From the sequence record MF360958.1: a DNA stretch of 64,000 bases; one strand, written 5' to 3'. This document shows positions 1 to 64,000 of this stretch, in pieces. Numbering within the stretch: the stretch's first letter is position 1; every line of letters starts with the position of its first letter. The notes below the pieces were generated by a model. The model saw only the letters and a program-made list of their open reading frames with translations. It was not told where the DNA came from and did not search any database. The translations under genes were made by a program, and so were the position numbers.

Positions 1-715
1 TTACCTCACATATCTTCGTGTACTTACTAATATGAAAACTGTTTTTTGCAGTTGTAATTACATTACAAGCAAAATAGATAGTCATAAATTCCATCATTCC
101 ATATTTGTAAAATACACTCATAATTAGTGCAATATATATATAGTAGAATAATTTATAACTTTTTGTTCTATATTTTAAGAGTTCGGGATAGCCCCGTACA
201 ATATAGTTAAGGGCTTGTGTTTTTTGAATATTGTTTAATTCACCATCGTACTTTTCTGTTTTACCACCTAAAATATATTTTCCAATATCACCATCACAGT
301 TGTTATATAATTCGTTTTGAAATTTACTTAATTTTAACCATTTTTCCATAATCAAATATGGCACTAACAAACTTATTAACGTTCCAACAACTACCATAGT
401 CATAAAAATTTGTGGATAGTAAACAACCATAACCAGTCCAATAATAACACTTATAATATCAATATTGCCTATTGTAGAAGCAATATCAAACATTCCTAAA
501 GTTTTTCTGGCATTCTTAGACGTATTTTTAAAACCATTTCCTTCAAAGAACCATTTGTTTGCGGCATATGGATAGTATACTATGTACTTAGCTTCATTAC
601 TTACTGCTGAATCTTTTCTTACTACATTTCTGGAAAATTTGCTTAAAAAAGAACTATACTTCATCCGTTCTTTTAAATTACCATTCTTCAATTGTTCGTT
701 ATCAATATCTGACAT
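1..715 (-). CDS. Hypothetical membrane protein (partial, runs off window start)
   Basis: Not in ORF track. Read manually: ATG at 715 (MSDIDNEQLKNG...), open to base 1, with hydrophobic stretches (IISVIIGLVMVVYYPQIFMTMVVVGTLISLLVPYLI). Confidence 0.7.
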   Translation of the reverse strand, partial: MSDIDNEQLKNGNLKERMKYSSFLSKFSRNVVRKDSAVSNEAKYIVYYPYAANKWFFEGNGFKNTSKNARKTLGMFDIASTIGNIDIISVIIGLVMVVYYPQIFMTMVVVGTLISLLVPYLIMEKWLKLSKFQNELYNNCDGDIGKYILGGKTEKYDGELNNIQKTQALNYIVRGYPELLKYRTKSYKLFYYIYIALIMSVFYKYGMMEFMTIYFACNVITTAKNSFHISKYTKICEV

Positions 716-726
716 AATTACTACCT

Positions 727-1524
727 TTAAAAAATTTCATTAGGATTTTCTTCGATTTCGTAGAAACGTGTTAAATCAATATATTCACTACGAGATTTTT
801 CATACCTATTAATATGATTAGATATAAAATCATCATCTAATTCTTTTAAATGTCTATCACTCATAAATCGATATAGTTCACCTTTATCCAGTTTTTGATT
901 AACTTGTTTTCTCAAAATGTCCTGACGAATTTTGAGATCTTCAATCATATCCTTTATAGATTTTTTATCATACATATCATCTTTTATATCCAACATTATC
1001 TGATAATGATTATCAGAAAAGTTGTTAGAATACTCTCCACCTTGAATAAGATGTTCTGCGGTTATAATGCCTCGGTAAGCATGTAAAAGCCGTTTGTTAT
1101 CTTTCTGTGAAAATTTAAGATCTCTTTTTGCAAGACCGATATAAGCTTTAATTGTACTGTAATTATAAAACTCTTTACGAATATTATAAAGATATTCAAT
1201 TGAACTTCCAATCATTTGTTCTGAATCATGAATAAGTTCAAAGAAGTATGTTTGCTCACCATTAAGAAGATTTCTAACAAAATTTCTGATGTTCACATAA
1301 TTACGGTCTTCATCAATGTCTTCAAGACTACGTTTATATTGATAATTAAATGAACATGTTAAAAAACTATTAAGCTCATTTTTAAAAATATTATACAATA
1401 CAAGATAATCTTTATCAGAATTCGCATTATCCAAACCAAACAAATATGAACCTATTTCAAATTGCTCAATTTTGTTATCTTCTAACTGATTAAAAATTTT
1501 TGTTGATTCTGTTTGTATATTCAT
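727..1524 (-). CDS. Pol-beta superfamily nucleotidyltransferase (RlaP/Nuc-transf-like)
   Basis: GSYLFGLDNANSDKDY matches the GS-x3-G-x5-SDxD NTase signature; C-terminal LLHAYRG helix. Confidence 0.75.
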   Translation of the reverse strand: MNIQTESTKIFNQLEDNKIEQFEIGSYLFGLDNANSDKDYLVLYNIFKNELNSFLTCSFNYQYKRSLEDIDEDRNYVNIRNFVRNLLNGEQTYFFELIHDSEQMIGSSIEYLYNIRKEFYNYSTIKAYIGLAKRDLKFSQKDNKRLLHAYRGIITAEHLIQGGEYSNNFSDNHYQIMLDIKDDMYDKKSIKDMIEDLKIRQDILRKQVNQKLDKGELYRFMSDRHLKELDDDFISNHINRYEKSRSEYIDLTRFYEIEENPNEIF

Positions 1525-1563
1525 AATATATACTCATTTAAAAATCGATGTGAGCATTATTGC

Positions 1564-2178
1564 TCACATCATAAATTTGAGGTTGAGTTTCTTAATACTA
1601 GACTTCATCATTTTAGTATCATTTTTAGCATTATGATTCCATCCAAGATAAACTACTTGTTTAACCATGTTATTAACATCTGTCTGTTCTTGATTATAAT
1701 CAATCATATCATGAGCATCTGTGAAACCACCTTCACAATATGAACTCCAATCGCGACCTTCTTCACCAAGATATTGATTGATTGAAATAGAAAGACGTTG
1801 AACATGTTTTTTGCTATAAATATGAATTTCTTCTACTTCATCCCATTTACGTTTAAACTGGCACTTTTTTGAGAAAAGGAATCCCGTTGCACTCCCCTCA
1901 GCATTAAATCGAATAGAACGCTCATATTCATCATCTTCATCGTAATAATGTAGAATACTCGATTCAAGAACTTCATATTCCATATCATAGTTTTCTTCAA
2001 CACGAACACGGTTTTTATCATCTACAGCATAACGATATACTAAAACGTCATCACCATCATCATTAATATCGTGCTCATCTTGATATGTCAAATTTACTTC
2101 ATTTTGAAGAGCATTAAGATCTTGAACGTAGTAATTGACCTGTTCATTGGGTGATTTCTCAAAAGCATTACCGGTCAT
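1564..2178 (-). CDS. Hypothetical acidic protein
   Basis: 204-aa ORF, GGAG RBS, upstream sigma70-like TTGACA-17-TATTAT on minus strand (~2218-2246). Confidence 0.7.
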   Translation of the reverse strand: MTGNAFEKSPNEQVNYYVQDLNALQNEVNLTYQDEHDINDDGDDVLVYRYAVDDKNRVRVEENYDMEYEVLESSILHYYDEDDEYERSIRFNAEGSATGFLFSKKCQFKRKWDEVEEIHIYSKKHVQRLSISINQYLGEEGRDWSSYCEGGFTDAHDMIDYNQEQTDVNNMVKQVVYLGWNHNAKNDTKMMKSSIKKLNLKFMM

Positions 2179-2288
2179 AATTTTCTCCTAATTTTATATT
2201 GTCTTAAAAGTCATATACATAATACTCATAAAACCATTGTTTGTCAATAAAGAAAATTTAATAAATATTTGAAAGGAGATTTAATATA

Positions 2289-2561
2289 ATGCGTAAATTA
2301 TTAAATATAATCAAAGATGCTGATTATATCATGAATGAAGAATATTTTAAATATAATGATTTTTCAAAAGGTCAAAAAGTCCGTACTCCTATGGGAGATG
2401 GTAAAATTATTGAAATAGAAACTGAGAAAGAAAAGAATAAAGAACGTTCGCTAACCTCTCATCTTGCAGATTATGATGCACGTGTTAACTACCAAGCTTT
2501 AGTAGAATTTGAAGATGATCGAACAATATGGTTCTCATTATTTCAATTAACACCGATTTAG
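2289..2561 (+). CDS. Small late protein (putative head-internal)
   Basis: AATAAATA at 2260-2267, AGGAG RBS, N-terminus MRKLLNIIK...IMNE. Confidence 0.65.
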   Translation: MRKLLNIIKDADYIMNEEYFKYNDFSKGQKVRTPMGDGKIIEIETEKEKNKERSLTSHLADYDARVNYQALVEFEDDRTIWFSLFQLTPI

Positions 2562-2624
2562 TGCCATAAATAGTAAATGCCTTTTTTACATAATTAAGTC
2601 TATAGTACTTAGTATATACATAAT

Positions 2625-2659
2625 AAAAAGGCAAGTATACATAATATACTTGCCTTTTT
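2625..2659. terminator. Bidirectional intrinsic terminator
   Basis: AAAAAGGCAAGTATA-CATAA-TATACTTGCCTTTTT between convergent genes. Confidence 0.8.
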
Positions 2660-2682
2660 CAATAGTATAATATTATTAAAAA

Positions 2683-4320
2683 TTATTTTTTAATAATATT
2701 TTTAAAATAAAATCCTTTCTTATCGCAGTACTTTTTAGACTTGACATCTGCCATTAGTTTACAAGATGCTTTAACATTGAAAGATCTTTTTTGACCTTCA
2801 CTTTCAACAATCATTTTATAATTTTTAGGTGATACTTTTCCTTCTGCAATACCAAGTTCTTTTTTAGCAATGTTAGTAGCAGTACCATACATTACGGATT
2901 CCCACTCATCACCATAGCGCTCTTTAAAACTATCTTTTTGATCTTTAAGATCTTTAATAATCTCTTCACGCTTTTTTTCTAATTTTTCAGATTCACTATC
3001 TGAAAGTTCATCACTATCTTCTTCTACTGTTTCTTTTTTATTATGTTGCGATTCGTATAAAGAACGATTCTTATTATAATATTCACAAAGTTCCTTTACA
3101 AATCCTATCTCATCTTCATAATGTTTGAGCGACTTTTTAATACCCTTTTTAATATCATCATTTGTCATATTCTCTTTATCAAAAAGATAACCATTATCAT
3201 AAAGAAAATCGCCAATAACATTTAATACATAACCAAATTTCTTACTAGCTAAACTTTTATTAAATTGATAGACAGTTTGTACAATATTAATTAAATCAAC
3301 TTGATTTCGTTCAAGAATATTCTCTGCGATTACTTCTGGTTCGAAAATTTTACCAAAATGGCCCTTATACCACTTACCAATGATATCATGATCTGGCGTA
3401 GTTGCTTCAAAACTGTGTTGTTCGTTTGGTACAGGATCTACACTGAATTCATCATGAATTCTATCCAGTTCAGCATACCAACGATCATAATCATAGAAAA
3501 CTTTATCTCCGTCTTCGTCTTCTACGACATCTACCGATTCATTAAATTCATATTGTTCTAGATCTCTGTAATTATTCTTATAGAATTCATTAATACGCTC
3601 AGCCAAATCTTTTATTGTTATATCTTCATCTGCAATATAAAAATCAATAGCATAACGAATATCATCATATTCTAATGTAATGTCGTCTACATATCCTTCT
3701 TCAAGGAAAAAATTAGAAATAATTTTATTAAATTTTGTACTATTAAATTGATGATAACTAGGGTGAATGTCTATCATAGCATCAAGAAGATCTGTATAAT
3801 TTGCATTATTGTTAACATTATCAGTATTTTCTTCAGATTCTTCTATTTGTTGATTTTTTTGAGATTTGTTAGGAATAAGATCAATTATAGGAAGAAGTTC
3901 ATCATTATCCTTTTTAAGCTGTATACCAAATTCTATTGTACCATCTGGATGATGAATATTCCAATTATCTTCTAATTTTAAATCACTTGCTAAAATATAA
4001 TAATGTAAAGATTCGATAGCATCTTTAAGAATAATGCCATTAGTTTCTACTGTTTCACCATAATAAATAAAAGCATTTAAAACATTATCAAACATATCAA
4101 TTTTAACATCTGTATATGATTTAAAATTATTATTAATAAGTTGTTCCCAACGTTCTCTATTTGCCTCTAGTGTATGAACTTGAGGATTTGCATACTGTTC
4201 TTCAAAATCTTCTAACGTTATTTTTTCATTTTCATTAAGTGTTGTCTTTTTCTTTGGACGCTTACCATAGACCGCTTCGTCTAATTGGTTTAAGAATTCA
4301 TCAGGATTTCGGTGTTTCAT
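2683..4320 (-). CDS. Late acidic virion/prohead core-like protein
   Basis: TATAAATA (minus, 4353-4360); modules separated by [LIVF]-x-E sites; KKREEIIKDLK...FKERYGDEWESVMYGTAT module recalled from T4-like phage proteins. Confidence 0.6.
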   Translation of the reverse strand: MKHRNPDEFLNQLDEAVYGKRPKKKTTLNENEKITLEDFEEQYANPQVHTLEANRERWEQLINNNFKSYTDVKIDMFDNVLNAFIYYGETVETNGIILKDAIESLHYYILASDLKLEDNWNIHHPDGTIEFGIQLKKDNDELLPIIDLIPNKSQKNQQIEESEENTDNVNNNANYTDLLDAMIDIHPSYHQFNSTKFNKIISNFFLEEGYVDDITLEYDDIRYAIDFYIADEDITIKDLAERINEFYKNNYRDLEQYEFNESVDVVEDEDGDKVFYDYDRWYAELDRIHDEFSVDPVPNEQHSFEATTPDHDIIGKWYKGHFGKIFEPEVIAENILERNQVDLINIVQTVYQFNKSLASKKFGYVLNVIGDFLYDNGYLFDKENMTNDDIKKGIKKSLKHYEDEIGFVKELCEYYNKNRSLYESQHNKKETVEEDSDELSDSESEKLEKKREEIIKDLKDQKDSFKERYGDEWESVMYGTATNIAKKELGIAEGKVSPKNYKMIVESEGQKRSFNVKASCKLMADVKSKKYCDKKGFYFKNIIKK

Positions 4321-4465
4321 AAAATTTCACTCCAAATACGTATTGTTTATTATATTTATACGATTTTATAAATTTAAATTTGTTGTATTTGCTAATAAAA
4401 GTTATATATAAAGATTATGATAAATACAATTAAATATTATATTAACAAAATAAGGAGCTTTTATA

Positions 4466-5116
4466 ATGAATGACATTCGCAAATATATGAGTCTTTTAGA
4501 AAATGCCGAGCATTCCAATATTGAAAAAGATTATCATACTGATGAAAACCTTGACGAAATAGATGACAGCGAATACGTAACGATTGAGGACGAATTTATT
4601 CTTCCAAGCGATTGGAATACGGCACTATTACATGGTGATTATTCTACCCTAAGTGATGAGGAAAAGAAAGAAGTTGATAAATTTCTTGAAGAATTTCCAT
4701 TAGCAAATTACATTACTTCCGATATCGAAGAGCTTGGTTTCCGTCAATATAATGATGCTAATAAGAAGGGTCAGGATGTATCACTGTATAAAGCATTTAA
4801 GAAAGTCCCTAAAGAAGAAGCAACAGATGAATTGCTTGAAGCAGAGCTAAAGATGGGGGTTATTGAAACAGAAAATCAATTACGTCACAAAATTGCTAAA
4901 GATTTTTCTAAAATTACAAAAGATCTTAATAAACTTAATCCAGTACATAAAAAAGAAGTTAGTAAGATACTTCAAACATTCCTTAAAGATGATGTTGTTG
5001 ATCTTATGAATGTTAAAAAAGTTTTTAAAATGTTAGAAAATAATATTGAAGAAACAGGTGATGCTTACGATAATATGGCTACTTACCTCCAATATATTAA
5101 AAATGTTCTTAGTTAA
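4466..5116 (+). CDS. Putative head-internal protein
   Basis: GATAAATA 4419-4426; N-terminus MNDIRKYMSLLE-NA; acidic. Confidence 0.6.
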   Translation: MNDIRKYMSLLENAEHSNIEKDYHTDENLDEIDDSEYVTIEDEFILPSDWNTALLHGDYSTLSDEEKKEVDKFLEEFPLANYITSDIEELGFRQYNDANKKGQDVSLYKAFKKVPKEEATDELLEAELKMGVIETENQLRHKIAKDFSKITKDLNKLNPVHKKEVSKILQTFLKDDVVDLMNVKKVFKMLENNIEETGDAYDNMATYLQYIKNVLS

Positions 5117-5127
5117 TAGGTTATGTT

Positions 5128-5517
5128 ATGAAAATTAATGATTTTACATCTACTAAATTATTTGAGGATGAAGGGAAATACACTAAAAACACAATGTTCA
5201 CACCTCCTAAAGCCGCACAAGAGAATGCTAAAAAAGCTTTAAACTATCGAAAAAAATACGGTGATGAAGTAAAAGGTGGTACGCGAGTAGGATGGACAAG
5301 AGCTAATCAGTTAGCTAATGGTGAAAAGATTTCATATGACATAGTTACTAGAATGTCTCAATTTGCGCGTCATCGAAAAAATGCTGAAATCTCTGATGAT
5401 TTAAAAGGCGAGCCATGGAAAGATAATGGTTATATTGCATGGCTTATATGGGGTGGTGATGAAGGTGTTGAATGGGCTCAGCGCATGGTTGATAAGGTAG
5501 AAAATAACGAAAATTAA
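5128..5517 (+). CDS. Phage head-morphogenesis-associated domain protein
   Basis: PPKAAQENAKKAL...GGTRVGWTRANQLA...GYIAWLIWGGDEG domain, recalled as fused to phage head/prohead proteins; N-terminal KLFE. Confidence 0.55.
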   Translation: MKINDFTSTKLFEDEGKYTKNTMFTPPKAAQENAKKALNYRKKYGDEVKGGTRVGWTRANQLANGEKISYDIVTRMSQFARHRKNAEISDDLKGEPWKDNGYIAWLIWGGDEGVEWAQRMVDKVENNEN

Positions 5518-5582
5518 TTTACAAAGAATAAATAAGTATAAGATATTCAATCAAAAAAAAACAATTTAAGGATTAATATATT

Positions 5583-6725
5583 ATGTCTAATATGAAAAAT
5601 TATTTAAAACTTTTAGAAAACACAGAAAATAATGAATTTGAAAATCATTATGATGATTCTTTCAAGGTAAATGAACAAGATGGTACATTCTACATAGTAG
5701 GTGAAAATACTGGTGATGTATACGCAAGTTATAATGATAAAGAAGACGCTGACCTCCGTTGTGAAAATATGAATAAAATTGGTTATTCAAATATTGACAA
5801 CGATACACTTGTAAATGAAGATAAAGATAAATCAAATTCTTCTTATAACAACACTATTCGGAAGAAAAATCGAAAAGTAAATGAAGAATATGAAGATGAA
5901 ATGGATGTTGATGATGAAATGGATGTTGATGATGAAATGGATGTTGATGATGAACTCGATAATGAAATGTCTATGGAAGAACCTATGGATTCTGATCGAA
6001 TTAAAACAGATTTCGACACCATTGATTATGAAGATTCCGAATTAAATATTGATACAGAAGACTCCCAAGAAGATGATCTAATGTATAATTATACAGCAAC
6101 TATTCAACTTCATGGTTATAATTATCCGTTAGTTCTTAATTCTGATGATATTGATGAATTTAAAACAGTTATGAAAGTTCTTCGTCAAAGCGGTCTTAAT
6201 CCTGAAGGAGAATATAAATGGAATAGCCGCACATTTACTTTAGATACTGATGATGAAACTATTACAGAAAGTGAAGAAGGTGGTCCTATCGAATCAAGTA
6301 AAATGCATAAAGATCTTGATGTTTCTGACAAGATGAAGAAAAAGTCTGATGTGAAATATGATAAATCAGATATTGGTATGGACGGTTATGAGAACGGTTC
6401 TGAAGAAGAAGTTTACGATCCTTCACGTAATGTTCCGACTGATAAACAGAATCGTACTATCAAACACAAAGACGTTTCAAAGGATCGTAAGATTGAAGAT
6501 CCTATGAAACCTGACGAACCTAGTAACTATGATACTGTCGAAGGTGGTCAAGACATTTTTGATAATACTGATGAAATGGATGTTTTCAAAACTGGTAATG
6601 AAGGTGATGAAAGTGGTAGAATTGATTATGAAGCTACTGATCAGGAAATCCGTGATATTCTTAAAATGAGCGGGCAGCTTGATTATAATAAATCAGATCA
6701 AGGTGAAAATCTCTCAGGAGAATAA
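5583..6725 (+). CDS. Highly acidic late protein (scaffold/prohead core-like)
   Basis: AATAAATA 5527-5534; MSNMKNYLKLLE-N; D/E-rich with repeated VNE/ITE/PIE sites. Confidence 0.6.
   Translation: MSNMKNYLKLLENTENNEFENHYDDSFKVNEQDGTFYIVGENTGDVYASYNDKEDADLRCENMNKIGYSNIDNDTLVNEDKDKSNSSYNNTIRKKNRKVNEEYEDEMDVDDEMDVDDEMDVDDELDNEMSMEEPMDSDRIKTDFDTIDYEDSELNIDTEDSQEDDLMYNYTATIQLHGYNYPLVLNSDDIDEFKTVMKVLRQSGLNPEGEYKWNSRTFTLDTDDETITESEEGGPIESSKMHKDLDVSDKMKKKSDVKYDKSDIGMDGYENGSEEEVYDPSRNVPTDKQNRTIKHKDVSKDRKIEDPMKPDEPSNYDTVEGGQDIFDNTDEMDVFKTGNEGDESGRIDYEATDQEIRDILKMSGQLDYNKSDQGENLSGE
5895..5954 (+). repeat. 18-bp tandem repeat x3 encoding (DEMDVD)3
   Basis: GATGAAATGGATGTTGAT x3 plus GATGAA, in frame. Confidence 0.95.
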
Positions 6726-6757
6726 ATACAATTGTCATTATTCCATTTGACACTCAT

Positions 6758-6782
6758 AAAGCCCTCTTAGAAGGGCTTTTTT
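6758..6782 (+). terminator. Intrinsic terminator
   Basis: AAAGCCCT-CTTAGA-AGGGCTTT followed by T-run. Confidence 0.8.
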
Positions 6783-6821
6783 ATGTTTATTTTATAAATA
6801 TTATAAAAGATAGAGGATATT

Positions 6822-8162
6822 ATGAATTTAAAAGAACAAGTCTCACCTTATGATAATCCTAGAATTGACATTGGATTGATGACTGCTGAAGAATTTCTTG
6901 AATATAAAAATCCTTCAGGTAAAAAACATTCCAGTGAAATATATCAAGATGATATTGATTCTATGAATCAAGATTATAATACAGGAAATCTTACCGTTTT
7001 AAATCTTGCTGGTATGAATGAAAGAATATTGATAAATCACGCAAGTGACGGATATTATATAAAACTAGATCGTTCAGACTCTCATCCAGTGGGTGTTATT
7101 CATAATAATGTTCTTTATCATACTAATGAATTACCAGTAAATAACATTCCTAATATTATAGTATTAGATAAACCACACGAAGGTATGGATGAATTTAATA
7201 TTCCTAAGAATAAGAAAAAAGTAAAATATATATCCGAATATATGCCTTTAATCTTTGATCCTGCCTCAAAGAATTATTCAGATTTTCCCTATGTTCTTAA
7301 TAGAAAAAAGATAGGAAATGAATATTTTGAAGTAAGGGCCGCGTCAGAAGATCCTACTAATGTCCCTCACGAACCTATTATAATTACAAATGAAATGGGT
7401 CTAAGAGTGGCTTCAGCGGCTGACGAATGGGGTGCTACCCTCATAAAAGTAGCACAAGAATATCGAGGATATGGACTTGGTAAATTAGTTGGAAAATATT
7501 TTTATTACTATTTTCCTCATAAGCGCTCAGGTGGCTTTACCTCTTCCGGCGAACGAAATGCTCTAAAGATATGGCAAGACCGTGTTCGTAAGATGATTGC
7601 TAACGGATGGTATAGATACCTTATCAACCAAGGCGAAATTTCAAAAGAAAAAGTCAAACAGATCATTGATAGTGTTGGTGAAAAAATATCCGATCCAAAA
7701 CTAGATTCTGAAAAAAACACAAATGAACAACCTAAAAAAGATGAACCTATAATTTATATACAAGATGATTTGATAAATTTTGTTATATATGATGTTAAAT
7801 TCTTTGAAGAACAATCTGAAGAATACATCTATGGATTTGGTTTTTTCAGACAAGATTCACAAGGCAGAACTATTCTCTATAGATTAGATTATGATAAAAA
7901 GTATAAAAAGTTAACTTCTTACCTCGCATTGCAACTTGCGAAAACCAAAGATGAATTTCTTTATATTAAGTCGCCACCTTCAGATATGGTAGAATTTGAT
8001 GATCTTGAAAATGTCATCATTGATGACAATTATGCTATATTACAAAAAGATGTTCTCGATATAAAAAGACTTCAGAAATTAGAAAAGGAATATCGGAAAC
8101 AGCATGATAACTATGATGAAGTATTTTATATACTCTTAGAAATGGCTGAAGCGAAATGGTGA
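6822..8162 (+). CDS. Late protein with GNAT-like acetyltransferase motif
   Basis: TATAAATA 6793-6800; VAQEYRGYGLGK matches GNAT motif A (R/Q-x-x-G-x-G); N-terminus MNLKE. Confidence 0.55.
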   Translation: MNLKEQVSPYDNPRIDIGLMTAEEFLEYKNPSGKKHSSEIYQDDIDSMNQDYNTGNLTVLNLAGMNERILINHASDGYYIKLDRSDSHPVGVIHNNVLYHTNELPVNNIPNIIVLDKPHEGMDEFNIPKNKKKVKYISEYMPLIFDPASKNYSDFPYVLNRKKIGNEYFEVRAASEDPTNVPHEPIIITNEMGLRVASAADEWGATLIKVAQEYRGYGLGKLVGKYFYYYFPHKRSGGFTSSGERNALKIWQDRVRKMIANGWYRYLINQGEISKEKVKQIIDSVGEKISDPKLDSEKNTNEQPKKDEPIIYIQDDLINFVIYDVKFFEEQSEEYIYGFGFFRQDSQGRTILYRLDYDKKYKKLTSYLALQLAKTKDEFLYIKSPPSDMVEFDDLENVIIDDNYAILQKDVLDIKRLQKLEKEYRKQHDNYDEVFYILLEMAEAKW

Positions 8163-8168
8163 AAAATT

Positions 8169-8921
8169 TTATTGATACTGTGTGAGATCGTATAGATCTT
8201 GTTTATTTTCATCATAGTACTGATAGAGACGCTTTTTAAGTCTTTTATGATTATCATCAGAAAGATAGTTAATAAACTCTTTATCAAAATGATTGTAAAT
8301 AACATCTAGAAACTGTTCAAAACTATCGCCTCCAAAACGTTTCTCAAGGAATGATTGTAATGATGGTATTCTCTCAGAATTTTCCTTAGCTTTTTTATGG
8401 AATAATTCTATACGATTCTCAAAGTTATCGATACCTTCTTGATAATATGCATTGTACTCCGCAGGCGTATTATAATAATCACGCAAAGTTTCTTCTTTAG
8501 AGGAAGGTTTTATTTGCTGGAAACTTCTATCTTGATCATAAAGATGTGTTAATTCATGAACAAACAATTTACGTCTGTTGTCATTTTTAATGAACTCATC
8601 AAATATATCAAACGTAGATTGATCAATATACATTACTAGTATACGTTTATCGCCATCAACACCGGCAGCTACTGGTTGACCTTGAAATTTACTTTTTTTA
8701 GTTTCTTCATCTAAAACTCTTATTAAAATTTTAAAAGTAAGAGTATGATTTATACCTAAATCATCTGAAGAATTTAAATAGTAATCGCCTTTAGGCGTTT
8801 TCCTAAAACCTTCTAAACCATGTTCATCTACGAAGTTTACAAATTTATTATAAACATCTAGTGCCTGTTGGCGAAATTGTTTGTCAGTTTGTGGATCTTC
8901 AAATAATTGTTCAAGTTTCAT
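8169..8921 (-). CDS. Late protein with zincin-like HExxH motif
   Basis: LFVHELTHLYD plus downstream YYNTPAEYNAY; N-terminus MKLEQLFE; AATAAATA upstream (minus). Confidence 0.6.
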   Translation of the reverse strand: MKLEQLFEDPQTDKQFRQQALDVYNKFVNFVDEHGLEGFRKTPKGDYYLNSSDDLGINHTLTFKILIRVLDEETKKSKFQGQPVAAGVDGDKRILVMYIDQSTFDIFDEFIKNDNRRKLFVHELTHLYDQDRSFQQIKPSSKEETLRDYYNTPAEYNAYYQEGIDNFENRIELFHKKAKENSERIPSLQSFLEKRFGGDSFEQFLDVIYNHFDKEFINYLSDDNHKRLKKRLYQYYDENKQDLYDLTQYQ

Positions 8922-8929
8922 ACAATTAT

Positions 8930-9631
8930 TTATTGTTTATTAAGATTTTGAAAAACTTTCCTAATATAATATTGAGAATCCTTATGTATTAAGGAAGATT
9001 TAACCATATTTGCTTTTAGAGGCTCTATAAAATTATCGATAACATCCGGGAATGTATAATCATTCTTTAATGAAACTTTATTTAAATCTATTTGGCAATG
9101 ATAAAAAATATCATACATTCTCATGAATGCTTTATAAACAGAATTTCCGCCTAATACCTTTACATGAGTTTTATTCATTTCGGAACAAAGTCTAATACAT
9201 TCACGAACTAATTGATTTTGATAGTATTCACTATTATCAGGATAGTTGCATTCAGAAATATGCTTTTTAGGTAATTCATTATAAACATCACTAGGACCAT
9301 TTCTATCTTTTTCTAAACTTTTTAGGTCAATACTATCAGGAGAACTACATAAAAAATCAATTTTAAACTCATGTGTACGATTAAATATTTTCGTAAAAGC
9401 CTTTTTCATACTTTCAAAATTGTTATTTCCAGTGACAAATAATGTTTTATCAATTGGACAATCTAGCATAAACTGTTTCAACATTTCTTTATCAAAATTG
9501 CGAATATCAGAATCATCGCAAGCTGAAATAATAGGTAAACGATTATTCAAAGTATCCATACATGTATAATAATTCATCTCTGTGTCTGTTAATATCATCC
9601 CTGAAATTGTTATATCCTCTATTTTTTCCAT
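8930..9631 (-). CDS. Divergent DHFR-like protein
   Basis: Start moved to ATG 9631, just after the ligase stop. TGNNNFESM, VKVLGGNSVYKAF and DYTFP echo DHFR motifs (G-x-x-T-x-E-S, GG-x-x-V-Y, D-x-x-FP). Confidence 0.4.
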   Translation of the reverse strand: MEKIEDITISGMILTDTEMNYYTCMDTLNNRLPIISACDDSDIRNFDKEMLKQFMLDCPIDKTLFVTGNNNFESMKKAFTKIFNRTHEFKIDFLCSSPDSIDLKSLEKDRNGPSDVYNELPKKHISECNYPDNSEYYQNQLVRECIRLCSEMNKTHVKVLGGNSVYKAFMRMYDIFYHCQIDLNKVSLKNDYTFPDVIDNFIEPLKANMVKSSLIHKDSQYYIRKVFQNLNKQ

Positions 9632-9632
9632 A

Positions 9633-10742
9633 TCAATCCTCGCTTTTAAGTAGAAATTTATGCGAAATAGTTTTGAAGCTAACCCTGTTATTAGGGTCAT
9701 CATCATTAATATATACAAGTCCTTCGCGGTTCTTGTAATTGATACTCTTACCATCAGCACGTTTCATAATGGCTTCAAGATTATCATATTCAGTGAATAG
9801 TTGAATAGGTTCAAATACCGGAACTGTTTCCGCACCAATTTGATCACAAATTTGTTTTGTTTCATCTAGCGTTAGGAATGTCTGATTTGTAATATCAAAC
9901 ATACGGAACACATAGACTCTGTATGTATTAAATTGCTCTTTGTTACCTTGAATACCCGGACCCATAAGCTCGCCCTGTACTGCAAGTTGATGATCATTTT
10001 TACGGCACCAATCTACGAGATTATCCATCACACTATTATACTGCCATCCTTTCCAGAAGAAAGATTCTGTATCAGGACAAAGCGCAAGATTACGTGAACA
10101 CACAAACCATTGATCATTATTTTCAGAATCAACGTCTACGGTGTCGTAAAAAAGATTATCATTGTTAACATACACAAGCGTAGTGGAACTACCATCAAGT
10201 TTCATAGTAGGCGTAAACCATGTATCTTTATAATCTTCGCTGTATTCGTTGTAAAGGTTTTCAAGACGTTCTTCGTCAGTCTTAGGAACGAAAAACGGAT
10301 AATCGCCTGCTGGACGAGCACCGGTTCCCATATCAGGGATTTCGTACTTTTCAACACTAAGAAGTTCAGACAAATCATGTCGTTCAGAACATACACTTTC
10401 AATACCACCGTTATGACGTGCATATTCCATAACTTCAGGGAAATAATTGATGGGAAGCGCAAGACCTTGAGAAACAACACCACGAAGCTTAATTGTTTTC
10501 AATCGAAGCCCTTCTTTCCCGTTCATCTTTTTATAAGATGATTTTTTGAGAAATTCAAAGCGTTCGTCATCAATGGGAAGGAATGAATCAATCTCAAACA
10601 TCACACAATAATCGCCAATGTCGAATTCACCTTTTTTCGTAACAATATTCCAACCGTCTACGGTTGCAACAACAATATTGTCAGCATTTTCGATATCGTT
10701 AAGATCATCAATTGTGCGGACAGAAACAAGTTTACGGGACAT
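9633..10742 (-). CDS. ATP-dependent RNA ligase (DRB0094/Rnl2-like)
   Basis: Motif I KLDGSS, QGELMGPGIQGN, REGLVY, FKTIS; N-terminal RKLVSVRTI...ADNI. Confidence 0.9.
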   Translation of the reverse strand: MSRKLVSVRTIDDLNDIENADNIVVATVDGWNIVTKKGEFDIGDYCVMFEIDSFLPIDDERFEFLKKSSYKKMNGKEGLRLKTIKLRGVVSQGLALPINYFPEVMEYARHNGGIESVCSERHDLSELLSVEKYEIPDMGTGARPAGDYPFFVPKTDEERLENLYNEYSEDYKDTWFTPTMKLDGSSTTLVYVNNDNLFYDTVDVDSENNDQWFVCSRNLALCPDTESFFWKGWQYNSVMDNLVDWCRKNDHQLAVQGELMGPGIQGNKEQFNTYRVYVFRMFDITNQTFLTLDETKQICDQIGAETVPVFEPIQLFTEYDNLEAIMKRADGKSINYKNREGLVYINDDDPNNRVSFKTISHKFLLKSED

Positions 10743-10823
10743 AATTAATCTCCAATTTGTAATGTTTAATCATAGCATTATGCACTACAATATATTAAAA
10801 AGTCAAGTCCCGTAAACGTTATT

Positions 10824-11561
10824 TCAATATGGCTGATATTCATTCTTCATTTTAAGAATTTTTACATACTTTTGAAATTCTTTAGTTTGCATAATTTCAG
10901 GATGTGTTTCACAAATAACTTCTTGTTTAGGATTACGTTGAATGTATTCAACACAAAAATTAACATCATGCAAGTCTTTATATCGCGCATAACCATCTGT
11001 TATATAATTATTTAATATTAATTTTTGTTTGCACTCTTTTGTACAGTATTCCCAATAACCTTTATTAATTATGCATTCAAGGACATCATTATTGTTGATG
11101 AATATATAATCATTAATATCAATATAATCACTATGATCATCGATATAATTAATATTATGAGTGTGAGAACTAATTGATTGAGTAGGAAATGAATATGAAT
11201 AATTCGAATGCAATTGTGTTGTTATCACAGAATCAATATTTGATACTATGTTTTTATCATATGACGAAATAATATAAGGTTTTTCACCTTCTGGATCTAT
11301 AGCTTTATCATTTAATAAATCATCAAAAATTGCATCAATATCGCCTTTATAACTCATCAGAAGATCATAATAAACTTTAACTAAATTAATCACGATTGTA
11401 TATTCTGATTTATATTTTTTATTTTTTTGTAATTCTTGTTTTTCTAATTGTATAATACGTTTTATTTTTTCATAGGCGTCCGTGCTAATATCTTTATCTT
11501 TAATCTCATTGGTATCAATGTTATTAAAAATTTTATTTACATCAGTAATGTTATTATTCAT
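10824..11561 (-). CDS. Hypothetical protein with C-terminal FQKYVKILKMKN helix
   Basis: 245-aa ORF, GGAG RBS. Confidence 0.65.
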   Translation of the reverse strand: MNNNITDVNKIFNNIDTNEIKDKDISTDAYEKIKRIIQLEKQELQKNKKYKSEYTIVINLVKVYYDLLMSYKGDIDAIFDDLLNDKAIDPEGEKPYIISSYDKNIVSNIDSVITTQLHSNYSYSFPTQSISSHTHNINYIDDHSDYIDINDYIFINNNDVLECIINKGYWEYCTKECKQKLILNNYITDGYARYKDLHDVNFCVEYIQRNPKQEVICETHPEIMQTKEFQKYVKILKMKNEYQPY

Positions 11562-11617
11562 TGTTATTATTCTCCATTTTTCTATTTAATTGTAGAATGC
11601 ATAGTAAAAGATAATTA

Positions 11618-12028
11618 TTATTTTAATTGTTTATATATTTTCATATAACATCCTTGATAATAACCATTTAATAAATCTTTTTTAGTTAAATGGCTTAGTT
11701 CTCCATATATGCCATTTGTAGCTTTTTTCAAAAATTGAAACATAAAACTGTCTTGTCCGTACTTTTGTCCTATATTGGTATCGAGGATAGACATCACCCT
11801 TTCATGACTTATACCTTGTTGTCGAGCTTCATATATTTTTCTAGCCTCTATAACAAAATTTTTACAAATGGTTTCAGCTTTTTGTTTAGTTTTTGAACTA
11901 TAATCACTTGTTTTTATTTGATTTCCACTATATTGAGAATTACGAATCTCAAATGATGACCCAAAAGCAAAACTTGAAATCATTAAAAATGAAAATAATA
12001 AAATTGTTACAGTATTAAATCGTTTCAT
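11618..12028 (-). CDS. Putative secreted/periplasmic protein
   Basis: Signal-peptide-like MKRFNTVTILLFSFLMISSFAFG; GGAG RBS. Confidence 0.65.
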   Translation of the reverse strand: MKRFNTVTILLFSFLMISSFAFGSSFEIRNSQYSGNQIKTSDYSSKTKQKAETICKNFVIEARKIYEARQQGISHERVMSILDTNIGQKYGQDSFMFQFLKKATNGIYGELSHLTKKDLLNGYYQGCYMKIYKQLK

Positions 12029-12103
12029 AATAAAACTCCTATATATATTAAATAATGAACGTCTCTATTATACCTAAATATAATTTGTTAATCAATAATT
12101 AAC

Positions 12104-12937
12104 CTATAATATCATTTTATATTGATTAATTTTATCATCAATATAAGACTGAATATCATTATTAACTTGAATCTCTTTACAATCATTCAAAAAGTTATTA
12201 ACTTTTATATTTTTTAATGATTCCGCATTGCGGAACAAGACTATCATTTCATTATATTTATAAATGATAGAACATTCAGCATCAGTATCTTTAAAATGAT
12301 CAATACTATTTTCTTTCCGAACAGTGTTTAACCGTCTATTGATATCTTTTCGTTTATCAAGTTTTGTTTGTGCATTAAAAAAGGGAATCTTATCTAATTC
12401 TCTCATTAAAGAATTACTAATAATTGAATTAATATATTCATCACGCATATAACAACTTATATTTACTACATCATGATCAATAATAGCCATTCCTTTGAAA
12501 TATCCAAGATTAAGATAAAATTCATCGTTCAAAGTGTAGCCTGTAAATTTTAAAAAATCTTGCTGTTCTGTATTATAATTTTCCACTACTAAATCATAAA
12601 AAGTTTTAAGATTTAATAGATTATGATTTGTTTGATCAAATGCTTCCATCCAAAGCTGATTTTCCCCAATGCCTTTATACGAAAGGAGATTTTGAAAATA
12701 CCGTTTCTGTTGGGTTTTATTAAAATCACTTAAGCTACGCATGGCTTCTATATGATTAGAACAATATCTTGAAAACATTTTATTAAATGTTTCAGTATCA
12801 ATTTTCTCACGTACTGATTTATTGAAATTATAAACTGCTTCTTTACGGTTATTTTCTGAAAGAATGTGGTAATTATTGAAATATTTGATAATGATACGAT
12901 CAATAATATCCACATCACCGTTGGTCTTAACAGTCAT
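12104..12937 (-). CDS. Hypothetical protein
   Basis: 277-aa ORF, AGGTGG RBS. Confidence 0.7.
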   Translation of the reverse strand: MTVKTNGDVDIIDRIIIKYFNNYHILSENNRKEAVYNFNKSVREKIDTETFNKMFSRYCSNHIEAMRSLSDFNKTQQKRYFQNLLSYKGIGENQLWMEAFDQTNHNLLNLKTFYDLVVENYNTEQQDFLKFTGYTLNDEFYLNLGYFKGMAIIDHDVVNISCYMRDEYINSIISNSLMRELDKIPFFNAQTKLDKRKDINRRLNTVRKENSIDHFKDTDAECSIIYKYNEMIVLFRNAESLKNIKVNNFLNDCKEIQVNNDIQSYIDDKINQYKMIL

Positions 12938-13003
12938 AATACCACCTTTTAGTTAATACTATCATATAGTTTAGTTCTTTAAACATCCCTTGTCAATATT
13001 TTT

Positions 13004-14437
13004 TTACACATTATTAAGGTCATCTTTTTGACTGTCTTCACCATTCTTTGATTGAAGAACTTTATCTTTGACCATATCTGCATTAATTCTATTTCTAGAA
13101 ACTTCACCATAATCTTTATGGTAAGTGATACATGATGCGCTTCTACCTGCAAGATAGCCATGATTAGCGGCATGAGAATCTTTACTTGCAAGTGTTTGAT
13201 GCTGTTCTATTACCATAAGATTATTCTCTTTAAGTTGAGCATGGTGAAGATGTCCTGTGTGACCATAACTAAACTTTGTACGCCCAAATGTATCTCTAAA
13301 TTTTCCTACAAAGACTTGCGTAATATTATTAATACGAGATTTATGTCCGTGATGGAAAAATATTGATGTTTTTCCATGCTCATAACAATAGTAAGGATCG
13401 GGAGAAATATCAACAGTTACACGTTCATTATCTGAAAAGAAATGGGAAAACATTTCTCTAAGCCAAGCGCTTGATGCGAGATCATGATTGCCTTCTGCCA
13501 TAATAACATGCACATGTTTATGAGTTTTAAGTAACATTCGTATTACATTTGTCATAACCTTGATAGCAACACGAACAAGCTTTTGAAATTTTGTATCAGC
13601 ATCAAGAATATTACCACTGGTTGGTGTTACAGGTAATAAACCATCCCAATGAATAAGATCACCTAATTGGGCTAGAATCGCAGTTTCCGCATTAGGTGCT
13701 TGGCATATTGCTTCTTTAAACCATTCGACGATAGTATCAACGGCGATGTTCATATCCCAATTATCATCCTTGGTTTCTTCATCCCACGCAAACATACCAA
13801 TATGAGCATCTGAAAGAATAAAACAGTTAACAAGATTATCATCGGAACTATGATGATTTTGTTTGTCATAATCAATTTCAGAGGCAGGTTCAAAAGAATC
13901 TTTAAGACTTTCTGCTACTTGTAATAGTTTTTCTTTTTCATCTTCAAAAACACGTGATGTTTTTATCCATTCGCGTTTCTTTTCACCGTCCTCTACATAA
14001 ACTGAGTGTCCCTTAATATGTTGAAATTGTGGATCAACACCTATACTTTGCAATACCTGATTTTCATATTCAGGGCTGAAAGCACTTTTTGTATTATCGA
14101 CATGATGAGGTTCACCTTTATCATCAAATTGAAAATGGAATTGATTCTTATCAAGTTCGTCGCGTTCTGCTTGGGGAACACTAGGATGATTATGATTGAT
14201 ATCATAATGTACTTCATCTTTCATAGTAGTTGTATCATACGCAGAACCAGAGCTATTTTTACGTTCATACTCTTTAGCATTTCGTCTAACACGTCCTACA
14301 ATACTTTGAATTGCTGTACTACTTAGGCCGGTTTCAATGCTTGCAATTTCACGATTACCATGTTGTTCAAGAATAGACATAACATTGTATTGATTTTGTG
14401 TATTACAAAATTGTTTTAAATAACTGTATTCATTCAT
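13004..14437 (-). CDS. Calcineurin-like metallophosphoesterase with possible N-terminal HTH
   Basis: SDAHIG, LGDLIH, EGNHD, HHGH, GHTGHLHH motifs. Confidence 0.8.
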   Translation of the reverse strand: MNEYSYLKQFCNTQNQYNVMSILEQHGNREIASIETGLSSTAIQSIVGRVRRNAKEYERKNSSGSAYDTTTMKDEVHYDINHNHPSVPQAERDELDKNQFHFQFDDKGEPHHVDNTKSAFSPEYENQVLQSIGVDPQFQHIKGHSVYVEDGEKKREWIKTSRVFEDEKEKLLQVAESLKDSFEPASEIDYDKQNHHSSDDNLVNCFILSDAHIGMFAWDEETKDDNWDMNIAVDTIVEWFKEAICQAPNAETAILAQLGDLIHWDGLLPVTPTSGNILDADTKFQKLVRVAIKVMTNVIRMLLKTHKHVHVIMAEGNHDLASSAWLREMFSHFFSDNERVTVDISPDPYYCYEHGKTSIFFHHGHKSRINNITQVFVGKFRDTFGRTKFSYGHTGHLHHAQLKENNLMVIEQHQTLASKDSHAANHGYLAGRSASCITYHKDYGEVSRNRINADMVKDKVLQSKNGEDSQKDDLNNV

Positions 14438-14644
14438 ATTTCACTCCAAATAATATTAATTATAATGATTTTAATCATTCTTTTAAATCTGTCAAGTTAT
14501 TGATTTCATTGAACAACATAATATTTTTATTTCTTGTTACCACGTCTATTTCTTCTAACTTGCTTTTTGCGATTTTTATGAATTTTATTTCTCATAGCTA
14601 CCTTTGGTTATGATTTAATAAAGTCATATATTTATTTTGTATGA

Positions 14645-15211
14645 TTATGCGGTAATAATATTGCAGTCACTTCCAACACTAGGACAAAATTCTGAAACAA
14701 TTTTCATTGTCTTTTTTAGATAGTCAAAACCATCATAACGTGATAATTGCCCTGTACTAATAGGGTCGCCAACTTGGCCATTATGATTCATGCAAAATGC
14801 TCTTAATGCTGCAAGTGCATATTCATCACCAGAACCTACCGCATCGAAACCATTAACTGAACGGATGACAGAATAATCAGATTGTAATTTCCATAACTCT
14901 CCATGAAGACCTAATAGACACACGCCTCCTTCTGTATACCCATTCTTTTCTAAAGTAGATTTAATTTCTGGAATTAACTTTTTAACTAACCATGGATAAA
15001 TTTGCGATTTATCATCAGGAAGGTAAACAGTTTCAAGGTTATGTTCTAATATTTGTCCAAACCGGTAACTTGACGTGAAACCAATACCTATATCACCAAC
15101 GTTGAATGTTTTAGGGTGCGTATGTACGGTCTTTTTATTTACAGATGTTCCTTGAATATCACCTGCGATTAACACCATATCATCAATTTCAGCACCTATA
15201 ATGCATGTCAT
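14645..15211 (-). CDS. Ntn-hydrolase, HslV/proteasome beta-like peptidase
   Basis: M-T-CIIG N-terminal Thr, AGD, DAVGSGDEYALAAL. Confidence 0.7.
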   Translation of the reverse strand: MTCIIGAEIDDMVLIAGDIQGTSVNKKTVHTHPKTFNVGDIGIGFTSSYRFGQILEHNLETVYLPDDKSQIYPWLVKKLIPEIKSTLEKNGYTEGGVCLLGLHGELWKLQSDYSVIRSVNGFDAVGSGDEYALAALRAFCMNHNGQVGDPISTGQLSRYDGFDYLKKTMKIVSEFCPSVGSDCNIITA

Positions 15212-15222
15212 AATTTTCTCCT

Positions 15223-16083
15223 TTAGTATTTTTTTCCAAAACCGTTTTCAACTTTACGTTCATGACGTTTTTTCATGTCATCAGGACTGATATGTCGAAG
15301 TTTATTTTTGTATTCATTAATAGCCACGTTGTTTATTGAACACCCCTTTGAATATAAATAACACATTAACGTAACGGTAGTACCGCCTATCTCGTTTTCT
15401 GACGTATCAGCAGGTCTGGAATAAACATGATCAACCATATTATGTATAAGATCTTTATCTAGTCCTTCCGCTTGAGATAATTCTATAGCTTCTTCCATAA
15501 ACCGCATCATACGTTCTTCGGTATCAGTTGCTAATGGTCCAAATGTTTCTTTACACCATTCATAGATAATATCTTGAGGATTATTGATGTATTCAAAATC
15601 ATCAAAATAATAATACTCTACATTCAAACGTTCTAGCTCATTTATTGATTCTTGAAAATCAAATCGTTGAGCTACATACTCATCGTATTTAAAGATGATT
15701 TTGCGAATACCAGCTTGAGTCATTTTATTAATACAACCAACGCATGGTTGATGCGTGATGAACATTACATCATCAGATGTAATTCGTTGTTCTGTATTAG
15801 AAATACAGTTTGGTTCTGCATGAATAATACGAGGGTATTTTAAGTTGCGGTCTTGTAAGATTTTTTGCTCATCTTTAGAACTATATTGACGACTTAAACC
15901 ATTATAACCTACACCAATAACTTTTTTATCACTATTGATAAGGACAGCGCCAACTTTAGAGGAAGGATCTTTAGACCATGAGCTTACATCCATTGCTAAA
16001 GACAAAAATCGACTTAACCACTTTGAATCTAGGTTAAACAGTTTTAATTCATCATTTTGATGAAAATAACTGAAATGTGTCAT
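15223..16083 (-). CDS. dCMP deaminase fused to MazG-like domain
   Basis: SKDPSSKVGAV, HAE...PCVGC; C-terminal WCKETFG...RFMEEAIEL...EIGG. Confidence 0.8.
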   Translation of the reverse strand: MTHFSYFHQNDELKLFNLDSKWLSRFLSLAMDVSSWSKDPSSKVGAVLINSDKKVIGVGYNGLSRQYSSKDEQKILQDRNLKYPRIIHAEPNCISNTEQRITSDDVMFITHQPCVGCINKMTQAGIRKIIFKYDEYVAQRFDFQESINELERLNVEYYYFDDFEYINNPQDIIYEWCKETFGPLATDTEERMMRFMEEAIELSQAEGLDKDLIHNMVDHVYSRPADTSENEIGGTTVTLMCYLYSKGCSINNVAINEYKNKLRHISPDDMKKRHERKVENGFGKKY

Positions 16084-16123
16084 AAAATTTTACCTTTTAT
16101 TTTACTTTCAATAACTTAATAGA

Positions 16124-16504
16124 TTAATCTAAGCTATCATAGTAAGAATAAAAGTCAAATGCACGTTTTTCAGCATTTACATCGCCGTATTCATCAAAAT
16201 CTAGATTTATTAACACCGCTTCTGCTTCTGATTGATTATTTATTGCATAATCTGGAAGAATTTTACCATGTTCTTTTATATAATTATCTAAAATAGACCA
16301 ATTATTATGGGAAAATAATTCGGGAGGGGATTGATCGTTTTTCTTGAATAATTTATAAACATATTGTTTAAATTCATCAAAATAATCTAATTCATCATTA
16401 TTTTTTAAAATGGAATAAGGAAGTTTTTCATTTAAAACAATGTTATTAACACGTTTATTAAAATAGTCAATTAAATTTCGATATCGTTTCATATCATTGT
16501 TCAT
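16124..16504 (-). CDS. Putative head-internal late protein
   Basis: Start moved to ATG 16504 (MNNDMKRYRNLID...VLNE); follows the KTSC gene. Confidence 0.55.
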   Translation of the reverse strand: MNNDMKRYRNLIDYFNKRVNNIVLNEKLPYSILKNNDELDYFDEFKQYVYKLFKKNDQSPPELFSHNNWSILDNYIKEHGKILPDYAINNQSEAEAVLINLDFDEYGDVNAEKRAFDFYSYYDSLD

Positions 16505-16505
16505 T

Positions 16506-16877
16506 TTATCGCCCCTGAAATCGACTTCTCTGTGTTTTACGTGGTTTCTTTCCAATATTTTTTTGATATTTATTTAAAGCAATTTCCCTATCAACACGTT
16601 GATAGGGATAAATTCCTCGAATATTTTTCCACATAAAGCGCCCATAAGAAGGCGCTTTAGTGAACATTTTTGCTACATAATAAGGAACACGATAATATTC
16701 ATAAATAGCACCTGAAAGAAATTCTACAGTTAATATACCCATTCCCAAGGTTCCATCTTCAAACCAAAAACTTTTAACATTAGACGAATCAACATATAAA
16801 CGTCCAATATCTTCTTCTGTTAGATTTTTTTTATCGATATTACCAATAACTTCATAATCATATTCATATAGAAGCAT
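16506..16877 (-). CDS. KTSC domain protein
   Basis: VDSSNV...LTVEFLSGAIYEYYRVP...APSYGRFMWKNIRG; CATAAATA upstream (minus 16911-16918). Confidence 0.8.
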   Translation of the reverse strand: MLLYEYDYEVIGNIDKKNLTEEDIGRLYVDSSNVKSFWFEDGTLGMGILTVEFLSGAIYEYYRVPYYVAKMFTKAPSYGRFMWKNIRGIYPYQRVDREIALNKYQKNIGKKPRKTQRSRFQGR

Positions 16878-16935
16878 TTTAAACGTTCCTTAATTATTCA
16901 TGTATATACCTATTTATGAATTCAAAGAATATTTT

Positions 16936-17493
16936 TTAGCTATTCCAAGGCTGTCTTTCTTTTATGGTGTCACGATTAATTGCTTTTTCACTATCAAATT
17001 TATCTGGGAAACGTATTTTTAATTTGGAGATATTTTTATCAGCCGCCGATTCAAAATCAGAATTAATAAGACGCAATAGCATTGCATCATACCAAAATCC
17101 ATCCCCGATTTCTTCTTCAAGATTTATTACATCAATAGGTTCATCAGGATGATTAATGTATCCTTGCAAAATTTCAATTCCCTCAACCGCTTCAGTAGCT
17201 TTGCCGATTAGTCCATGAACTAGATCCACACCGAAGGAATCAAAACTCGCATAATTATTATTTTCCAAAGAATCGCTATATCCATCAATCATACTATCTG
17301 GGTATTCTTTACCATAAAAAAGATGTTTTTTAATGCAATCAAGTTCATTGCCTAACCTCACAAATTCATTCATAATATAATGAAGACGTTTATATGTGTA
17401 TTCATCAAACTCTAAACTTTCAAGTTTTACAGCTGTTCGTGAAGATTCATCAAGATAACTCTTAATATCTACAGGGGTTGAATTATTACTCAT
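16936..17493 (-). CDS. MazG-like NTP pyrophosphohydrolase
   Basis: HGLIGKATEAVE...LEEEIGDGFWY...KNISKLKIRFPDKF; start moved to ATG 17493 (GGAG RBS). Confidence 0.8.
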   Translation of the reverse strand: MSNNSTPVDIKSYLDESSRTAVKLESLEFDEYTYKRLHYIMNEFVRLGNELDCIKKHLFYGKEYPDSMIDGYSDSLENNNYASFDSFGVDLVHGLIGKATEAVEGIEILQGYINHPDEPIDVINLEEEIGDGFWYDAMLLRLINSDFESAADKNISKLKIRFPDKFDSEKAINRDTIKERQPWNS

Positions 17494-17693
17494 ACTTATT
17501 ACTCCTTTTATTTTTATATTAGAAAACAATACTTTAGATTAATTTATGTTTCTGTCAAGTAATTAGCGATTTATTAATAGAATTGTTCTAATAGTAATTA
17601 CAAAAGTCTAACCTTTCTCCTTATTATCCTAATAAGAATAAGTAAGAGTTTTTAGTAAAGTTAAATAGTAATAAATTAGTACTATATATGGAT

Positions 17694-17870
17694 GTAAATA
17701 AAATTTACTTATATGTACTTATGAATGATAATGAATAAGTACATCATTATTAATGAATACTATAATAGCTATTTATAGTAATGATAAATAATTCGATGGG
17801 ATTGATGAATCAATCCCATGATTCATTGCAAGCAATGAATATTGACATATTGATAGTTATTGGTTAGAAT
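17694..17870. promoter_or_regulatory. Array of five palindromes plus sigma70 promoter
   Basis: Inverted repeats at 17694-17708, 17713-17744, 17759-17779, 17796-17819, 17821-17840; TTGACA 17842-17847, 17-nt spacer, TAGAAT 17865-17870. Confidence 0.75.
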
Positions 17871-17902
17871 TTTAGCTCAACATATTAAAGGGGGATTTTT
17901 CT

Positions 17903-18232
17903 ATGGAAAAACTACAAACATTTGCAGGGCAATCTCTTAGTAAATGCGATTTCCGTGAACTAAGAAAAAAAATTATCGAAGAAGTCCTAGCACAAATGGC
18001 AAGTGAAAAAAGCAAAAATCCATTTGTTACACCCGAGCAATTTGTGGTAAAACATAAAGCTCGTTTTGGACAAGTAAATAGTTGTCTTAATGAATTGGTT
18101 GAAAAACGTATTCTTAAAACACCTGTTGAAAAACAGCTTGAAACAGGACGTACTCAAAAGTTTTATTATTTCAATTTAACGACTAAAGAAGTCGAGAATG
18201 TTTTAAACAAAATGACTCGTAAAAATAATTAA
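17903..18232 (+). CDS. Putative winged-helix DNA-binding protein
   Basis: VNSCLNELVEKRIL...GRTQKFYYF resembles a wHTH recognition helix and wing. Confidence 0.45.
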   Translation: MEKLQTFAGQSLSKCDFRELRKKIIEEVLAQMASEKSKNPFVTPEQFVVKHKARFGQVNSCLNELVEKRILKTPVEKQLETGRTQKFYYFNLTTKEVENVLNKMTRKNN

Positions 18233-18237
18233 AATAT

Positions 18238-18315
18238 AATACCCAAGTAATATTACTTGGGTATTATTATGTGAATATCCCCCATAAAAAGCCCTCTCAA
18301 TTGAGAGGGCTTTTT
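18238..18315. terminator. Two tandem hairpins between convergent genes
   Basis: AATACCCAAGTAA/TTACTTGGGTATT and AAAAAGCCCTCTC-AATT-GAGAGGGCTTTTT. Confidence 0.8.
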
Positions 18316-19930
18316 ATTTTATTAGTTTTTGATAATTTGATAGTTTATGGAGATTATTTTTAACTATATCAAATATATTTTTAGGAATTGTTTTTTCCAT
18401 GCGTTTAATTGAATAATAATTGAATAGTGTTGTAATGACACCAACAACGCCAGTATATTTTTCATACCCCGGATCAAATGTTGTTTTAAAATTTGAAAGA
18501 TATGGATTTATAATTACATTATTATAATATTCATTCTCTTTAATATTAAGTTCTGGAAGATAATGGTCAATATTATATGTTCTGAAATGATATTGTGTAT
18601 AATAGATTATATTATAATCTATTGAAGCAATTTTTTTCCATGGAATAACATTAAAATAATATTCATAATTAAAATCATTATAATGATATGCAATATTATT
18701 AATATAAAAAATATAACTATCTATAATCATATTCATATTTGAAATATATGAATATGTTATAAAATGATAAAATGTTTTATTGTATAATTGTGTATCATTT
18801 ATGGTATTGTTTGAAAAAAGTTGAAATTCATTAGTAACAAGTTCTAATATAATAGAAAATGTTTTGGAAAAATTCTCTATATTCTCGTAAAGAAATCTAA
18901 ACATATTCCAAGTAGTATAATTGGAAATAATATAATTTATATTAATGTGATGAACATCTTCATAACAAAATGTTTTATAAGTTCGATAAGTTAATAAATT
19001 AAAATAAGGAATCATTAAAGTATTAATGGTATTATTAATACTTATATCATTTTGAAAATAATCATTGAAAAACTTTTTAGTAATAGTTTTAACAAAATCC
19101 TCTCTAAAATTATTAATTAAATCAGTGGTCGTTACTAATTCATCAACGCTATAATTGATAAAAGGTTTTAAAAATTCGTCATGTGAATGATTACAAATAA
19201 CTCCATATATAAGTTCTATAGATGGACTATGAGGACATTCTATTTTTGAAATATATTTTTGAATAGCACCAATATATTGAGCAAAATATAAATTATCTAA
19301 TCCTAGTGTGTATTTCATATTCGTTACAATTTGTTGGGAATTGAATAAATTATACACCCAATAAGTATAAGTATTAGTGTATATATTACTTATTTTTTCA
19401 ACAAATTTATCAAGATAATAGTTAAATAACCGATCATCGATATTAATGACATCTAATTGTCTTAGATCATTAGCTATAACCAATGCAAGTAAAAAAGTAT
19501 CATCATGGTATGAATTGTTTACCTCTAAGCTTAGCTCAGTAAAGATACATGAGTGATAATATTTAATGTTATTATCAATATTATTATTGTAATTAATTAA
19601 AAGTTTTGTTATAATTTTATTAATAATATCTTTATCAATATAAGTTTTATTAATAGAATCATAATGGGGTAAGCTATCAAATGTTTTATATGTAATATAT
19701 TCATTTTCACAAGCTGTTTTAGAAAGATTATTTTCATATTGTCCAAAATCAGTTACTAGTTGTTCACAACCAATATGAGAACAATGGTCATCAAATATTG
19801 ATGAACATTCAAATAATGAATTAATTTTTTTCATTTGTTTATTATAAAAACTATTTTTATATAAAATATTTTTATTCAACGTATAATTCATATTTCTATG
19901 ATAATTAATAAATTCATTTTCTAAATTCAT
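18314..19930 (-). CDS. Hypothetical N/Y/I-rich protein
   Basis: 538-aa uninterrupted ORF in very AT-rich DNA. Confidence 0.7.
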   Translation of the reverse strand: MNLENEFINYHRNMNYTLNKNILYKNSFYNKQMKKINSLFECSSIFDDHCSHIGCEQLVTDFGQYENNLSKTACENEYITYKTFDSLPHYDSINKTYIDKDIINKIITKLLINYNNNIDNNIKYYHSCIFTELSLEVNNSYHDDTFLLALVIANDLRQLDVINIDDRLFNYYLDKFVEKISNIYTNTYTYWVYNLFNSQQIVTNMKYTLGLDNLYFAQYIGAIQKYISKIECPHSPSIELIYGVICNHSHDEFLKPFINYSVDELVTTTDLINNFREDFVKTITKKFFNDYFQNDISINNTINTLMIPYFNLLTYRTYKTFCYEDVHHININYIISNYTTWNMFRFLYENIENFSKTFSIILELVTNEFQLFSNNTINDTQLYNKTFYHFITYSYISNMNMIIDSYIFYINNIAYHYNDFNYEYYFNVIPWKKIASIDYNIIYYTQYHFRTYNIDHYLPELNIKENEYYNNVIINPYLSNFKTTFDPGYEKYTGVVGVITTLFNYYSIKRMEKTIPKNIFDIVKNNLHKLSNYQKLIK

Positions 19931-20066
19931 ATTTAAACCTGTTCTTTAATCAATAAGATCTAAATAATACCATGATTTTCAGCCTCATTTCAATCTATAT
20001 TGACAAATACTAAAAATAGCATAAACTCAATGAGTTATATTAAAATTATTTTTGGAGAAAATATGT

Positions 20067-20720
20067 ATGAAAGATAATCCTCAAATAATAGGTTTGTTAG
20101 GTTTTAAAGGAGCAGGTAAAGATACAGTAGCAAAACTGCTCGCTGAATACAACTATTATCCTGTGTCTTTTGCAGAAAATTTAAAACGTGTCCTAGCTGT
20201 TATCTTTGGGTGGAACAAAGAAATGCTTGATGGATACACAGTTGAATCTCGTAATTGGCGAGATCAAGTAGACCATTGGTGGGCTGAGAAGCTAGGTATA
20301 CCAGACTTTACACCAAGAAAAGCAATGACAATGATTGGAACAGACCTATTTCGTAAATATTTCAGTGATCAAATTTGGATCATGTCGCTTCATAAAAAAA
20401 TTGATGATATTCATAAAAATCATAATTGCAACATTGTCATTACTGATATTCGATTTAAGAACGAATTTGAATACGTAAAGCAAATTGCAAATAAAACATA
20501 TCGAGTAGAGCGTTATCGTTATGATTGGGAGCATATTGGGTATAAAGCATCCTTGGGAGAACCAACATCAATTCAATATATGAATAATGTTTTAAAAGTC
20601 CATGAAACGGAGTGGGATTGGTTAAGTTGCGAATGGGATGACGTTATTGATAATACAAAAAATGATATGGGTCACCTTATGAATGAAATTGACACAAAAA
20701 TCATCCAAAACAATAAATAA
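20067..20720 (+). CDS. Deoxynucleoside monophosphate kinase (T4 gp1-like)
   Basis: IIGLLGFKGAGKDT, SFAENLK, TPRKAMTMIGTD, ITDIRFKNE, HETE; start moved to ATG 20067. Confidence 0.9.
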   Translation: MKDNPQIIGLLGFKGAGKDTVAKLLAEYNYYPVSFAENLKRVLAVIFGWNKEMLDGYTVESRNWRDQVDHWWAEKLGIPDFTPRKAMTMIGTDLFRKYFSDQIWIMSLHKKIDDIHKNHNCNIVITDIRFKNEFEYVKQIANKTYRVERYRYDWEHIGYKASLGEPTSIQYMNNVLKVHETEWDWLSCEWDDVIDNTKNDMGHLMNEIDTKIIQNNK

Positions 20721-20781
20721 TTGTACAGTTAAGATTTATAATACATATAAGAATTGAATCAAATTAAGGAGAAATAACGTA

Positions 20782-23649
20782 ATGGCTAATATATCCGCTC
20801 CCGGTGTTGAAGTACGTGTGATTAACGAATCAATCACTGTACCATCAAGTGGCGCTACTACTCCCCTAATAGTAGCAGCTACACACCGTAATAAACAAAA
20901 TCCTTCTGGCGCTATTGCCACTTCTACAACTGCTGACACAGCAGGTTCTGTAACACAAATTAATGGTCGCGGTGACCTTCTAGAATTTTTTGGGCGTCCA
21001 CATTTCGAAACTATTGGTGGTACAGTACGTCAAGGCTATGAAACTAACGAGTATGGTCTACATGCTGCATGGCAAGCTCTCGGTATTGCAAATACTGTTC
21101 ATGTACTAACAGCAGATGTAGATCTTGCAGAACTTAAACCTCAAAATTCTGAACCAACAAGACCTCCTGAATCAGGGACACATTGGCTTGATCTTAATAA
21201 TATTCAAGTAGGACTTTTTAAATGGAATAAAAATGCAAATTCTTGGGAAGAACAAGAAGTTGAAATTTTAAATGATAAACCCGGAAATGGTAATGTTCAA
21301 CCAATGGCTAATGGCATAGCAAATCCACGAAACAGTTATGGTCAAGATGGTGATTATGTAATTGTAACTTCCATAACTCCTATTGTAGTTTATGAAAAAC
21401 TAGGTGGTCAATGGCATATGCTAGGCTCTGAAACACATCCTAAAGATTTTCAATTTAATCCTCATACGCGAATTCCTAAACTACGTAGTGATGGTTCACC
21501 ATTAGAAGATGGGGACTTATTTGTAAAGACTACAGTGCCAAATAATGGTTCTTATTATGATGTTTCTACATATAATAGTGATAATGGTCAATTCATAACT
21601 AAAGATGCTCCATTATTTGTAATGAATGACGCAGCTACTGAATATTATGAAAATATAAATTCCTTAGAAGAAGGAATGATTTATGTTCAATTTGATAATG
21701 AAAATCATCTTAATCCAGATTTCAGCTATAATAAATCACGTCCACGTGAGTCTGATGGTGTAGCAGTATTTACTATTCGTCGGTATAATGGATATAGTAA
21801 TACAACTGCCGTGTCATCTTTGGATATCCCGGATATTGATCTAAATAATTATCCTACATCAAAAATTCTTATCAATGATGTGGAATTTACATTTGATATA
21901 TCTACATCTTCAGATGGCTCTGTAATTACCGCTAAAGATATTGGTCAAACTTTACAATCAAGTTCAGAACTTAAAAATCTTGGTATACGTGTAGAATTAA
22001 CATCTGAAAATAAACGTATTCGTTTAATTAATCGTAAAGGTCGTGATATTACAGTACAAAATGTTGGAAAAGTAAACGTAGATTGGGAACCAAATACAAT
22101 GTCTGACGTAGCTTCAGTATTAGGATTTGGTTATAATATAAATTCAGGGGAACAAATATTCCGTAAAACCAATTGGGAGCCATTAGAATACGAAGCTTCA
22201 TATAATGAGCCAGTTCGTAAGCCTGAACAAGGATCATTATGGTATAATAATGATTTACGTGCTGAACTATTAGAAAGTTATTATGATAGTAATGATGATA
22301 GTGTAAAATGGCGTACTCATTCTTGGTCTGAAGGTAATGGGTCAAACACAAATAATAATTTATGGATACGCGGTACTGAACCAAGTAATCCTAATGATGG
22401 TGATGTGTGGATTGATTCTTCTGATCTAGAGAATTATCCTATTATTCATCAGTATCGCGATGGTAATTGGGTAACTCTAGATAATACTGATCAAACAACA
22501 ACAGAAGGTGTTATTTTCAGCAACTATTCTGCACATCCACCTTTTGATGAGGACGGTAATGAACGTTCTGAAAGTGCGGTAAGAAGTGATCTTGTTCCTA
22601 ACCCTGAAAATTATCCTGAAGGTATTCTATTATTCAATATGGATTATTCTACAGGTAATGTTAAAGAATATCAGGACACAGGAGAATGGTTATCCGTTTC
22701 TGGAAATCGCCCTGATGGTTCTCCCTATATGGGTCGTAAAGCACAACGACGCATTGTAGTTCGTGCTATGAAACAAGCTTTACAGAATTCTAAAGCAGTA
22801 CGTGCTCGTGAACGTTACTTTAATATCTTCACTGCAACGGGTTATCCTGAGCTTTTACCTGATCTTAATAGTCTTAATCAACAGCGTAAACGTACTGGAT
22901 TTGTCATTGGTTCTTCACCAATGAGACTTGAAGATGATGGTAATGCTGTATATAATTGGGCTAATAATACAAATGATGCTTTAGAAAATGGTGAAGAAGG
23001 TCTTGTATCCATGGATAATATGAGCGCAGTTTGGGGCCTAGCAGGCTTCCAGAGTAATGCGGACGGCTTTAATGTAGCAGTACCCTCTGATGTTATGGCA
23101 CTACAAGTTCTTCTACAAAATGACCGTCAAGCATACCCATGGTTTGCACCAGCTGGTGATCGTCGTGGATTAATACCCAATACCACTAGTATTGGATTTG
23201 TAACTAATAGTTATCAATTTGAAGCAGCTGAAATGAATGACGGTCTTATTGAAACCATGTACGAAAATAACATCAATCCTATTTATGACGATGGTGGTAT
23301 TAAAGCTATGGGTCAAAAGACTCTAACCAATGTTTCAAGTGCTATGGATCGCATTAACGTGGCTCGCCTTGTTGCGTATCTACGCTATATGCTTCCACGT
23401 ATTACTCGTCCATTCATTTTCCAACCAAACGATTCTCAAACTCGTCAGGCTGCAACTAATGTGGTTGAAAAATTCCTAGCAGATATTGTTGAAAAACGTG
23501 GTATCTCAGACTTTGCAGTAGTATGTGATAGTTCAAACAATACCCCTGCAAGAATTGAGCAAAATGAGCTATGGATTGATGTAAGCATCAATCCAATCTA
23601 TAGTGTTGAGTTCATAGTCATTCCAGTGAGATTGCAAGGTGCAAGCTAA
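20782..23649 (+). CDS. Contractile tail sheath protein (T4 gp18-like, with insertion domains)
   Basis: SAPGVEVRVINES, YPWFAPAGDRRG, LYENNINPI, GQKTL, MDRINVARL, FIFQPND, VCDSSNNTP; late promoter 20712-20719. Confidence 0.95.
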   Translation: MANISAPGVEVRVINESITVPSSGATTPLIVAATHRNKQNPSGAIATSTTADTAGSVTQINGRGDLLEFFGRPHFETIGGTVRQGYETNEYGLHAAWQALGIANTVHVLTADVDLAELKPQNSEPTRPPESGTHWLDLNNIQVGLFKWNKNANSWEEQEVEILNDKPGNGNVQPMANGIANPRNSYGQDGDYVIVTSITPIVVYEKLGGQWHMLGSETHPKDFQFNPHTRIPKLRSDGSPLEDGDLFVKTTVPNNGSYYDVSTYNSDNGQFITKDAPLFVMNDAATEYYENINSLEEGMIYVQFDNENHLNPDFSYNKSRPRESDGVAVFTIRRYNGYSNTTAVSSLDIPDIDLNNYPTSKILINDVEFTFDISTSSDGSVITAKDIGQTLQSSSELKNLGIRVELTSENKRIRLINRKGRDITVQNVGKVNVDWEPNTMSDVASVLGFGYNINSGEQIFRKTNWEPLEYEASYNEPVRKPEQGSLWYNNDLRAELLESYYDSNDDSVKWRTHSWSEGNGSNTNNNLWIRGTEPSNPNDGDVWIDSSDLENYPIIHQYRDGNWVTLDNTDQTTTEGVIFSNYSAHPPFDEDGNERSESAVRSDLVPNPENYPEGILLFNMDYSTGNVKEYQDTGEWLSVSGNRPDGSPYMGRKAQRRIVVRAMKQALQNSKAVRARERYFNIFTATGYPELLPDLNSLNQQRKRTGFVIGSSPMRLEDDGNAVYNWANNTNDALENGEEGLVSMDNMSAVWGLAGFQSNADGFNVAVPSDVMALQVLLQNDRQAYPWFAPAGDRRGLIPNTTSIGFVTNSYQFEAAEMNDGLIETMYENNINPIYDDGGIKAMGQKTLTNVSSAMDRINVARLVAYLRYMLPRITRPFIFQPNDSQTRQAATNVVEKFLADIVEKRGISDFAVVCDSSNNTPARIEQNELWIDVSINPIYSVEFIVIPVRLQGAS

Positions 23650-23670
23650 TTAAAATATTAGAAGTAGTCC

Positions 23671-23698
23671 AAAAGCCCCTCAAATGAGGGGCTTTTTT
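23671..23698 (+). terminator. Intrinsic terminator
   Basis: GCCCCTC-AAAT-GAGGGGC plus T6; identical core at 29473-29490. Confidence 0.9.
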
Positions 23699-23764
23699 AT
23701 GTCTTTACATAAGTTAAGATTGTCATATTATTGAATAATATAGATAAGACTAATAGGAGGTAAA

Positions 23765-24049
23765 ATGCATATACCAATTATGATACTTAAAAGTAAAGAC
23801 ACAACAATTGAACTTTATATCCTCAATCCCGGTTCAATATTTAAAGAATTTTGTGGTAGTAAAAGCGGTCTTACAGTGTAAGAAACAGCAAGTTTAATTG
23901 TTCGTCGTTATTGTCATAAATCAGCACAAGTGTATGATTCTGAATATGATATTAATGATAATGAAATTTGGAATTCTATGGTTAAACTTATGAATAATGA
24001 GGATTATGTAGTAGAACGCGATTATAATTTATAAATGCAATGACCTGAT
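23765..24049 (+). pseudogene. 94-codon ORF interrupted by one in-frame TAA
   Basis: AGGAGG RBS, ATG 23765, TAA at 23879-23881, same frame continues to TGA 24047-24049. Confidence 0.6.
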
Positions 24050-24111
24050 TTGACTCAAAACATATTTGCATGATAGACTTGATAAAACTTGTATTAATTA
24101 TGGAGCAAATT

Positions 24112-24705
24112 ATGTATAAATCAATAGCATCTATTCAGTTCCCAGAATATCGTGGTGGTATTAATATCAATATGATGCCTATTGTTTTTGGGTATCCTGA
24201 AACATATCCTGAAACTATTAAAGGTTATATTCCTCTTATTAATCAATGCAATTTCAATATTGGTGAAATTTGTTACATTACGATCAGTGAAAGCTTTGTA
24301 CCTAAGGATCAGTCTCAGCGTCGTGGCGGTATTCATGTTGAAGCGCCTTATCTGAAATCATGGGGTGGTGGAACTTGGGGTGGTATGACCCGTGATAAAG
24401 GTATTTATATGGCTTCTACTGATGGTAATACCAATGTTTGGGATGAAATTGTAGGAGATCGTGACGAACATGGTGCCTGTGTCCCTTATGGAAATCCTGA
24501 AAAAATGACTCCTAATATTCTTTACTGGATGACTGACAAAACGCCACATCAAGCATTGCCTAGTGATCGTGATTGTTATCGTCAATTTTTTAGGTTAGTA
24601 TCAAGTGAAATTTCCATGTGGCTTTCAAAGCATAATACAAAAAATCCATACGGTGTTAAACCTACGTGTCCAGTTGTTGATATTGATAAGTTTGAGAAGG
24701 TATAA
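24112..24705 (+). CDS. 2OG-Fe(II) dioxygenase-like protein
   Basis: QRRGGIHVE (HxE), LYWMTDKTPHQALP (distal H), RQFFRL (2OG-binding R); start moved to ATG 24112. Confidence 0.55.
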   Translation: MYKSIASIQFPEYRGGININMMPIVFGYPETYPETIKGYIPLINQCNFNIGEICYITISESFVPKDQSQRRGGIHVEAPYLKSWGGGTWGGMTRDKGIYMASTDGNTNVWDEIVGDRDEHGACVPYGNPEKMTPNILYWMTDKTPHQALPSDRDCYRQFFRLVSSEISMWLSKHNTKNPYGVKPTCPVVDIDKFEKV

Positions 24706-24708
24706 AGC

Positions 24709-25326
24709 ATGAATTCTCAATTTTTATCTATATTAGAAAATGAAATAATAGAAAATCCAAAAAGTATACTTTTACATAAATCTTTATCAGGAGAATATTG
24801 GGATTTAGCAATACAATGTGATTATACTATATGGGATTATATGGAGAATCCATCATATGAGGTACTTGATTATTTGGTGGATATTTATCCATATCAAGTA
24901 GCGTGTAGGTTTAGTCATTTAATGGATGAGCAATTGTGTAAAAAAGCGGTATGTAATCATCCTGCTTCTATTAGTTTTATTGAAAATCCTAGTGAAGATT
25001 TACAAATTATGGCAGTTCAAAATAATTTGTATGCTATTGAAAATATTAGGGTAGATTTAACTGAAAAGGCAAGGTTTGAAGCTGTAAAACATCATCCTAG
25101 TTCTATTTTATCTATTAAGAATAAAAATATATCAATTGAATTAATGATGGTTGCGCTAGACCATTGTTGGGTGAAAAGTTTATACTTATTTTTAAAAAAT
25201 AAAATGAATATTGATTATCATGAACATGATGAGTTTAGAAAACAGTTCAATAAGTTATGGCTGAAAAATGGGCCATTATATAATGACATAAAATATAATA
25301 AATTTAATGGTGCAACTTGGGTATAA
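24709..25326 (+). CDS. DUF4116-like repeat protein (family A)
   Basis: ~24-aa repeats of I-x-(F/Y)-I-x-N-P-S-E-x-L-Q; C-terminal FRKQFNKLWLKNGP. Confidence 0.7.
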   Translation: MNSQFLSILENEIIENPKSILLHKSLSGEYWDLAIQCDYTIWDYMENPSYEVLDYLVDIYPYQVACRFSHLMDEQLCKKAVCNHPASISFIENPSEDLQIMAVQNNLYAIENIRVDLTEKARFEAVKHHPSSILSIKNKNISIELMMVALDHCWVKSLYLFLKNKMNIDYHEHDEFRKQFNKLWLKNGPLYNDIKYNKFNGATWV

Positions 25327-25331
25327 AAATT

Positions 25332-25946
25332 ATGGGAAAAATACGTGATATTGAATTAAATAGATTTCCTTATAAAATATTGGAAATAGAAAATCCTAGC
25401 ACGCATCAATGGTATCTTGCTTTGTGTAAAGAACCCTATTTGCTTGAATATAATCAAAATCCTAGTTTTGTATTGCTTGAAAGGATGTGTAAAGAAAAGC
25501 CTCATATAATGATTAGAGATTATCATCATCTATTATCTGAAGATCAAAAAATGACAGCAATATATCATAATCCGGTTATGATTAGTGCTATTGACAATCC
25601 TGATGAAAAAATTCAATTATATGCTGTAATGTTGTCTTCTTATGCTATAACCGGTATTAAAAATCCATCAGAGAAAATTTTGTTACAAGCTGTTAAACAT
25701 TGGCCTGATAGTATACTGCGTATTAAAAATAGAAACATTACTAAAGAAATGATATTAATTGCTTTAGAAAAGCGCTGGGATAAGAATTTTTTAGATAGGA
25801 TTGAGAAAAAACTAAGACTAAAACATATTCCAAAAGATCATTGGTTTAAATATGAATTGAAAAAACTTAAAGTAAAAAATGGTCCAATGAGTGATAATCA
25901 TGTTTATTACATAAAATATAAAAATGGTGGCGGAATTGACACATAA
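25332..25946 (+). CDS. DUF4116-like repeat protein (family A)
   Basis: IDNPDEKIQLYAV repeats; FKYELKKLKVKNGPM. Confidence 0.7.
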   Translation: MGKIRDIELNRFPYKILEIENPSTHQWYLALCKEPYLLEYNQNPSFVLLERMCKEKPHIMIRDYHHLLSEDQKMTAIYHNPVMISAIDNPDEKIQLYAVMLSSYAITGIKNPSEKILLQAVKHWPDSILRIKNRNITKEMILIALEKRWDKNFLDRIEKKLRLKHIPKDHWFKYELKKLKVKNGPMSDNHVYYIKYKNGGGIDT

Positions 25947-26442
25947 ATGGTATAATAAAGAAAAAGCAATTGATAAAGATAGGGTAGAAATTAATGGAGA
26001 TTATATAAAGAATTATAAAAATCCTAGTGAAAAATTACAACTAATTGCTGTTCAAGAGAATGGTTTAAGTATACGTTTTATCAAAAATCCTACTAAAAAA
26101 GTGAAATATAAAGCTGTAGAAAATCATGAAGCTGCTATTGGTTGGATTGATAATCCTAGTAAAGAGTTACAATTATATGCTATTAAACATTCAATATTAG
26201 CATTACAATGGATTAAAAATCCTTATTATTGTGTGAAATATAATGCAATATTACAAGATTGTTATGCAATTAAATATTTACAATCTCTTGAAGATGAATT
26301 ACAACTTTTAGCACTTCAGTATTGTCATAATAAAGATAAAAAAGATATCTATAATTTCATTATTCATTTTTACACACGTGATAATGAAGAACGATTTAAT
26401 CATCAAGTTAAAAAATTAAAACTAAAGTACGGGCCTTTTTAA
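25924..26442 (+). CDS. DUF4116-like repeat protein (family A)
   Basis: KNPSEKLQLIAVQENG repeats; FNHQVKKLKLKYGPF. Confidence 0.7.
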   Translation: MVAELTHKWYNKEKAIDKDRVEINGDYIKNYKNPSEKLQLIAVQENGLSIRFIKNPTKKVKYKAVENHEAAIGWIDNPSKELQLYAIKHSILALQWIKNPYYCVKYNAILQDCYAIKYLQSLEDELQLLALQYCHNKDKKDIYNFIIHFYTRDNEERFNHQVKKLKLKYGPF

Positions 26443-26499
26443 TGAATATATTTTAACAAGGATATAAAAAATTGCAATTAAAACATAGAGTTATAAATA

Positions 26500-26910
26500 A
26501 TGACAAAACCAATAATATCTAACAAAGATCTGAATTCAGTCATACATGAAACTTATAGAAAAATACCCCGAAGTGAAATTGTGGAAAATATTTTAGCTAA
26601 TCCATATAATATACAATACGTAGATGATCCTGATGAGCAATTACAAAATATCGCCGTATGTGATAATGGATATGCTATACAATTTATTAAAAATCCTTCA
26701 GAACAAATAATTATTGAAGCTATTGATAACGAACCGCAAAGTATAAAATATCTTGATTATCCTTCTGATAATATTCAATTAAGAGCTATTGAGCATATAT
26801 GGAGAATATCATTTTATGATATGATGATGAAAATATTTTCTCGGGATGATGAAGAAAAATTTAATCATGATATTAATAAAATGAAGATAAAGTACGGTCC
26901 AATGGGTTAA
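26500..26910 (+). CDS. DUF4116-like repeat protein (family A)
   Basis: IQFIKNPSEQIIIEAI repeats; FNHDINKMKIKYGPM. Confidence 0.7.
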   Translation: MTKPIISNKDLNSVIHETYRKIPRSEIVENILANPYNIQYVDDPDEQLQNIAVCDNGYAIQFIKNPSEQIIIEAIDNEPQSIKYLDYPSDNIQLRAIEHIWRISFYDMMMKIFSRDDEEKFNHDINKMKIKYGPMG

Positions 26911-26920
26911 TTAGGTAGAT

Positions 26921-27721
26921 ATGAGCACAACAAAAAATACTAATAAGAAAGTAACTAAGATCAGTGATTTTTATATTCAAGGTGATCGAATAGGATTTAG
27001 AAATAAACAAAAAGATAATGATACAATTGATTATCGTTTCATGGTTCAGATTAGATGGGAATCAAGCAGAGATTGCATGGGTAGAAATTGTGGGGATGGT
27101 CCTTGTCGATGTGAAGAAATTGAAGAAACATGGATTGAAGATGATCAAGCTGAATTATTTTCTGGTGTTTATCTAAGTGTTTTAAATGCTATCAAGACAA
27201 AAAATTTAACGACCAATCGTAAGGTAAAAGCTGATCAATTTTTAAACACTATTCATAAGTATTGTATTGAGCGTTTATGTGTTCATCATAATGTGCATAA
27301 TAAAGATCTGTATGATATTGATGTTGTAGGTGGTTATTACGGTCAGGAAATTGGTTCAGTAACCTTTGAGAATCAAAAAGAATTAAACGATGATATTTTA
27401 TACATTCTCAATACATGTAAGAATGATATCGAACGAATTAAATTTATATTGGAAAAAGAGTATGCGTATCTTTTAGACAGTATTGAAAATGTTACACAGT
27501 GTGATATAGAGTATTTTAATGTTAAAGATATTGCGAAAAATAGTATAGAACTAACACGTATTAAAAATAATGACAATGAATATTTTATTGAGCTTGATCC
27601 TAAAAGTATGCCTATAGGAATTATTCACAATAATGTTCTTATTGATGGTCATAATCGTACTAAAAAAATACTAGGGGATATTGACACAAATAAAGAATGT
27701 TGCTATATTGTACTAAGTTAA
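26921..27721 (+). CDS. Hypothetical protein with Cys cluster and ParB/Srx-like IDGHNR motif
   Basis: C-x4-C-x4-C-x-C; PIGIIHNNVLIDGHNR. Confidence 0.45.
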   Translation: MSTTKNTNKKVTKISDFYIQGDRIGFRNKQKDNDTIDYRFMVQIRWESSRDCMGRNCGDGPCRCEEIEETWIEDDQAELFSGVYLSVLNAIKTKNLTTNRKVKADQFLNTIHKYCIERLCVHHNVHNKDLYDIDVVGGYYGQEIGSVTFENQKELNDDILYILNTCKNDIERIKFILEKEYAYLLDSIENVTQCDIEYFNVKDIAKNSIELTRIKNNDNEYFIELDPKSMPIGIIHNNVLIDGHNRTKKILGDIDTNKECCYIVLS

Positions 27722-27738
27722 TTTAAAGGAGAAACACT

Positions 27739-27978
27739 ATGAGTTCTGGTGCAGAATTTCTTGTTGGTAATTATTACGAAGTTGTTGGCCTTGGAGTAAT
27801 GGATGGTGATGAAACATGCACTGCTACTTCCACACAACCTACAGGATATGTTCGTCATCCTGATTGGGATGAAATGATTCCTGTGAACCTCAACTACTTC
27901 GGGGAAGGTGAAGTTGGTGAGTTCGCCGTTTACCTTGGATACGACAAGAAAAGGCATAGTCTTTCCTACGAAATGTAA
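27739..27978 (+). CDS. Hypothetical protein
   Basis: 79 aa, AGGAG RBS. Confidence 0.7.
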   Translation: MSSGAEFLVGNYYEVVGLGVMDGDETCTATSTQPTGYVRHPDWDEMIPVNLNYFGEGEVGEFAVYLGYDKKRHSLSYEM

Positions 27979-28058
27979 ACATACCATTCTCCTATATTGT
28001 TCAAATAATATAAATACTATTAGAATAATTAACAGAATATTATAGGATAAAGTTTATA

Positions 28059-28799
28059 ATGAGTATTAAGTGGAATAATGTAAAACAACAAGGTCAATCC
28101 AAAGTAAAGAAAGCAAGCCCTACAGTCGATCTAGGTATTGGTCCTACCGAACTGATAGCGGGTGACATGCAAGCAGGATTTTTCGGAGAGGTTTTAGCTT
28201 CCGAACTATTCACCGGTCCTGAACTAGCTAGTGAAATCAATCTCACAGCAGGTATAGCTCAATATGACAATGAACCATGGCTAAAGTTTGCTTATAAGGG
28301 AGAGATCCTATATGTAGCTAAGAAACCTTACAGACACACCGTTTCTTGGGATGATATACAAGCAGTAGATGCGGTATATGGTGGAGAAAATGATGCGGAA
28401 GTAGGTAAGTCAGGCTATAATTTTAAAGTACGTTTACTAAAAGGTGCTAGTAACGATCCTACCAGTTGGGATGACTCGGGTACTGATGATGAAGGAGCTA
28501 GTAATTCAAGATATGATCCTGTTGAAAGTATTGGATCTGAATGGAATAATTTAATTTATAAAGTTCATGAGTACAGCCCTGTTAACCAAGAAGGTTCAAA
28601 TTGGGCAAATTATACTGATAGTGATATTGTAGTGGGTAGTGGAGATGGTAGAGTTACATGGTGTCAAGAAACACCTAGCTACGATACTTCAAGACGTGTT
28701 CACCGTGGTAATTCTTCCTTGTCTTACTTCATTACCCCTACCTCGTCTTATTCCCCTTCTATTTGCGGCTGGCGTCCATGCTTAACACTGATCACGTGA
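28059..28799 (+). CDS. Virion structural protein, C-type-lectin-like fold, with DGR variable-repeat-like C-terminus
   Basis: TATAAATA 28009-28016; GPTELIAGDMQAGFFGEV, WLKFAYKG, KVRLLKG, GSEWNNL, WCQE, RVxRG...GWRP motifs. Confidence 0.7.
   Translation: MSIKWNNVKQQGQSKVKKASPTVDLGIGPTELIAGDMQAGFFGEVLASELFTGPELASEINLTAGIAQYDNEPWLKFAYKGEILYVAKKPYRHTVSWDDIQAVDAVYGGENDAEVGKSGYNFKVRLLKGASNDPTSWDDSGTDDEGASNSRYDPVESIGSEWNNLIYKVHEYSPVNQEGSNWANYTDSDIVVGSGDGRVTWCQETPSYDTSRRVHRGNSSLSYFITPTSSYSPSICGWRPCLTLIT
28695..28778 (+). other. Putative DGR variable repeat (VR)
   Basis: Hand count: 10 A in 84 nt, about 49% G+C, 24 of 28 codons end in C/T; fits A-to-N decoding of an AAC/AAT-rich template. Confidence 0.6.
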
Positions 28800-28878
28800 T
28801 CGCTATCAAGCGCCGATTAAGTCCGAACGAAGGTGAGGATAGGCACTTCTTGCTAAACTTTACTATGTAATATTGTTA

Positions 28879-28905
28879 ATGGGTTAGGTTTTGAGCCTAA
28901 CCCAT
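28879..28905 (+). terminator. Hairpin terminator
   Basis: ATGGGTTAGG...CCTAACCCAT followed by CGTTTT. Confidence 0.7.
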
Positions 28906-28998
28906 CGTTTTATATAATAATTCTAAAAATAAAAGTTGAGTTTTATCCTTTAATATGCTATTATACTTAATATAATCAGCAATAAAGGATAAAACATT

Positions 28999-29466
28999 AT
29001 GACCACACGAAACCTTAACCGCCTTCTTTCAAAAGCTATTCGAATTGCTTCACAAGCACATGAAGAACAGCTTGATAAAGGTAATTCACCTTATATCCTG
29101 CATCCAATGCGCATCATGTTCCGTCTTAGAACAGACGACCCTGAACTTAACATGATTGCTATGCTTCATGATGTGATGGAAGATACTCAATGGACACTGG
29201 ATGATTTTATTAATGAAGGCTTCACTGATCGTGTTCTGAATGCTCTAAGGCTTCTTACACACAATAAAGATCATGTTGCCTATGAAGATTATATCGAAAA
29301 CATGTGCGATAATCTTGATGCTGTTAAAGTGAAAATGGGAGATCTCAAGGATAACTCAGATATCACACGGCTTAAAGGTGTGACTGATAAGGATATTGAA
29401 AGGATGAAGAAATACCATAAATCGTATCTTCGCCTTGACGAAGCTAAAGAAAAACTGGAAGGATAA
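28999..29466 (+). CDS. HD-domain (p)ppGpp hydrolase-like protein (Mesh1/SpoT-HD type)
   Basis: AHEEQLDK...PYILHP, AMLHDVMEDT, VKMGDLKDN. Confidence 0.8.
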   Translation: MTTRNLNRLLSKAIRIASQAHEEQLDKGNSPYILHPMRIMFRLRTDDPELNMIAMLHDVMEDTQWTLDDFINEGFTDRVLNALRLLTHNKDHVAYEDYIENMCDNLDAVKVKMGDLKDNSDITRLKGVTDKDIERMKKYHKSYLRLDEAKEKLEG

Positions 29467-29467
29467 T

Positions 29468-29496
29468 AAAAAGCCCCTCAAATGAGGGGCTTTTTT
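29468..29496. terminator. Bidirectional intrinsic terminator
   Basis: A5-GCCCCTC-AAAT-GAGGGGC-T6. Confidence 0.9.
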
Positions 29497-29501
29497 ATAG
29501 G

Positions 29502-29747
29502 TTATGAATTTAGTTCTGTGACATCAGCCTCTTGGGCACGAATGATCGTTGCGTATTTGAAATAATGTTTATATTTTTGATACACGTTATTAAAAGTCAT
29601 CACCTTACTTAAACCACCTTCATTGATTGCCATATTTGATCGATGGTATAAGCTAAAACCAATTCGTGACATTTCGCTTGAAAAATCTTCATGAACACGG
29701 TTTCGTGTTTCTTCATCTTTATATTCAAAGTAGATTAGTGTTTTCAT
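29502..29747 (-). CDS. Hypothetical protein
   Basis: 81 aa, AGGAG RBS. Confidence 0.7.
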   Translation of the reverse strand: MKTLIYFEYKDEETRNRVHEDFSSEMSRIGFSLYHRSNMAINEGGLSKVMTFNNVYQKYKHYFKYATIIRAQEADVTELNS

Positions 29748-29757
29748 ATATCAACTC

Positions 29758-30177
29758 CTATAGGTCATGTAGTTCATCAATGTTGACAACATTATACAGA
29801 CCCTCGTTATGTTTTACAACACTAGTGATAATGTTGGTATAGTTGGGTTTAAAGAATACTTTTGAGTATTGTTCTATTTCATCTTCATCAATACTTATTA
29901 TATCGTTAACCTTTTCAACAATCAATCCTAACAATGTTTCATGGGTATTTTCTGTAATAATGACCATCCCATTTTGAATTTGATTTTGAGCAAAAAACTT
30001 GGAAAGATTGCATAACCCAATAGGGGTTTGCCTGAAATAAGTTATTCCTTCAACAAACCATGGACTACCCGGTGCCTCGGCAATGGTTAAATCTTCAAAT
30101 TCTTTAATTTCACAAATATTTTGTATATTAATTGCAAATTGTTGATCGCTGATAGTAAATGTTAAAAATTGTATCAT
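29758..30177 (-). CDS. CheW-like protein
   Basis: FLTFTISDQQFAINIQNICEI...PGSPWFVEGITYFRQTPIGLCNL...GLIVEKVNDI follows the CheW pattern. Confidence 0.75.
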   Translation of the reverse strand: MIQFLTFTISDQQFAINIQNICEIKEFEDLTIAEAPGSPWFVEGITYFRQTPIGLCNLSKFFAQNQIQNGMVIITENTHETLLGLIVEKVNDIISIDEDEIEQYSKVFFKPNYTNIITSVVKHNEGLYNVVNIDELHDL

Positions 30178-30264
30178 TAGTATACCTCTATATTACTCTT
30201 GCATTATAACCTAAAAATGTGTATTATCAAGATTGAACTAAACCAACTTTTCCAAGGTGGAGTT

Positions 30265-30507
30265 ATGACAATTGTATTAGACTTTTGGGTATTGTTTGTA
30301 ACACTAGTGATTATCGGTGTTGGATTCCTACAGCATGTCAAGGTTACCCGTTATCCGTACCTCAGTGATCGTGTTCAAGCGTTTGCAAAACCTGAAGCGT
30401 ATCTTCTCATCACTGAGGAAAATCTACATGGGCGTACACTCGTGGTTGTTCTACAAATGTTTTATTTTGTAGCAATGTGTATAATTTTTCTAGGATTATT
30501 AAAATGA
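30265..30507 (+). CDS. Small membrane protein (2 TM)
   Basis: Two hydrophobic helices; GGAG RBS before ATG 30265. Confidence 0.6.
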   Translation: MTIVLDFWVLFVTLVIIGVGFLQHVKVTRYPYLSDRVQAFAKPEAYLLITEENLHGRTLVVVLQMFYFVAMCIIFLGLLK

Positions 30508-30517
30508 AGGAAGGCGT

Positions 30518-31231
30518 ATGATTTATTTGGATTATTCACAATGGAACGGGGCCTATAATACAAAACAATATTTAAACGACTATATACAAATTCCTATCGA
30601 TATTTCAACATTACTGGATAATCGTTTATTTGAATTTTATTGTTGTGACAAATGCCCAATAGATTTTTTCTGTAATGAAAAAACCATGAGTAATCATGAT
30701 AAAAGAATTATATTTAATTTTATGTATGAACATTATCCACATTATTTAACATTAAAATGGTCCTTTCCTATAATTCCTGCATCACATAAAGAATTTAAAT
30801 ATAAAAACACAGTTAATAATGTTTTATTTATAGACGACCAACTCTATCAACATTATGTTAATAAAATTGATCATGAATGTAATAACATTTTAAAACAAAT
30901 TTATATTACAAATGAATCTTTAAGAAATAAAATTAATAGAATTTATATTTACCCATATAATATAAATCTGACACTTTATTCAATAAAATCTGCTTTTTAT
31001 CAAATCACATCAATAGATGATGTTGAGGCTGTTAAACCAGAAAATCTAGATTTCCAAATTGATACATTTTATCGTTATCGTATCGTTTTTGAAATTGAAG
31101 AAAAGAATGTAAATTATCTCAAACTTGATTCGTATTTTATTGAAAGGTTTTTAAATAATGGAAAAATTTATGATAGCTACGAAGAAGTTGTTAATAAAAT
31201 GGTTTCTTCGCAATTATACTTTATGATGTAA
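30518..31231 (+). CDS. Hypothetical protein (family B)
   Basis: KINRIYIY...IVFEIEEKNVNYLKLDSYF, shared with paralogs. Confidence 0.65.
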   Translation: MIYLDYSQWNGAYNTKQYLNDYIQIPIDISTLLDNRLFEFYCCDKCPIDFFCNEKTMSNHDKRIIFNFMYEHYPHYLTLKWSFPIIPASHKEFKYKNTVNNVLFIDDQLYQHYVNKIDHECNNILKQIYITNESLRNKINRIYIYPYNINLTLYSIKSAFYQITSIDDVEAVKPENLDFQIDTFYRYRIVFEIEEKNVNYLKLDSYFIERFLNNGKIYDSYEEVVNKMVSSQLYFMM

Positions 31232-31235
31232 AGAA

Positions 31236-31433
31236 TTGTATTACATTGCTTTTATAGTCTCTGTAGGTTTGGCTTTCTATAATATGAAAATGAATTATGA
31301 TAATGTTAAGATTCCGTTTACTAAATTATCACTCGTGGACACATTGATGTTTGTAATAATTCTATCAATGCTATTATTTTCTCTATTCTGTTTACTTTAC
31401 AGTATTAGTTATGGTACACTAATCATTAAATAG
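31236..31433 (+). CDS. Small membrane protein
   Basis: Two hydrophobic stretches; TTG start, uncertain. Confidence 0.45.
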   Translation: MYYIAFIVSVGLAFYNMKMNYDNVKIPFTKLSLVDTLMFVIILSMLLFSLFCLLYSISYGTLIIK

Positions 31434-31448
31434 TGAAGGAGATTAAAG

Positions 31449-31676
31449 ATGTCTGACAAAACCGTTCGTTACAATAAAGATTCTCTCGAACTCAACCTTG
31501 AATGTGTTCTTGGTGTTGATGTTGTTTATCAATCCGGTATGACCAATCCTCGACTAGTGGATCTTGCCGCTAAGCAACTTTTTAAAAATGGAGATATGGG
31601 TAGCGATACAGCAAACGTCATTCGTCAAGCTCTAGTTGATCTTGACAGTCAAGGTTATTTTAATTATACTGACTAA
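31449..31676 (+). CDS. Hypothetical protein
   Basis: 75 aa, AGGAG RBS. Confidence 0.75.
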   Translation: MSDKTVRYNKDSLELNLECVLGVDVVYQSGMTNPRLVDLAAKQLFKNGDMGSDTANVIRQALVDLDSQGYFNYTD

Positions 31677-31706
31677 ATAAATAATACTAAAACATTGAAA
31701 AACATT

Positions 31707-31791
31707 GGGGATGTGGTGGAAAGGGTATACACGAGAATCTCAAAAATTCTTGGCTTCGGCTATCCCGGTTCAAGTCCGGGCATCCCCACCA
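31707..31791 (+). tRNA. trnL: tRNA-Leu(CAA)
   Basis: GGGGATG/CATCCCC acceptor stem, AGAAT-CT-CAA-AA-ATTCT anticodon arm, long variable arm, TTCAAGT T-loop, encoded CCA. Confidence 0.95.
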
Positions 31792-31825
31792 AACAATAAA
31801 ATTATCCGGCTTAAAGCCGGATAAT

Positions 31826-32677
31826 TTATTTTAGCCATTTTCTTATAGCATTATCTGAAACACCATACCTTCGACCTAATTCCAAATAAGAATTATGTTT
31901 TAATTCTTTCAACAATTGCTCTTTACTAGGTCTATGTTGTACTTTTCGACAATCTGAATGGCAACATTCATAAGAACAATAAGTTCTATTTTTTGCTTTA
32001 ACTTTGTTATTACATACTTTACATAATGGTAGATTCTTATTTTTTGATTTTTCTTTAAGCTTTACATCGTGTTGTTCAATTAATTTATCAACTCTATAAT
32101 AATTTGCTTTTGATGGGGATAGTCCTGAATTTTCTAAAACTTGTTTAACAGTGGTATATTTTGGAATGTTTTTTAATAATACTGTATCGGAAATTCTATT
32201 TCCAGCGTTTTTACGTTGACCGCTACAATATGTCTCAGTTTGAGAATGACAATTTGGACATAATAACCGTAAATTTGTTATATGATGATTTTTTGAATTT
32301 CCATCTATATGATCTAAATGAAATACCAAACGTTCACCATTCCATTCGGTTATATTACATTTAATACATTTTTCTTTAATATAATTATTTTTTATTAGTC
32401 TTATTTTTAGAGCATTAGTACCATAATGAGGATGTTTATTTTCGTATATGATTTCTTCAATAGGAATTTTTTTAGGATCTTTGCGTTTATGTCTGTTTTC
32501 GTCCAATGCTTTGATATGGTCAGATGGTTTATACACACCAAGCTTTTTAGCATATCGTCTGAACGTGGTATAAGCTAATCCACATTCTTTAGCAGCTTGC
32601 AACATTGATTCATTGTTGTTAGCATAATAGATAATGTCGTTAGATAATTGTTGAGTAAGTTGTATTTTTTTCGGCAT
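31826..32677 (-). mobile_element. Free-standing HNH (homing-type) endonuclease
   Basis: C-x2-C...LDHIDGNSKNHHITNLRLLCPNCHSQT; HTH-like ends; start moved to ATG 32677; late-type CATAAATA on minus at 32711-32718. Confidence 0.8.
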
Positions 32678-32757
32678 TTTTCGAACCCTCACATTGTTAA
32701 TGTATAAATATATTTATGATATTTTGGTTAATATTATATGAAGGTTCGAAAAAGGTG

Positions 32758-32786
32758 TTGACATTACAGGACTGATTAAGTACTAT
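32758..32786 (+). promoter_or_regulatory. Sigma70-type promoter of tRNA-Leu(TAA)
   Basis: TTGACA-17-TACTAT. Confidence 0.8.
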
Positions 32787-32797
32787 AACCATATATT

Positions 32798-32882
32798 GCG
32801 GGTATGGTGGAAATGGTAGACACTGGGGTCTTAAAAACCCTTGCTTTTTAGCGTGCCGGTTCAAGTCCGGCTACCCGCACCA
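32798..32882 (+). tRNA. trnL: tRNA-Leu(TAA)
   Basis: GCGGGTA/TACCCGC acceptor stem, GGGGT-CT-TAA-AA-ACCCT anticodon arm, long variable arm, encoded CCA. Confidence 0.95.
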
Positions 32883-32914
32883 AACATACAACCAAATAGT
32901 ACATAGGTTTCACT

Positions 32915-33166
32915 ATGAGTAATAAGCAAAATTTTGAAGCAATGACTGACATTATTATTCAATATGAAGTTGATCATGATATTACCACACAAGCATTACG
33001 TAATGCTTCTGGTGAAGGTCATCCTCAAGCATTAGATATCATTACAGAAGAAGTAAATAAAGCCTTGGTAAATATTGAAAATCGTATCAATAATGAAGTG
33101 GAAGGTTGTGAATATACTGATTGTTTAGATCTCAGTGTTAATGGTGATGCTACTGATGGATTCTGA
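32915..33166 (+). CDS. Hypothetical protein
   Basis: 83-aa ORF. Confidence 0.7.
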   Translation: MSNKQNFEAMTDIIIQYEVDHDITTQALRNASGEGHPQALDIITEEVNKALVNIENRINNEVEGCEYTDCLDLSVNGDATDGF

Positions 33167-33800
33167 TCGTATTGATCGTATATCACTTTTAAACAATTCT
33201 TACCTTATAAATTTTTTAAGATTCTCTCCTATTAAGTTAACAAACGAACTTGATAATCAAATTATCGAATCCTATATTAACAGAAAAGTTTATGATGATT
33301 TAGTAAATGATGGATTCCCATCTCGTTATTCAATCCGACTTTATCCTAAACGTTTAAAAAATACTTTAGGGGTTAATGATCGGGCCATTATTGATAATGA
33401 TTTATATGAACAAATACATACCCGAGCAATGAATATAAACAAATCAATTGCTGTAGATACTATTAGAAAAGTATTATCTGATAGTATTGCTGAAAAAATC
33501 GTAAATGTTAATGTAATTTACCCTAACAATTATCTGTTATTAGGTTGTTATATTAATAGAGCATATTTCAATCCAAATTCTCCTATATTTAAATGTGATA
33601 TTGATACTAGTAGGAAATTAGATGTAATGCCATGGGCTTCAAAAATAATAATAGAACTTGATATACAGCATAAAGAACTGAATCGATTAAAATTAAATAA
33701 TCGGTTTTTCTTTGACTATATATATCGTGATAGTTATATTAACACACCTATTACTGAAATATTAAGTCCGTGTAATGAAGTTTATTTAGATCAGGAGTAG
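33156..33800 (+). CDS. Hypothetical protein (family B)
   Basis: IIIELDIQHKELNRLKLNNRFF; start moved to ATG 33156. Confidence 0.65.
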   Translation: MDSDRIDRISLLNNSYLINFLRFSPIKLTNELDNQIIESYINRKVYDDLVNDGFPSRYSIRLYPKRLKNTLGVNDRAIIDNDLYEQIHTRAMNINKSIAVDTIRKVLSDSIAEKIVNVNVIYPNNYLLLGCYINRAYFNPNSPIFKCDIDTSRKLDVMPWASKIIIELDIQHKELNRLKLNNRFFFDYIYRDSYINTPITEILSPCNEVYLDQE

Positions 33801-33805
33801 TTACT

Positions 33806-34057
33806 ATGCCTTATAATTATCAAGAAATGAGATCATATATTCTTGAAAGCGATTCCGGTAAGAATAAAATTCTTGAGACAGAATCAAAAGTTCATTCTTT
33901 ACCAAAACGATTTACTGCACAACAAGCATTCACAACAGGTGATAGCTGGACCATGCTTGCCTGTATTGATTATTTAGTAGAGAAAGGTATTATTAGGGAA
34001 ATTGAACCAGATGGGCCATTTGAACAACATCGACAATTTGTCAAAGTTGGGATTTAA
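33806..34057 (+). CDS. Small winged-helix-like protein
   Basis: GDSWTMLACIDYLVEKGIIREI. Confidence 0.5.
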   Translation: MPYNYQEMRSYILESDSGKNKILETESKVHSLPKRFTAQQAFTTGDSWTMLACIDYLVEKGIIREIEPDGPFEQHRQFVKVGI

Positions 34058-34129
34058 ATTAAAAGCCTCTTGAAAAAATATTATAATTTAGTTATAATGT
34101 ACTTAATAAATCGTTGAGAGGTATTAGAG

Positions 34130-34459
34130 ATGAACCGCTGGTTTGTTCGAAACGAAAAAATGGTAGAGACTGTTAAAAGCCAAATGCGAGGCGGTAATTT
34201 TATTGATTATAATTTTTTTAATTATTACCTCAAAGATTTGCTTAATATGGGTGATGGCGCACTTATTCCTGATGAAGTGATTTTTTATCTGGATCATGAA
34301 AATTATTCAATGATGTATATTTTGGACGGCCTTCATCAATTTATGAATGTTTATCCGCGTCTTTTCAATAAAACAAGTTTTGTATTTGAGGGGAGCAATA
34401 AACAACTCGTATCAACATATCAAAAAGTTGTTAAGAAAATGAAAAAGGCTGTTGAATAG
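34130..34459 (+). CDS. Hypothetical protein
   Basis: GAGG RBS, upstream promoter-like site. Confidence 0.7.
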   Translation: MNRWFVRNEKMVETVKSQMRGGNFIDYNFFNYYLKDLLNMGDGALIPDEVIFYLDHENYSMMYILDGLHQFMNVYPRLFNKTSFVFEGSNKQLVSTYQKVVKKMKKAVE

Positions 34460-34527
34460 AAAGTAGTTGACAATTTAAATGTATTGTATTAGTATTATTG
34501 TATAAGTAATTTTCAAAAGGTAATTCT

Positions 34528-34884
34528 ATGACCGAAGCTGAAGAAAAAATTGTCCATCAAATATTGAAATATGGTTGTATTGAAGTTCATCATAAGGACT
34601 CGTTGAAATGGAAGCGTCGTGAAAAGCTTCGTGAAATGGAAGAAAGAGATATAGTAGAATATAGACCCGCATCTACAGGACTGTATCTTTCGTATGGTCC
34701 CGGAAATAAGTTCTATGACTTTTTAGAAGAAAATAATATTCAAACATTTAGTCCTCAAGAACATGAAAAAGAGAAAAAGAGAAAAAGAATGGAACAATAT
34801 AATGATCCTGAAACTCATGGAAAAGGATTAAAAGGACGTGCTCGAAAAATGCGCGACAAAGTTAAAGTTATTTTTAAATATTAA
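34528..34884 (+). CDS. Hypothetical basic protein
   Basis: TTGACA-17-TAGTAT at ~34467-34495. Confidence 0.7.
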   Translation: MTEAEEKIVHQILKYGCIEVHHKDSLKWKRREKLREMEERDIVEYRPASTGLYLSYGPGNKFYDFLEENNIQTFSPQEHEKEKKRKRMEQYNDPETHGKGLKGRARKMRDKVKVIFKY

Positions 34885-34902
34885 TTATCTAAGGTATATA
34901 CT

Positions 34903-35265
34903 ATGGAAGAAGAATTTACAAGCGAACAAATTCCTGATGAATTATACGATGAATTGAACTCCAGTTTTGGTTCTGTACGTACTGATCTTGTGGTTGAGTA
35001 TGATGAAAACGATCCTAATAAACCTCAAGTGAATCAAAACTGGCGATCTTTTAAATCAATTACGACCAGTAGTGGTGATAATCAACTCGTAACACAAAAA
35101 GCAGTAAATCCTGAAACATTTGAAGTAGAAGAAATGGAAGGATATAACACATTTTCTTTCAAGGTTCGTGTTGAATTTTCAGAAAATGAAGATCCTATTC
35201 TTCGTCAAGTTCTCGGATTTTTTACGTTTACTCCTGTGAATAAAAACAATATTGACAATAATTAA
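34903..35265 (+). CDS. Hypothetical acidic protein
   Basis: 120-aa ORF. Confidence 0.7.
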   Translation: MEEEFTSEQIPDELYDELNSSFGSVRTDLVVEYDENDPNKPQVNQNWRSFKSITTSSGDNQLVTQKAVNPETFEVEEMEGYNTFSFKVRVEFSENEDPILRQVLGFFTFTPVNKNNIDNN

Positions 35266-35289
35266 ATTTATTGATACTTTATTAAAATT

Positions 35290-35356
35290 AAAGGGTGAAT
35301 TATGATCTGTCATCATTGAAATCCGGTCCATTGCCGTTTCATAATTCGCCCTTTTT
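35290..35356 (+). other. Long-stem structured intergenic element
   Basis: 16-bp stem (one G-U) enclosing 33 nt, followed by T-run. Confidence 0.55.
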
Positions 35357-35391
35357 AAACATTATATTGTCTTACTATCATGAGGTATAAA

Positions 35392-36090
35392 ATGAAATTC
35401 ATTAATGAAAAGTCGAGGCTTCTTAACACTATTCAGTCCTATATTGATGGCTTGGAAGATATTAAAGAAGAATCTTCAAATCCAAATACAGTTCAAGCTC
35501 ACCGGGAAAAAGAGCTAATTCAATACTTTAAAAATGAAATTATTAGGCGTATTAATAATTGTTATACACGATATAATAATGATGTTAAAACTTTTTGGAA
35601 TAATAAAAAATGGTGGCAAAGCGCTAAAAAAGCACCAAAAATAGAAACTTATCGAGGAGATATTGTTGATCTATGTAAAGAAGCTTCTACATATAATATT
35701 GCAGTTATTCCTTATGGTTGGTTTTTTGCTGAGAGTTCTATATTCAACTGTACTGGTGTTGATGAATGCGATACTAATTTATACAGCATTATTAACGCAT
35801 ATGATGGTATAAAAATCAATGCCCTTTATCATAATATGAATTTGGATAATCTACCTTTTAGTGATTTTTCAACCAATACACAAATTCTCTATGTTGGTAA
35901 TAAAGAATTTGTAAAAAATAATACTAAGCATGGCCATTTTTCAGCTATTGATGATACTATTAAATATCTTCATCGTTATTACGATAATATTGAAAAATCT
36001 CATGGAGAGTATATTGAATTTGGCCCAAATGATAGAATATATGCCACTTTTAATGAAGCAAAACATTTGATCGAGGAATTTAATAGATAA
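35392..36090 (+). CDS. Hypothetical protein
   Basis: GAGG RBS before ATG 35392. Confidence 0.7.
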   Translation: MKFINEKSRLLNTIQSYIDGLEDIKEESSNPNTVQAHREKELIQYFKNEIIRRINNCYTRYNNDVKTFWNNKKWWQSAKKAPKIETYRGDIVDLCKEASTYNIAVIPYGWFFAESSIFNCTGVDECDTNLYSIINAYDGIKINALYHNMNLDNLPFSDFSTNTQILYVGNKEFVKNNTKHGHFSAIDDTIKYLHRYYDNIEKSHGEYIEFGPNDRIYATFNEAKHLIEEFNR

Positions 36091-36091
36091 T

Positions 36092-36211
36092 ATAAAATTA
36101 TTTTTAGATACAGAATTTAACAGTTTTGAAAGATCATTAATCGCTTTAGCTCTTGTAAGTGAAAGTGATAGTGATACTTATTTTTATCTTACCCGAAGAC
36201 CAATAATATGA
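36092..36211 (+). pseudogene. Remnant of DEDDh 3'-5' exonuclease (DUF5051-like)
   Basis: ATA-KLFLDTEFNSFERSLIALALVSE then TGA after ~40 codons; no ATG. Confidence 0.55.
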
Positions 36212-36255
36212 GTCTTGGGCAAAACAGAATATAGCTTCATTGAAAGGAGATAATA

Positions 36256-36642
36256 ATGATTACAGCTAACTCTGATGTTGCGTACAAAGATCCTACCCTA
36301 CGCGCTAGAATGGAATATAACATGGATCTTTATGGATGGTATGCAGATATAGATGGGCGTTATCGAAGATCAGACCGCCTTAAAGAAGGAGATATGGTGA
36401 CCATCATTGATGGAAGCGAATCAATATTAACTTTTGTTAAATATATTGATTGGAAAAATAGAATGATATTCAGAGGATGGCAACCCACGATTATTAATGG
36501 AAGTTATGTATCAAAAGGTATTCCTATATGGGTGCCTTTTACTCGTATCAAACATAAAGGAGAGCGCGTAGATAGGCCAGAAACTTCCGATGAGAAAATT
36601 CATAGACTTGAATCATATCTTACATTAAAAGGACTTGAGTAA
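36256..36642 (+). CDS. Hypothetical protein
   Basis: AGGAG RBS. Confidence 0.7.
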   Translation: MITANSDVAYKDPTLRARMEYNMDLYGWYADIDGRYRRSDRLKEGDMVTIIDGSESILTFVKYIDWKNRMIFRGWQPTIINGSYVSKGIPIWVPFTRIKHKGERVDRPETSDEKIHRLESYLTLKGLE

Positions 36643-36804
36643 CACCTTCGATGAATAATGGAGTAATTGTAAAAATCAAAAATTGAGTTGATTTCTATGT
36701 GGATTACCTTACAAACTTTTACGGAATCACTGAAACAATATCCGCATTGCATTATTCTAATAAAATTGTTATATTATGATTAGTAGATTGTTAATGAGGT
36801 TGTT

Positions 36805-37107
36805 ATGAAAAAAGACGAAATTTGTATGTATAAAGTAGAAATAGTTGAGAATTTCACAAATAAAACGTCTATCTTTGGTAAAGAATACAGCGGTTATAAT
36901 AGTGTTGGAAAATTAACCAATAAAAACATTTTTGAAAGGCTGGTGAAGCCTTATGTGGATTCAATGAAAGAGGGCGGTGTTAATGCCCATGTTAGTCGCG
37001 AAATCGGCTATATTCCTTACCCTAAATACGTAAAAGTAACCGTCCAAAAGGGATCGCGTTGCGGTGAAGTCATTGAATGGGAAGCGCCTATGTTCATGGT
37101 ATGGTAA
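36805..37107 (+). CDS. Hypothetical protein
   Basis: GAGG RBS. Confidence 0.7.
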   Translation: MKKDEICMYKVEIVENFTNKTSIFGKEYSGYNSVGKLTNKNIFERLVKPYVDSMKEGGVNAHVSREIGYIPYPKYVKVTVQKGSRCGEVIEWEAPMFMVW

Positions 37108-37111
37108 CTTC

Positions 37112-37136
37112 AAAGCCCTCAAAAGAGGGCTTTTTT
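37112..37136. terminator. Bidirectional terminator
   Basis: AAAGCCCTC-AAAA-GAGGGCTTTTTT. Confidence 0.85.
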
Positions 37137-38289
37137 AATCTCCATAAAGAATTCTCTTAGCTATTTGTTCTCCGACTTTAACAATATGCCCTTGATTTTC
37201 ACTAGAAAATTCAGGGAAATACTCTTGAATTTCATCTACATAAATGTCGTAGTTATACATCCTCATAAGGACATTTGTTAGTCGTTTTTCTAAATCTAAA
37301 GGATCGCCTTCTTCCCATCCCATTTTCTGAGGATCAAAACCTTCTTTACCATCTAATACATTTAAAATATGACTGAATTGTTTCATAGCAGTTTCATTAG
37401 ACATCATATCTTGACGATATTCTTGATCACGAATTTTCTTCCATTTCTCAACAACGGCATCTATCATCTGGTCAACAACTTTGAAATTATTCTTTTTCAT
37501 TATATCAATGACACGATTTAATATACGACTTTCCCGAGTATCATTTTTAATTTCACCCGAAAAATTATGAATATCATTACGTGTAGAATTGGCGAAATCC
37601 ATACTGCGAGATAAAATATTAGGTAATTTTTTACGGGTTCTATCAGTAAGTTCTGAGGTATCTTTTTTATACCATAATTCTACCAAACTCTCTAAATCTC
37701 TTATAATATCCCGACTAGGCATTCTTGAAGAAATAAAAGGTTTTTCTGAATCTTTAGTTAATTCTTTAATTTGCTGAAGACTTAATGCATCCTTCTTGTT
37801 ATTAGAAATAAAGTCGCTGCTATCTTCATAAACATATACAGGAATATTATTTTTCTTAGCAAGTGTTACAACAGGTATTACATAATAAAGCTGTTTACTA
37901 TAAATGCTTTTACTACTTATTTTAATTGTTATTTCTTCAATATATTTTAAAGAAGGTATACTTGGATCATCTGTGAAAAGACGATCTTCCATTTCATCAT
38001 CACCGATGGTACTATCACCCCAATAATCAAGAGCTTTCCCTTTATAGTTGTTGTTTAGTTTTTCACCATTAAGTTTGAACAATACACCTACCGGTTTATC
38101 TTTATGATAGGCTCCTGTACGACTTCTTGTTAATGATAAGAAGTAAAATTTAGACGAACCTTGTTCGATCTCAGAATCATTTTTAATGGTAGGAACCAAT
38201 TTGAATTCATCATTTTTAATAATGGTGTAAGCTTGATTCAAGGAAGTGTAGTGAAATACGGTAGCACTTAATGACTCATTTAAATTCAT
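37135..38289 (-). CDS. Late protein with ADP-ribosyltransferase-like core
   Basis: VFHYTS, FLSLTRS and DEMEDRL in H-S-E order; N-terminus MNLNE-S; ACTAAATA on minus (38329-38336). Confidence 0.5.
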   Translation of the reverse strand: MNLNESLSATVFHYTSLNQAYTIIKNDEFKLVPTIKNDSEIEQGSSKFYFLSLTRSRTGAYHKDKPVGVLFKLNGEKLNNNYKGKALDYWGDSTIGDDEMEDRLFTDDPSIPSLKYIEEITIKISSKSIYSKQLYYVIPVVTLAKKNNIPVYVYEDSSDFISNNKKDALSLQQIKELTKDSEKPFISSRMPSRDIIRDLESLVELWYKKDTSELTDRTRKKLPNILSRSMDFANSTRNDIHNFSGEIKNDTRESRILNRVIDIMKKNNFKVVDQMIDAVVEKWKKIRDQEYRQDMMSNETAMKQFSHILNVLDGKEGFDPQKMGWEEGDPLDLEKRLTNVLMRMYNYDIYVDEIQEYFPEFSSENQGHIVKVGEQIAKRILYGD

Positions 38290-38404
38290 AGTAGTTAAAC
38301 CTTTTTATTCTTTAAAAATATCTACTTATATTTAGTATAAATTGACAAAAAGGCACAACGCCTATAACATATAAGTAACCTGTTAATATTTTGGAGACAG
38401 CAAT

Positions 38405-38890
38405 ATGAAAGAAACTGACAATAAACTGGATATTAATGAAAAAGTTGTAATAACTGATATAAAGTTAAAAACATTTAATCAACAAGGACATGTGGTGAAA
38501 GAAGCACATCCTTATTATAGTGTACAATTAGATAATGGAAGAGTGTCTAATTATCATTGTAAGCGATTTGATGTTTTATCATATGACGACGATGAAGTAG
38601 ATGAAAAAGTAGATCAATATTTTTACATGATTGTTGATACTGATCCAGATTGGCTTAGTATAACGGATTCATCTGAATGTCCTGTGTATTTGTTTCATGA
38701 TGAAGATGAAGTAAATGCTAAAATCAAAGAATACGTTGACGAAATGTGGTATCAAGACCAAGAACTGGATGAAAATGAATTGAAAGATTTCTTCAGCGAA
38801 ACCATTAAAATCTATGAGGTTAACAGTAATACACTCGAAAAAAGTATGATTATTCCTAACGTCAAAATGGAAACTACGGTTAGAATTTAA
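38405..38890 (+). CDS. Hypothetical protein
   Basis: TTGACA-17-TAACAT promoter, GGAG RBS. Confidence 0.75.
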   Translation: MKETDNKLDINEKVVITDIKLKTFNQQGHVVKEAHPYYSVQLDNGRVSNYHCKRFDVLSYDDDEVDEKVDQYFYMIVDTDPDWLSITDSSECPVYLFHDEDEVNAKIKEYVDEMWYQDQELDENELKDFFSETIKIYEVNSNTLEKSMIIPNVKMETTVRI

Positions 38891-38892
38891 TT

Positions 38893-39654
38893 ATGAATTA
38901 TCTCGCATTTACTTATATAGATTTTGTAAACGTTATGATTAATAACGATTGGTATCCATTAGATGAAGATACTAAAGATGAGGTTTCTACAGCTATTATC
39001 ACACGGCTCCCTCCTATGAGTAATGATGATGAAACCTATCTATATTGTACTAAACAATATACTCGAAAGACCAGAATCAGTTGTAAACGCGAAGCCCTAA
39101 CATTGTGCCGCCCTCGTGTATATAACTATGATTATAAAGAACATTATATAAATCGAAATAAATGTGATCATGTTGCTCAGTTCGTCACATCCCAATATTA
39201 TATAAAAAATATTTTAGAACCAATTCTTGAAAATATAGAAACTCGTGTCGAAATGATGCTTGATAAAATTGTTGATACTGTTGATTGTTATCAATATTTT
39301 ACTATTAAAGGATGCATTCAAAATAATATAAATCGTGTTTTTATAGACTTTGCGGAAGCTATTAAAAAAGTTAATAATAAAGGAAAAGTACAGTTTTCTT
39401 ATAGTGATATACAACATCTCATCGAGGATAGAGATTATTTTTATTATGCCGAAAATCCATTAAGTTCAATTTTTCTTGTAATGTGTATTTCGGATCGTGA
39501 TCTGAAAGTATTAAAAATGTCGAGACAATGGGAAGTTATTTTTTCAAAAATTGTTCATGAAAAATGTATAAACAATGTCGAATCATTTTTTGACTACCGA
39601 TCTAATGAATTCCCAATTAATAGTTATCAACAACAACGAATTAAAGGAACATAA
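38893..39654 (+). CDS. Hypothetical protein (family B, divergent)
   Basis: IFLVMCISDRDLKVLKMSRQW. Confidence 0.6.
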   Translation: MNYLAFTYIDFVNVMINNDWYPLDEDTKDEVSTAIITRLPPMSNDDETYLYCTKQYTRKTRISCKREALTLCRPRVYNYDYKEHYINRNKCDHVAQFVTSQYYIKNILEPILENIETRVEMMLDKIVDTVDCYQYFTIKGCIQNNINRVFIDFAEAIKKVNNKGKVQFSYSDIQHLIEDRDYFYYAENPLSSIFLVMCISDRDLKVLKMSRQWEVIFSKIVHEKCINNVESFFDYRSNEFPINSYQQQRIKGT

Positions 39655-40301
39655 TGACGGATACGAAAGTTTTAACGTTAAATGGCAGTTACACATTGGA
39701 TAATCAAAACTTACTTTTTGATAGGGATAAAGTAAGAGATGGTTTAAAATTAACTATTGAAGACACAGAGTACTTACTTAAAAATACTATGGGTGCTCTA
39801 TCACAACTGTATTTTAATTTAGTATTTCCTGTTATTAATGATGATACAAATACTGAACTCAAATCGTATTGTGTTTCAGATGAGAATAGTTATATTTACA
39901 TGAAAAAATCTTTTGAGAATTTTTATGATGATTGGTATAATCATTTTTATAACGATTTTCTACCAGACCATGTATTAAAACGAATTAAACGAATTAAAGT
40001 AACATTCAATGAACTTCAATTAGGATTATCCATACCTAATAATCTTGTATATCAAAGTGGTATAGACTGTCTCGATGATTATATAAATCTTCAACAAATA
40101 CCTATTTCATGTTCTGCTGATGTAAAAACAAATTTTGTTATTAATAACAAAGACTTGAACCGGTTAAAACTTGATCCTTATTTTTACGAACATGTATATC
40201 AACATGTCACAGAAATTGTAGATCATAATTTGGTAGATTTAGATGCTAATTATATAAAGCATGAATTATATTACAATGAAAGGGTTCGATATAATGAATA
40301 A
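39654..40301 (+). CDS. Hypothetical protein (family B)
   Basis: KRIKRIKVTF...NFVINNKDLNRLKLDPYF. Confidence 0.65.
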   Translation: MTDTKVLTLNGSYTLDNQNLLFDRDKVRDGLKLTIEDTEYLLKNTMGALSQLYFNLVFPVINDDTNTELKSYCVSDENSYIYMKKSFENFYDDWYNHFYNDFLPDHVLKRIKRIKVTFNELQLGLSIPNNLVYQSGIDCLDDYINLQQIPISCSADVKTNFVINNKDLNRLKLDPYFYEHVYQHVTEIVDHNLVDLDANYIKHELYYNERVRYNE

Positions 40302-40914
40302 TTACACATTAACTGTCGTCAATAATCACTATTTGAGTAATATGATTCAGGACATAAGTTATGAGATAGTTAATCCTATTGAGCATAATTTTGATGAAAA
40401 AATTCAAAATGTCTTTTTCTCAGATTTTTTAAAAGATTATATGTTAGAAGAATTAAAACGTCATAATAATTCTGAATTTAGAAGTACTGTGAATTTTGTT
40501 CCTGATGATATATCTGATATGGAGCAAAAGATAGAATCAGCTATTATTGTTCCAGATAAAACATATACCAATGTTTCTTCCGAAGTCATTGAATATTATA
40601 GATCAAGAGATTTAGATGATTTATATCAAACTATTCCAGACACCATCACAAATAGATTGAATAGCATTGATGTTTATTACAGCGTACATGGTATAAGATT
40701 AAACTGTGCTTTTATAGAAAAGAATCATAATATTGATGAAATTAATTTTAATAAACCCTTTCAATTTTATTTGATGGGGGATTTTGTTGTAGAATTTAAT
40801 GTGTCTCATCATAATCTCAATTATTTAAAGAATTTCAGTAATATATTCAGCGATATCTATAACGAATGCGCTATGGATACTTCACGAGAATCCATCCTTG
40901 AAAAACTGCCCTGA
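40294..40914 (+). CDS. Hypothetical protein (family B)
   Basis: NRLNSIDVYY...VVEFNVSHHNLNYLKNF; start moved to ATG 40294. Confidence 0.65.
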   Translation: MNNYTLTVVNNHYLSNMIQDISYEIVNPIEHNFDEKIQNVFFSDFLKDYMLEELKRHNNSEFRSTVNFVPDDISDMEQKIESAIIVPDKTYTNVSSEVIEYYRSRDLDDLYQTIPDTITNRLNSIDVYYSVHGIRLNCAFIEKNHNIDEINFNKPFQFYLMGDFVVEFNVSHHNLNYLKNFSNIFSDIYNECAMDTSRESILEKLP

Positions 40915-40990
40915 ACTGTTTTAGTTCATTATTGATTTTTGAACTTAAATGGTTTATAATTGTGGTATACAATTCATAGAGAGGTTCATT

Positions 40991-41188
40991 ATGGGCAATC
41001 TTAACAGCAAAACAATCCTTTTCCTTAGTAATGTTCTGGTAGCGCTTATGGTGATCGGAACTATTATCAGTTTCATTTACGGGACAGTATTTTCAATCGC
41101 TATTATGTGCATTCTTACCACTGTGTTTAGTGTTGAGAATGTTATCATTCGACGGCTTCTGTCTGTGGGATGGGTACGATTCGATTAA
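40991..41188 (+). CDS. Small membrane protein
   Basis: Two TM-like segments; GAGG RBS. Confidence 0.65.
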   Translation: MGNLNSKTILFLSNVLVALMVIGTIISFIYGTVFSIAIMCILTTVFSVENVIIRRLLSVGWVRFD

Positions 41189-41191
41189 ATC

Positions 41192-41217
41192 AAAAAAGGC
41201 TCCATTAGGAGCCTTTT
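41192..41217. terminator. Bidirectional terminator
   Basis: A6-GGCTCC-ATTA-GGAGCC-T4. Confidence 0.8.
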
Positions 41218-41220
41218 GTT

Positions 41221-41643
41221 TTACATTTTTGAGCGAATCTTCTTTACGAAGTCGTCATCATAATCGTCTTCTGTTTCAAATTGTTCGTCATCGCGGATAG
41301 TCCATGCAATATCCCAAATAAGACGCTGTTCATATTCTTCTTTGGTAGCATTTTCACTATCTTCTGCTTCGAAATCAGGCATTGCTTCATGAATATGATT
41401 CTTAATGACATCAAAATCGAGTTGATCCAATTGATAACGAATATAAGGTTCTTTAGTAACTCGTTCAACTGCTTCATCGTTTGCGCCGGGTTGAGCAATA
41501 TCTTCAACGTCTTCTTTCTTCATAAGAAATTCGATATCGCCCATACTGTTGAAGAACCCAAGAAGGGTATCACCATCAATGGAATCAAAGTCAGTGACTT
41601 CCGCATTTTCCATAAGTTTAATAAATTTTTTCATATCTGACAT
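41221..41643 (-). CDS. Putative head-internal late protein
   Basis: MSDMKKFIKLME-NA; GATAAATA on minus (41687-41694); acidic. Confidence 0.6.
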   Translation of the reverse strand: MSDMKKFIKLMENAEVTDFDSIDGDTLLGFFNSMGDIEFLMKKEDVEDIAQPGANDEAVERVTKEPYIRYQLDQLDFDVIKNHIHEAMPDFEAEDSENATKEEYEQRLIWDIAWTIRDDEQFETEDDYDDDFVKKIRSKM

Positions 41644-41756
41644 AGCTATAATATTCCTTTCTAATTTAATAAATGATTTACAATCATATTTATCGAAAAT
41701 GTTGACAACAATGTTTATAGAGAGATATTATATACAGGTTAATATAGAGGTTAAAG

Positions 41757-42227
41757 ATGTATACGATTAAGATTAATTACACAACAGGGAATAGCTTTCA
41801 AAGCCATGATGAAGTAGATTATGTAGGCATGGCATGGGATCGCTTTGACAAAGCGCAGAGAGCACTAAAAAACATTATCGAACATTATGCTTTTGTTGAT
41901 TATTGCGAACATTATGGTCGAAGAAGACCTAAAGGATTAAGTAAAGATCAATTTGATGAACTCATTCAAAAAGAATGGTTTTATGCTGGAAAAACATTAG
42001 ATCCAGAAACAATTATTAATAACTTTGAATGGCAGAATTATTTAAACGTTGAAGATGATAAAAATTTGGTTGTTCCTATTCATATATTTTGGGTAGGGCA
42101 TTTTGAAGAACTTAACAATGCTGAAATTGTACTCACAAATACTAATGAGTACGATAGAACAGATATTATGAATAATATAAATGAAGTGCAACAACGAATG
42201 AATAAACTGGATAATCGAGGTTATTAA
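41757..42227 (+). CDS. Hypothetical protein
   Basis: TTGACA promoter at ~41702; GAGG RBS. Confidence 0.75.
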   Translation: MYTIKINYTTGNSFQSHDEVDYVGMAWDRFDKAQRALKNIIEHYAFVDYCEHYGRRRPKGLSKDQFDELIQKEWFYAGKTLDPETIINNFEWQNYLNVEDDKNLVVPIHIFWVGHFEELNNAEIVLTNTNEYDRTDIMNNINEVQQRMNKLDNRGY

Positions 42228-42228
42228 A

Positions 42229-42621
42229 ATGCAAAAACTACGCCCTAACGTCACACTCTATCTATTTGGTGTTCTTTTAGTAATCATTGCCAATGTGATG
42301 ATGGATAACATTGTTATTAATGCTGTATATTCTATTTGTATAGGTCTTTTCTTAGCAATTATTCTATTGACATTAATTGCTTTTCTTGAAGAACTTTTTA
42401 ATCTAAAACACATTCCAAAATACTATGAAGATGAAACCGATAATCATATGTTTTGGATTCTTACAAGACAAGCTATCGTTATTAGTATGATTTCTATTGG
42501 TTATTATTATAATGATCTAGGAGCGTTACATTCTGGTGTGTTCTTTGAGATCGTATGGGTACTATGTAATACGTTAGGATTCATTAAGAACCAATATTAC
42601 AAACCTCGTAAATGTTCATAA
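42229..42621 (+). CDS. Membrane protein
   Basis: Several hydrophobic helices. Confidence 0.7.
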   Translation: MQKLRPNVTLYLFGVLLVIIANVMMDNIVINAVYSICIGLFLAIILLTLIAFLEELFNLKHIPKYYEDETDNHMFWILTRQAIVISMISIGYYYNDLGALHSGVFFEIVWVLCNTLGFIKNQYYKPRKCS

Positions 42622-42641
42622 CAATTAAAAAGGTGTTAGTT

Positions 42642-43088
42642 ATGTCAAATCAAAATCTATATAATTTTCTCTTCATGTTAGATTTTCTTAATGAAGATGA
42701 AGAAAACGAAGATGGTGATTGTACATCAGATGTTTATTTAATTTTTATTTCAACAAATGAACCTGAACGTCTTATTAAATATTTCGATGGTACTGGCTCA
42801 GAAGCGGATAAGTTCTATGGAATCATTGATGATATTGAAAATGACTATGGTGTAATGGATGTAGGTTTTCTCCCCGAGTATATGGTAATGGGTTATAACA
42901 GTTATGAAATTGAACAAAATGATCGAAACGCTGTTGTAAATCAGATCAGAGATTTCCTAATTAGCGAAGGATTCAATTCTAAAAGTATGTTCGAGGGATG
43001 CTTTATTGTTGAACACGATCATGATATGCGTCTTGCAAAGCAATACTTGTCTAAAAATGATTTACAAAAATTACAATCGATTCGATAA
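42642..43088 (+). CDS. Hypothetical acidic protein
   Basis: Start moved to ATG 42642. Confidence 0.7.
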   Translation: MSNQNLYNFLFMLDFLNEDEENEDGDCTSDVYLIFISTNEPERLIKYFDGTGSEADKFYGIIDDIENDYGVMDVGFLPEYMVMGYNSYEIEQNDRNAVVNQIRDFLISEGFNSKSMFEGCFIVEHDHDMRLAKQYLSKNDLQKLQSIR

Positions 43089-43103
43089 AAAAAATAGTAG
43101 AAA

Positions 43104-43206
43104 GGGTGTTGACGAGGACATTATTTATAGATATAATGTTTACAGAATTTGAGGAAAAGCCCTCAAAGACACCTAAACTAAAATTGTACAGGAGATTGAA
43201 AATGAC
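43104..43206 (+). promoter_or_regulatory. Promoter-leader cassette, copy 1
   Basis: TTGACG-17-TATAAT, leader hairpin TTTGAGG/CCTCAAA, AGGAG RBS; near-identical to 51862-51963. Confidence 0.9.
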
Positions 43207-43483
43207 TAACGAAACTACTACTCAAACCCAAACCGCTACTCGTCGTGGTCGTCCGCTGTCCACCAAGGGCCGTAAGGCACGTAATGCAGTACTGAAAGCT
43301 CTGAACAGCGAGCAAGGTGCTCAAGGCGTCACTGCTAAGGACATTGCACGTCAAGGTAAGATGAGTGCTACAGCGGTGCGTAACCGCCTCAATGCACTGG
43401 AACGTGCTGGTGAAGTGGTTAAGGTCGGTGTACGCAACACTGATGGTCGTGGCCGTCCTCAAGCTGTCTACGTCAAAGCATAA
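43202..43483 (+). CDS. Basic winged-helix DNA-binding protein with AT-hook-like RRGRP
   Basis: VTAKDIARQGKMSATAVRNRLNALERAGEV HTH; GRGRPQAVY wing; G+C-rich codons. Confidence 0.7.
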   Translation: MTNETTTQTQTATRRGRPLSTKGRKARNAVLKALNSEQGAQGVTAKDIARQGKMSATAVRNRLNALERAGEVVKVGVRNTDGRGRPQAVYVKA

Positions 43484-43529
43484 AGGGATCTCCTTCCCCG
43501 GTTGGCGTGTGATGATGTAGACAGTCCAG

Positions 43530-43555
43530 AAAGCCCCTCGAACGAGGGGCTTTTT
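43530..43555. terminator. Bidirectional terminator
   Basis: GCCCCTC-GAAC-GAGGGGC-T5. Confidence 0.85.
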
Positions 43556-43558
43556 ATA

Positions 43559-44026
43559 TTATGTCCAAAAACCCGCATCAACTGTACCGGGATCAACAGC
43601 TATACCCCATATACGATCATTGTTGGTTTCATATTTCCATAACTCATTGCCTGTACTATCTAATTTCCGTACTGTGTTATCTCTGCTACCACTATAAACA
43701 TTACCATTTTGATCCACCGCTACTGATTCAACACTACTAGTATGTTTGCTAAAGACCCATAATTCGCTACCTGAACTATCTATTTTTCGTACTGTATTGT
43801 CATCAGAACCACTATAAACATTACCTTCGATATCTACTGCTAATGCTCTAACACTATCAGTATGATTACTAAAGGCCCATAATTCGTTACCTAAACTATC
43901 TATTTTATAGACCGAATTATTGTCATATCCTGTTGCATACACATTAGGATTCTCAATAATATTACTAGGTGCTTTTTTCACTTTAAATTGTCCCCTAAAT
44001 GGTATACCATTCATTTTTAGTCCCAT
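43559..44026 (-). CDS. Late beta-propeller-repeat protein (PQQ/WD-like blades)
   Basis: 40-aa (120-bp) repeats LWxFSxHTxSVxxxAVDxxGNVYSGSxDNTVRKxDS; AATAAATA on minus (44055-44062). Confidence 0.7.
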   Translation of the reverse strand: MGLKMNGIPFRGQFKVKKAPSNIIENPNVYATGYDNNSVYKIDSLGNELWAFSNHTDSVRALAVDIEGNVYSGSDDNTVRKIDSSGSELWVFSKHTSSVESVAVDQNGNVYSGSRDNTVRKLDSTGNELWKYETNNDRIWGIAVDPGTVDAGFWT

Positions 44027-44261
44027 TTTAAATTTTCTCCTTATTCTTTATTAATATTTATTAAGATTATCAAATATATGAATAGGTAAGTAATTATACT
44101 AAACGGGTAACTACTTATATATTTTCTTTCATTATTACCCTAAAATACCACCATATCAGTTATAAATACTGATACATTCCTAATGATTTTCTTTCATTAT
44201 TAATTAAGCGTAATTTTATTTAAAACAGTAATTCAACTGTCAACGGGGGAGGTATTATCTT

Positions 44262-44393
44262 ATGAGTATCGCAACATTAATGATCGTTATAGCAGGATGC
44301 GGATTAGCTATTGGAACAACTTGGTTAGTAAGTCCTATTATCAAAAAATCTATTGACGTTATTCAAAATACTAATGGTTCAGCGAAACAATAA
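44262..44393 (+). CDS. 43-aa membrane peptide
   Basis: Not in ORF track. MSIATLMIVIAGCGLAIGTTWLVSPIIKKSIDVIQNTNGSAKQ; GGGGGAGG RBS; TATAAATA at 44161-44168. Confidence 0.65.
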   Translation: MSIATLMIVIAGCGLAIGTTWLVSPIIKKSIDVIQNTNGSAKQ

Positions 44394-44446
44394 AACTATT
44401 GACACAATAATTAAGTATGATAAATATAATTATCGGAGGTAGTATT

Positions 44447-44686
44447 ATGTCAATAAAAAGTGTTTTCACACTTGCAAAAGATTTTTTAAATTCAATTCAA
44501 ATGCCTGATTATCAAAATCAGCAGTTTTGGGAAATAGATGATAAATGGTTTGAAAAGACTTGCAATCATCCTGAACATTTCCCACCAAGTCATATCATGA
44601 TTCCAAAAGGTATGAATCATAAACATGTGTGTCCGGGATGTGGTGAGGCAAAATATATTCGAAACAATAATGATATAACATATTAA
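44447..44686 (+). CDS. Small zinc-ribbon-like protein
   Basis: CNHPEHFPP...HVCPGCG; GGAGG RBS before ATG 44447. Confidence 0.7.
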   Translation: MSIKSVFTLAKDFLNSIQMPDYQNQQFWEIDDKWFEKTCNHPEHFPPSHIMIPKGMNHKHVCPGCGEAKYIRNNNDITY

Positions 44687-44710
44687 AAAAGCGCCTTTTG
44701 GCGCTTTTTT
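44685..44710. terminator. Bidirectional terminator
   Basis: A6-GCGCC-TTTT-GGCGC-T6. Confidence 0.85.
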
Positions 44711-46097
44711 ATTCATCGTCTTCTACGAAATCAACCTTCAATTTAAGTTTATTAAGCATGGAATTAAATTCCGTATAATTTAACAGTTGGTTCAACGGTT
44801 CTTCATTATAAACATAATCTAAATTATTTTGATAGTTGTTATTAGTCAACCATTTTTCAATCATATTCGCAATATTATCAATACTAAATGGACAAGGAAC
44901 CGAAGTATGTTTTTTAGTATTATATCCATCCCAATTTAGAAAAGGGCGAACAAAGAAATGATTGATGAATTCAAGATGTGATTCATTAATACAATTTATA
45001 TCTAATGCATTGTTTAGACATTTAAAAAAATCGTTTTCGATATAATCATTATCTATACAGAATAGATCACGATACAGTAGAATATAATTCATGGCATTAA
45101 TAATTATCTTAGGCGTAGGGTTATTCATAGTATACCTGCCAAATGAATTATACCTGTTTTTAAAATAATAAGCATGAAAGTTTGAAATCATTTGTTTAAT
45201 AAAAAGGTATTTTAATTCACCAACATTAACGTTGTTCAGCGCGGATCTATATAAATTATTACGCTTGTGTCTGAATGTTACAGGACAAAAATAATGTTCG
45301 TAAAGTTGCTTACAATATTCATTGGGTTTATATAGAAGATAAATATCTTCTGGATATTCCCCATAGCTCATCCAATTGAAAGTCGTATTTTCATTATTCA
45401 CAAGAATTAAACAGTTATTGACTATATGCCTAGCAATCGCTAAATCATTGTGATTGAAATCCTGTATGTATTTTTCATTTAGTTTAACTAAAAATTGCCT
45501 GAAGTGCTTAGCAGTAATTATTACTTTTGGAGAATAGTAGTGTGGTTCTTCATTACTGTAATTTTTATTAAACACCCGCAGTTCGTTTAACAGACTCAAC
45601 GATGTTAAGAAATCAGGTTTCATCAAATAATTGTTAAAGCAAAAAGGTAATAATTCATTATCTTCTGTGAGTTTATATTTCATTGTGGCGCTGAGCTTAT
45701 CAATACAAATTTGAACATTATCACTTACATACCAGAAACTATGATTTTTATGATTATCTTTTTCGAACTGTTTGTAGAAATCTGCATTCTTTATAACTTG
45801 TTCATTAAATTCACAACTTTTAGGAAGCTTATAGTGTGTTAATTCATTTTTTGAATTTTTAATTTGTGCTACAATAGCACTCATAATACGATCATCTGTC
45901 CAAAATTCTTGATCAAATTCTAATTCTTTAGCAATAAATCGTGCTTCACTAATCATTGCATTCATTTCACTTGAATCACAATGTGGAAGAAGAATAATGT
46001 CATAAAAAGATTGTTTCTTTACTTCATCAATAAACATTTCAAATTCAGATTCACTACATGGTTCTCCCATGTAAAAGATATGGCTTCGGTTGGTCAT
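44709..46097 (-). CDS. Hypothetical protein with C-terminal FNSMLNKLKLK helix
   Basis: 462-aa ORF, GAGG RBS. Confidence 0.7.
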   Translation of the reverse strand: MTNRSHIFYMGEPCSESEFEMFIDEVKKQSFYDIILLPHCDSSEMNAMISEARFIAKELEFDQEFWTDDRIMSAIVAQIKNSKNELTHYKLPKSCEFNEQVIKNADFYKQFEKDNHKNHSFWYVSDNVQICIDKLSATMKYKLTEDNELLPFCFNNYLMKPDFLTSLSLLNELRVFNKNYSNEEPHYYSPKVIITAKHFRQFLVKLNEKYIQDFNHNDLAIARHIVNNCLILVNNENTTFNWMSYGEYPEDIYLLYKPNEYCKQLYEHYFCPVTFRHKRNNLYRSALNNVNVGELKYLFIKQMISNFHAYYFKNRYNSFGRYTMNNPTPKIIINAMNYILLYRDLFCIDNDYIENDFFKCLNNALDINCINESHLEFINHFFVRPFLNWDGYNTKKHTSVPCPFSIDNIANMIEKWLTNNNYQNNLDYVYNEEPLNQLLNYTEFNSMLNKLKLKVDFVEDDE

Positions 46098-46217
46098 AAA
46101 TTAACCTCTTATTATAATAGGCGTATCGTATCATGTTATAAACCTGTATTCAAATAAACTTGACATAGGTTCAAAAATTGTGTCAATATATGACCAAAAT
46201 AATTATAGGAAAAAATA

Positions 46218-46757
46218 ATGACAAAAAACGTACAACGATGGATCACATCTGACCTCCATTTTTACCACAAGAATATCTTGAAACTGTCTCCTAAAACGAG
46301 AGGGCATTTTAATGATATTCATGATATGAATGAATTTTTTATTGAGCATTGGAACAACACCGTAGGCCCTGATGATATCATTTATTATCTAGGAGACTTT
46401 TGTTTTGGATCTAAAAAACGATGTAGGAAATTACTGAATCGCCTCAATGGTCGAATTTATTTTATTTTAGGAAATCATGATCTCGCACATATGAATGTTT
46501 TAAAAGAACAATGCGAATCAGTAAGTTTTTACATGACGTTTATGTATATGAATACACGCATTGTCCTTTTTCATCACCCAATTCATTATTGGCATAGTAT
46601 GGAACATGGTTCTATACATCTATTCGGTCACCTTCATGGGGAGTATCATCCTGAAGGTCGTTGTATTGATGTAGGATATGATAATCTTGGAGCTATTATT
46701 GACTTCGATTATTTGGTAGAATTTATACTCAACGAGCCTATTATCGACAGACGCTAA
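46218..46757 (+). CDS. Calcineurin-like metallophosphoesterase
   Basis: SDLHFYH, LGDF, GNHD, HHP, HLFGHLH. Confidence 0.85.
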   Translation: MTKNVQRWITSDLHFYHKNILKLSPKTRGHFNDIHDMNEFFIEHWNNTVGPDDIIYYLGDFCFGSKKRCRKLLNRLNGRIYFILGNHDLAHMNVLKEQCESVSFYMTFMYMNTRIVLFHHPIHYWHSMEHGSIHLFGHLHGEYHPEGRCIDVGYDNLGAIIDFDYLVEFILNEPIIDRR

Positions 46758-46775
46758 TTTAAAGAGTAACTAGTA

Positions 46776-47564
46776 ATGAAAAATTATACGATTAATGAAT
46801 TATTTGATGATCCTGATTTAATAGCAGAAATTGATAATCCTAGCGAGCAACAACAACTTGCTGCGGTATATGCAAATCCTAGAACTTTGTTTTTAATCAA
46901 AGATCCACCAGATAGTGTGACGTATTCAGCCGTTGATAAAGATGGATCTATTATCTCCGAAATAGAAAACCCGCCGTTTCGCTGTCAACTTTCTGCGATT
47001 CGTCAAGATCCGACATATTTTCTATTGATTGATAATCCTCATGAGCTTATTAAAGAAGAAATTGTTTCAGAACATGATCACGGGATAGGATGGATTAAAA
47101 ATCCATCTAAAAAATTAAAGTTGAAAGCAGTAGAAAAAAATCATAGAGCATTGAAGTATATTAAAGATGCGGATTATGATATACAATATTATGCAATAGC
47201 GCATAACGGCTTTGCTATTAAATACTGTGATAATCCTTCAGAAGAATTACAATTTATTGCTATTCGAGATCGTGTTGAAAGTATACATTATATTCAAAAT
47301 CCTACGTATAATGTCATTTATGAATGTGTACAAAATTATCCTGATTATCTTCACACAACGGGTCTTGGTGCATTAGTTAGACAAAAAATCGATGAAGATA
47401 TTCTTTTAGCAGCTATTGAAGCGTCATGGTATGCAGATTGCGTTTTTTATGATAAAATGATGTTTCATTTTGGTAGTAATATAACTGACCAAGACTACTT
47501 TTATAGAGAAATCAAAAAGTTAAAAGTAAAATATGGTCCTATGAATTGCACTATGAAAATTTGA
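46776..47564 (+). CDS. DUF4116-like repeat protein (family A)
   Basis: IDNPSEQQQLAAV repeats; FYREIKKLKVKYGPM. Confidence 0.7.
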   Translation: MKNYTINELFDDPDLIAEIDNPSEQQQLAAVYANPRTLFLIKDPPDSVTYSAVDKDGSIISEIENPPFRCQLSAIRQDPTYFLLIDNPHELIKEEIVSEHDHGIGWIKNPSKKLKLKAVEKNHRALKYIKDADYDIQYYAIAHNGFAIKYCDNPSEELQFIAIRDRVESIHYIQNPTYNVIYECVQNYPDYLHTTGLGALVRQKIDEDILLAAIEASWYADCVFYDKMMFHFGSNITDQDYFYREIKKLKVKYGPMNCTMKI

Positions 47565-47575
47565 GGTTAAAACTA

Positions 47576-48037
47576 ATGAAAAAATTACTTATTATTGTCC
47601 TAATAATGTTGCCCAATATTGTTTATGCTGAATTTAATCTTTCAGCAGGATCTTGGGTGGAAGATAAAAAAGAAACCTTTAATTTATCATTAGGCGCGTG
47701 GTCAAAACATGTTCTAAGCAATGATATTTCTAATGAAACTCATAATATGATAGCAGTACAAAAAAGCAGAATAATGGGTGGTTATTTTAAAAATAGTCAT
47801 GGAAATGATACGTTTTTTATTAATTATTATAGAGAATTTGAAATAACAAAAAATATAGAACCATTTGTAACATTTGGCCTGATGTATGGTTATACAGAAT
47901 GCTTTGGAGAAGATAATAGCTCAAAAGATGTTTGCCCTATGGGTGTTATTGGTGTATCATATACAAAATTTCGCATTGAGCCTACTTTATATTTATTAGG
48001 TGATGCGATTAGTTTTGGTCCACGAATTAAATTTTAG
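47576..48037 (+). CDS. Secreted outer-membrane beta-barrel, PagP-like family
   Basis: Signal peptide MKKLLIIVLIMLPNIVYA; GAWSKH...NETH...GYFKNSHG; C-terminal xIKF; start moved to ATG 47576. Confidence 0.55.
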   Translation: MKKLLIIVLIMLPNIVYAEFNLSAGSWVEDKKETFNLSLGAWSKHVLSNDISNETHNMIAVQKSRIMGGYFKNSHGNDTFFINYYREFEITKNIEPFVTFGLMYGYTECFGEDNSSKDVCPMGVIGVSYTKFRIEPTLYLLGDAISFGPRIKF

Positions 48038-48045
48038 GAGGAAAA

Positions 48046-48699
48046 ATGGCACATAAATCGCAATGTTTTTTAAAATGTAAAACCGGTCAATGTGTTTGTC
48101 ATCATTATTCTTCAATGAATAATTTTTTAAAAACTGTTGAACAGCGGTTTTCTCAACCAATAGTGACGTATATGGAAGATCGTTTTGAACAAGAGCAAAA
48201 TGGTAATTATGATCAAAAAGAACGCTTTTTTCAATCGAACAAACAATTCAATAAATCTTTTCAAGGTGCTTCTTTAATTTCTTCAGAAATGTTTGATCAG
48301 CAACTGAAAATGGTTAAGCTTAATATAAATATGCGGTTTTTGTTAAAAAATGCACATAACAGTGATAGTTATTCTGCATTAGCACGTTATTTTGCACAAT
48401 ATGCATTCTATGCACAAAAGATCAATCGTATGGGTAAAAATTCTTCCCATAACTTTATCATTGACTTCACAAAGAATAGTGAATTTTTAACATATAACTA
48501 TTTTGATTTTCTTTTCAGTACTATTGAAGGAATGCATGAGATGATTAAACAACGTATGACGATTCATCCTGAACAATATGTTAGATATCAAAACGATCCA
48601 TCTATTTATCTTGATATGGATAAAGATAAAGTTAAAAATGTTTATAAAACTGAATTAGCGGATTTGAAAGATAAAGATAAACAACCAATTAAAAACTAA
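48046..48699 (+). CDS. Hypothetical protein
   Basis: AGGAGG RBS; Cys-rich N-terminus. Confidence 0.7.
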   Translation: MAHKSQCFLKCKTGQCVCHHYSSMNNFLKTVEQRFSQPIVTYMEDRFEQEQNGNYDQKERFFQSNKQFNKSFQGASLISSEMFDQQLKMVKLNINMRFLLKNAHNSDSYSALARYFAQYAFYAQKINRMGKNSSHNFIIDFTKNSEFLTYNYFDFLFSTIEGMHEMIKQRMTIHPEQYVRYQNDPSIYLDMDKDKVKNVYKTELADLKDKDKQPIKN

Positions 48700-48700
48700 T

Positions 48701-49102
48701 ATGGTTACGTTAACAAATAATCGCATAATGAAAATTAATCAAATGACAGATGATGAAAAAATTCAATATATTTTTACTCATAATAGAGTAAGCCTTGTTG
48801 AGTACATCACAGAACCATCTCAATACTTTCAAATGGAAATTGTTAAAAGGATGCCTTCATTGGTTATTTTTTTACAAGATCCTATTGAAGAAGTTCAAAT
48901 TTATGCTGTAAAGGAGAATGGATTCATTTTAGAGTATATTGAAGAACCTAGCGATAATGTTCAGTTAGAAGCATTAAAACATAAATGGATTGATAAAATT
49001 TATCATCATATCCTAAAGAATTGCAAACAAGAAAATAAAAAATTCTTTAATAAAGAACTTAATAAATTAAAACTATTAAATGGTGCTCTTAGAGAAATAT
49101 AA
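48701..49102 (+). CDS. DUF4116-like repeat protein (family A)
   Basis: YIEEPSDNVQLEAL; FNKELNKLKLLNGA. Confidence 0.7.
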   Translation: MVTLTNNRIMKINQMTDDEKIQYIFTHNRVSLVEYITEPSQYFQMEIVKRMPSLVIFLQDPIEEVQIYAVKENGFILEYIEEPSDNVQLEALKHKWIDKIYHHILKNCKQENKKFFNKELNKLKLLNGALREI

Positions 49103-49105
49103 AAT

Positions 49106-49816
49106 ATGTTAACTATTGATGAAATTAAAGATATTGAAAATAATCCAGAAAAACTTAAATCATTTGATGATGACAAGTTAAAAGTTTGTATTCTTAATGC
49201 TCCCCAATTATTTCCATTAATGGAAAATCCTTCTTATGATGTATGTGTTTTTGCTGTTGTTACTTATCCTTATCTTATAAAAGAGATCTCTAATCCTAGT
49301 ATAAAATTAATAGAAGAATGCGTGATAAATTCACCATTATCACTTCAATTTTTTACAGAAGATCAAATTAATAATATTAATCATGATGTTTTGCTAAGAG
49401 CTGTTGAAAAAAGAGATAATACTATAAGACATATCCCAAATCCTAGTAAAGAACTCCAAATGCTTTCTGTTGAAAGTAAAGGAACTAATATTTCATATAT
49501 TGATAATCCATATGAGGACGTTTGTATACAAGCAGTTAAAACATCACCAGTTAGTATTCGATATATTAAAAATCCATCCAGAGATGCTAAATTATTAGCC
49601 GTAAAATTATCAGGCGTTGCATTACAATTTATTGATTTTCCTGATGATGAAATGCAAATTGAAGCTCTTAAAAGTCATTGGTTTGAAGAATTTTACTATG
49701 AAATTTTAGAAAATTGTATAAGAACAGATCCTGAAGGTTTCTTTAAATCTGTTAAAAAATTAAAACTGGAAAAAGGACCAATGAAATCCTATGTAGATTT
49801 TGAAGATGATGATTAA
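49106..49816 (+). CDS. DUF4116-like repeat protein (family A)
   Basis: IPNPSKELQMLSV repeats; FFKSVKKLKLEKGPM. Confidence 0.7.
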   Translation: MLTIDEIKDIENNPEKLKSFDDDKLKVCILNAPQLFPLMENPSYDVCVFAVVTYPYLIKEISNPSIKLIEECVINSPLSLQFFTEDQINNINHDVLLRAVEKRDNTIRHIPNPSKELQMLSVESKGTNISYIDNPYEDVCIQAVKTSPVSIRYIKNPSRDAKLLAVKLSGVALQFIDFPDDEMQIEALKSHWFEEFYYEILENCIRTDPEGFFKSVKKLKLEKGPMKSYVDFEDDD

Positions 49817-49879
49817 AGATTGAAATAACGTAACGAACTGTGTATACTATTTAACTCATAATCGAAAGGAGAGATTAAT

Positions 49880-50308
49880 ATGAATGCTAAAATTGTTCTA
49901 TCCATTATTGGTGTTATCGTATCAGTTGCGGTAATTCTGAGCGCAACGTGGCTTGTACGATATTACACAGCAGAGCCTAAAGGTGTTGTTAAAACTGAAG
50001 AACAACTCCAAAGTGCTCAAAGTCGAATCAGCCGTTATGAACGGTTCTTTGATCTTTGTACGACTGTTCAATCACAAAAAGCAGCCCTCCAAGCTCAAAA
50101 AGAGCGACTGGATACAGCAACTAATGAGGATACGAAAGAACGTATTCATGCTAATATTGCTGGACTTAAAGCACAGCTTCAACGCACTGTATCTATGTAT
50201 AATAATGATAGTAATACTTATACGTCTGGACAATTTAAAGACAGTAAACTTCCAGTTCGCCTTTCAGTAGATGGACAAACACAATGTATTGTTGATTATC
50301 GCCAATAA
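49880..50308 (+). CDS. N-terminally anchored coiled-coil membrane protein
   Basis: N-terminal TM, coiled coil, YNNDS...FKDSKLP; TTGAAA-17-TATACT promoter. Confidence 0.7.
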   Translation: MNAKIVLSIIGVIVSVAVILSATWLVRYYTAEPKGVVKTEEQLQSAQSRISRYERFFDLCTTVQSQKAALQAQKERLDTATNEDTKERIHANIAGLKAQLQRTVSMYNNDSNTYTSGQFKDSKLPVRLSVDGQTQCIVDYRQ

Positions 50309-50377
50309 TTCATATATAATAGACTTTGTTTTGAGAAACTAAACTAGAAACTAACCCACAAACTAGAGGATTAAACT

Positions 50378-50905
50378 ATGAAAAAATTTAAAACTATTGT
50401 GACAATGATGATCATCGCTATGGCTCTTGTCGTTGCGGGTTGTAATAAAGATACAACTTCAGAAAAACAGGAAGAAGTACGTGATGATGTTCTTACCCGA
50501 GCAAACAATGCTGAGCCTCCGTATAAGCCTAGTAATTTCCTTGTACGTCAATATGTCAATGAATATATGAAACGGCTGGATAACCCTAATAAAACTTGGT
50601 ATATCTATCTACTTGGAGATAACGGTAACCATATTGGTTATTATGTTGCACGTAGTCATCCTGTGAATATTTGTACATTCCTAACGCCTCCTGACAAAAT
50701 TGAAGGTATGGGTGATAGTCGTAGGGTACGTAAAGCACCCGCTCTTGATGGAGCATACTATGGTGGTGGTGCTTGTAATAAAGAATATTTCTTCACAGCA
50801 AGTACTGATGCTCTTATGTCTGTGCCTACACATATGAAGAAAATTGTTTCAGATCAACCTCTGGAAATTGATGTGGAACAAATTAAAGTACAGATCCAGA
50901 AGTAA
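50378..50905 (+). CDS. Lipoprotein
   Basis: Lipobox LVVAG-C after a basic/hydrophobic leader. Confidence 0.75.
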   Translation: MKKFKTIVTMMIIAMALVVAGCNKDTTSEKQEEVRDDVLTRANNAEPPYKPSNFLVRQYVNEYMKRLDNPNKTWYIYLLGDNGNHIGYYVARSHPVNICTFLTPPDKIEGMGDSRRVRKAPALDGAYYGGGACNKEYFFTASTDALMSVPTHMKKIVSDQPLEIDVEQIKVQIQK

Positions 50906-50969
50906 AAGAGTAAACTTTAAAAACTTGGGCATAAATCATGCCCAAGTTTTTACTATTAAGGGATGTATA

Positions 50970-51689
50970 ATGTTTAAAAAAATACTTTATTTTCATTTTA
51001 TGGTAGTTATTGGGTGTTGTCCAAAAATTCTAAAATTGTTTAAACAACCACTCAGTGATGAACTACAACTCTATCTTATTAAAAAGTGTTCTTTTACTAT
51101 CAAATATATGAAAGCACCATGTAGTGCTGTGCAATGGTATATTTTTAATCAATTAGATATAAATCATCTCTATTATATTGATAATGTGGATGAAGATTTA
51201 CAAGAACATTTGGTTAATATTGACTATTCATTAATTAAATATATAAAATATCCAAAAGAAGAACTTCAAATAAAAGTTTTAGAACAAACAATTACTAATC
51301 TTTGTTTTATAAACTATCCTTGTTTTAAAGCTCAAGAATTAGTAATGAATATTTATCCGGCTTTTTTATCCATTATTAGTGAAAAAGTACGTTATGAAGA
51401 AATCGAACTAATGGCTGTTAGAAAAGATGGCAACCTATTATGTTGTTGTAGTTTTCAAACATCTAAAATATGCCGCGAAGCTGTTAATAATACTGGCTAT
51501 GCATATTATTATATTAAACATCCAACTCAAGAAGAAGCATTATTAGCATTATCTAATTGTTGGGAAAAAAATCTATACCATAAAGTTGTTGAAGATATGT
51601 TTAATCATGAATCCAAGATACCGAGTGTATGGTTTAAACGCGAATTCAACAAGCTGAAACTTAAAAATGGAGCATTTGATAATGAGTAA
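50970..51689 (+). CDS. DUF4116-like repeat protein (family A)
   Basis: YIKYPKEELQIKVL repeats; FKREFNKLKLKNGAF; start moved to ATG 50970. Confidence 0.7.
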   Translation: MFKKILYFHFMVVIGCCPKILKLFKQPLSDELQLYLIKKCSFTIKYMKAPCSAVQWYIFNQLDINHLYYIDNVDEDLQEHLVNIDYSLIKYIKYPKEELQIKVLEQTITNLCFINYPCFKAQELVMNIYPAFLSIISEKVRYEEIELMAVRKDGNLLCCCSFQTSKICREAVNNTGYAYYYIKHPTQEEALLALSNCWEKNLYHKVVEDMFNHESKIPSVWFKREFNKLKLKNGAFDNE

Positions 51690-51847
51690 AAAAAGAACTG
51701 ATAAAGATTCCCATCATTGGTTAGACATATTAAAAAAACCTCAATAAAAGTATTCAATATTTGATAACTAAATTCAGACCACACTTTGAGTATTTTCATC
51801 ATGAATTTAAGAAGCTTAAACTAAAAGACAGCATTAATATTGAGTGA
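51682..51847 (+). pseudogene. Collapsed, frameshifted family-A remnant
   Basis: ATG 51682 frame stops at 51745-51747; the +1 frame encodes IQYL...FHHEFKKLKLKDS to TGA 51845-51847; shift lies at or near an A7 run. Confidence 0.55.
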
Positions 51848-51861
51848 GAAATTTTTATAGT

Positions 51862-51963
51862 GGGTGTTGACGAAGGTATTATATATAGATATAATGTTTA
51901 CAGAATTTGAGGGAAAACTCTCAAAACATCTAAACTAAAATTGTATAGGAGATTGAAAATGAC
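51862..51963 (+). promoter_or_regulatory. Promoter-leader cassette, copy 2
   Basis: TTGACG-17-TATAAT, hairpin TTTGAGGG-AAAA-CTCTCAAA, AGGAG RBS. Confidence 0.9.
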
Positions 51964-52564
51964 AAATACACTTACTTTTGAAAATGCAGATGCTGTTGTT
52001 CTCTATAAAAAACACAAAAATGGGAACGAAATTGTCGCTTTTAGTTGGGAAATGATTGAGCATAAAACGAAAACTTATTTTGAATCCAAGGGTGTTCGTT
52101 TTTCTTACAAAACCGGTTATCCAATTCGTAATCAGCCTAAACATTATGGATTTCTGTGGAAAAATCCTGCTCCGTTTGAAGATGAAAATAAAGAGTATGA
52201 ATTTAAAAATATTGTTGTTAAGGCTGAACCTTTTAACTTGGCTAATCTTGAATTTAAGACAGTTATTGATGAAAAAGTTGAAATTAATATTCCTGATGAT
52301 GGAAAAAGTGTTGAAGAAATGCTTGATGACATTCGGGAGCAGTTTGAATTTAATAATATTCCCATGGATGCTCGTATTGTTGGAGTTAATGGGCATGAAG
52401 TTCGTGTCTCCTATGAACGAATAGAAATGCTTGAAGAGTATACTTATCGGCATTATACGCAACATGCTATTGAGTACAAAAAACAATATCAAGAACGTCA
52501 AAATATTCAAGAAAGGCGAGAAAAACTTCTTGAAGAACTTGAAGAACTTGAAAAACATCAATAG
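51959..52564 (+). CDS. Hypothetical early protein
   Basis: Start moved to ATG 51959; C-terminal coiled coil. Confidence 0.75.
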   Translation: MTNTLTFENADAVVLYKKHKNGNEIVAFSWEMIEHKTKTYFESKGVRFSYKTGYPIRNQPKHYGFLWKNPAPFEDENKEYEFKNIVVKAEPFNLANLEFKTVIDEKVEINIPDDGKSVEEMLDDIREQFEFNNIPMDARIVGVNGHEVRVSYERIEMLEEYTYRHYTQHAIEYKKQYQERQNIQERREKLLEELEELEKHQ

Positions 52565-52603
52565 TCTTAAAATAATATTAGTTAATACAATATTTTAAAA
52601 ATT

Positions 52604-52628
52604 AAAAAGGGGATTAAATCCCCTTTTT
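52604..52628 (+). terminator. Intrinsic terminator
   Basis: A5-GGGGA-TTAAA-TCCCC-T5. Confidence 0.8.
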
Positions 52629-52711
52629 AATTTTATTCAAAAAACTATATAGTTTATTTGTGATTTTCATAAATACGTTACATAATTACAAATGGATAAT
52701 GGAGATAAAAC

Positions 52712-52927
52712 ATGAAATTAAGCAATTTACAAAAAGATTTTTCTATTTATGATGCAGAGGGTAACCCCGTAGGACTATTACAGATTAAACAACAAGAAGA
52801 TAATAATGGTGATGCGTGTGATAATGTTAATATTGCTATAGCATTAGCTGGTGATACACCACTACGATTCAATTCTAAAGAAGAATTTGAAGAGTTCGTA
52901 GAGTTAGTTAGAAGCAATTACCAATAA
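52712..52927 (+). CDS. Small late protein
   Basis: CATAAATA 52668-52675; GGAG RBS. Confidence 0.7.
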   Translation: MKLSNLQKDFSIYDAEGNPVGLLQIKQQEDNNGDACDNVNIAIALAGDTPLRFNSKEEFEEFVELVRSNYQ

Positions 52928-53065
52928 ATTAATAATGAAAGACTTTATTTTTTAGAATTTAACTATTGATTTAACTGTTAAACCTTGATAAACTGTCAAT
53001 AACTATAATGTTACATACTTTTTATAGTATGTAATGATCTAATTTTAACTATAAAAAGGATAACT

Positions 53066-55360
53066 ATGACAACATCTGAACAATTTCAAACTGAGAATGC
53101 TGAAAGTAAATCAAAACAAAATATTGATAATAACTCTAATAATATTGAAACATTCTATAAACGTTTCGAACCTAAATTTGCCCACCATAATAGTCTTTCC
53201 ACTCATATTAAAAAAGAAAATGTTGCTATTCGTAAAAAAGTAGCTAAACAAAAAATGAATTCTGAAGATTGTTATGATTTAATACGTATATCAGAAGGTA
53301 ATGATTTTGAACTAAACGGGTCAAATACGATATTTTCAACACCAGATGTTACGGAATCTCTTATAGATCGAATAACAAAAAAATCAAATAATTTATTCAT
53401 GACAAAACCACAGAAAGGGTCTTGTATGAGTCCTTTCATGATACAAGGAAGAAAGTCTAGGAAAAATAATCTAACGACAATTACTGGTGAATTCTCGGTA
53501 GATTTTAATTTTATATTGAATTGTGAAGGCTTTTTTGAATTCATGATCTATTTTTATGATCTTCTATATCATAATCCTGCTGATCAGGAATTGATTGATC
53601 TTTATCATAATTTTGTTGTTAATTCATTGTCTATTACCGATGGTGATAAAAAAAGAACAAGTAGGTATGATAAATCCTGCTCTATTGTGGTATTTCATTT
53701 TTCAGAAATCCTTTATAAAGTTATTAAAAATACAATTGGAAATTATAGTATCCCATCACAAAAATATCCCAAACTGTATAAAATTGATAACAATGAGAAT
53801 TTTGATCAATCAATGAAAAATACCAAAGCATTTGATTATAATACAGGTTCGACTAAGTTTGTTGATATGTATGAAGATTTGATTACAAATTCTCTACTGA
53901 ATCAAGGTCAGAGTATAAAATACAATCTAGACTATGAATACAGCGGTTCTAATGATGAAAAAGAGCATTGGAATTATGAACAATTGTTTAATGATGCATC
54001 ATCATTATTTGAAAATCTACTTAAAGAAACCAATTATCGATCTATCATTTCCAAAGGCATGAACCCTTTAAAAGATAAAAATGTTATCGAACGGGTAAAA
54101 CAGACAATTGATACAAATACAGTTTTGACCGTGATATCTCCTACTTATACGTTTATTGATTGGTCTAATGTTAAACAGTTTCATAAGCAATATTATGAGA
54201 CTATTAATGAATTTTTTGCATTTGCGTTGGATGGCGAACTTCGAGAATCTGAAGATGTTGTTAATGAAAACGCTCTTCAATATCTTCGAAGAGCAATACA
54301 GAATGACTTAAATATATCAGGGAATGAATATATTTCATTAGATATACTTGAATTTTATATGAATTTAGTATTCTCTACTAAAGAACTTAATGACAAAGAA
54401 ACATTTTGTTTAAGTCTTATGAAATCTAATTCCGCATTGAGTACACAATCAAGCACTATGCTTTTATCCAGTACAGGGTTTCGAAATAATAAAAATGATA
54501 TTGGTAAGGATTCATTTGAAAATCATATTCCTTCTTATATTATTGATGCGTATACAAAAGATATAAACTGTACTACTGATGAACATTGTCGTCGAATGTA
54601 TACGTTTTATAATCATGATGCCGTGAATGATAAAAATTATTCAGGTATGTCCTATGCTTTTCTAAGGAAAAATATTTCGAACAGTCTCAAAGTCGATAAT
54701 CAATTTATCATAGAGATGAATCCTACTCATAAGCGAAAAATTAACGAATTACGTGAGTATTTTAAGTCGCGTAATATTGATATGAAAATCAATAATAAGA
54801 TAAGCCATACTCAAATTGAACAAGATTATCCATTTATAGTGAATTTTAAGTTTAATAACACTCAGTATAATCCATCAGGAAGTAACATAGGGCTGGATAA
54901 GCTAGAACACTTTTTTATGTTATTATCTAAGTACTACGATAATATTAATTTCAAATTTAACATTGGTGTATTTGATTTAAGAGCTAATTTCAGTAAAATT
55001 AAAAATGGTATTTTATGTAAACTTGAAAGAATTAATGAGAATTTGGAGTTTTTTAAAGAACTTGGTGACATAGCCAATAAAGACTATTTTGATGTTTTTG
55101 ACATTAAAGTATTTAAACCTAAAATCAATCATCATAAATGGGTTTTTAAAAACCATCATAAACTATTTTATAACTTGTTTGAAAGACTATTCGGAGATAA
55201 TAATGGTGGTATTTATGATTTCAGTGTCATGGTAGAAACTGACAGTCGTAAATTTATGAACATGGCTAAATTGGGCGATGTTAAGCCTAACTATATTAAG
55301 CTAAACATTGAAAATCTTGATGAGATATATCAATTAGCCGTTATTGAGAATAAAATTTAA
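53066..55360 (+). CDS. Large hypothetical protein
   Basis: 764-aa ORF; leader hairpin TTACATACT/AGTATGTAA; no motif recognised. Confidence 0.8.
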   Translation: MTTSEQFQTENAESKSKQNIDNNSNNIETFYKRFEPKFAHHNSLSTHIKKENVAIRKKVAKQKMNSEDCYDLIRISEGNDFELNGSNTIFSTPDVTESLIDRITKKSNNLFMTKPQKGSCMSPFMIQGRKSRKNNLTTITGEFSVDFNFILNCEGFFEFMIYFYDLLYHNPADQELIDLYHNFVVNSLSITDGDKKRTSRYDKSCSIVVFHFSEILYKVIKNTIGNYSIPSQKYPKLYKIDNNENFDQSMKNTKAFDYNTGSTKFVDMYEDLITNSLLNQGQSIKYNLDYEYSGSNDEKEHWNYEQLFNDASSLFENLLKETNYRSIISKGMNPLKDKNVIERVKQTIDTNTVLTVISPTYTFIDWSNVKQFHKQYYETINEFFAFALDGELRESEDVVNENALQYLRRAIQNDLNISGNEYISLDILEFYMNLVFSTKELNDKETFCLSLMKSNSALSTQSSTMLLSSTGFRNNKNDIGKDSFENHIPSYIIDAYTKDINCTTDEHCRRMYTFYNHDAVNDKNYSGMSYAFLRKNISNSLKVDNQFIIEMNPTHKRKINELREYFKSRNIDMKINNKISHTQIEQDYPFIVNFKFNNTQYNPSGSNIGLDKLEHFFMLLSKYYDNINFKFNIGVFDLRANFSKIKNGILCKLERINENLEFFKELGDIANKDYFDVFDIKVFKPKINHHKWVFKNHHKLFYNLFERLFGDNNGGIYDFSVMVETDSRKFMNMAKLGDVKPNYIKLNIENLDEIYQLAVIENKI

Positions 55361-55367
55361 GGATACT

Positions 55368-55868
55368 ATGCAATATAAATCTATTAAACAAAAATACCAT
55401 TATTGTAATAGCAAAAATACTAGAGGTTTAAGAGAAAGGATCTTTAATCATTCTAATAATGTTGATTCTATCAGAAATGTTAAAGATGTAGATTGTTTAG
55501 AACATGATTTGATTATTGACGATACTCAACTCATACATTTTGAATCAACTTCGTACTCATTAATGAACCTACCGTACTTTAATCAATTCGGTATTGATAT
55601 GTACGAATTAATCAATGACAATGATTCCAGAAAAATTTTCAATTACACATTTGATTGTTTAGAAACAAAAAATAGTAACGATTATGAAAACGTTATTAAT
55701 TTTATTACTAATAACACGAACTATTCTTATTCTTTAGATTCCACCTCTTTATTTGGATGGTTCCTTATTACTACTAGTTGTCCTTTAAAAGAAAAGTTTA
55801 AGAATGTATTAAATGAAAATTTTGAAACAGTTGAGCAAAATAAAAATGAATCAATTCGGATATTATAA
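55368..55868 (+). CDS. Hypothetical protein
   Basis: AAGGA RBS before ATG 55368. Confidence 0.65.
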   Translation: MQYKSIKQKYHYCNSKNTRGLRERIFNHSNNVDSIRNVKDVDCLEHDLIIDDTQLIHFESTSYSLMNLPYFNQFGIDMYELINDNDSRKIFNYTFDCLETKNSNDYENVINFITNNTNYSYSLDSTSLFGWFLITTSCPLKEKFKNVLNENFETVEQNKNESIRIL

Positions 55869-56097
55869 GCCATTCATTCCTAGCTTTAATAAAATGTTTG
55901 AAGAAAATTATGATCTGAATTATTTTATGGATGTATTGGATGACTTAACTATGTACGATTTATCGATCACTGTAAAAATGGATTATCCTCATCGAAAATT
56001 TATGAACAAACTAAAACTGTTTGAGGCAAAGCCTAAAAAGATAGTAGCCCATATCGAACATCCATTCTGGAAAACTATTGACAATGCGTTAAAATAA
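55846..56097 (+). CDS. Hypothetical protein
   Basis: Overlaps upstream stop; start moved to ATG 55846. Confidence 0.55.
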   Translation: MNQFGYYKPFIPSFNKMFEENYDLNYFMDVLDDLTMYDLSITVKMDYPHRKFMNKLKLFEAKPKKIVAHIEHPFWKTIDNALK

Positions 56098-56158
56098 TAT
56101 TATAATTTACTCACAATTTTGATAATTGTCTAATAAATCGTTTAGGAGGACTTCAGCT

Positions 56159-56629
56159 ATGTCTACTTATGAAAAATATGATGCCATGCTCAAAGAATTG
56201 GTTGCACCGAGAAAAGAAGATTACAAGCGGTATGATGTTATGAATTTTCGTACCGGAGAATATCTGCATCGTAATCTTTCTGAATCTACCCTCAAAGAAG
56301 GCGGTTATGAAAAACCTACTTTCAAGAGCAATACAAAAGAGCAAGGCGACCTTCTTGTAATTCTTAAAGATGGTTGCGAAGAAAAGTATCAAAAAGATCG
56401 TGATGCTTATTATGATAAGCGTAATCAAATTATGGAAGATTTTAAAAATGAACTTCTTGAAGAAGAAGGATTTACAAGGAATGATATCCGCAAACGGATT
56501 GGCGAGATTGTTTATTCCAAGGCTTGGGAAGATGGCCATTCTAATGGTCTTTCTGAAGTTGAGAATCATTTCAGCGAATATTCTGAAATGGTTGATGAAA
56601 TCCTTCGAATTAAGGATGCTCTTGATTAA
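56159..56629 (+). CDS. Hypothetical early protein
   Basis: AGGAGG RBS before ATG 56159. Confidence 0.75.
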   Translation: MSTYEKYDAMLKELVAPRKEDYKRYDVMNFRTGEYLHRNLSESTLKEGGYEKPTFKSNTKEQGDLLVILKDGCEEKYQKDRDAYYDKRNQIMEDFKNELLEEEGFTRNDIRKRIGEIVYSKAWEDGHSNGLSEVENHFSEYSEMVDEILRIKDALD

Positions 56630-56652
56630 CAGCTAAACGTTTATAATCTTTT

Positions 56653-56681
56653 AAAGCAGCCCCTAATTAGGGGCTGCTTTT
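56653..56681 (+). terminator. Intrinsic terminator
   Basis: GCAGCCCCT-AATT-AGGGGCTGC-T4. Confidence 0.85.
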
Positions 56682-56762
56682 GTATGCACTTGACAGAATT
56701 TTACTCCTTGATAGTATTAGATTACAATTAAAAAATGTCCTAATAATAAGGAATATAACGTC

Positions 56763-57359
56763 ATGGCAAAGTTAAAATATTTTTATTCTGTGATGAATGC
56801 TGGAAAATCTACTCATCTATTACAAGTAAAACACAATTACGAAACATTTAATTCAAATGTTTTACTGTACAATCACCAAAGTGATAATCGATACGGTTCA
56901 GATAAAATTAGCTCACGACTTGGAATTGAGCAACCTTGTATTAGTGTAAACCATAGTAGTGATGTATACATTGATATAAAAAAGAAGCATGAATTTCAAC
57001 ATCTGGCTTGTGTATTAGTGGATGAAATACAATTTTTCTCATACCAACAGGTTTATCAACTTTCTGATGTAGTGGATTATTTAAACATACCAGTCATAAC
57101 ATATGGCATCAAAACAAATGCTTTTGGTGAACTATTTGAAGGATCAAAAGCGATTATTGAATTGGCAGACAATATTGAAGAAATTAAACAACTTTGCTTT
57201 TGTGGCTCAAAAGCAACAATGGTTAGACGTTTTGATACTAATGGAGATATTGTGAAACAAGGTGAAGAAGTTGTTTCAGGCGCTGAAGAAAAGTATATAT
57301 CATTATGTCGTAAACATTTTAAAACATTGGAAAATGTGAATAGTGTTTTAAAACATTAA
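56763..57359 (+). CDS. tdk: Thymidine kinase
   Basis: YSVMNAGKS, SRLG, VDEIQF, LFEGS, C-x-C...CRKH zinc motif. Confidence 0.95.
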   Translation: MAKLKYFYSVMNAGKSTHLLQVKHNYETFNSNVLLYNHQSDNRYGSDKISSRLGIEQPCISVNHSSDVYIDIKKKHEFQHLACVLVDEIQFFSYQQVYQLSDVVDYLNIPVITYGIKTNAFGELFEGSKAIIELADNIEEIKQLCFCGSKATMVRRFDTNGDIVKQGEEVVSGAEEKYISLCRKHFKTLENVNSVLKH

Positions 57360-57748
57360 TCTGGTTCATTTATAACAATACTGGTGGGATCAATTACTAC
57401 CTTTTCAAAAAATTCACCAATAGGTAGTGTTTGTTCTTCACCAGTTTCTTTATGACGCACAGTAATATTTGTTTCGTAGTCCACGCATTTACCAAGTTGA
57501 CGTGCCAACATATTGATTGAGAGACGATAGTTATGATAATTATACAATAGATCTTCTTGATATTTAAATGGTTTAAATAGAACCTTGCCGCGTGTAGGAT
57601 GTTGTACATGGCAATAATTCGTTATAAAGTAATAATAGCCATATTCTTTATCATGTGAACATTTTTTAAGTTCTTCAATTTGTTGTTTTGTAAAGCTTTC
57701 TTTTTGGTGAGCCTTTTTTAGTATATTACCTTCAAGAATCTTACTCAT
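57356..57748 (-). CDS. terL: Terminase large subunit N-terminal fragment fused to split-intein N-half
   Basis: gp17-like YFITNYC...QHPTRG...PFKYQ...ARQLGK then C88-VDYETNITVRHKETGE...IGEFF (intein block A), stop after 43 aa; TATAAATA on minus (57774-57781). Confidence 0.85.
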   Translation of the reverse strand: MSKILEGNILKKAHQKESFTKQQIEELKKCSHDKEYGYYYFITNYCHVQHPTRGKVLFKPFKYQEDLLYNYHNYRLSINMLARQLGKCVDYETNITVRHKETGEEQTLPIGEFFEKVVIDPTSIVINEPD

Positions 57749-57939
57749 AAGTTAACCTCATATGTTACTGACGTATTTATAAAAATTATTATTGTTGTGT
57801 ATTGACATATATCGTAATATAGATATACTATACTAGTAATATCTATAAATTTATATTCAAAATAATAATCATGTTTATTTTGAATAAATAAACCATTATA
57901 AGAATTATGTGAAAAATATAAAAAACAATTACATATATT

Positions 57940-58377
57940 ATGCAAAGACGTACCGTTTCATTTATTGAACAAATAGTTAATAATTTTCTTGGTTTTATCG
58001 TAAGTTTTTTCATACTTAAATTTATAATTGTACCATTATGGGGATTTCAAGCTAATGTTCATGATGAATTTCTAATAACCGTTTTATTTTTTATTATTAG
58101 TATTATAAGAGGGTATATATTTAGACGTGTATTTAATAGTATTGAGCATCAAACCTATATAGGTTCTGCTATTGAACAATTCTTTAATGTTGGTTCTGGA
58201 TTTATAATTTATCTTTCGTTATGGTCTTTTGTGATTACTCCAATTTGGAATTTTGAATCAACATTTATCGATGATATTACAATAAATGGTATATATTTTG
58301 TATTTAATTATGCGAGAGCTTTAATTGTAAGGCGTTTTTTTAATTATTTAACATTTAAAACATATAATTCAACTTAG
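57940..58377 (+). CDS. Membrane protein with two tandem copies of a common phage TM domain
   Basis: SFIEQIVNNFLGF...RGYIFRRVFN repeated as SAIEQFFNVGSGF...RALIVRRFFN. Confidence 0.7.
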   Translation: MQRRTVSFIEQIVNNFLGFIVSFFILKFIIVPLWGFQANVHDEFLITVLFFIISIIRGYIFRRVFNSIEHQTYIGSAIEQFFNVGSGFIIYLSLWSFVITPIWNFESTFIDDITINGIYFVFNYARALIVRRFFNYLTFKTYNST

Positions 58378-58385
58378 AGGTAACT

Positions 58386-59741
58386 ATGTCCAACATTAAA
58401 CAATATATTGATAAACTTAATTCTACAACGAAACGTAAAGAAAAAACTCAAATTTTAGAAGATATTAAAAAAGAACCCGAAGACAATGAACTTTTCCTTA
58501 AAACTGCTAAACTTGCCCTTGATCCACGGCATAAATTCAATATTACTGAATTTGACACTTCAAATATTACCCAACACACAGGTGAAATTGATCTTAATGA
58601 AGCTTTAAATGATCTAAATCAGAAATTAGTAATTGAAAAAATTCGAGGTCAGGATGCGCATAATATTGTTATTGAACTTTATCAAAAACTATCCGAAGAT
58701 GATGCTGTTATTTTTCGTAATGTAATTGATCGTACGCTTAAATGTGGTGTATCATCAAAAACTATTAATAGTGTATGGCCTGATCAAATTTATATTCATC
58801 CTCATATGCGTTGTAGTTCATTTAGTAATAAAAATCTTGAAAAAATTAATTTACCTGCAATTTCTCAATTAAAAGAAGATGGACGTTATATTGATATTGT
58901 TTGCGACGATGGTATTAATAGGGTGGATTATCGTTCCAGACAGGGGGAGTATGATAAATGGAATGAACCTCACATTGATGACAAATTGCTTAAATATGCC
59001 AAGGGATTCGTATTAATGGGTGAAGCACTGGTTATGGAAGAAACTGGTGGTGTAATGCCTCGTGAAGCAGGTAATGGTTATTTAAACTCTGATGATGTTG
59101 ATCCAGAGAACATTATATATCGGTTATGGGATTGTGTAGACATAAGTGATTGGTATTCACATGAAACCAAAGTTGAATATGAAGATAGATTAGAAAGATT
59201 AAAAGAAATTGTTAGTAATTTACCATCAAACTTCACTATTGTTGATACTAGAGAAGTCCATTCCAAAGAAGATGTTATTGAACATTTTAGAGAAAATGTA
59301 TCTCAAGGTCTTGAAGGTTCTGTTGTAAAAAATAAAAAAGGTATATGGAAATCGGGGACATCAACTGAACAAGTTAAGATTAAGTTGACTTTTGACATGG
59401 ATCTTCATGTAGTAGATGTATATGAAGGTGAAAAAAGGAAAAAATATGAAAATCAATTAGGAGGTGTTATTGCCCAGTCCAGCGATGGTCAGTTAGTAGC
59501 ACATGTTGCTGGTGGTTTTAGTGAAAAACAACGAAAAGATCTATGGGAAAATACTGATGATATTATTGGAAGTGTTATCACAGTTAAAGCAAATGACGTT
59601 AAAATGACTGAAAACAATAAATATTATACACTTTCTAATCCTATTTTTATTGAAAAGAGAGTTGATAAAACTGATGCTGATGATATTAATCGCGTGTTTG
59701 AACAAAAGCAACAAAGTATTGAAAGTATTAAATTAATTTAA
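58386..59741 (+). CDS. lig: ATP-dependent DNA ligase (T4 gp30-like)
   Basis: QLKEDGRY (KxDG), MGEAL, EGSVVK, VKIK, OB-fold GGGF-like region, LSNPIF. Confidence 0.92.
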   Translation: MSNIKQYIDKLNSTTKRKEKTQILEDIKKEPEDNELFLKTAKLALDPRHKFNITEFDTSNITQHTGEIDLNEALNDLNQKLVIEKIRGQDAHNIVIELYQKLSEDDAVIFRNVIDRTLKCGVSSKTINSVWPDQIYIHPHMRCSSFSNKNLEKINLPAISQLKEDGRYIDIVCDDGINRVDYRSRQGEYDKWNEPHIDDKLLKYAKGFVLMGEALVMEETGGVMPREAGNGYLNSDDVDPENIIYRLWDCVDISDWYSHETKVEYEDRLERLKEIVSNLPSNFTIVDTREVHSKEDVIEHFRENVSQGLEGSVVKNKKGIWKSGTSTEQVKIKLTFDMDLHVVDVYEGEKRKKYENQLGGVIAQSSDGQLVAHVAGGFSEKQRKDLWENTDDIIGSVITVKANDVKMTENNKYYTLSNPIFIEKRVDKTDADDINRVFEQKQQSIESIKLI

Positions 59742-59969
59742 AAAATATATTTTATAATCCTCTTAAATAATCTTTTATATTCGAATAAGCTCTGTTGTTT
59801 TTTAACTTCAGAGCTTTTTTATTTTTATTGAATTATGCATAAATAATTATGCAATACTTAGTTTAAATTTTTAAAAACTATGTTTTAGTTGTTTACATAA
59901 TTATGTAAATAATCATGAGATGATTGACAATTGAATATTCAAATATAAAAGATAAGGAGAAAATTAAAT

Positions 59970-61958
59970 ATGTCTACTATTAAAAATTATGGCGTTGCGG
60001 GTGTAGCGTCTGATGTTCAACTTGGTAAGAAAGGCGGTCGTTTTATCTATGATAGCGCCAACGGCGTCTTTAAACTTACCGCACAAGACGGCACTACAGC
60101 ATCCTCAGTACAAATTGCAGATGCTGTAGAACAAAACGAAGCAACCAGCCTTTCACAAGTTGAAAGCTTAATATCTAATATTGATCCATCTAATATTAGT
60201 GGTCTTGGAACTATGTCTGAACAAGATGCAAGCTCTGTAGCAATTACGGGTGGTACTATTAATGGCACAACCATTGGCGGTACTACAGCAGCTGCTGGTA
60301 GTTTCACAACTATTGATGCGAGTACTAGTGTAACTGCTCCTGATGGTACTTTCACAAATGCAGTAAACGTTGATACTATTAATGAAAACACTGCTGATGT
60401 CGGTGTAACTGCTGACGGTGTTCTTTTAAAAGATAGTAATGTAACCGCAGGTACTGTGAATGCTGATACAATCAGCGAAAACACTACTGACAACGGTGTG
60501 GTAGTTGATGGTGTTACTCTAAAAGATGGTGGTATGACCACAACTGGTGATGTAACTATTGGCGGCGACCTAACTGTACAAGGTGAAACTACTGTTCTAG
60601 ATGTTACCAACCTAAGTGTTGAAGATCAACTTATTGAACTAAACAGCGGCTTTACTGGTACTGGTCAAATTTCTGGCGACTCTGGTATTTTTGTAAACCG
60701 TGGGGATAATTCTGATGCTCAACTAGTTTGGGATGACGCAAATCAAGTTTGGCGTTTTGAATTTGCTGATGGTACTCTCGCAGATCTAGAAGCAAACCTC
60801 ACAAGTGTTGTAGGTGCAGAACAGGGTGGTTTCGGAACTGATATCTCAGCATATGGTGCTAATTCCCTTGTGCAAGCAGATGGTTCTGAACTCGCTGTGG
60901 GCTCCGAACATCAAGTACTAACCGTTGGTTCCGGCGGTGATATTAGCTACGAGTATGTTAATGACGTTCGCCGTTCCAGTGATGGAAAACTTGTTGTTGA
61001 TACTACAAATGCTACTTCTACTGATGCAGAATATCTAGACATGGCAAGCAGCACTGGTTCATTAACTTTATCTGCATTTAATGAAGCTCGCAGTGGTGAT
61101 GTAGATCTTGTTCTAGCGGCACAAAATAATGGCGAAGTAATTATTGGTGATCCTAATGATCCTTCTGTACTTTCTGCACAGAGCAACGAAAGTTTAACTG
61201 TTACTGGTGGCGATTCTGATGACAGTGCTGATGCTGGTGATCTAATTCTAAACGGTGGTGACGGTACAAACACTTACGCATCTGGTGATGTTATTCTACA
61301 AGGTGGTACGGGCGGTTCTGCTGAAGGTATTACTGTCATTCGTGATTCCGCTGGAAATGATATCACCCGTTTTGACGCTGGTGTTGCATCTGCAACTGAT
61401 TACAGTGTTATTGAAAATGGTATCGGTGATGTAAGCATTTCTGCTGCCGGTGGTAGTACTGATATCGATATGGTACTTTCACCTAAAGGTGCTGGTGTTG
61501 TTCTTCTACCTGCTTCTTATGACATTAGCTCCGCTGCTGACGAAGCGGTAGCAAACAAGGGCTATGTTGATAGTCAGGTTCAAGAAGTTGCTAATAATGT
61601 AGATCCTAAAGTACTACGTGCAACCTTCACTGCTGATAGCACAGCAACAAGCTTTAATATCGGTACTATGCCTAGTGTTTCTGGTAAAACTTACTATGTT
61701 AAGCGTGTAATGCTCAATGTTACTACTGATTTCTCTGGTAACAGCATCGATCACGTTGTAGTAGGCGACGGTACTAACACTCTAGTTGCTGAACCTGAAG
61801 CTGATATCGTTAGTGGTACATACTTTGTAGACCTAAGCTTTGCAAACGCAACTTCTGGTGGCTCTACAATTTCTGCTACCTTCAACAATGCTTCACAGAC
61901 TGCTGTAGCACCTACTGCTGGTGCTGTAACCGCAGTTGTCGAGTACGAAGTACTATAA
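59970..61958 (+). CDS. Virion structural protein (tail fibre/baseplate-like, G/T/S/D-rich)
   Basis: CATAAATA 59838-59845; AITGGTINGTTIGG and VEDQLIELN motifs; strongly biased codon use. Confidence 0.7.
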   Translation: MSTIKNYGVAGVASDVQLGKKGGRFIYDSANGVFKLTAQDGTTASSVQIADAVEQNEATSLSQVESLISNIDPSNISGLGTMSEQDASSVAITGGTINGTTIGGTTAAAGSFTTIDASTSVTAPDGTFTNAVNVDTINENTADVGVTADGVLLKDSNVTAGTVNADTISENTTDNGVVVDGVTLKDGGMTTTGDVTIGGDLTVQGETTVLDVTNLSVEDQLIELNSGFTGTGQISGDSGIFVNRGDNSDAQLVWDDANQVWRFEFADGTLADLEANLTSVVGAEQGGFGTDISAYGANSLVQADGSELAVGSEHQVLTVGSGGDISYEYVNDVRRSSDGKLVVDTTNATSTDAEYLDMASSTGSLTLSAFNEARSGDVDLVLAAQNNGEVIIGDPNDPSVLSAQSNESLTVTGGDSDDSADAGDLILNGGDGTNTYASGDVILQGGTGGSAEGITVIRDSAGNDITRFDAGVASATDYSVIENGIGDVSISAAGGSTDIDMVLSPKGAGVVLLPASYDISSAADEAVANKGYVDSQVQEVANNVDPKVLRATFTADSTATSFNIGTMPSVSGKTYYVKRVMLNVTTDFSGNSIDHVVVGDGTNTLVAEPEADIVSGTYFVDLSFANATSGGSTISATFNNASQTAVAPTAGAVTAVVEYEVL

Positions 61959-61981
61959 ATCATCTTTTAAGATGAAATAAC

Positions 61982-62009
61982 AAAGGGAGCCAATATGGCT
62001 CCTTTTTTT
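61982..62009 (+). terminator. Intrinsic terminator
   Basis: GGAGCC-AATAT-GGCTCC-T7. Confidence 0.85.
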
Positions 62010-62072
62010 ATGCTTGTTTTAAGAATAAATATACGATACAATAAAGATGTTTATACGCACGGAGTATGAAAA

Positions 62073-62882
62073 ATGAATGATGCTTTGATTTTTAGAAAGT
62101 ATTGTAGTAGTAATGATTATAGTTATGAAAAAGATATTATCGAACAATCTATTCGACACTTTTGCAACCCTAATACCGAAGTTTTAGCAGTATATAAGTT
62201 CGATGAACTTAACTTTCACCCAACATGCGAGGATCAATATATTATTCTTCTTGATAAAAAAGGTAATATTGTTATTTCTAATCAAGAACATAACTTTTCA
62301 AAGACAGCTAAAGTTGTTATGAAAGATGACTATGCTTGTAAGGAATGTGAAAAACCAGTGAATTTTATAGGGGTTTCCATTTCTCATATTGATAATCCAG
62401 AAAAACCCGCTGTGTTTTTCGGTCATTTAGATTATGACGAAGAGCATTTTACTATCATGACTAAGGATCATATCATTCCTAAAGCGGAAGGCGGTAATAA
62501 TTCTATGGTTAATCTACAATGTCTATGTTATGATTGTAATCAAGATAAAGCAGATAAATTGGACGGAATTGTTGAAAACGCCTGTCCTGATAATCCTACA
62601 AAATATCGTATCGATCCAAATGATCCTAGATTGAATAACAAAAAGAGACAACGAAATTTTGTAAAAGTTGATGAAGAAGAACTCAATCTTATGAGACAAA
62701 AAATAAAAGACTTCTATAATACTCGGAAAAATATTAAAAACACTATTAATAGAATTCCTTGGTATTATAAACTACTAGGTGTTGATCGTTATATTGAAAA
62801 GAAAATTAAAGAATATCTAGTTAATAAGGGATACTATAGTAATGGTGGAGAGAATAATGTTAAAATAGATGATAGTGGGTGA
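62073..62882 (+). CDS. HNH endonuclease domain protein
   Basis: CKEC...TKDHIIPKAEGGNNSMVNLQCLCYDCNQDK; AATAAATA 62024-62031. Confidence 0.8.
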   Translation: MNDALIFRKYCSSNDYSYEKDIIEQSIRHFCNPNTEVLAVYKFDELNFHPTCEDQYIILLDKKGNIVISNQEHNFSKTAKVVMKDDYACKECEKPVNFIGVSISHIDNPEKPAVFFGHLDYDEEHFTIMTKDHIIPKAEGGNNSMVNLQCLCYDCNQDKADKLDGIVENACPDNPTKYRIDPNDPRLNNKKRQRNFVKVDEEELNLMRQKIKDFYNTRKNIKNTINRIPWYYKLLGVDRYIEKKIKEYLVNKGYYSNGGENNVKIDDSG

Positions 62883-62884
62883 TA

Positions 62885-64000
62885 TCACCCACTCTCAAAA
62901 CTAGTAAAGCCATTTTCTTTTTTAACGTAAAGAATATCTTCAACGTATTCGATAAGTTCTTCTTTATGTGTTATTAGGAATACAGATTTGTTTTTCTCGG
63001 CATTAATTGATTTAAGAAGTTCGACCCCCCGTATAGCCGCACTGCTATCAATACCAAAGTCTAATAATTCGTCTACAAACACAAGATTGATTGGTCCTAC
63101 AAGATTCTCATACAAATCACGAAACGCAAGATTGAGAGCAATAATAGCTCTGTTTTGTTCGCCACGAGACAGGTTGCCAAAGTCCACTTCCTCACCCATA
63201 TCTCGAATTGTAAACGTGAGATCAGCATCAAATGTAATCTCATGATCCAAAGCCAACTTATCAAGATACAATGGTAATCTCTTATTCAAGAATGGAAGGC
63301 TTTGATCAATTATACGTTTTCTAACAAAAGAATCTCTGCTCGTAAGAAGCTTTTGTAGAAACTTGGCATGTTTCAATTCTTTTTCATATTGTGTCAATTG
63401 AGTATAATCAATTTCTTGATAACCAAGTTCGCCATTTTGTAGATCATCAATTTGGCTGTCGTATGGGTTTATTTGTTGTTCAAGTTGGTTAATATTATCT
63501 TTAATGCTTTGAATCATGGTTTCATGATTATAAGCATCTTTTATATCACGATAGAATGTTTCTTTTTTAGAAGCATTACGGTAATCATCAACTTGTGTAA
63601 GGATTTCATTATATTCATCAATGGTTTTTTGATACCCATCAACTTCATCTAAAACTTCTGAAATTTTGTTTTCAACTTCCTGAATATGCTTTTCAATTTC
63701 GCCGTCTTCTATTGTTTGATTGCATTCGGGACAAATACTTTTTGTAAATGATTGTAACTGATCATTATATTGTTTTAGAATATTTTCAGACTTCTTTTTT
63801 AATTGATTTTTTGTATTAACTTGTTCTTCAATATAACGAATCTTTTCTAATGTATCATCCAGATCCTTATTATATTCATGATTTTCAATTTCTGTTTTAA
63901 TATCGATTTCATTAAGTTTTTCTAATGAAGACTGTAATTCTTCGATTTTTTTATTATGTTCCTTATCCCAATTATCCTTTTTAACAGTAAGTTGTTCAAT
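62885..64000 (-). CDS. Rad50/SbcC-like recombination ATPase (T4 gp46-like), partial
   Basis: NLSRGEQNR signature, VFVDELLD Walker B, LITH; reading frame continues upstream of 63517 toward the window end. Confidence 0.9.
   Translation of the reverse strand: MEQLTVKKDNWDKEHNKKIEELQSSLEKLNEIDIKTEIENHEYNKDLDDTLEKIRYIEEQVNTKNQLKKKSENILKQYNDQLQSFTKSICPECNQTIEDGEIEKHIQEVENKISEVLDEVDGYQKTIDEYNEILTQVDDYRNASKKETFYRDIKDAYNHETMIQSIKDNINQLEQQINPYDSQIDDLQNGELGYQEIDYTQLTQYEKELKHAKFLQKLLTSRDSFVRKRIIDQSLPFLNKRLPLYLDKLALDHEITFDADLTFTIRDMGEEVDFGNLSRGEQNRAIIALNLAFRDLYENLVGPINLVFVDELLDFGIDSSAAIRGVELLKSINAEKNKSVFLITHKEELIEYVEDILYVKKENGFTSFESG

What the first reader, a model, noticed from the sequence alone, without database searches (positions are those of the whole stretch)
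28059..28850. Orphan DGR-style variable repeat on a late virion lectin-like gene
Seen: codons 28695-28778 (RVHRGNSSLSYFITPTSSYSPSICGWRP) have only 10 A in 84 nt, about 49% G+C, and 24 of 28 end in C/T, while the rest of the gene uses many A-ending codons. Restoring adenines at first/second codon positions gives R-V-N-R-G-N-N-S-L-S-N-F-N-N-N-T-S-S-N-T-N-S-N-N-G-W-R-P, the AAC/AAT-rich pattern typical of DGR template repeats. Downstream lie a 12-bp palindrome over the stop (28790-28801) and a compact hairpin TCC-GA-AC-GAAG-GT-GA-GGA (28822-28839). Established: DGRs diversify C-terminal VRs of C-type-lectin-fold phage proteins (e.g. BPP-1 Mtd) by adenine-specific mutagenesis and use a downstream IMH/hairpin. 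Inference: this is either a remote target of a DGR elsewhere in the genome or in trans, or a frozen DGR product captured from another phage. No TR or RT was found in this window.
Basis: partly seen in the sequence, partly recalled or inferred. Interest (0 to 1): 0.85.

Follow-up and report, generated by a model that had tools for sequence, protein, structure and literature searches.

The report
Orphan DGR-type variable repeat, triplicated
A virion-protein gene of the 440-kb Salicola phage SCTP-2, and its two paralogs elsewhere in the genome, end in a short hypervariable stretch that looks written by a diversity-generating retroelement, yet the phage has no reverse transcriptase, template or accessory gene to write it.

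Summary
28695-28778 is the most adenine-poor 84-nt stretch of the window on either strand.

The window is Salicola phage SCTP-2, and the gene (gp486, 28059-28799) has two whole-gene paralogs outside the window, gp434 and gp82. The gene bodies differ mainly at third codon positions. In the flagged stretch they differ at positions 1-2 of 11 codons, all ending in C/T.

Relatives of this protein in viral metagenomes are genuine DGR targets with the layout target-avd-TR-RT. In seven cassettes, 97 of 99 TR/VR mismatches lie at template adenines. The template adenines of one such cassette coincide with the SCTP-2 variable columns (Fisher p = 2e-8).

It lies in a 68-nt 3' stretch that is almost invariant among the three copies.

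Profile and repeat searches of all 440 kb find no RT, Avd or TR, and pattern scans of three public collections find no TR.

Most likely these are DGR-made repeats now inherited as three fixed alleles. A DGR supplied in trans is not excluded.

The lectin (CLec/FGE) fold has only weak support.

The parts
28000..28058 (+). Upstream part of the duplicated unit (promoter region shared by the three paralogs)
   Evidence: Alignable among gp486, gp434 and gp82, with 14 of 59 columns variable. The octamer at 28009-28016 resembles the T4 late-promoter consensus, but that likeness rests on my memory only, and the octamer is not enriched in the window (15 found, 20 expected).
28059..28799 (+). gp486 (PBI_SCTP2_486), 246 aa, a virion/tail-associated protein of a family that includes DGR targets
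   Evidence: ORF. Record annotation. phrog_1062 E = 3.5e-47 and phrog_16120 'virion structural protein' E = 8.9e-37. 289 homologs. Model pLDDT 89.4. BFVD matches to virion structural proteins of phiKZ-like phages, best E = 3e-22.
28695..28778 (+). VR-type segment; the 11 variable codons lie between 28701 and 28766
   Evidence: Variable columns by codon position are 9/9/5 of 28, against 32/21/76 of 210 in the gene body. Seven three-state columns. All 44 codons at these sites in the three copies and L018 end in C/T. Coincidence with the TR adenines of L016: 17 of 24 against 8 of 78, p = 2e-8.
28767..28778 (+). G+C-rich end of the VR (codons G-W-R-P), the IMH-like position
   Evidence: Homologous to the point where TR/VR similarity ends in L016, L019, L024, L027 and L043. 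G237, W238, R239 and P240 are invariant or nearly so in the family.
28779..28846 (+). 3' element that is nearly invariant among the three paralogs (last 6 codons, stop codon, 47 nt of 3' UTR)
   Evidence: 3 of 68 columns vary, against 76 of 210 third positions in the body (p = 5e-8). It holds the longest and third-longest invariant runs of the alignment. No other copy exists in the genome. No Rfam match.
28790..28801 (.). 12-bp perfect palindrome over the stop codon
   Evidence: Read directly. Identical in all three copies. Not found in relatives, so its function is unknown.
28822..28839 (+). Compact hairpin: 3 pairs, tandem G/A mismatches, 2 pairs, 4-nt loop
   Evidence: Identical in the three copies. 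Found 24-50 nt downstream of the homologous gene in L040, L043 and L050/L051. All 25 cells pair, and two pairs carry compensatory double changes.
28808..28848 (+). Outer 7-bp inverted repeat enclosing the compact hairpin (perfect in gp434 and gp82, one mismatch in gp486)
   Evidence: Folds of the three copies and alignment.
28879..28915 (+). Intrinsic terminator of the gene
   Evidence: 12-pair stem followed by a T run. This places the conserved 3' element inside the transcript, upstream of the terminator.

Best explanation
gp486 is one of three paralogous virion proteins of Salicola phage SCTP-2; the others are gp434 and gp82, about 84% identical.

Its last ~35 residues are a variable repeat of the kind written by a diversity-generating retroelement. 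In a DGR, a template repeat is reverse-transcribed with random bases inserted opposite adenines, and the cDNA replaces the repeat. That changes positions 1-2 of AAY-type codons on a fixed scaffold.

Shown here:
- the three copies differ from each other in exactly that pattern;
- the same segment is the VR of canonical DGR cassettes in relatives;
- the family's downstream hairpin is retained;
- the phage genome holds no RT, Avd or TR.

Inferred: the repeats were diversified by a DGR after the copies separated, or in the lineages they came from, and the generator is now gone from this genome. The phage therefore carries three fixed alleles of a ligand-binding face, very likely for host-surface recognition, instead of one rewritable allele.

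The near-invariance of the 3' element is not explained by a long-dead system. It implies either a recent loss or a second role for that element.
For: - **Identity and paralogs:**
- **Substitution pattern:** gene body 32/21/76 variable columns by codon position; VR 9/9/5. Positions 1-2 are enriched (p = 4.5e-4) and three-state columns are enriched (p = 5e-5).
- **Codon endings:** 44 of 44 codons at the 11 variable sites end in C/T, as do 126 of 132 in DGR-adjacent relatives, against 73 of 103 in jumbo-phage relatives without an RT nearby.
- **Family contains true DGR targets:** Avd and RVT_1 lie next to homolog P0033, and 11 of 48 IMG/VR loci have full-length Avd and RT immediately downstream. 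TR/VR mismatches at template adenines are 17/19, 10/10, 12/12, 15/15, 17/17, 14/14 and 12/12.
- **Coincidence with template adenines:** TR adenines of L016 against SCTP-2 variable columns, odds ratio 21, p = 2e-8.
- **Hairpin:** conserved with compensatory changes.
- **No generator in the genome:** no fourth copy by blastn-short. An invariant-column scan gives a best non-self score of 46/95. tblastn with RT and Avd finds nothing. RT and Avd profiles against 3,077 six-frame ORFs give best E-values of 0.34 and 0.47, while controls score 1e-150 and even detect RT fragments. No RT is annotated among the 541 features.
- **Drift since the last rewriting:** 5 of 28 third positions in the VR differ among the copies.
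- **Parallel case:** a 150-kb phage contig carries one live target and a drifted paralog.
Against: - No TR is available, so adenine specificity cannot be read directly. The case rests on three copies plus one metagenomic relative.
- Coincidence at the codon level would also be expected if the same structural positions form the binding site under ordinary selection. Only the nucleotide-level features (positions 1-2 only, C/T third base, three-state columns) are specific to a DGR.
- The 68-nt 3' element is far better conserved than synonymous sites, which a long-frozen relic does not predict.
- Third-position divergence inside the VR is, if anything, lower than in the body (5/28 against 76/210, p = 0.06). 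That is compatible with rewriting having continued until fairly recently.
- The host genome and the read data could not be examined.
- Fold evidence for a lectin-type domain is weak.
Confidence: 0.6

Rival explanations
1. The three repeats are live targets of a DGR supplied in trans. An RT, Avd and matching template carried by the host chromosome, a prophage, a plasmid or a co-infecting phage would rewrite them during infection.
For: - The target-side signals are kept under constraint: the G+C-rich VR end, and a 68-nt 3' element with 3 variable columns that includes the family hairpin.
- Synonymous divergence in the VR is not higher than elsewhere.
- In the Bordetella phage system, an IMH plus hairpin is sufficient to direct the machinery to a heterologous gene (PMC3240598, abstract).
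- Non-adjacent targets are known for cellular DGRs (PMC5758913).
Against: - Exact-pattern scans for a TR found nothing in 185,579 species-representative genomes, in JGI metagenomes or in IMG/VR.
- Seven non-adenine-type differences among the copies in the TR-equivalent stretch show they were not all recently overwritten from one template.
- Remote targets are not expected for phage-associated DGRs, because they would not be inherited together (PMC5758913).
- I found no precedent for a phage that depends on a foreign DGR.
Confidence: 0.2
2. Each copy, or its 3' module, was captured separately by recombination from different DGR-bearing phages, rather than being diversified within the SCTP-2 lineage.
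For: - The genes are richer in G+C than the genome: 39% in the body and 49% in the VR, against 30.5%.
- The metagenomic contig L018 carries a nearly identical VR scaffold at the nucleotide level although the proteins are only 64% identical. Synonymous identity to L018 rises from about 20% at the 5' end to 80-90% just before the VR. That indicates a mosaic, exchangeable 3' module.
Against: - The three copies share promoter region, gene body (about 85% nucleotide identity) and 3' UTR as a single unit of roughly 850 bp, which fits duplication within the genome.
- The SCTP-2 3' element is not present in L018.
Confidence: 0.1
3. No DGR was ever involved. Ordinary point mutation with strong diversifying selection on binding-site residues of three paralogs produced the pattern.
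For: - The variable positions are those expected to form the ligand-binding face, so selection alone would concentrate amino-acid changes there.
- Jumbo-phage relatives without an RT nearby also vary at these positions.
Against: - No third-position change accompanies amino-acid change except two C/T transitions.
- 44 of 44 codons end in C/T in a genome where 45% of this gene's codons end in A/G.
- Seven of 56 first and second positions show three different bases, against 4 of 420 in the body.
- The amino acids that need A/G-ending codons (K, E, Q, M, W) are absent.
- At nucleotide resolution the variable columns match template adenines of a homologous DGR.
Confidence: 0.08

Closest known systems
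Canonical phage DGR cassettes on homologs of this protein (metagenomic loci L016, L019/L020, L024, L025, L027/L028, L043, L050/L051)
   Same: Homologous target protein (39-50% identity). The VR occupies the same C-terminal segment on the same scaffold (R-x-x-R-G ... G-W-R-P). The variable codons are the same, and a hairpin lies downstream of the target.
   Different: Those loci carry avd, a TR and an RT immediately downstream, with adenine-only mismatches. SCTP-2 has none of the three anywhere in its genome, and instead has three dispersed copies of the target.
Bordetella phage BPP-1 Mtd/DGR (prototype; described in PMC5758913 and PMC3240598)
   Same: A C-terminal VR in a phage receptor-binding-type protein, a G+C-rich end of the VR, and a hairpin with a 4-nt loop downstream. 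Two relatives of gp486 carry the Mtd_N domain.
   Different: Mtd did not come back as a hit in any search with gp486, and gp486 has no Mtd_N domain. The hairpin here has 5 Watson-Crick pairs plus two G/A mismatches and a GAAG loop, 43 nt from the VR end. The BPP-1 type has a 7-10 bp G+C-rich stem and a GRNA loop, 4-34 bp away.
Treponema denticola TvpA and its DGR with remote targets (PDB 2y3c)
   Same: Best solved-structure match of the gp486 model. That DGR serves several non-adjacent target genes (PMC5758913).
   Different: The match is weak (E = 3e-3, TM 0.28). In Treponema the RT and TR are in the same genome.
Paralogous 'virion structural protein' family of phiKZ-like jumbo phages (PhiPA3, 201phi2-1, EL, Erwinia phages; phrog_1062/16120/3589)
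   Same: Clear sequence and predicted-structure homology over the whole domain, including the C-terminal scaffold, and several paralogs per genome.
   Different: In those phages the paralogs are far more diverged, and the homologous codons do not show C/T-only endings (73/103). No DGR association has been reported for them. A survey of 224 jumbo phages reported no DGR-type lectin (FGE-like) domains (PMC7824862).

Membership tests
Diversity-generating retroelement (complete system) | DGR-clade reverse transcriptase encoded in the same genome | tested here: not met
   A profile of 8 family-linked DGR RTs against all 3,077 six-frame ORFs of 40 aa or more gives a best E-value of 0.34. Controls score 1e-150 and RT fragments are still detected. 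tblastn gives a best E-value of 10. None is annotated.
Diversity-generating retroelement (complete system) | Template repeat about 80-90% identical to the VR | tested here: not met
   blastn-short finds only the three gene copies. An ungapped scan of invariant columns gives a best non-self score of 46/95. There were no hits in the viral, genome or metagenome collections.
Diversity-generating retroelement (complete system) | Accessory variability determinant (Avd) | tested here: not met
   The Avd profile gives a best E-value of 0.47, with controls at 1e-25 to 1e-57.
Diversity-generating retroelement (complete system) | TR/VR differences confined to template adenines | not testable with these tools
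   There is no TR to compare. The same test was met in seven related cassettes, where 97 of 99 mismatches fall at adenines.
DGR variable repeat / target gene | Variation confined to positions 1-2 of codons that keep a C/T third base, on an invariant scaffold at the C-terminus | tested here: met
   Eleven codons, 18 variable first or second positions, 7 of them three-state, and 44 of 44 codons ending in C/T.
DGR variable repeat / target gene | Homology to proteins that are demonstrable DGR targets, with the variable sites in register | tested here: met
   44-50% identity to the targets in L016 and L019. Ten of the 11 variable codons coincide with adenine-templated codons of L016. At nucleotide level the association has p = 2e-8.
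DGR variable repeat / target gene | G+C-rich IMH at the 3' end of the VR | tested here: inconclusive
   28767-28778 is G+C-rich and homologous to the end of TR/VR similarity in relatives. An IMH can only be defined against an IMH* in a TR, and no TR exists here.
DGR variable repeat / target gene | Downstream hairpin/cruciform: 7-10 bp G+C-rich stem, 4-nt GRNA loop, 4-34 bp from the VR (PMC3240598) | tested here: inconclusive
   The hairpin at 28822-28839 has a 4-nt loop (GAAG), 5 standard pairs plus two G/A mismatches, and lies 43 nt after the VR. It is conserved with two compensatory pairs in L040, L043 and L050. It does not meet the published stem and loop rules, and its folding energy is not above chance.
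C-type lectin fold, FGE-like subclass (usual DGR target fold) | Structural match to solved CLec/FGE domains | tested here: inconclusive
   Every top PDB match is of this class: TvpA at E = 3e-3 and probability 0.82, then PvdO, FGE and PorK. TM-scores are only 0.22-0.33 and no match has E <= 1e-3. There is no Pfam or PDB sequence hit.
phiKZ-like virion structural protein paralog family (phrog_1062 and relatives) | Profile and predicted-structure match over the domain | tested here: met
   phrog_1062 at E = 3.5e-47. tblastn to 171 phage records. BFVD matches at E = 3e-22 with TM 0.72-0.76.

The most novel reading that the evidence does not exclude
The three dispersed repeats are still rewritable. 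They would be kept, with their conserved 3' recognition element, as landing sites for a DGR that the phage does not encode and meets only in certain hosts or co-infections. A lytic jumbo phage would then outsource its tropism-switching machinery.
Probability: 0.15. Interest if true: 0.9.

Novelty: new variant of a known kind. Interest (0 to 1): 0.6.

Why it matters
DGR surveys start from the reverse transcriptase, so targets without a nearby RT go unseen; PMC8144416 says as much. This case shows that the DGR signature can be recognised from paralogs alone, and it points to three things.

1. A complete, cultured 440-kb phage carries three DGR-type repeats and no DGR. This documents either loss of the generator with retention of its products, or dependence on a foreign one.
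2. The large, unexplained family of 'virion structural proteins' of phiKZ-like jumbo phages is homologous to DGR targets. That gives a concrete hypothesis for their role, variable ligand binding. It also qualifies the report that jumbo phages lack such domains.
3. Within the family, several fixed paralogs in large genomes stand against one rewritable gene in smaller ones. These look like two routes to the same diversity.

Tried and rejected
- **DGR elsewhere in the genome:** rejected after fetching the whole record in pieces and searching for TR, RT and Avd.
- **One paralog serving as template for the others:** rejected. None has adenines at the variable columns.
- **TR in the host or other organisms:** two masked patterns were used, made of the window's own letters with N at columns that vary among the copies. 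They gave no hit in the genome, metagenome or viral collections. The host strain itself is probably not in those collections.
- **SCTP-2-like strains for allele comparison:** the 25-mer of the 3' element found nothing.
- **More copies of the hairpin, anchored to a VR end, in IMG/VR:** the two hits were unrelated high-G+C sequences.
- **The 3' element as terminator or known RNA:** the terminator lies further downstream and there is no Rfam match.
- **Recent overwriting from one template:** synonymous identity in the VR (81-94%) is only slightly above that of the gene body (69-87%), so this is not shown.
- **Sequence-level link to FGE-sulfatase, Mtd or TvpA:** none.
- **Late-promoter reading of the octamer at 28009-28016:** not enriched in the window.

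Full report
**What the window is.** The region is 100% identical to Salicola phage SCTP-2 (MF360958.1). This is a 440,001-bp phage of a halophilic gammaproteobacterium, isolated from an Italian solar saltern. Window position equals record position minus 372,000. The flagged ORF, 28059-28799 (+), is gene 486, a 246-aa 'hypothetical protein'.

**Check of the observation.**
- The stretch is the most adenine-poor 84-nt window on either strand of the 64 kb. The mean is 29.5 A with SD 5.5.
- The palindrome (28790-28801) and the small hairpin string (28822-28839) are at the stated places.

**The decisive new fact: two paralogs.** A search of the whole record, fetched in separate pieces, found two further copies of the entire transcription unit.
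- gp434 lies at record 345633-346373 on the minus strand.
- gp82 lies at record 66673-67410 on the minus strand.
- Both are about 85% identical in DNA and 83-84% in protein to gp486.

The gene bodies diverge in the ordinary way. Variable columns by codon position are 32/21/76 of 210 each.

In 28695-28778 the pattern reverses to 9/9/5 of 28.
- Changes sit at positions 1-2 of 11 codons: residues 215, 218, 219, 223, 225, 226, 227, 231, 233, 235 and 236.
- Seven of these columns show three different bases in three copies, against 4 of 420 in the body (p = 5e-5).
- Every one of these codons ends in C or T in all three copies, and also in the closest outside relative L018, giving 44 of 44.
- The codons between them are invariant.

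This is what independent DGR products of one AAY-rich template look like. None of the three copies has adenines at the variable columns, so none is itself the template.

**The protein family contains true DGR targets.**
- gp486 has 289 detectable homologs. The scaffold residues (W201, Q203, R213, R216, G217, G237, W238, R239, P240, L242) are conserved across the family, and the positions between them are hypervariable.
- Homolog P0033 (44% identity) sits directly upstream of a bAvd gene and an RVT_1 gene. A TR lies there, and 17 of 19 TR/VR mismatches fall at template adenines.
- Of 48 IMG/VR loci encoding relatives, 11 have full-length Avd and RT immediately downstream.
- In six more cassettes every mismatch is at a template adenine: 10/10, 12/12, 15/15, 17/17, 14/14 and 12/12.
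- Putting the L016 template in register with the SCTP-2 copies, 17 of its 24 adenines fall on SCTP-2 variable columns, against 8 of 78 other positions (odds ratio 21, p = 2e-8).
- As a calibration, C/T-ending codons at the 11 sites make up 95% in DGR-adjacent relatives and 71% in jumbo-phage contigs without an RT nearby. In SCTP-2 they make up 100%.

**No generator in the phage.**
- No fourth copy of the repeat exists. blastn-short finds only the three genes. An ungapped scan scoring only the columns invariant among the copies gives a best non-self value of 46/95, which is background.
- tblastn with the RT and Avd of L016 finds nothing.
- Profiles built from eight RTs and eight Avds linked to this family were run without filters against all 3,077 six-frame ORFs of 40 aa or more. 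The best E-values were 0.34 and 0.47. The same profiles score 1e-150 on held-out loci and still detect RT fragments.
- None of the 541 annotated features is an RT.
- Masked patterns of the repeat found nothing in IMG/VR, in 185,579 representative genomes or in JGI metagenomes.

**The 3' element and the hairpin.**
- From the end of the repeat through the stop codon and 47 nt beyond (28779-28846), the three copies differ at 3 of 68 columns. Third codon positions of the gene differ at 76 of 210 (p = 5e-8).
- The longest and third-longest invariant runs of the whole alignment lie here.
- The gene's terminator is further downstream, at 28879-28905. The element is therefore a transcribed 3' UTR and not the terminator. 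It matches no Rfam family and has no other copy in the genome.
The last two of these groups have complete cassettes.
- Across five distinct sequences, all 25 pair cells are standard pairs, and two pairs carry compensatory double changes. The flanks are unalignable.
- The hairpin is small: 5 standard pairs, two tandem G/A mismatches and a 4-nt loop. It does not satisfy the published rule for phage DGR hairpins, which is a 7-10 bp G+C-rich stem with a GRNA loop, 4-34 bp from the VR. Its folding energy alone is unremarkable.
- Other cassettes of the family (L016, L024, L027, L028) instead carry a 5-8 bp G+C-rich hairpin about 40 nt downstream.
- I take the hairpin as a real, family-specific element attached to the target gene. 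Its role in target recognition is an inference by analogy.

**Fold and role.**
- The model is confident (pLDDT 89.4, pTM 0.86).
- Against solved structures, the best match is the Treponema DGR variable protein TvpA (2y3c, E = 3e-3, probability 0.82). PvdO, formylglycine-generating enzymes and PorK follow, all of the FGE-like lectin class. TM-scores are only 0.22-0.33, and no sequence method links them. The lectin-fold assignment is therefore plausible but not established.
- Against predicted viral structures, the matches are the multi-copy 'virion structural proteins' of phiKZ-like jumbo phages, with best E = 3e-22.
- In other phages, homologs lie among tail-tip genes. Two carry the Mtd_N domain.
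- A host-surface-binding role is therefore inferred, not shown.

**Frozen or live?** Points for a relic:
- no TR anywhere that could be searched;
- seven non-adenine-type differences among the copies in the template-equivalent stretch;
- synonymous identity there (81-94%) only a little above the gene body (69-87%);
- a parallel case in a 150-kb phage contig, where one paralog is a live target (10/10 adenine mismatches) and another has drifted (22 mismatches, 9 at adenines).

Against a long-dead relic stands the strong constraint on the 3' element. I put the relic reading at about 0.6 and a DGR acting in trans at about 0.2. Separate capture of the modules by recombination gets about 0.1; its support is the mosaic similarity to L018. 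No DGR at all gets under 0.1.

**Literature.**
- A survey of 372 DGRs states that remote targets are not expected for phage DGRs (PMC5758913).
- The largest metagenomic survey could not detect targets away from the RT (PMC8144416).
- A comparison of 224 jumbo phages, which included SCTP-2, reported no DGR-type lectin domains (PMC7824862).
- I found no paper describing these SCTP-2 genes.

- The octamer searched was read in the window. Its likeness to the T4 late promoter rests on memory only.
- The control output printed names of ORF pieces of two metagenomic loci whose RT gene later proved to be broken, and those names carry offsets. I did not use them further and do not repeat them.

Noticed in passing
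window 29761-30177 (-): gp489 is a clear CheW-like domain protein (PF01584, E = 7.9e-18, full-length match). A chemotaxis adaptor domain is unusual in a phage genome.
   Followed up: partly
window 28999-29466 (+): gp487, the gene just downstream, has a weak below-threshold match to the HD_4 domain found in RelA/SpoT-type hydrolases (E = 1.9e-4, 21.6 bits against a cutoff of 27.2).
   Followed up: partly
window 23671-23700 and 29469-29498: A 30-nt hairpin with a T run occurs twice, identically, in the window. It is also 100% identical over 32 nt to an annotated terminator of the unrelated Erwinia phage Ea9-2.
   Followed up: partly
window 25924-26442 and 26500-26910 (+): Two adjacent genes are paralogs built of DUF4116-like repeats and end in the same C-terminal motif.
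   Followed up: no
L039 and L046 (IMG/VR loci): Next to homologs of gp486, an intact-looking Avd is followed by an RT that is broken. In L039 the profile matches three separate ORF pieces. In L046 only a short piece matches, though that locus also reaches a contig end. These look like decaying DGRs in the same family.
   Followed up: partly
L019, L044, L057 (one 149,876-bp IMG/VR contig): A large phage contig carries three paralogs of the family but one DGR. The adjacent copy shows 10/10 adenine mismatches. A copy about 90 kb away shares only 33 nt with the TR and has many non-adenine differences.
   Followed up: yes
L069, L070, L071 (contigs of P0006 and P0007): The contigs of the next-closest relatives all end 18-50 nt after the target gene. 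This is what assemblies do at a TR/VR repeat or a hypervariable site.
   Followed up: no
L054 (220,598-bp contig) and L040: These are further candidates for RT-less targets. L054 has 11/11 C/T-ending codons at the variable sites and no RT within 6 kb. L040 has 11/11, the conserved hairpin, and no Avd or RT in the 1.1 kb that remains downstream.
   Followed up: partly
window about 28470-28510: A second variable patch of the three paralogs lies mid-gene (residues about 139-150). It has indels and amino-acid changes but none of the C/T-only codon signature, so it looks like an ordinary variable loop.
   Followed up: no
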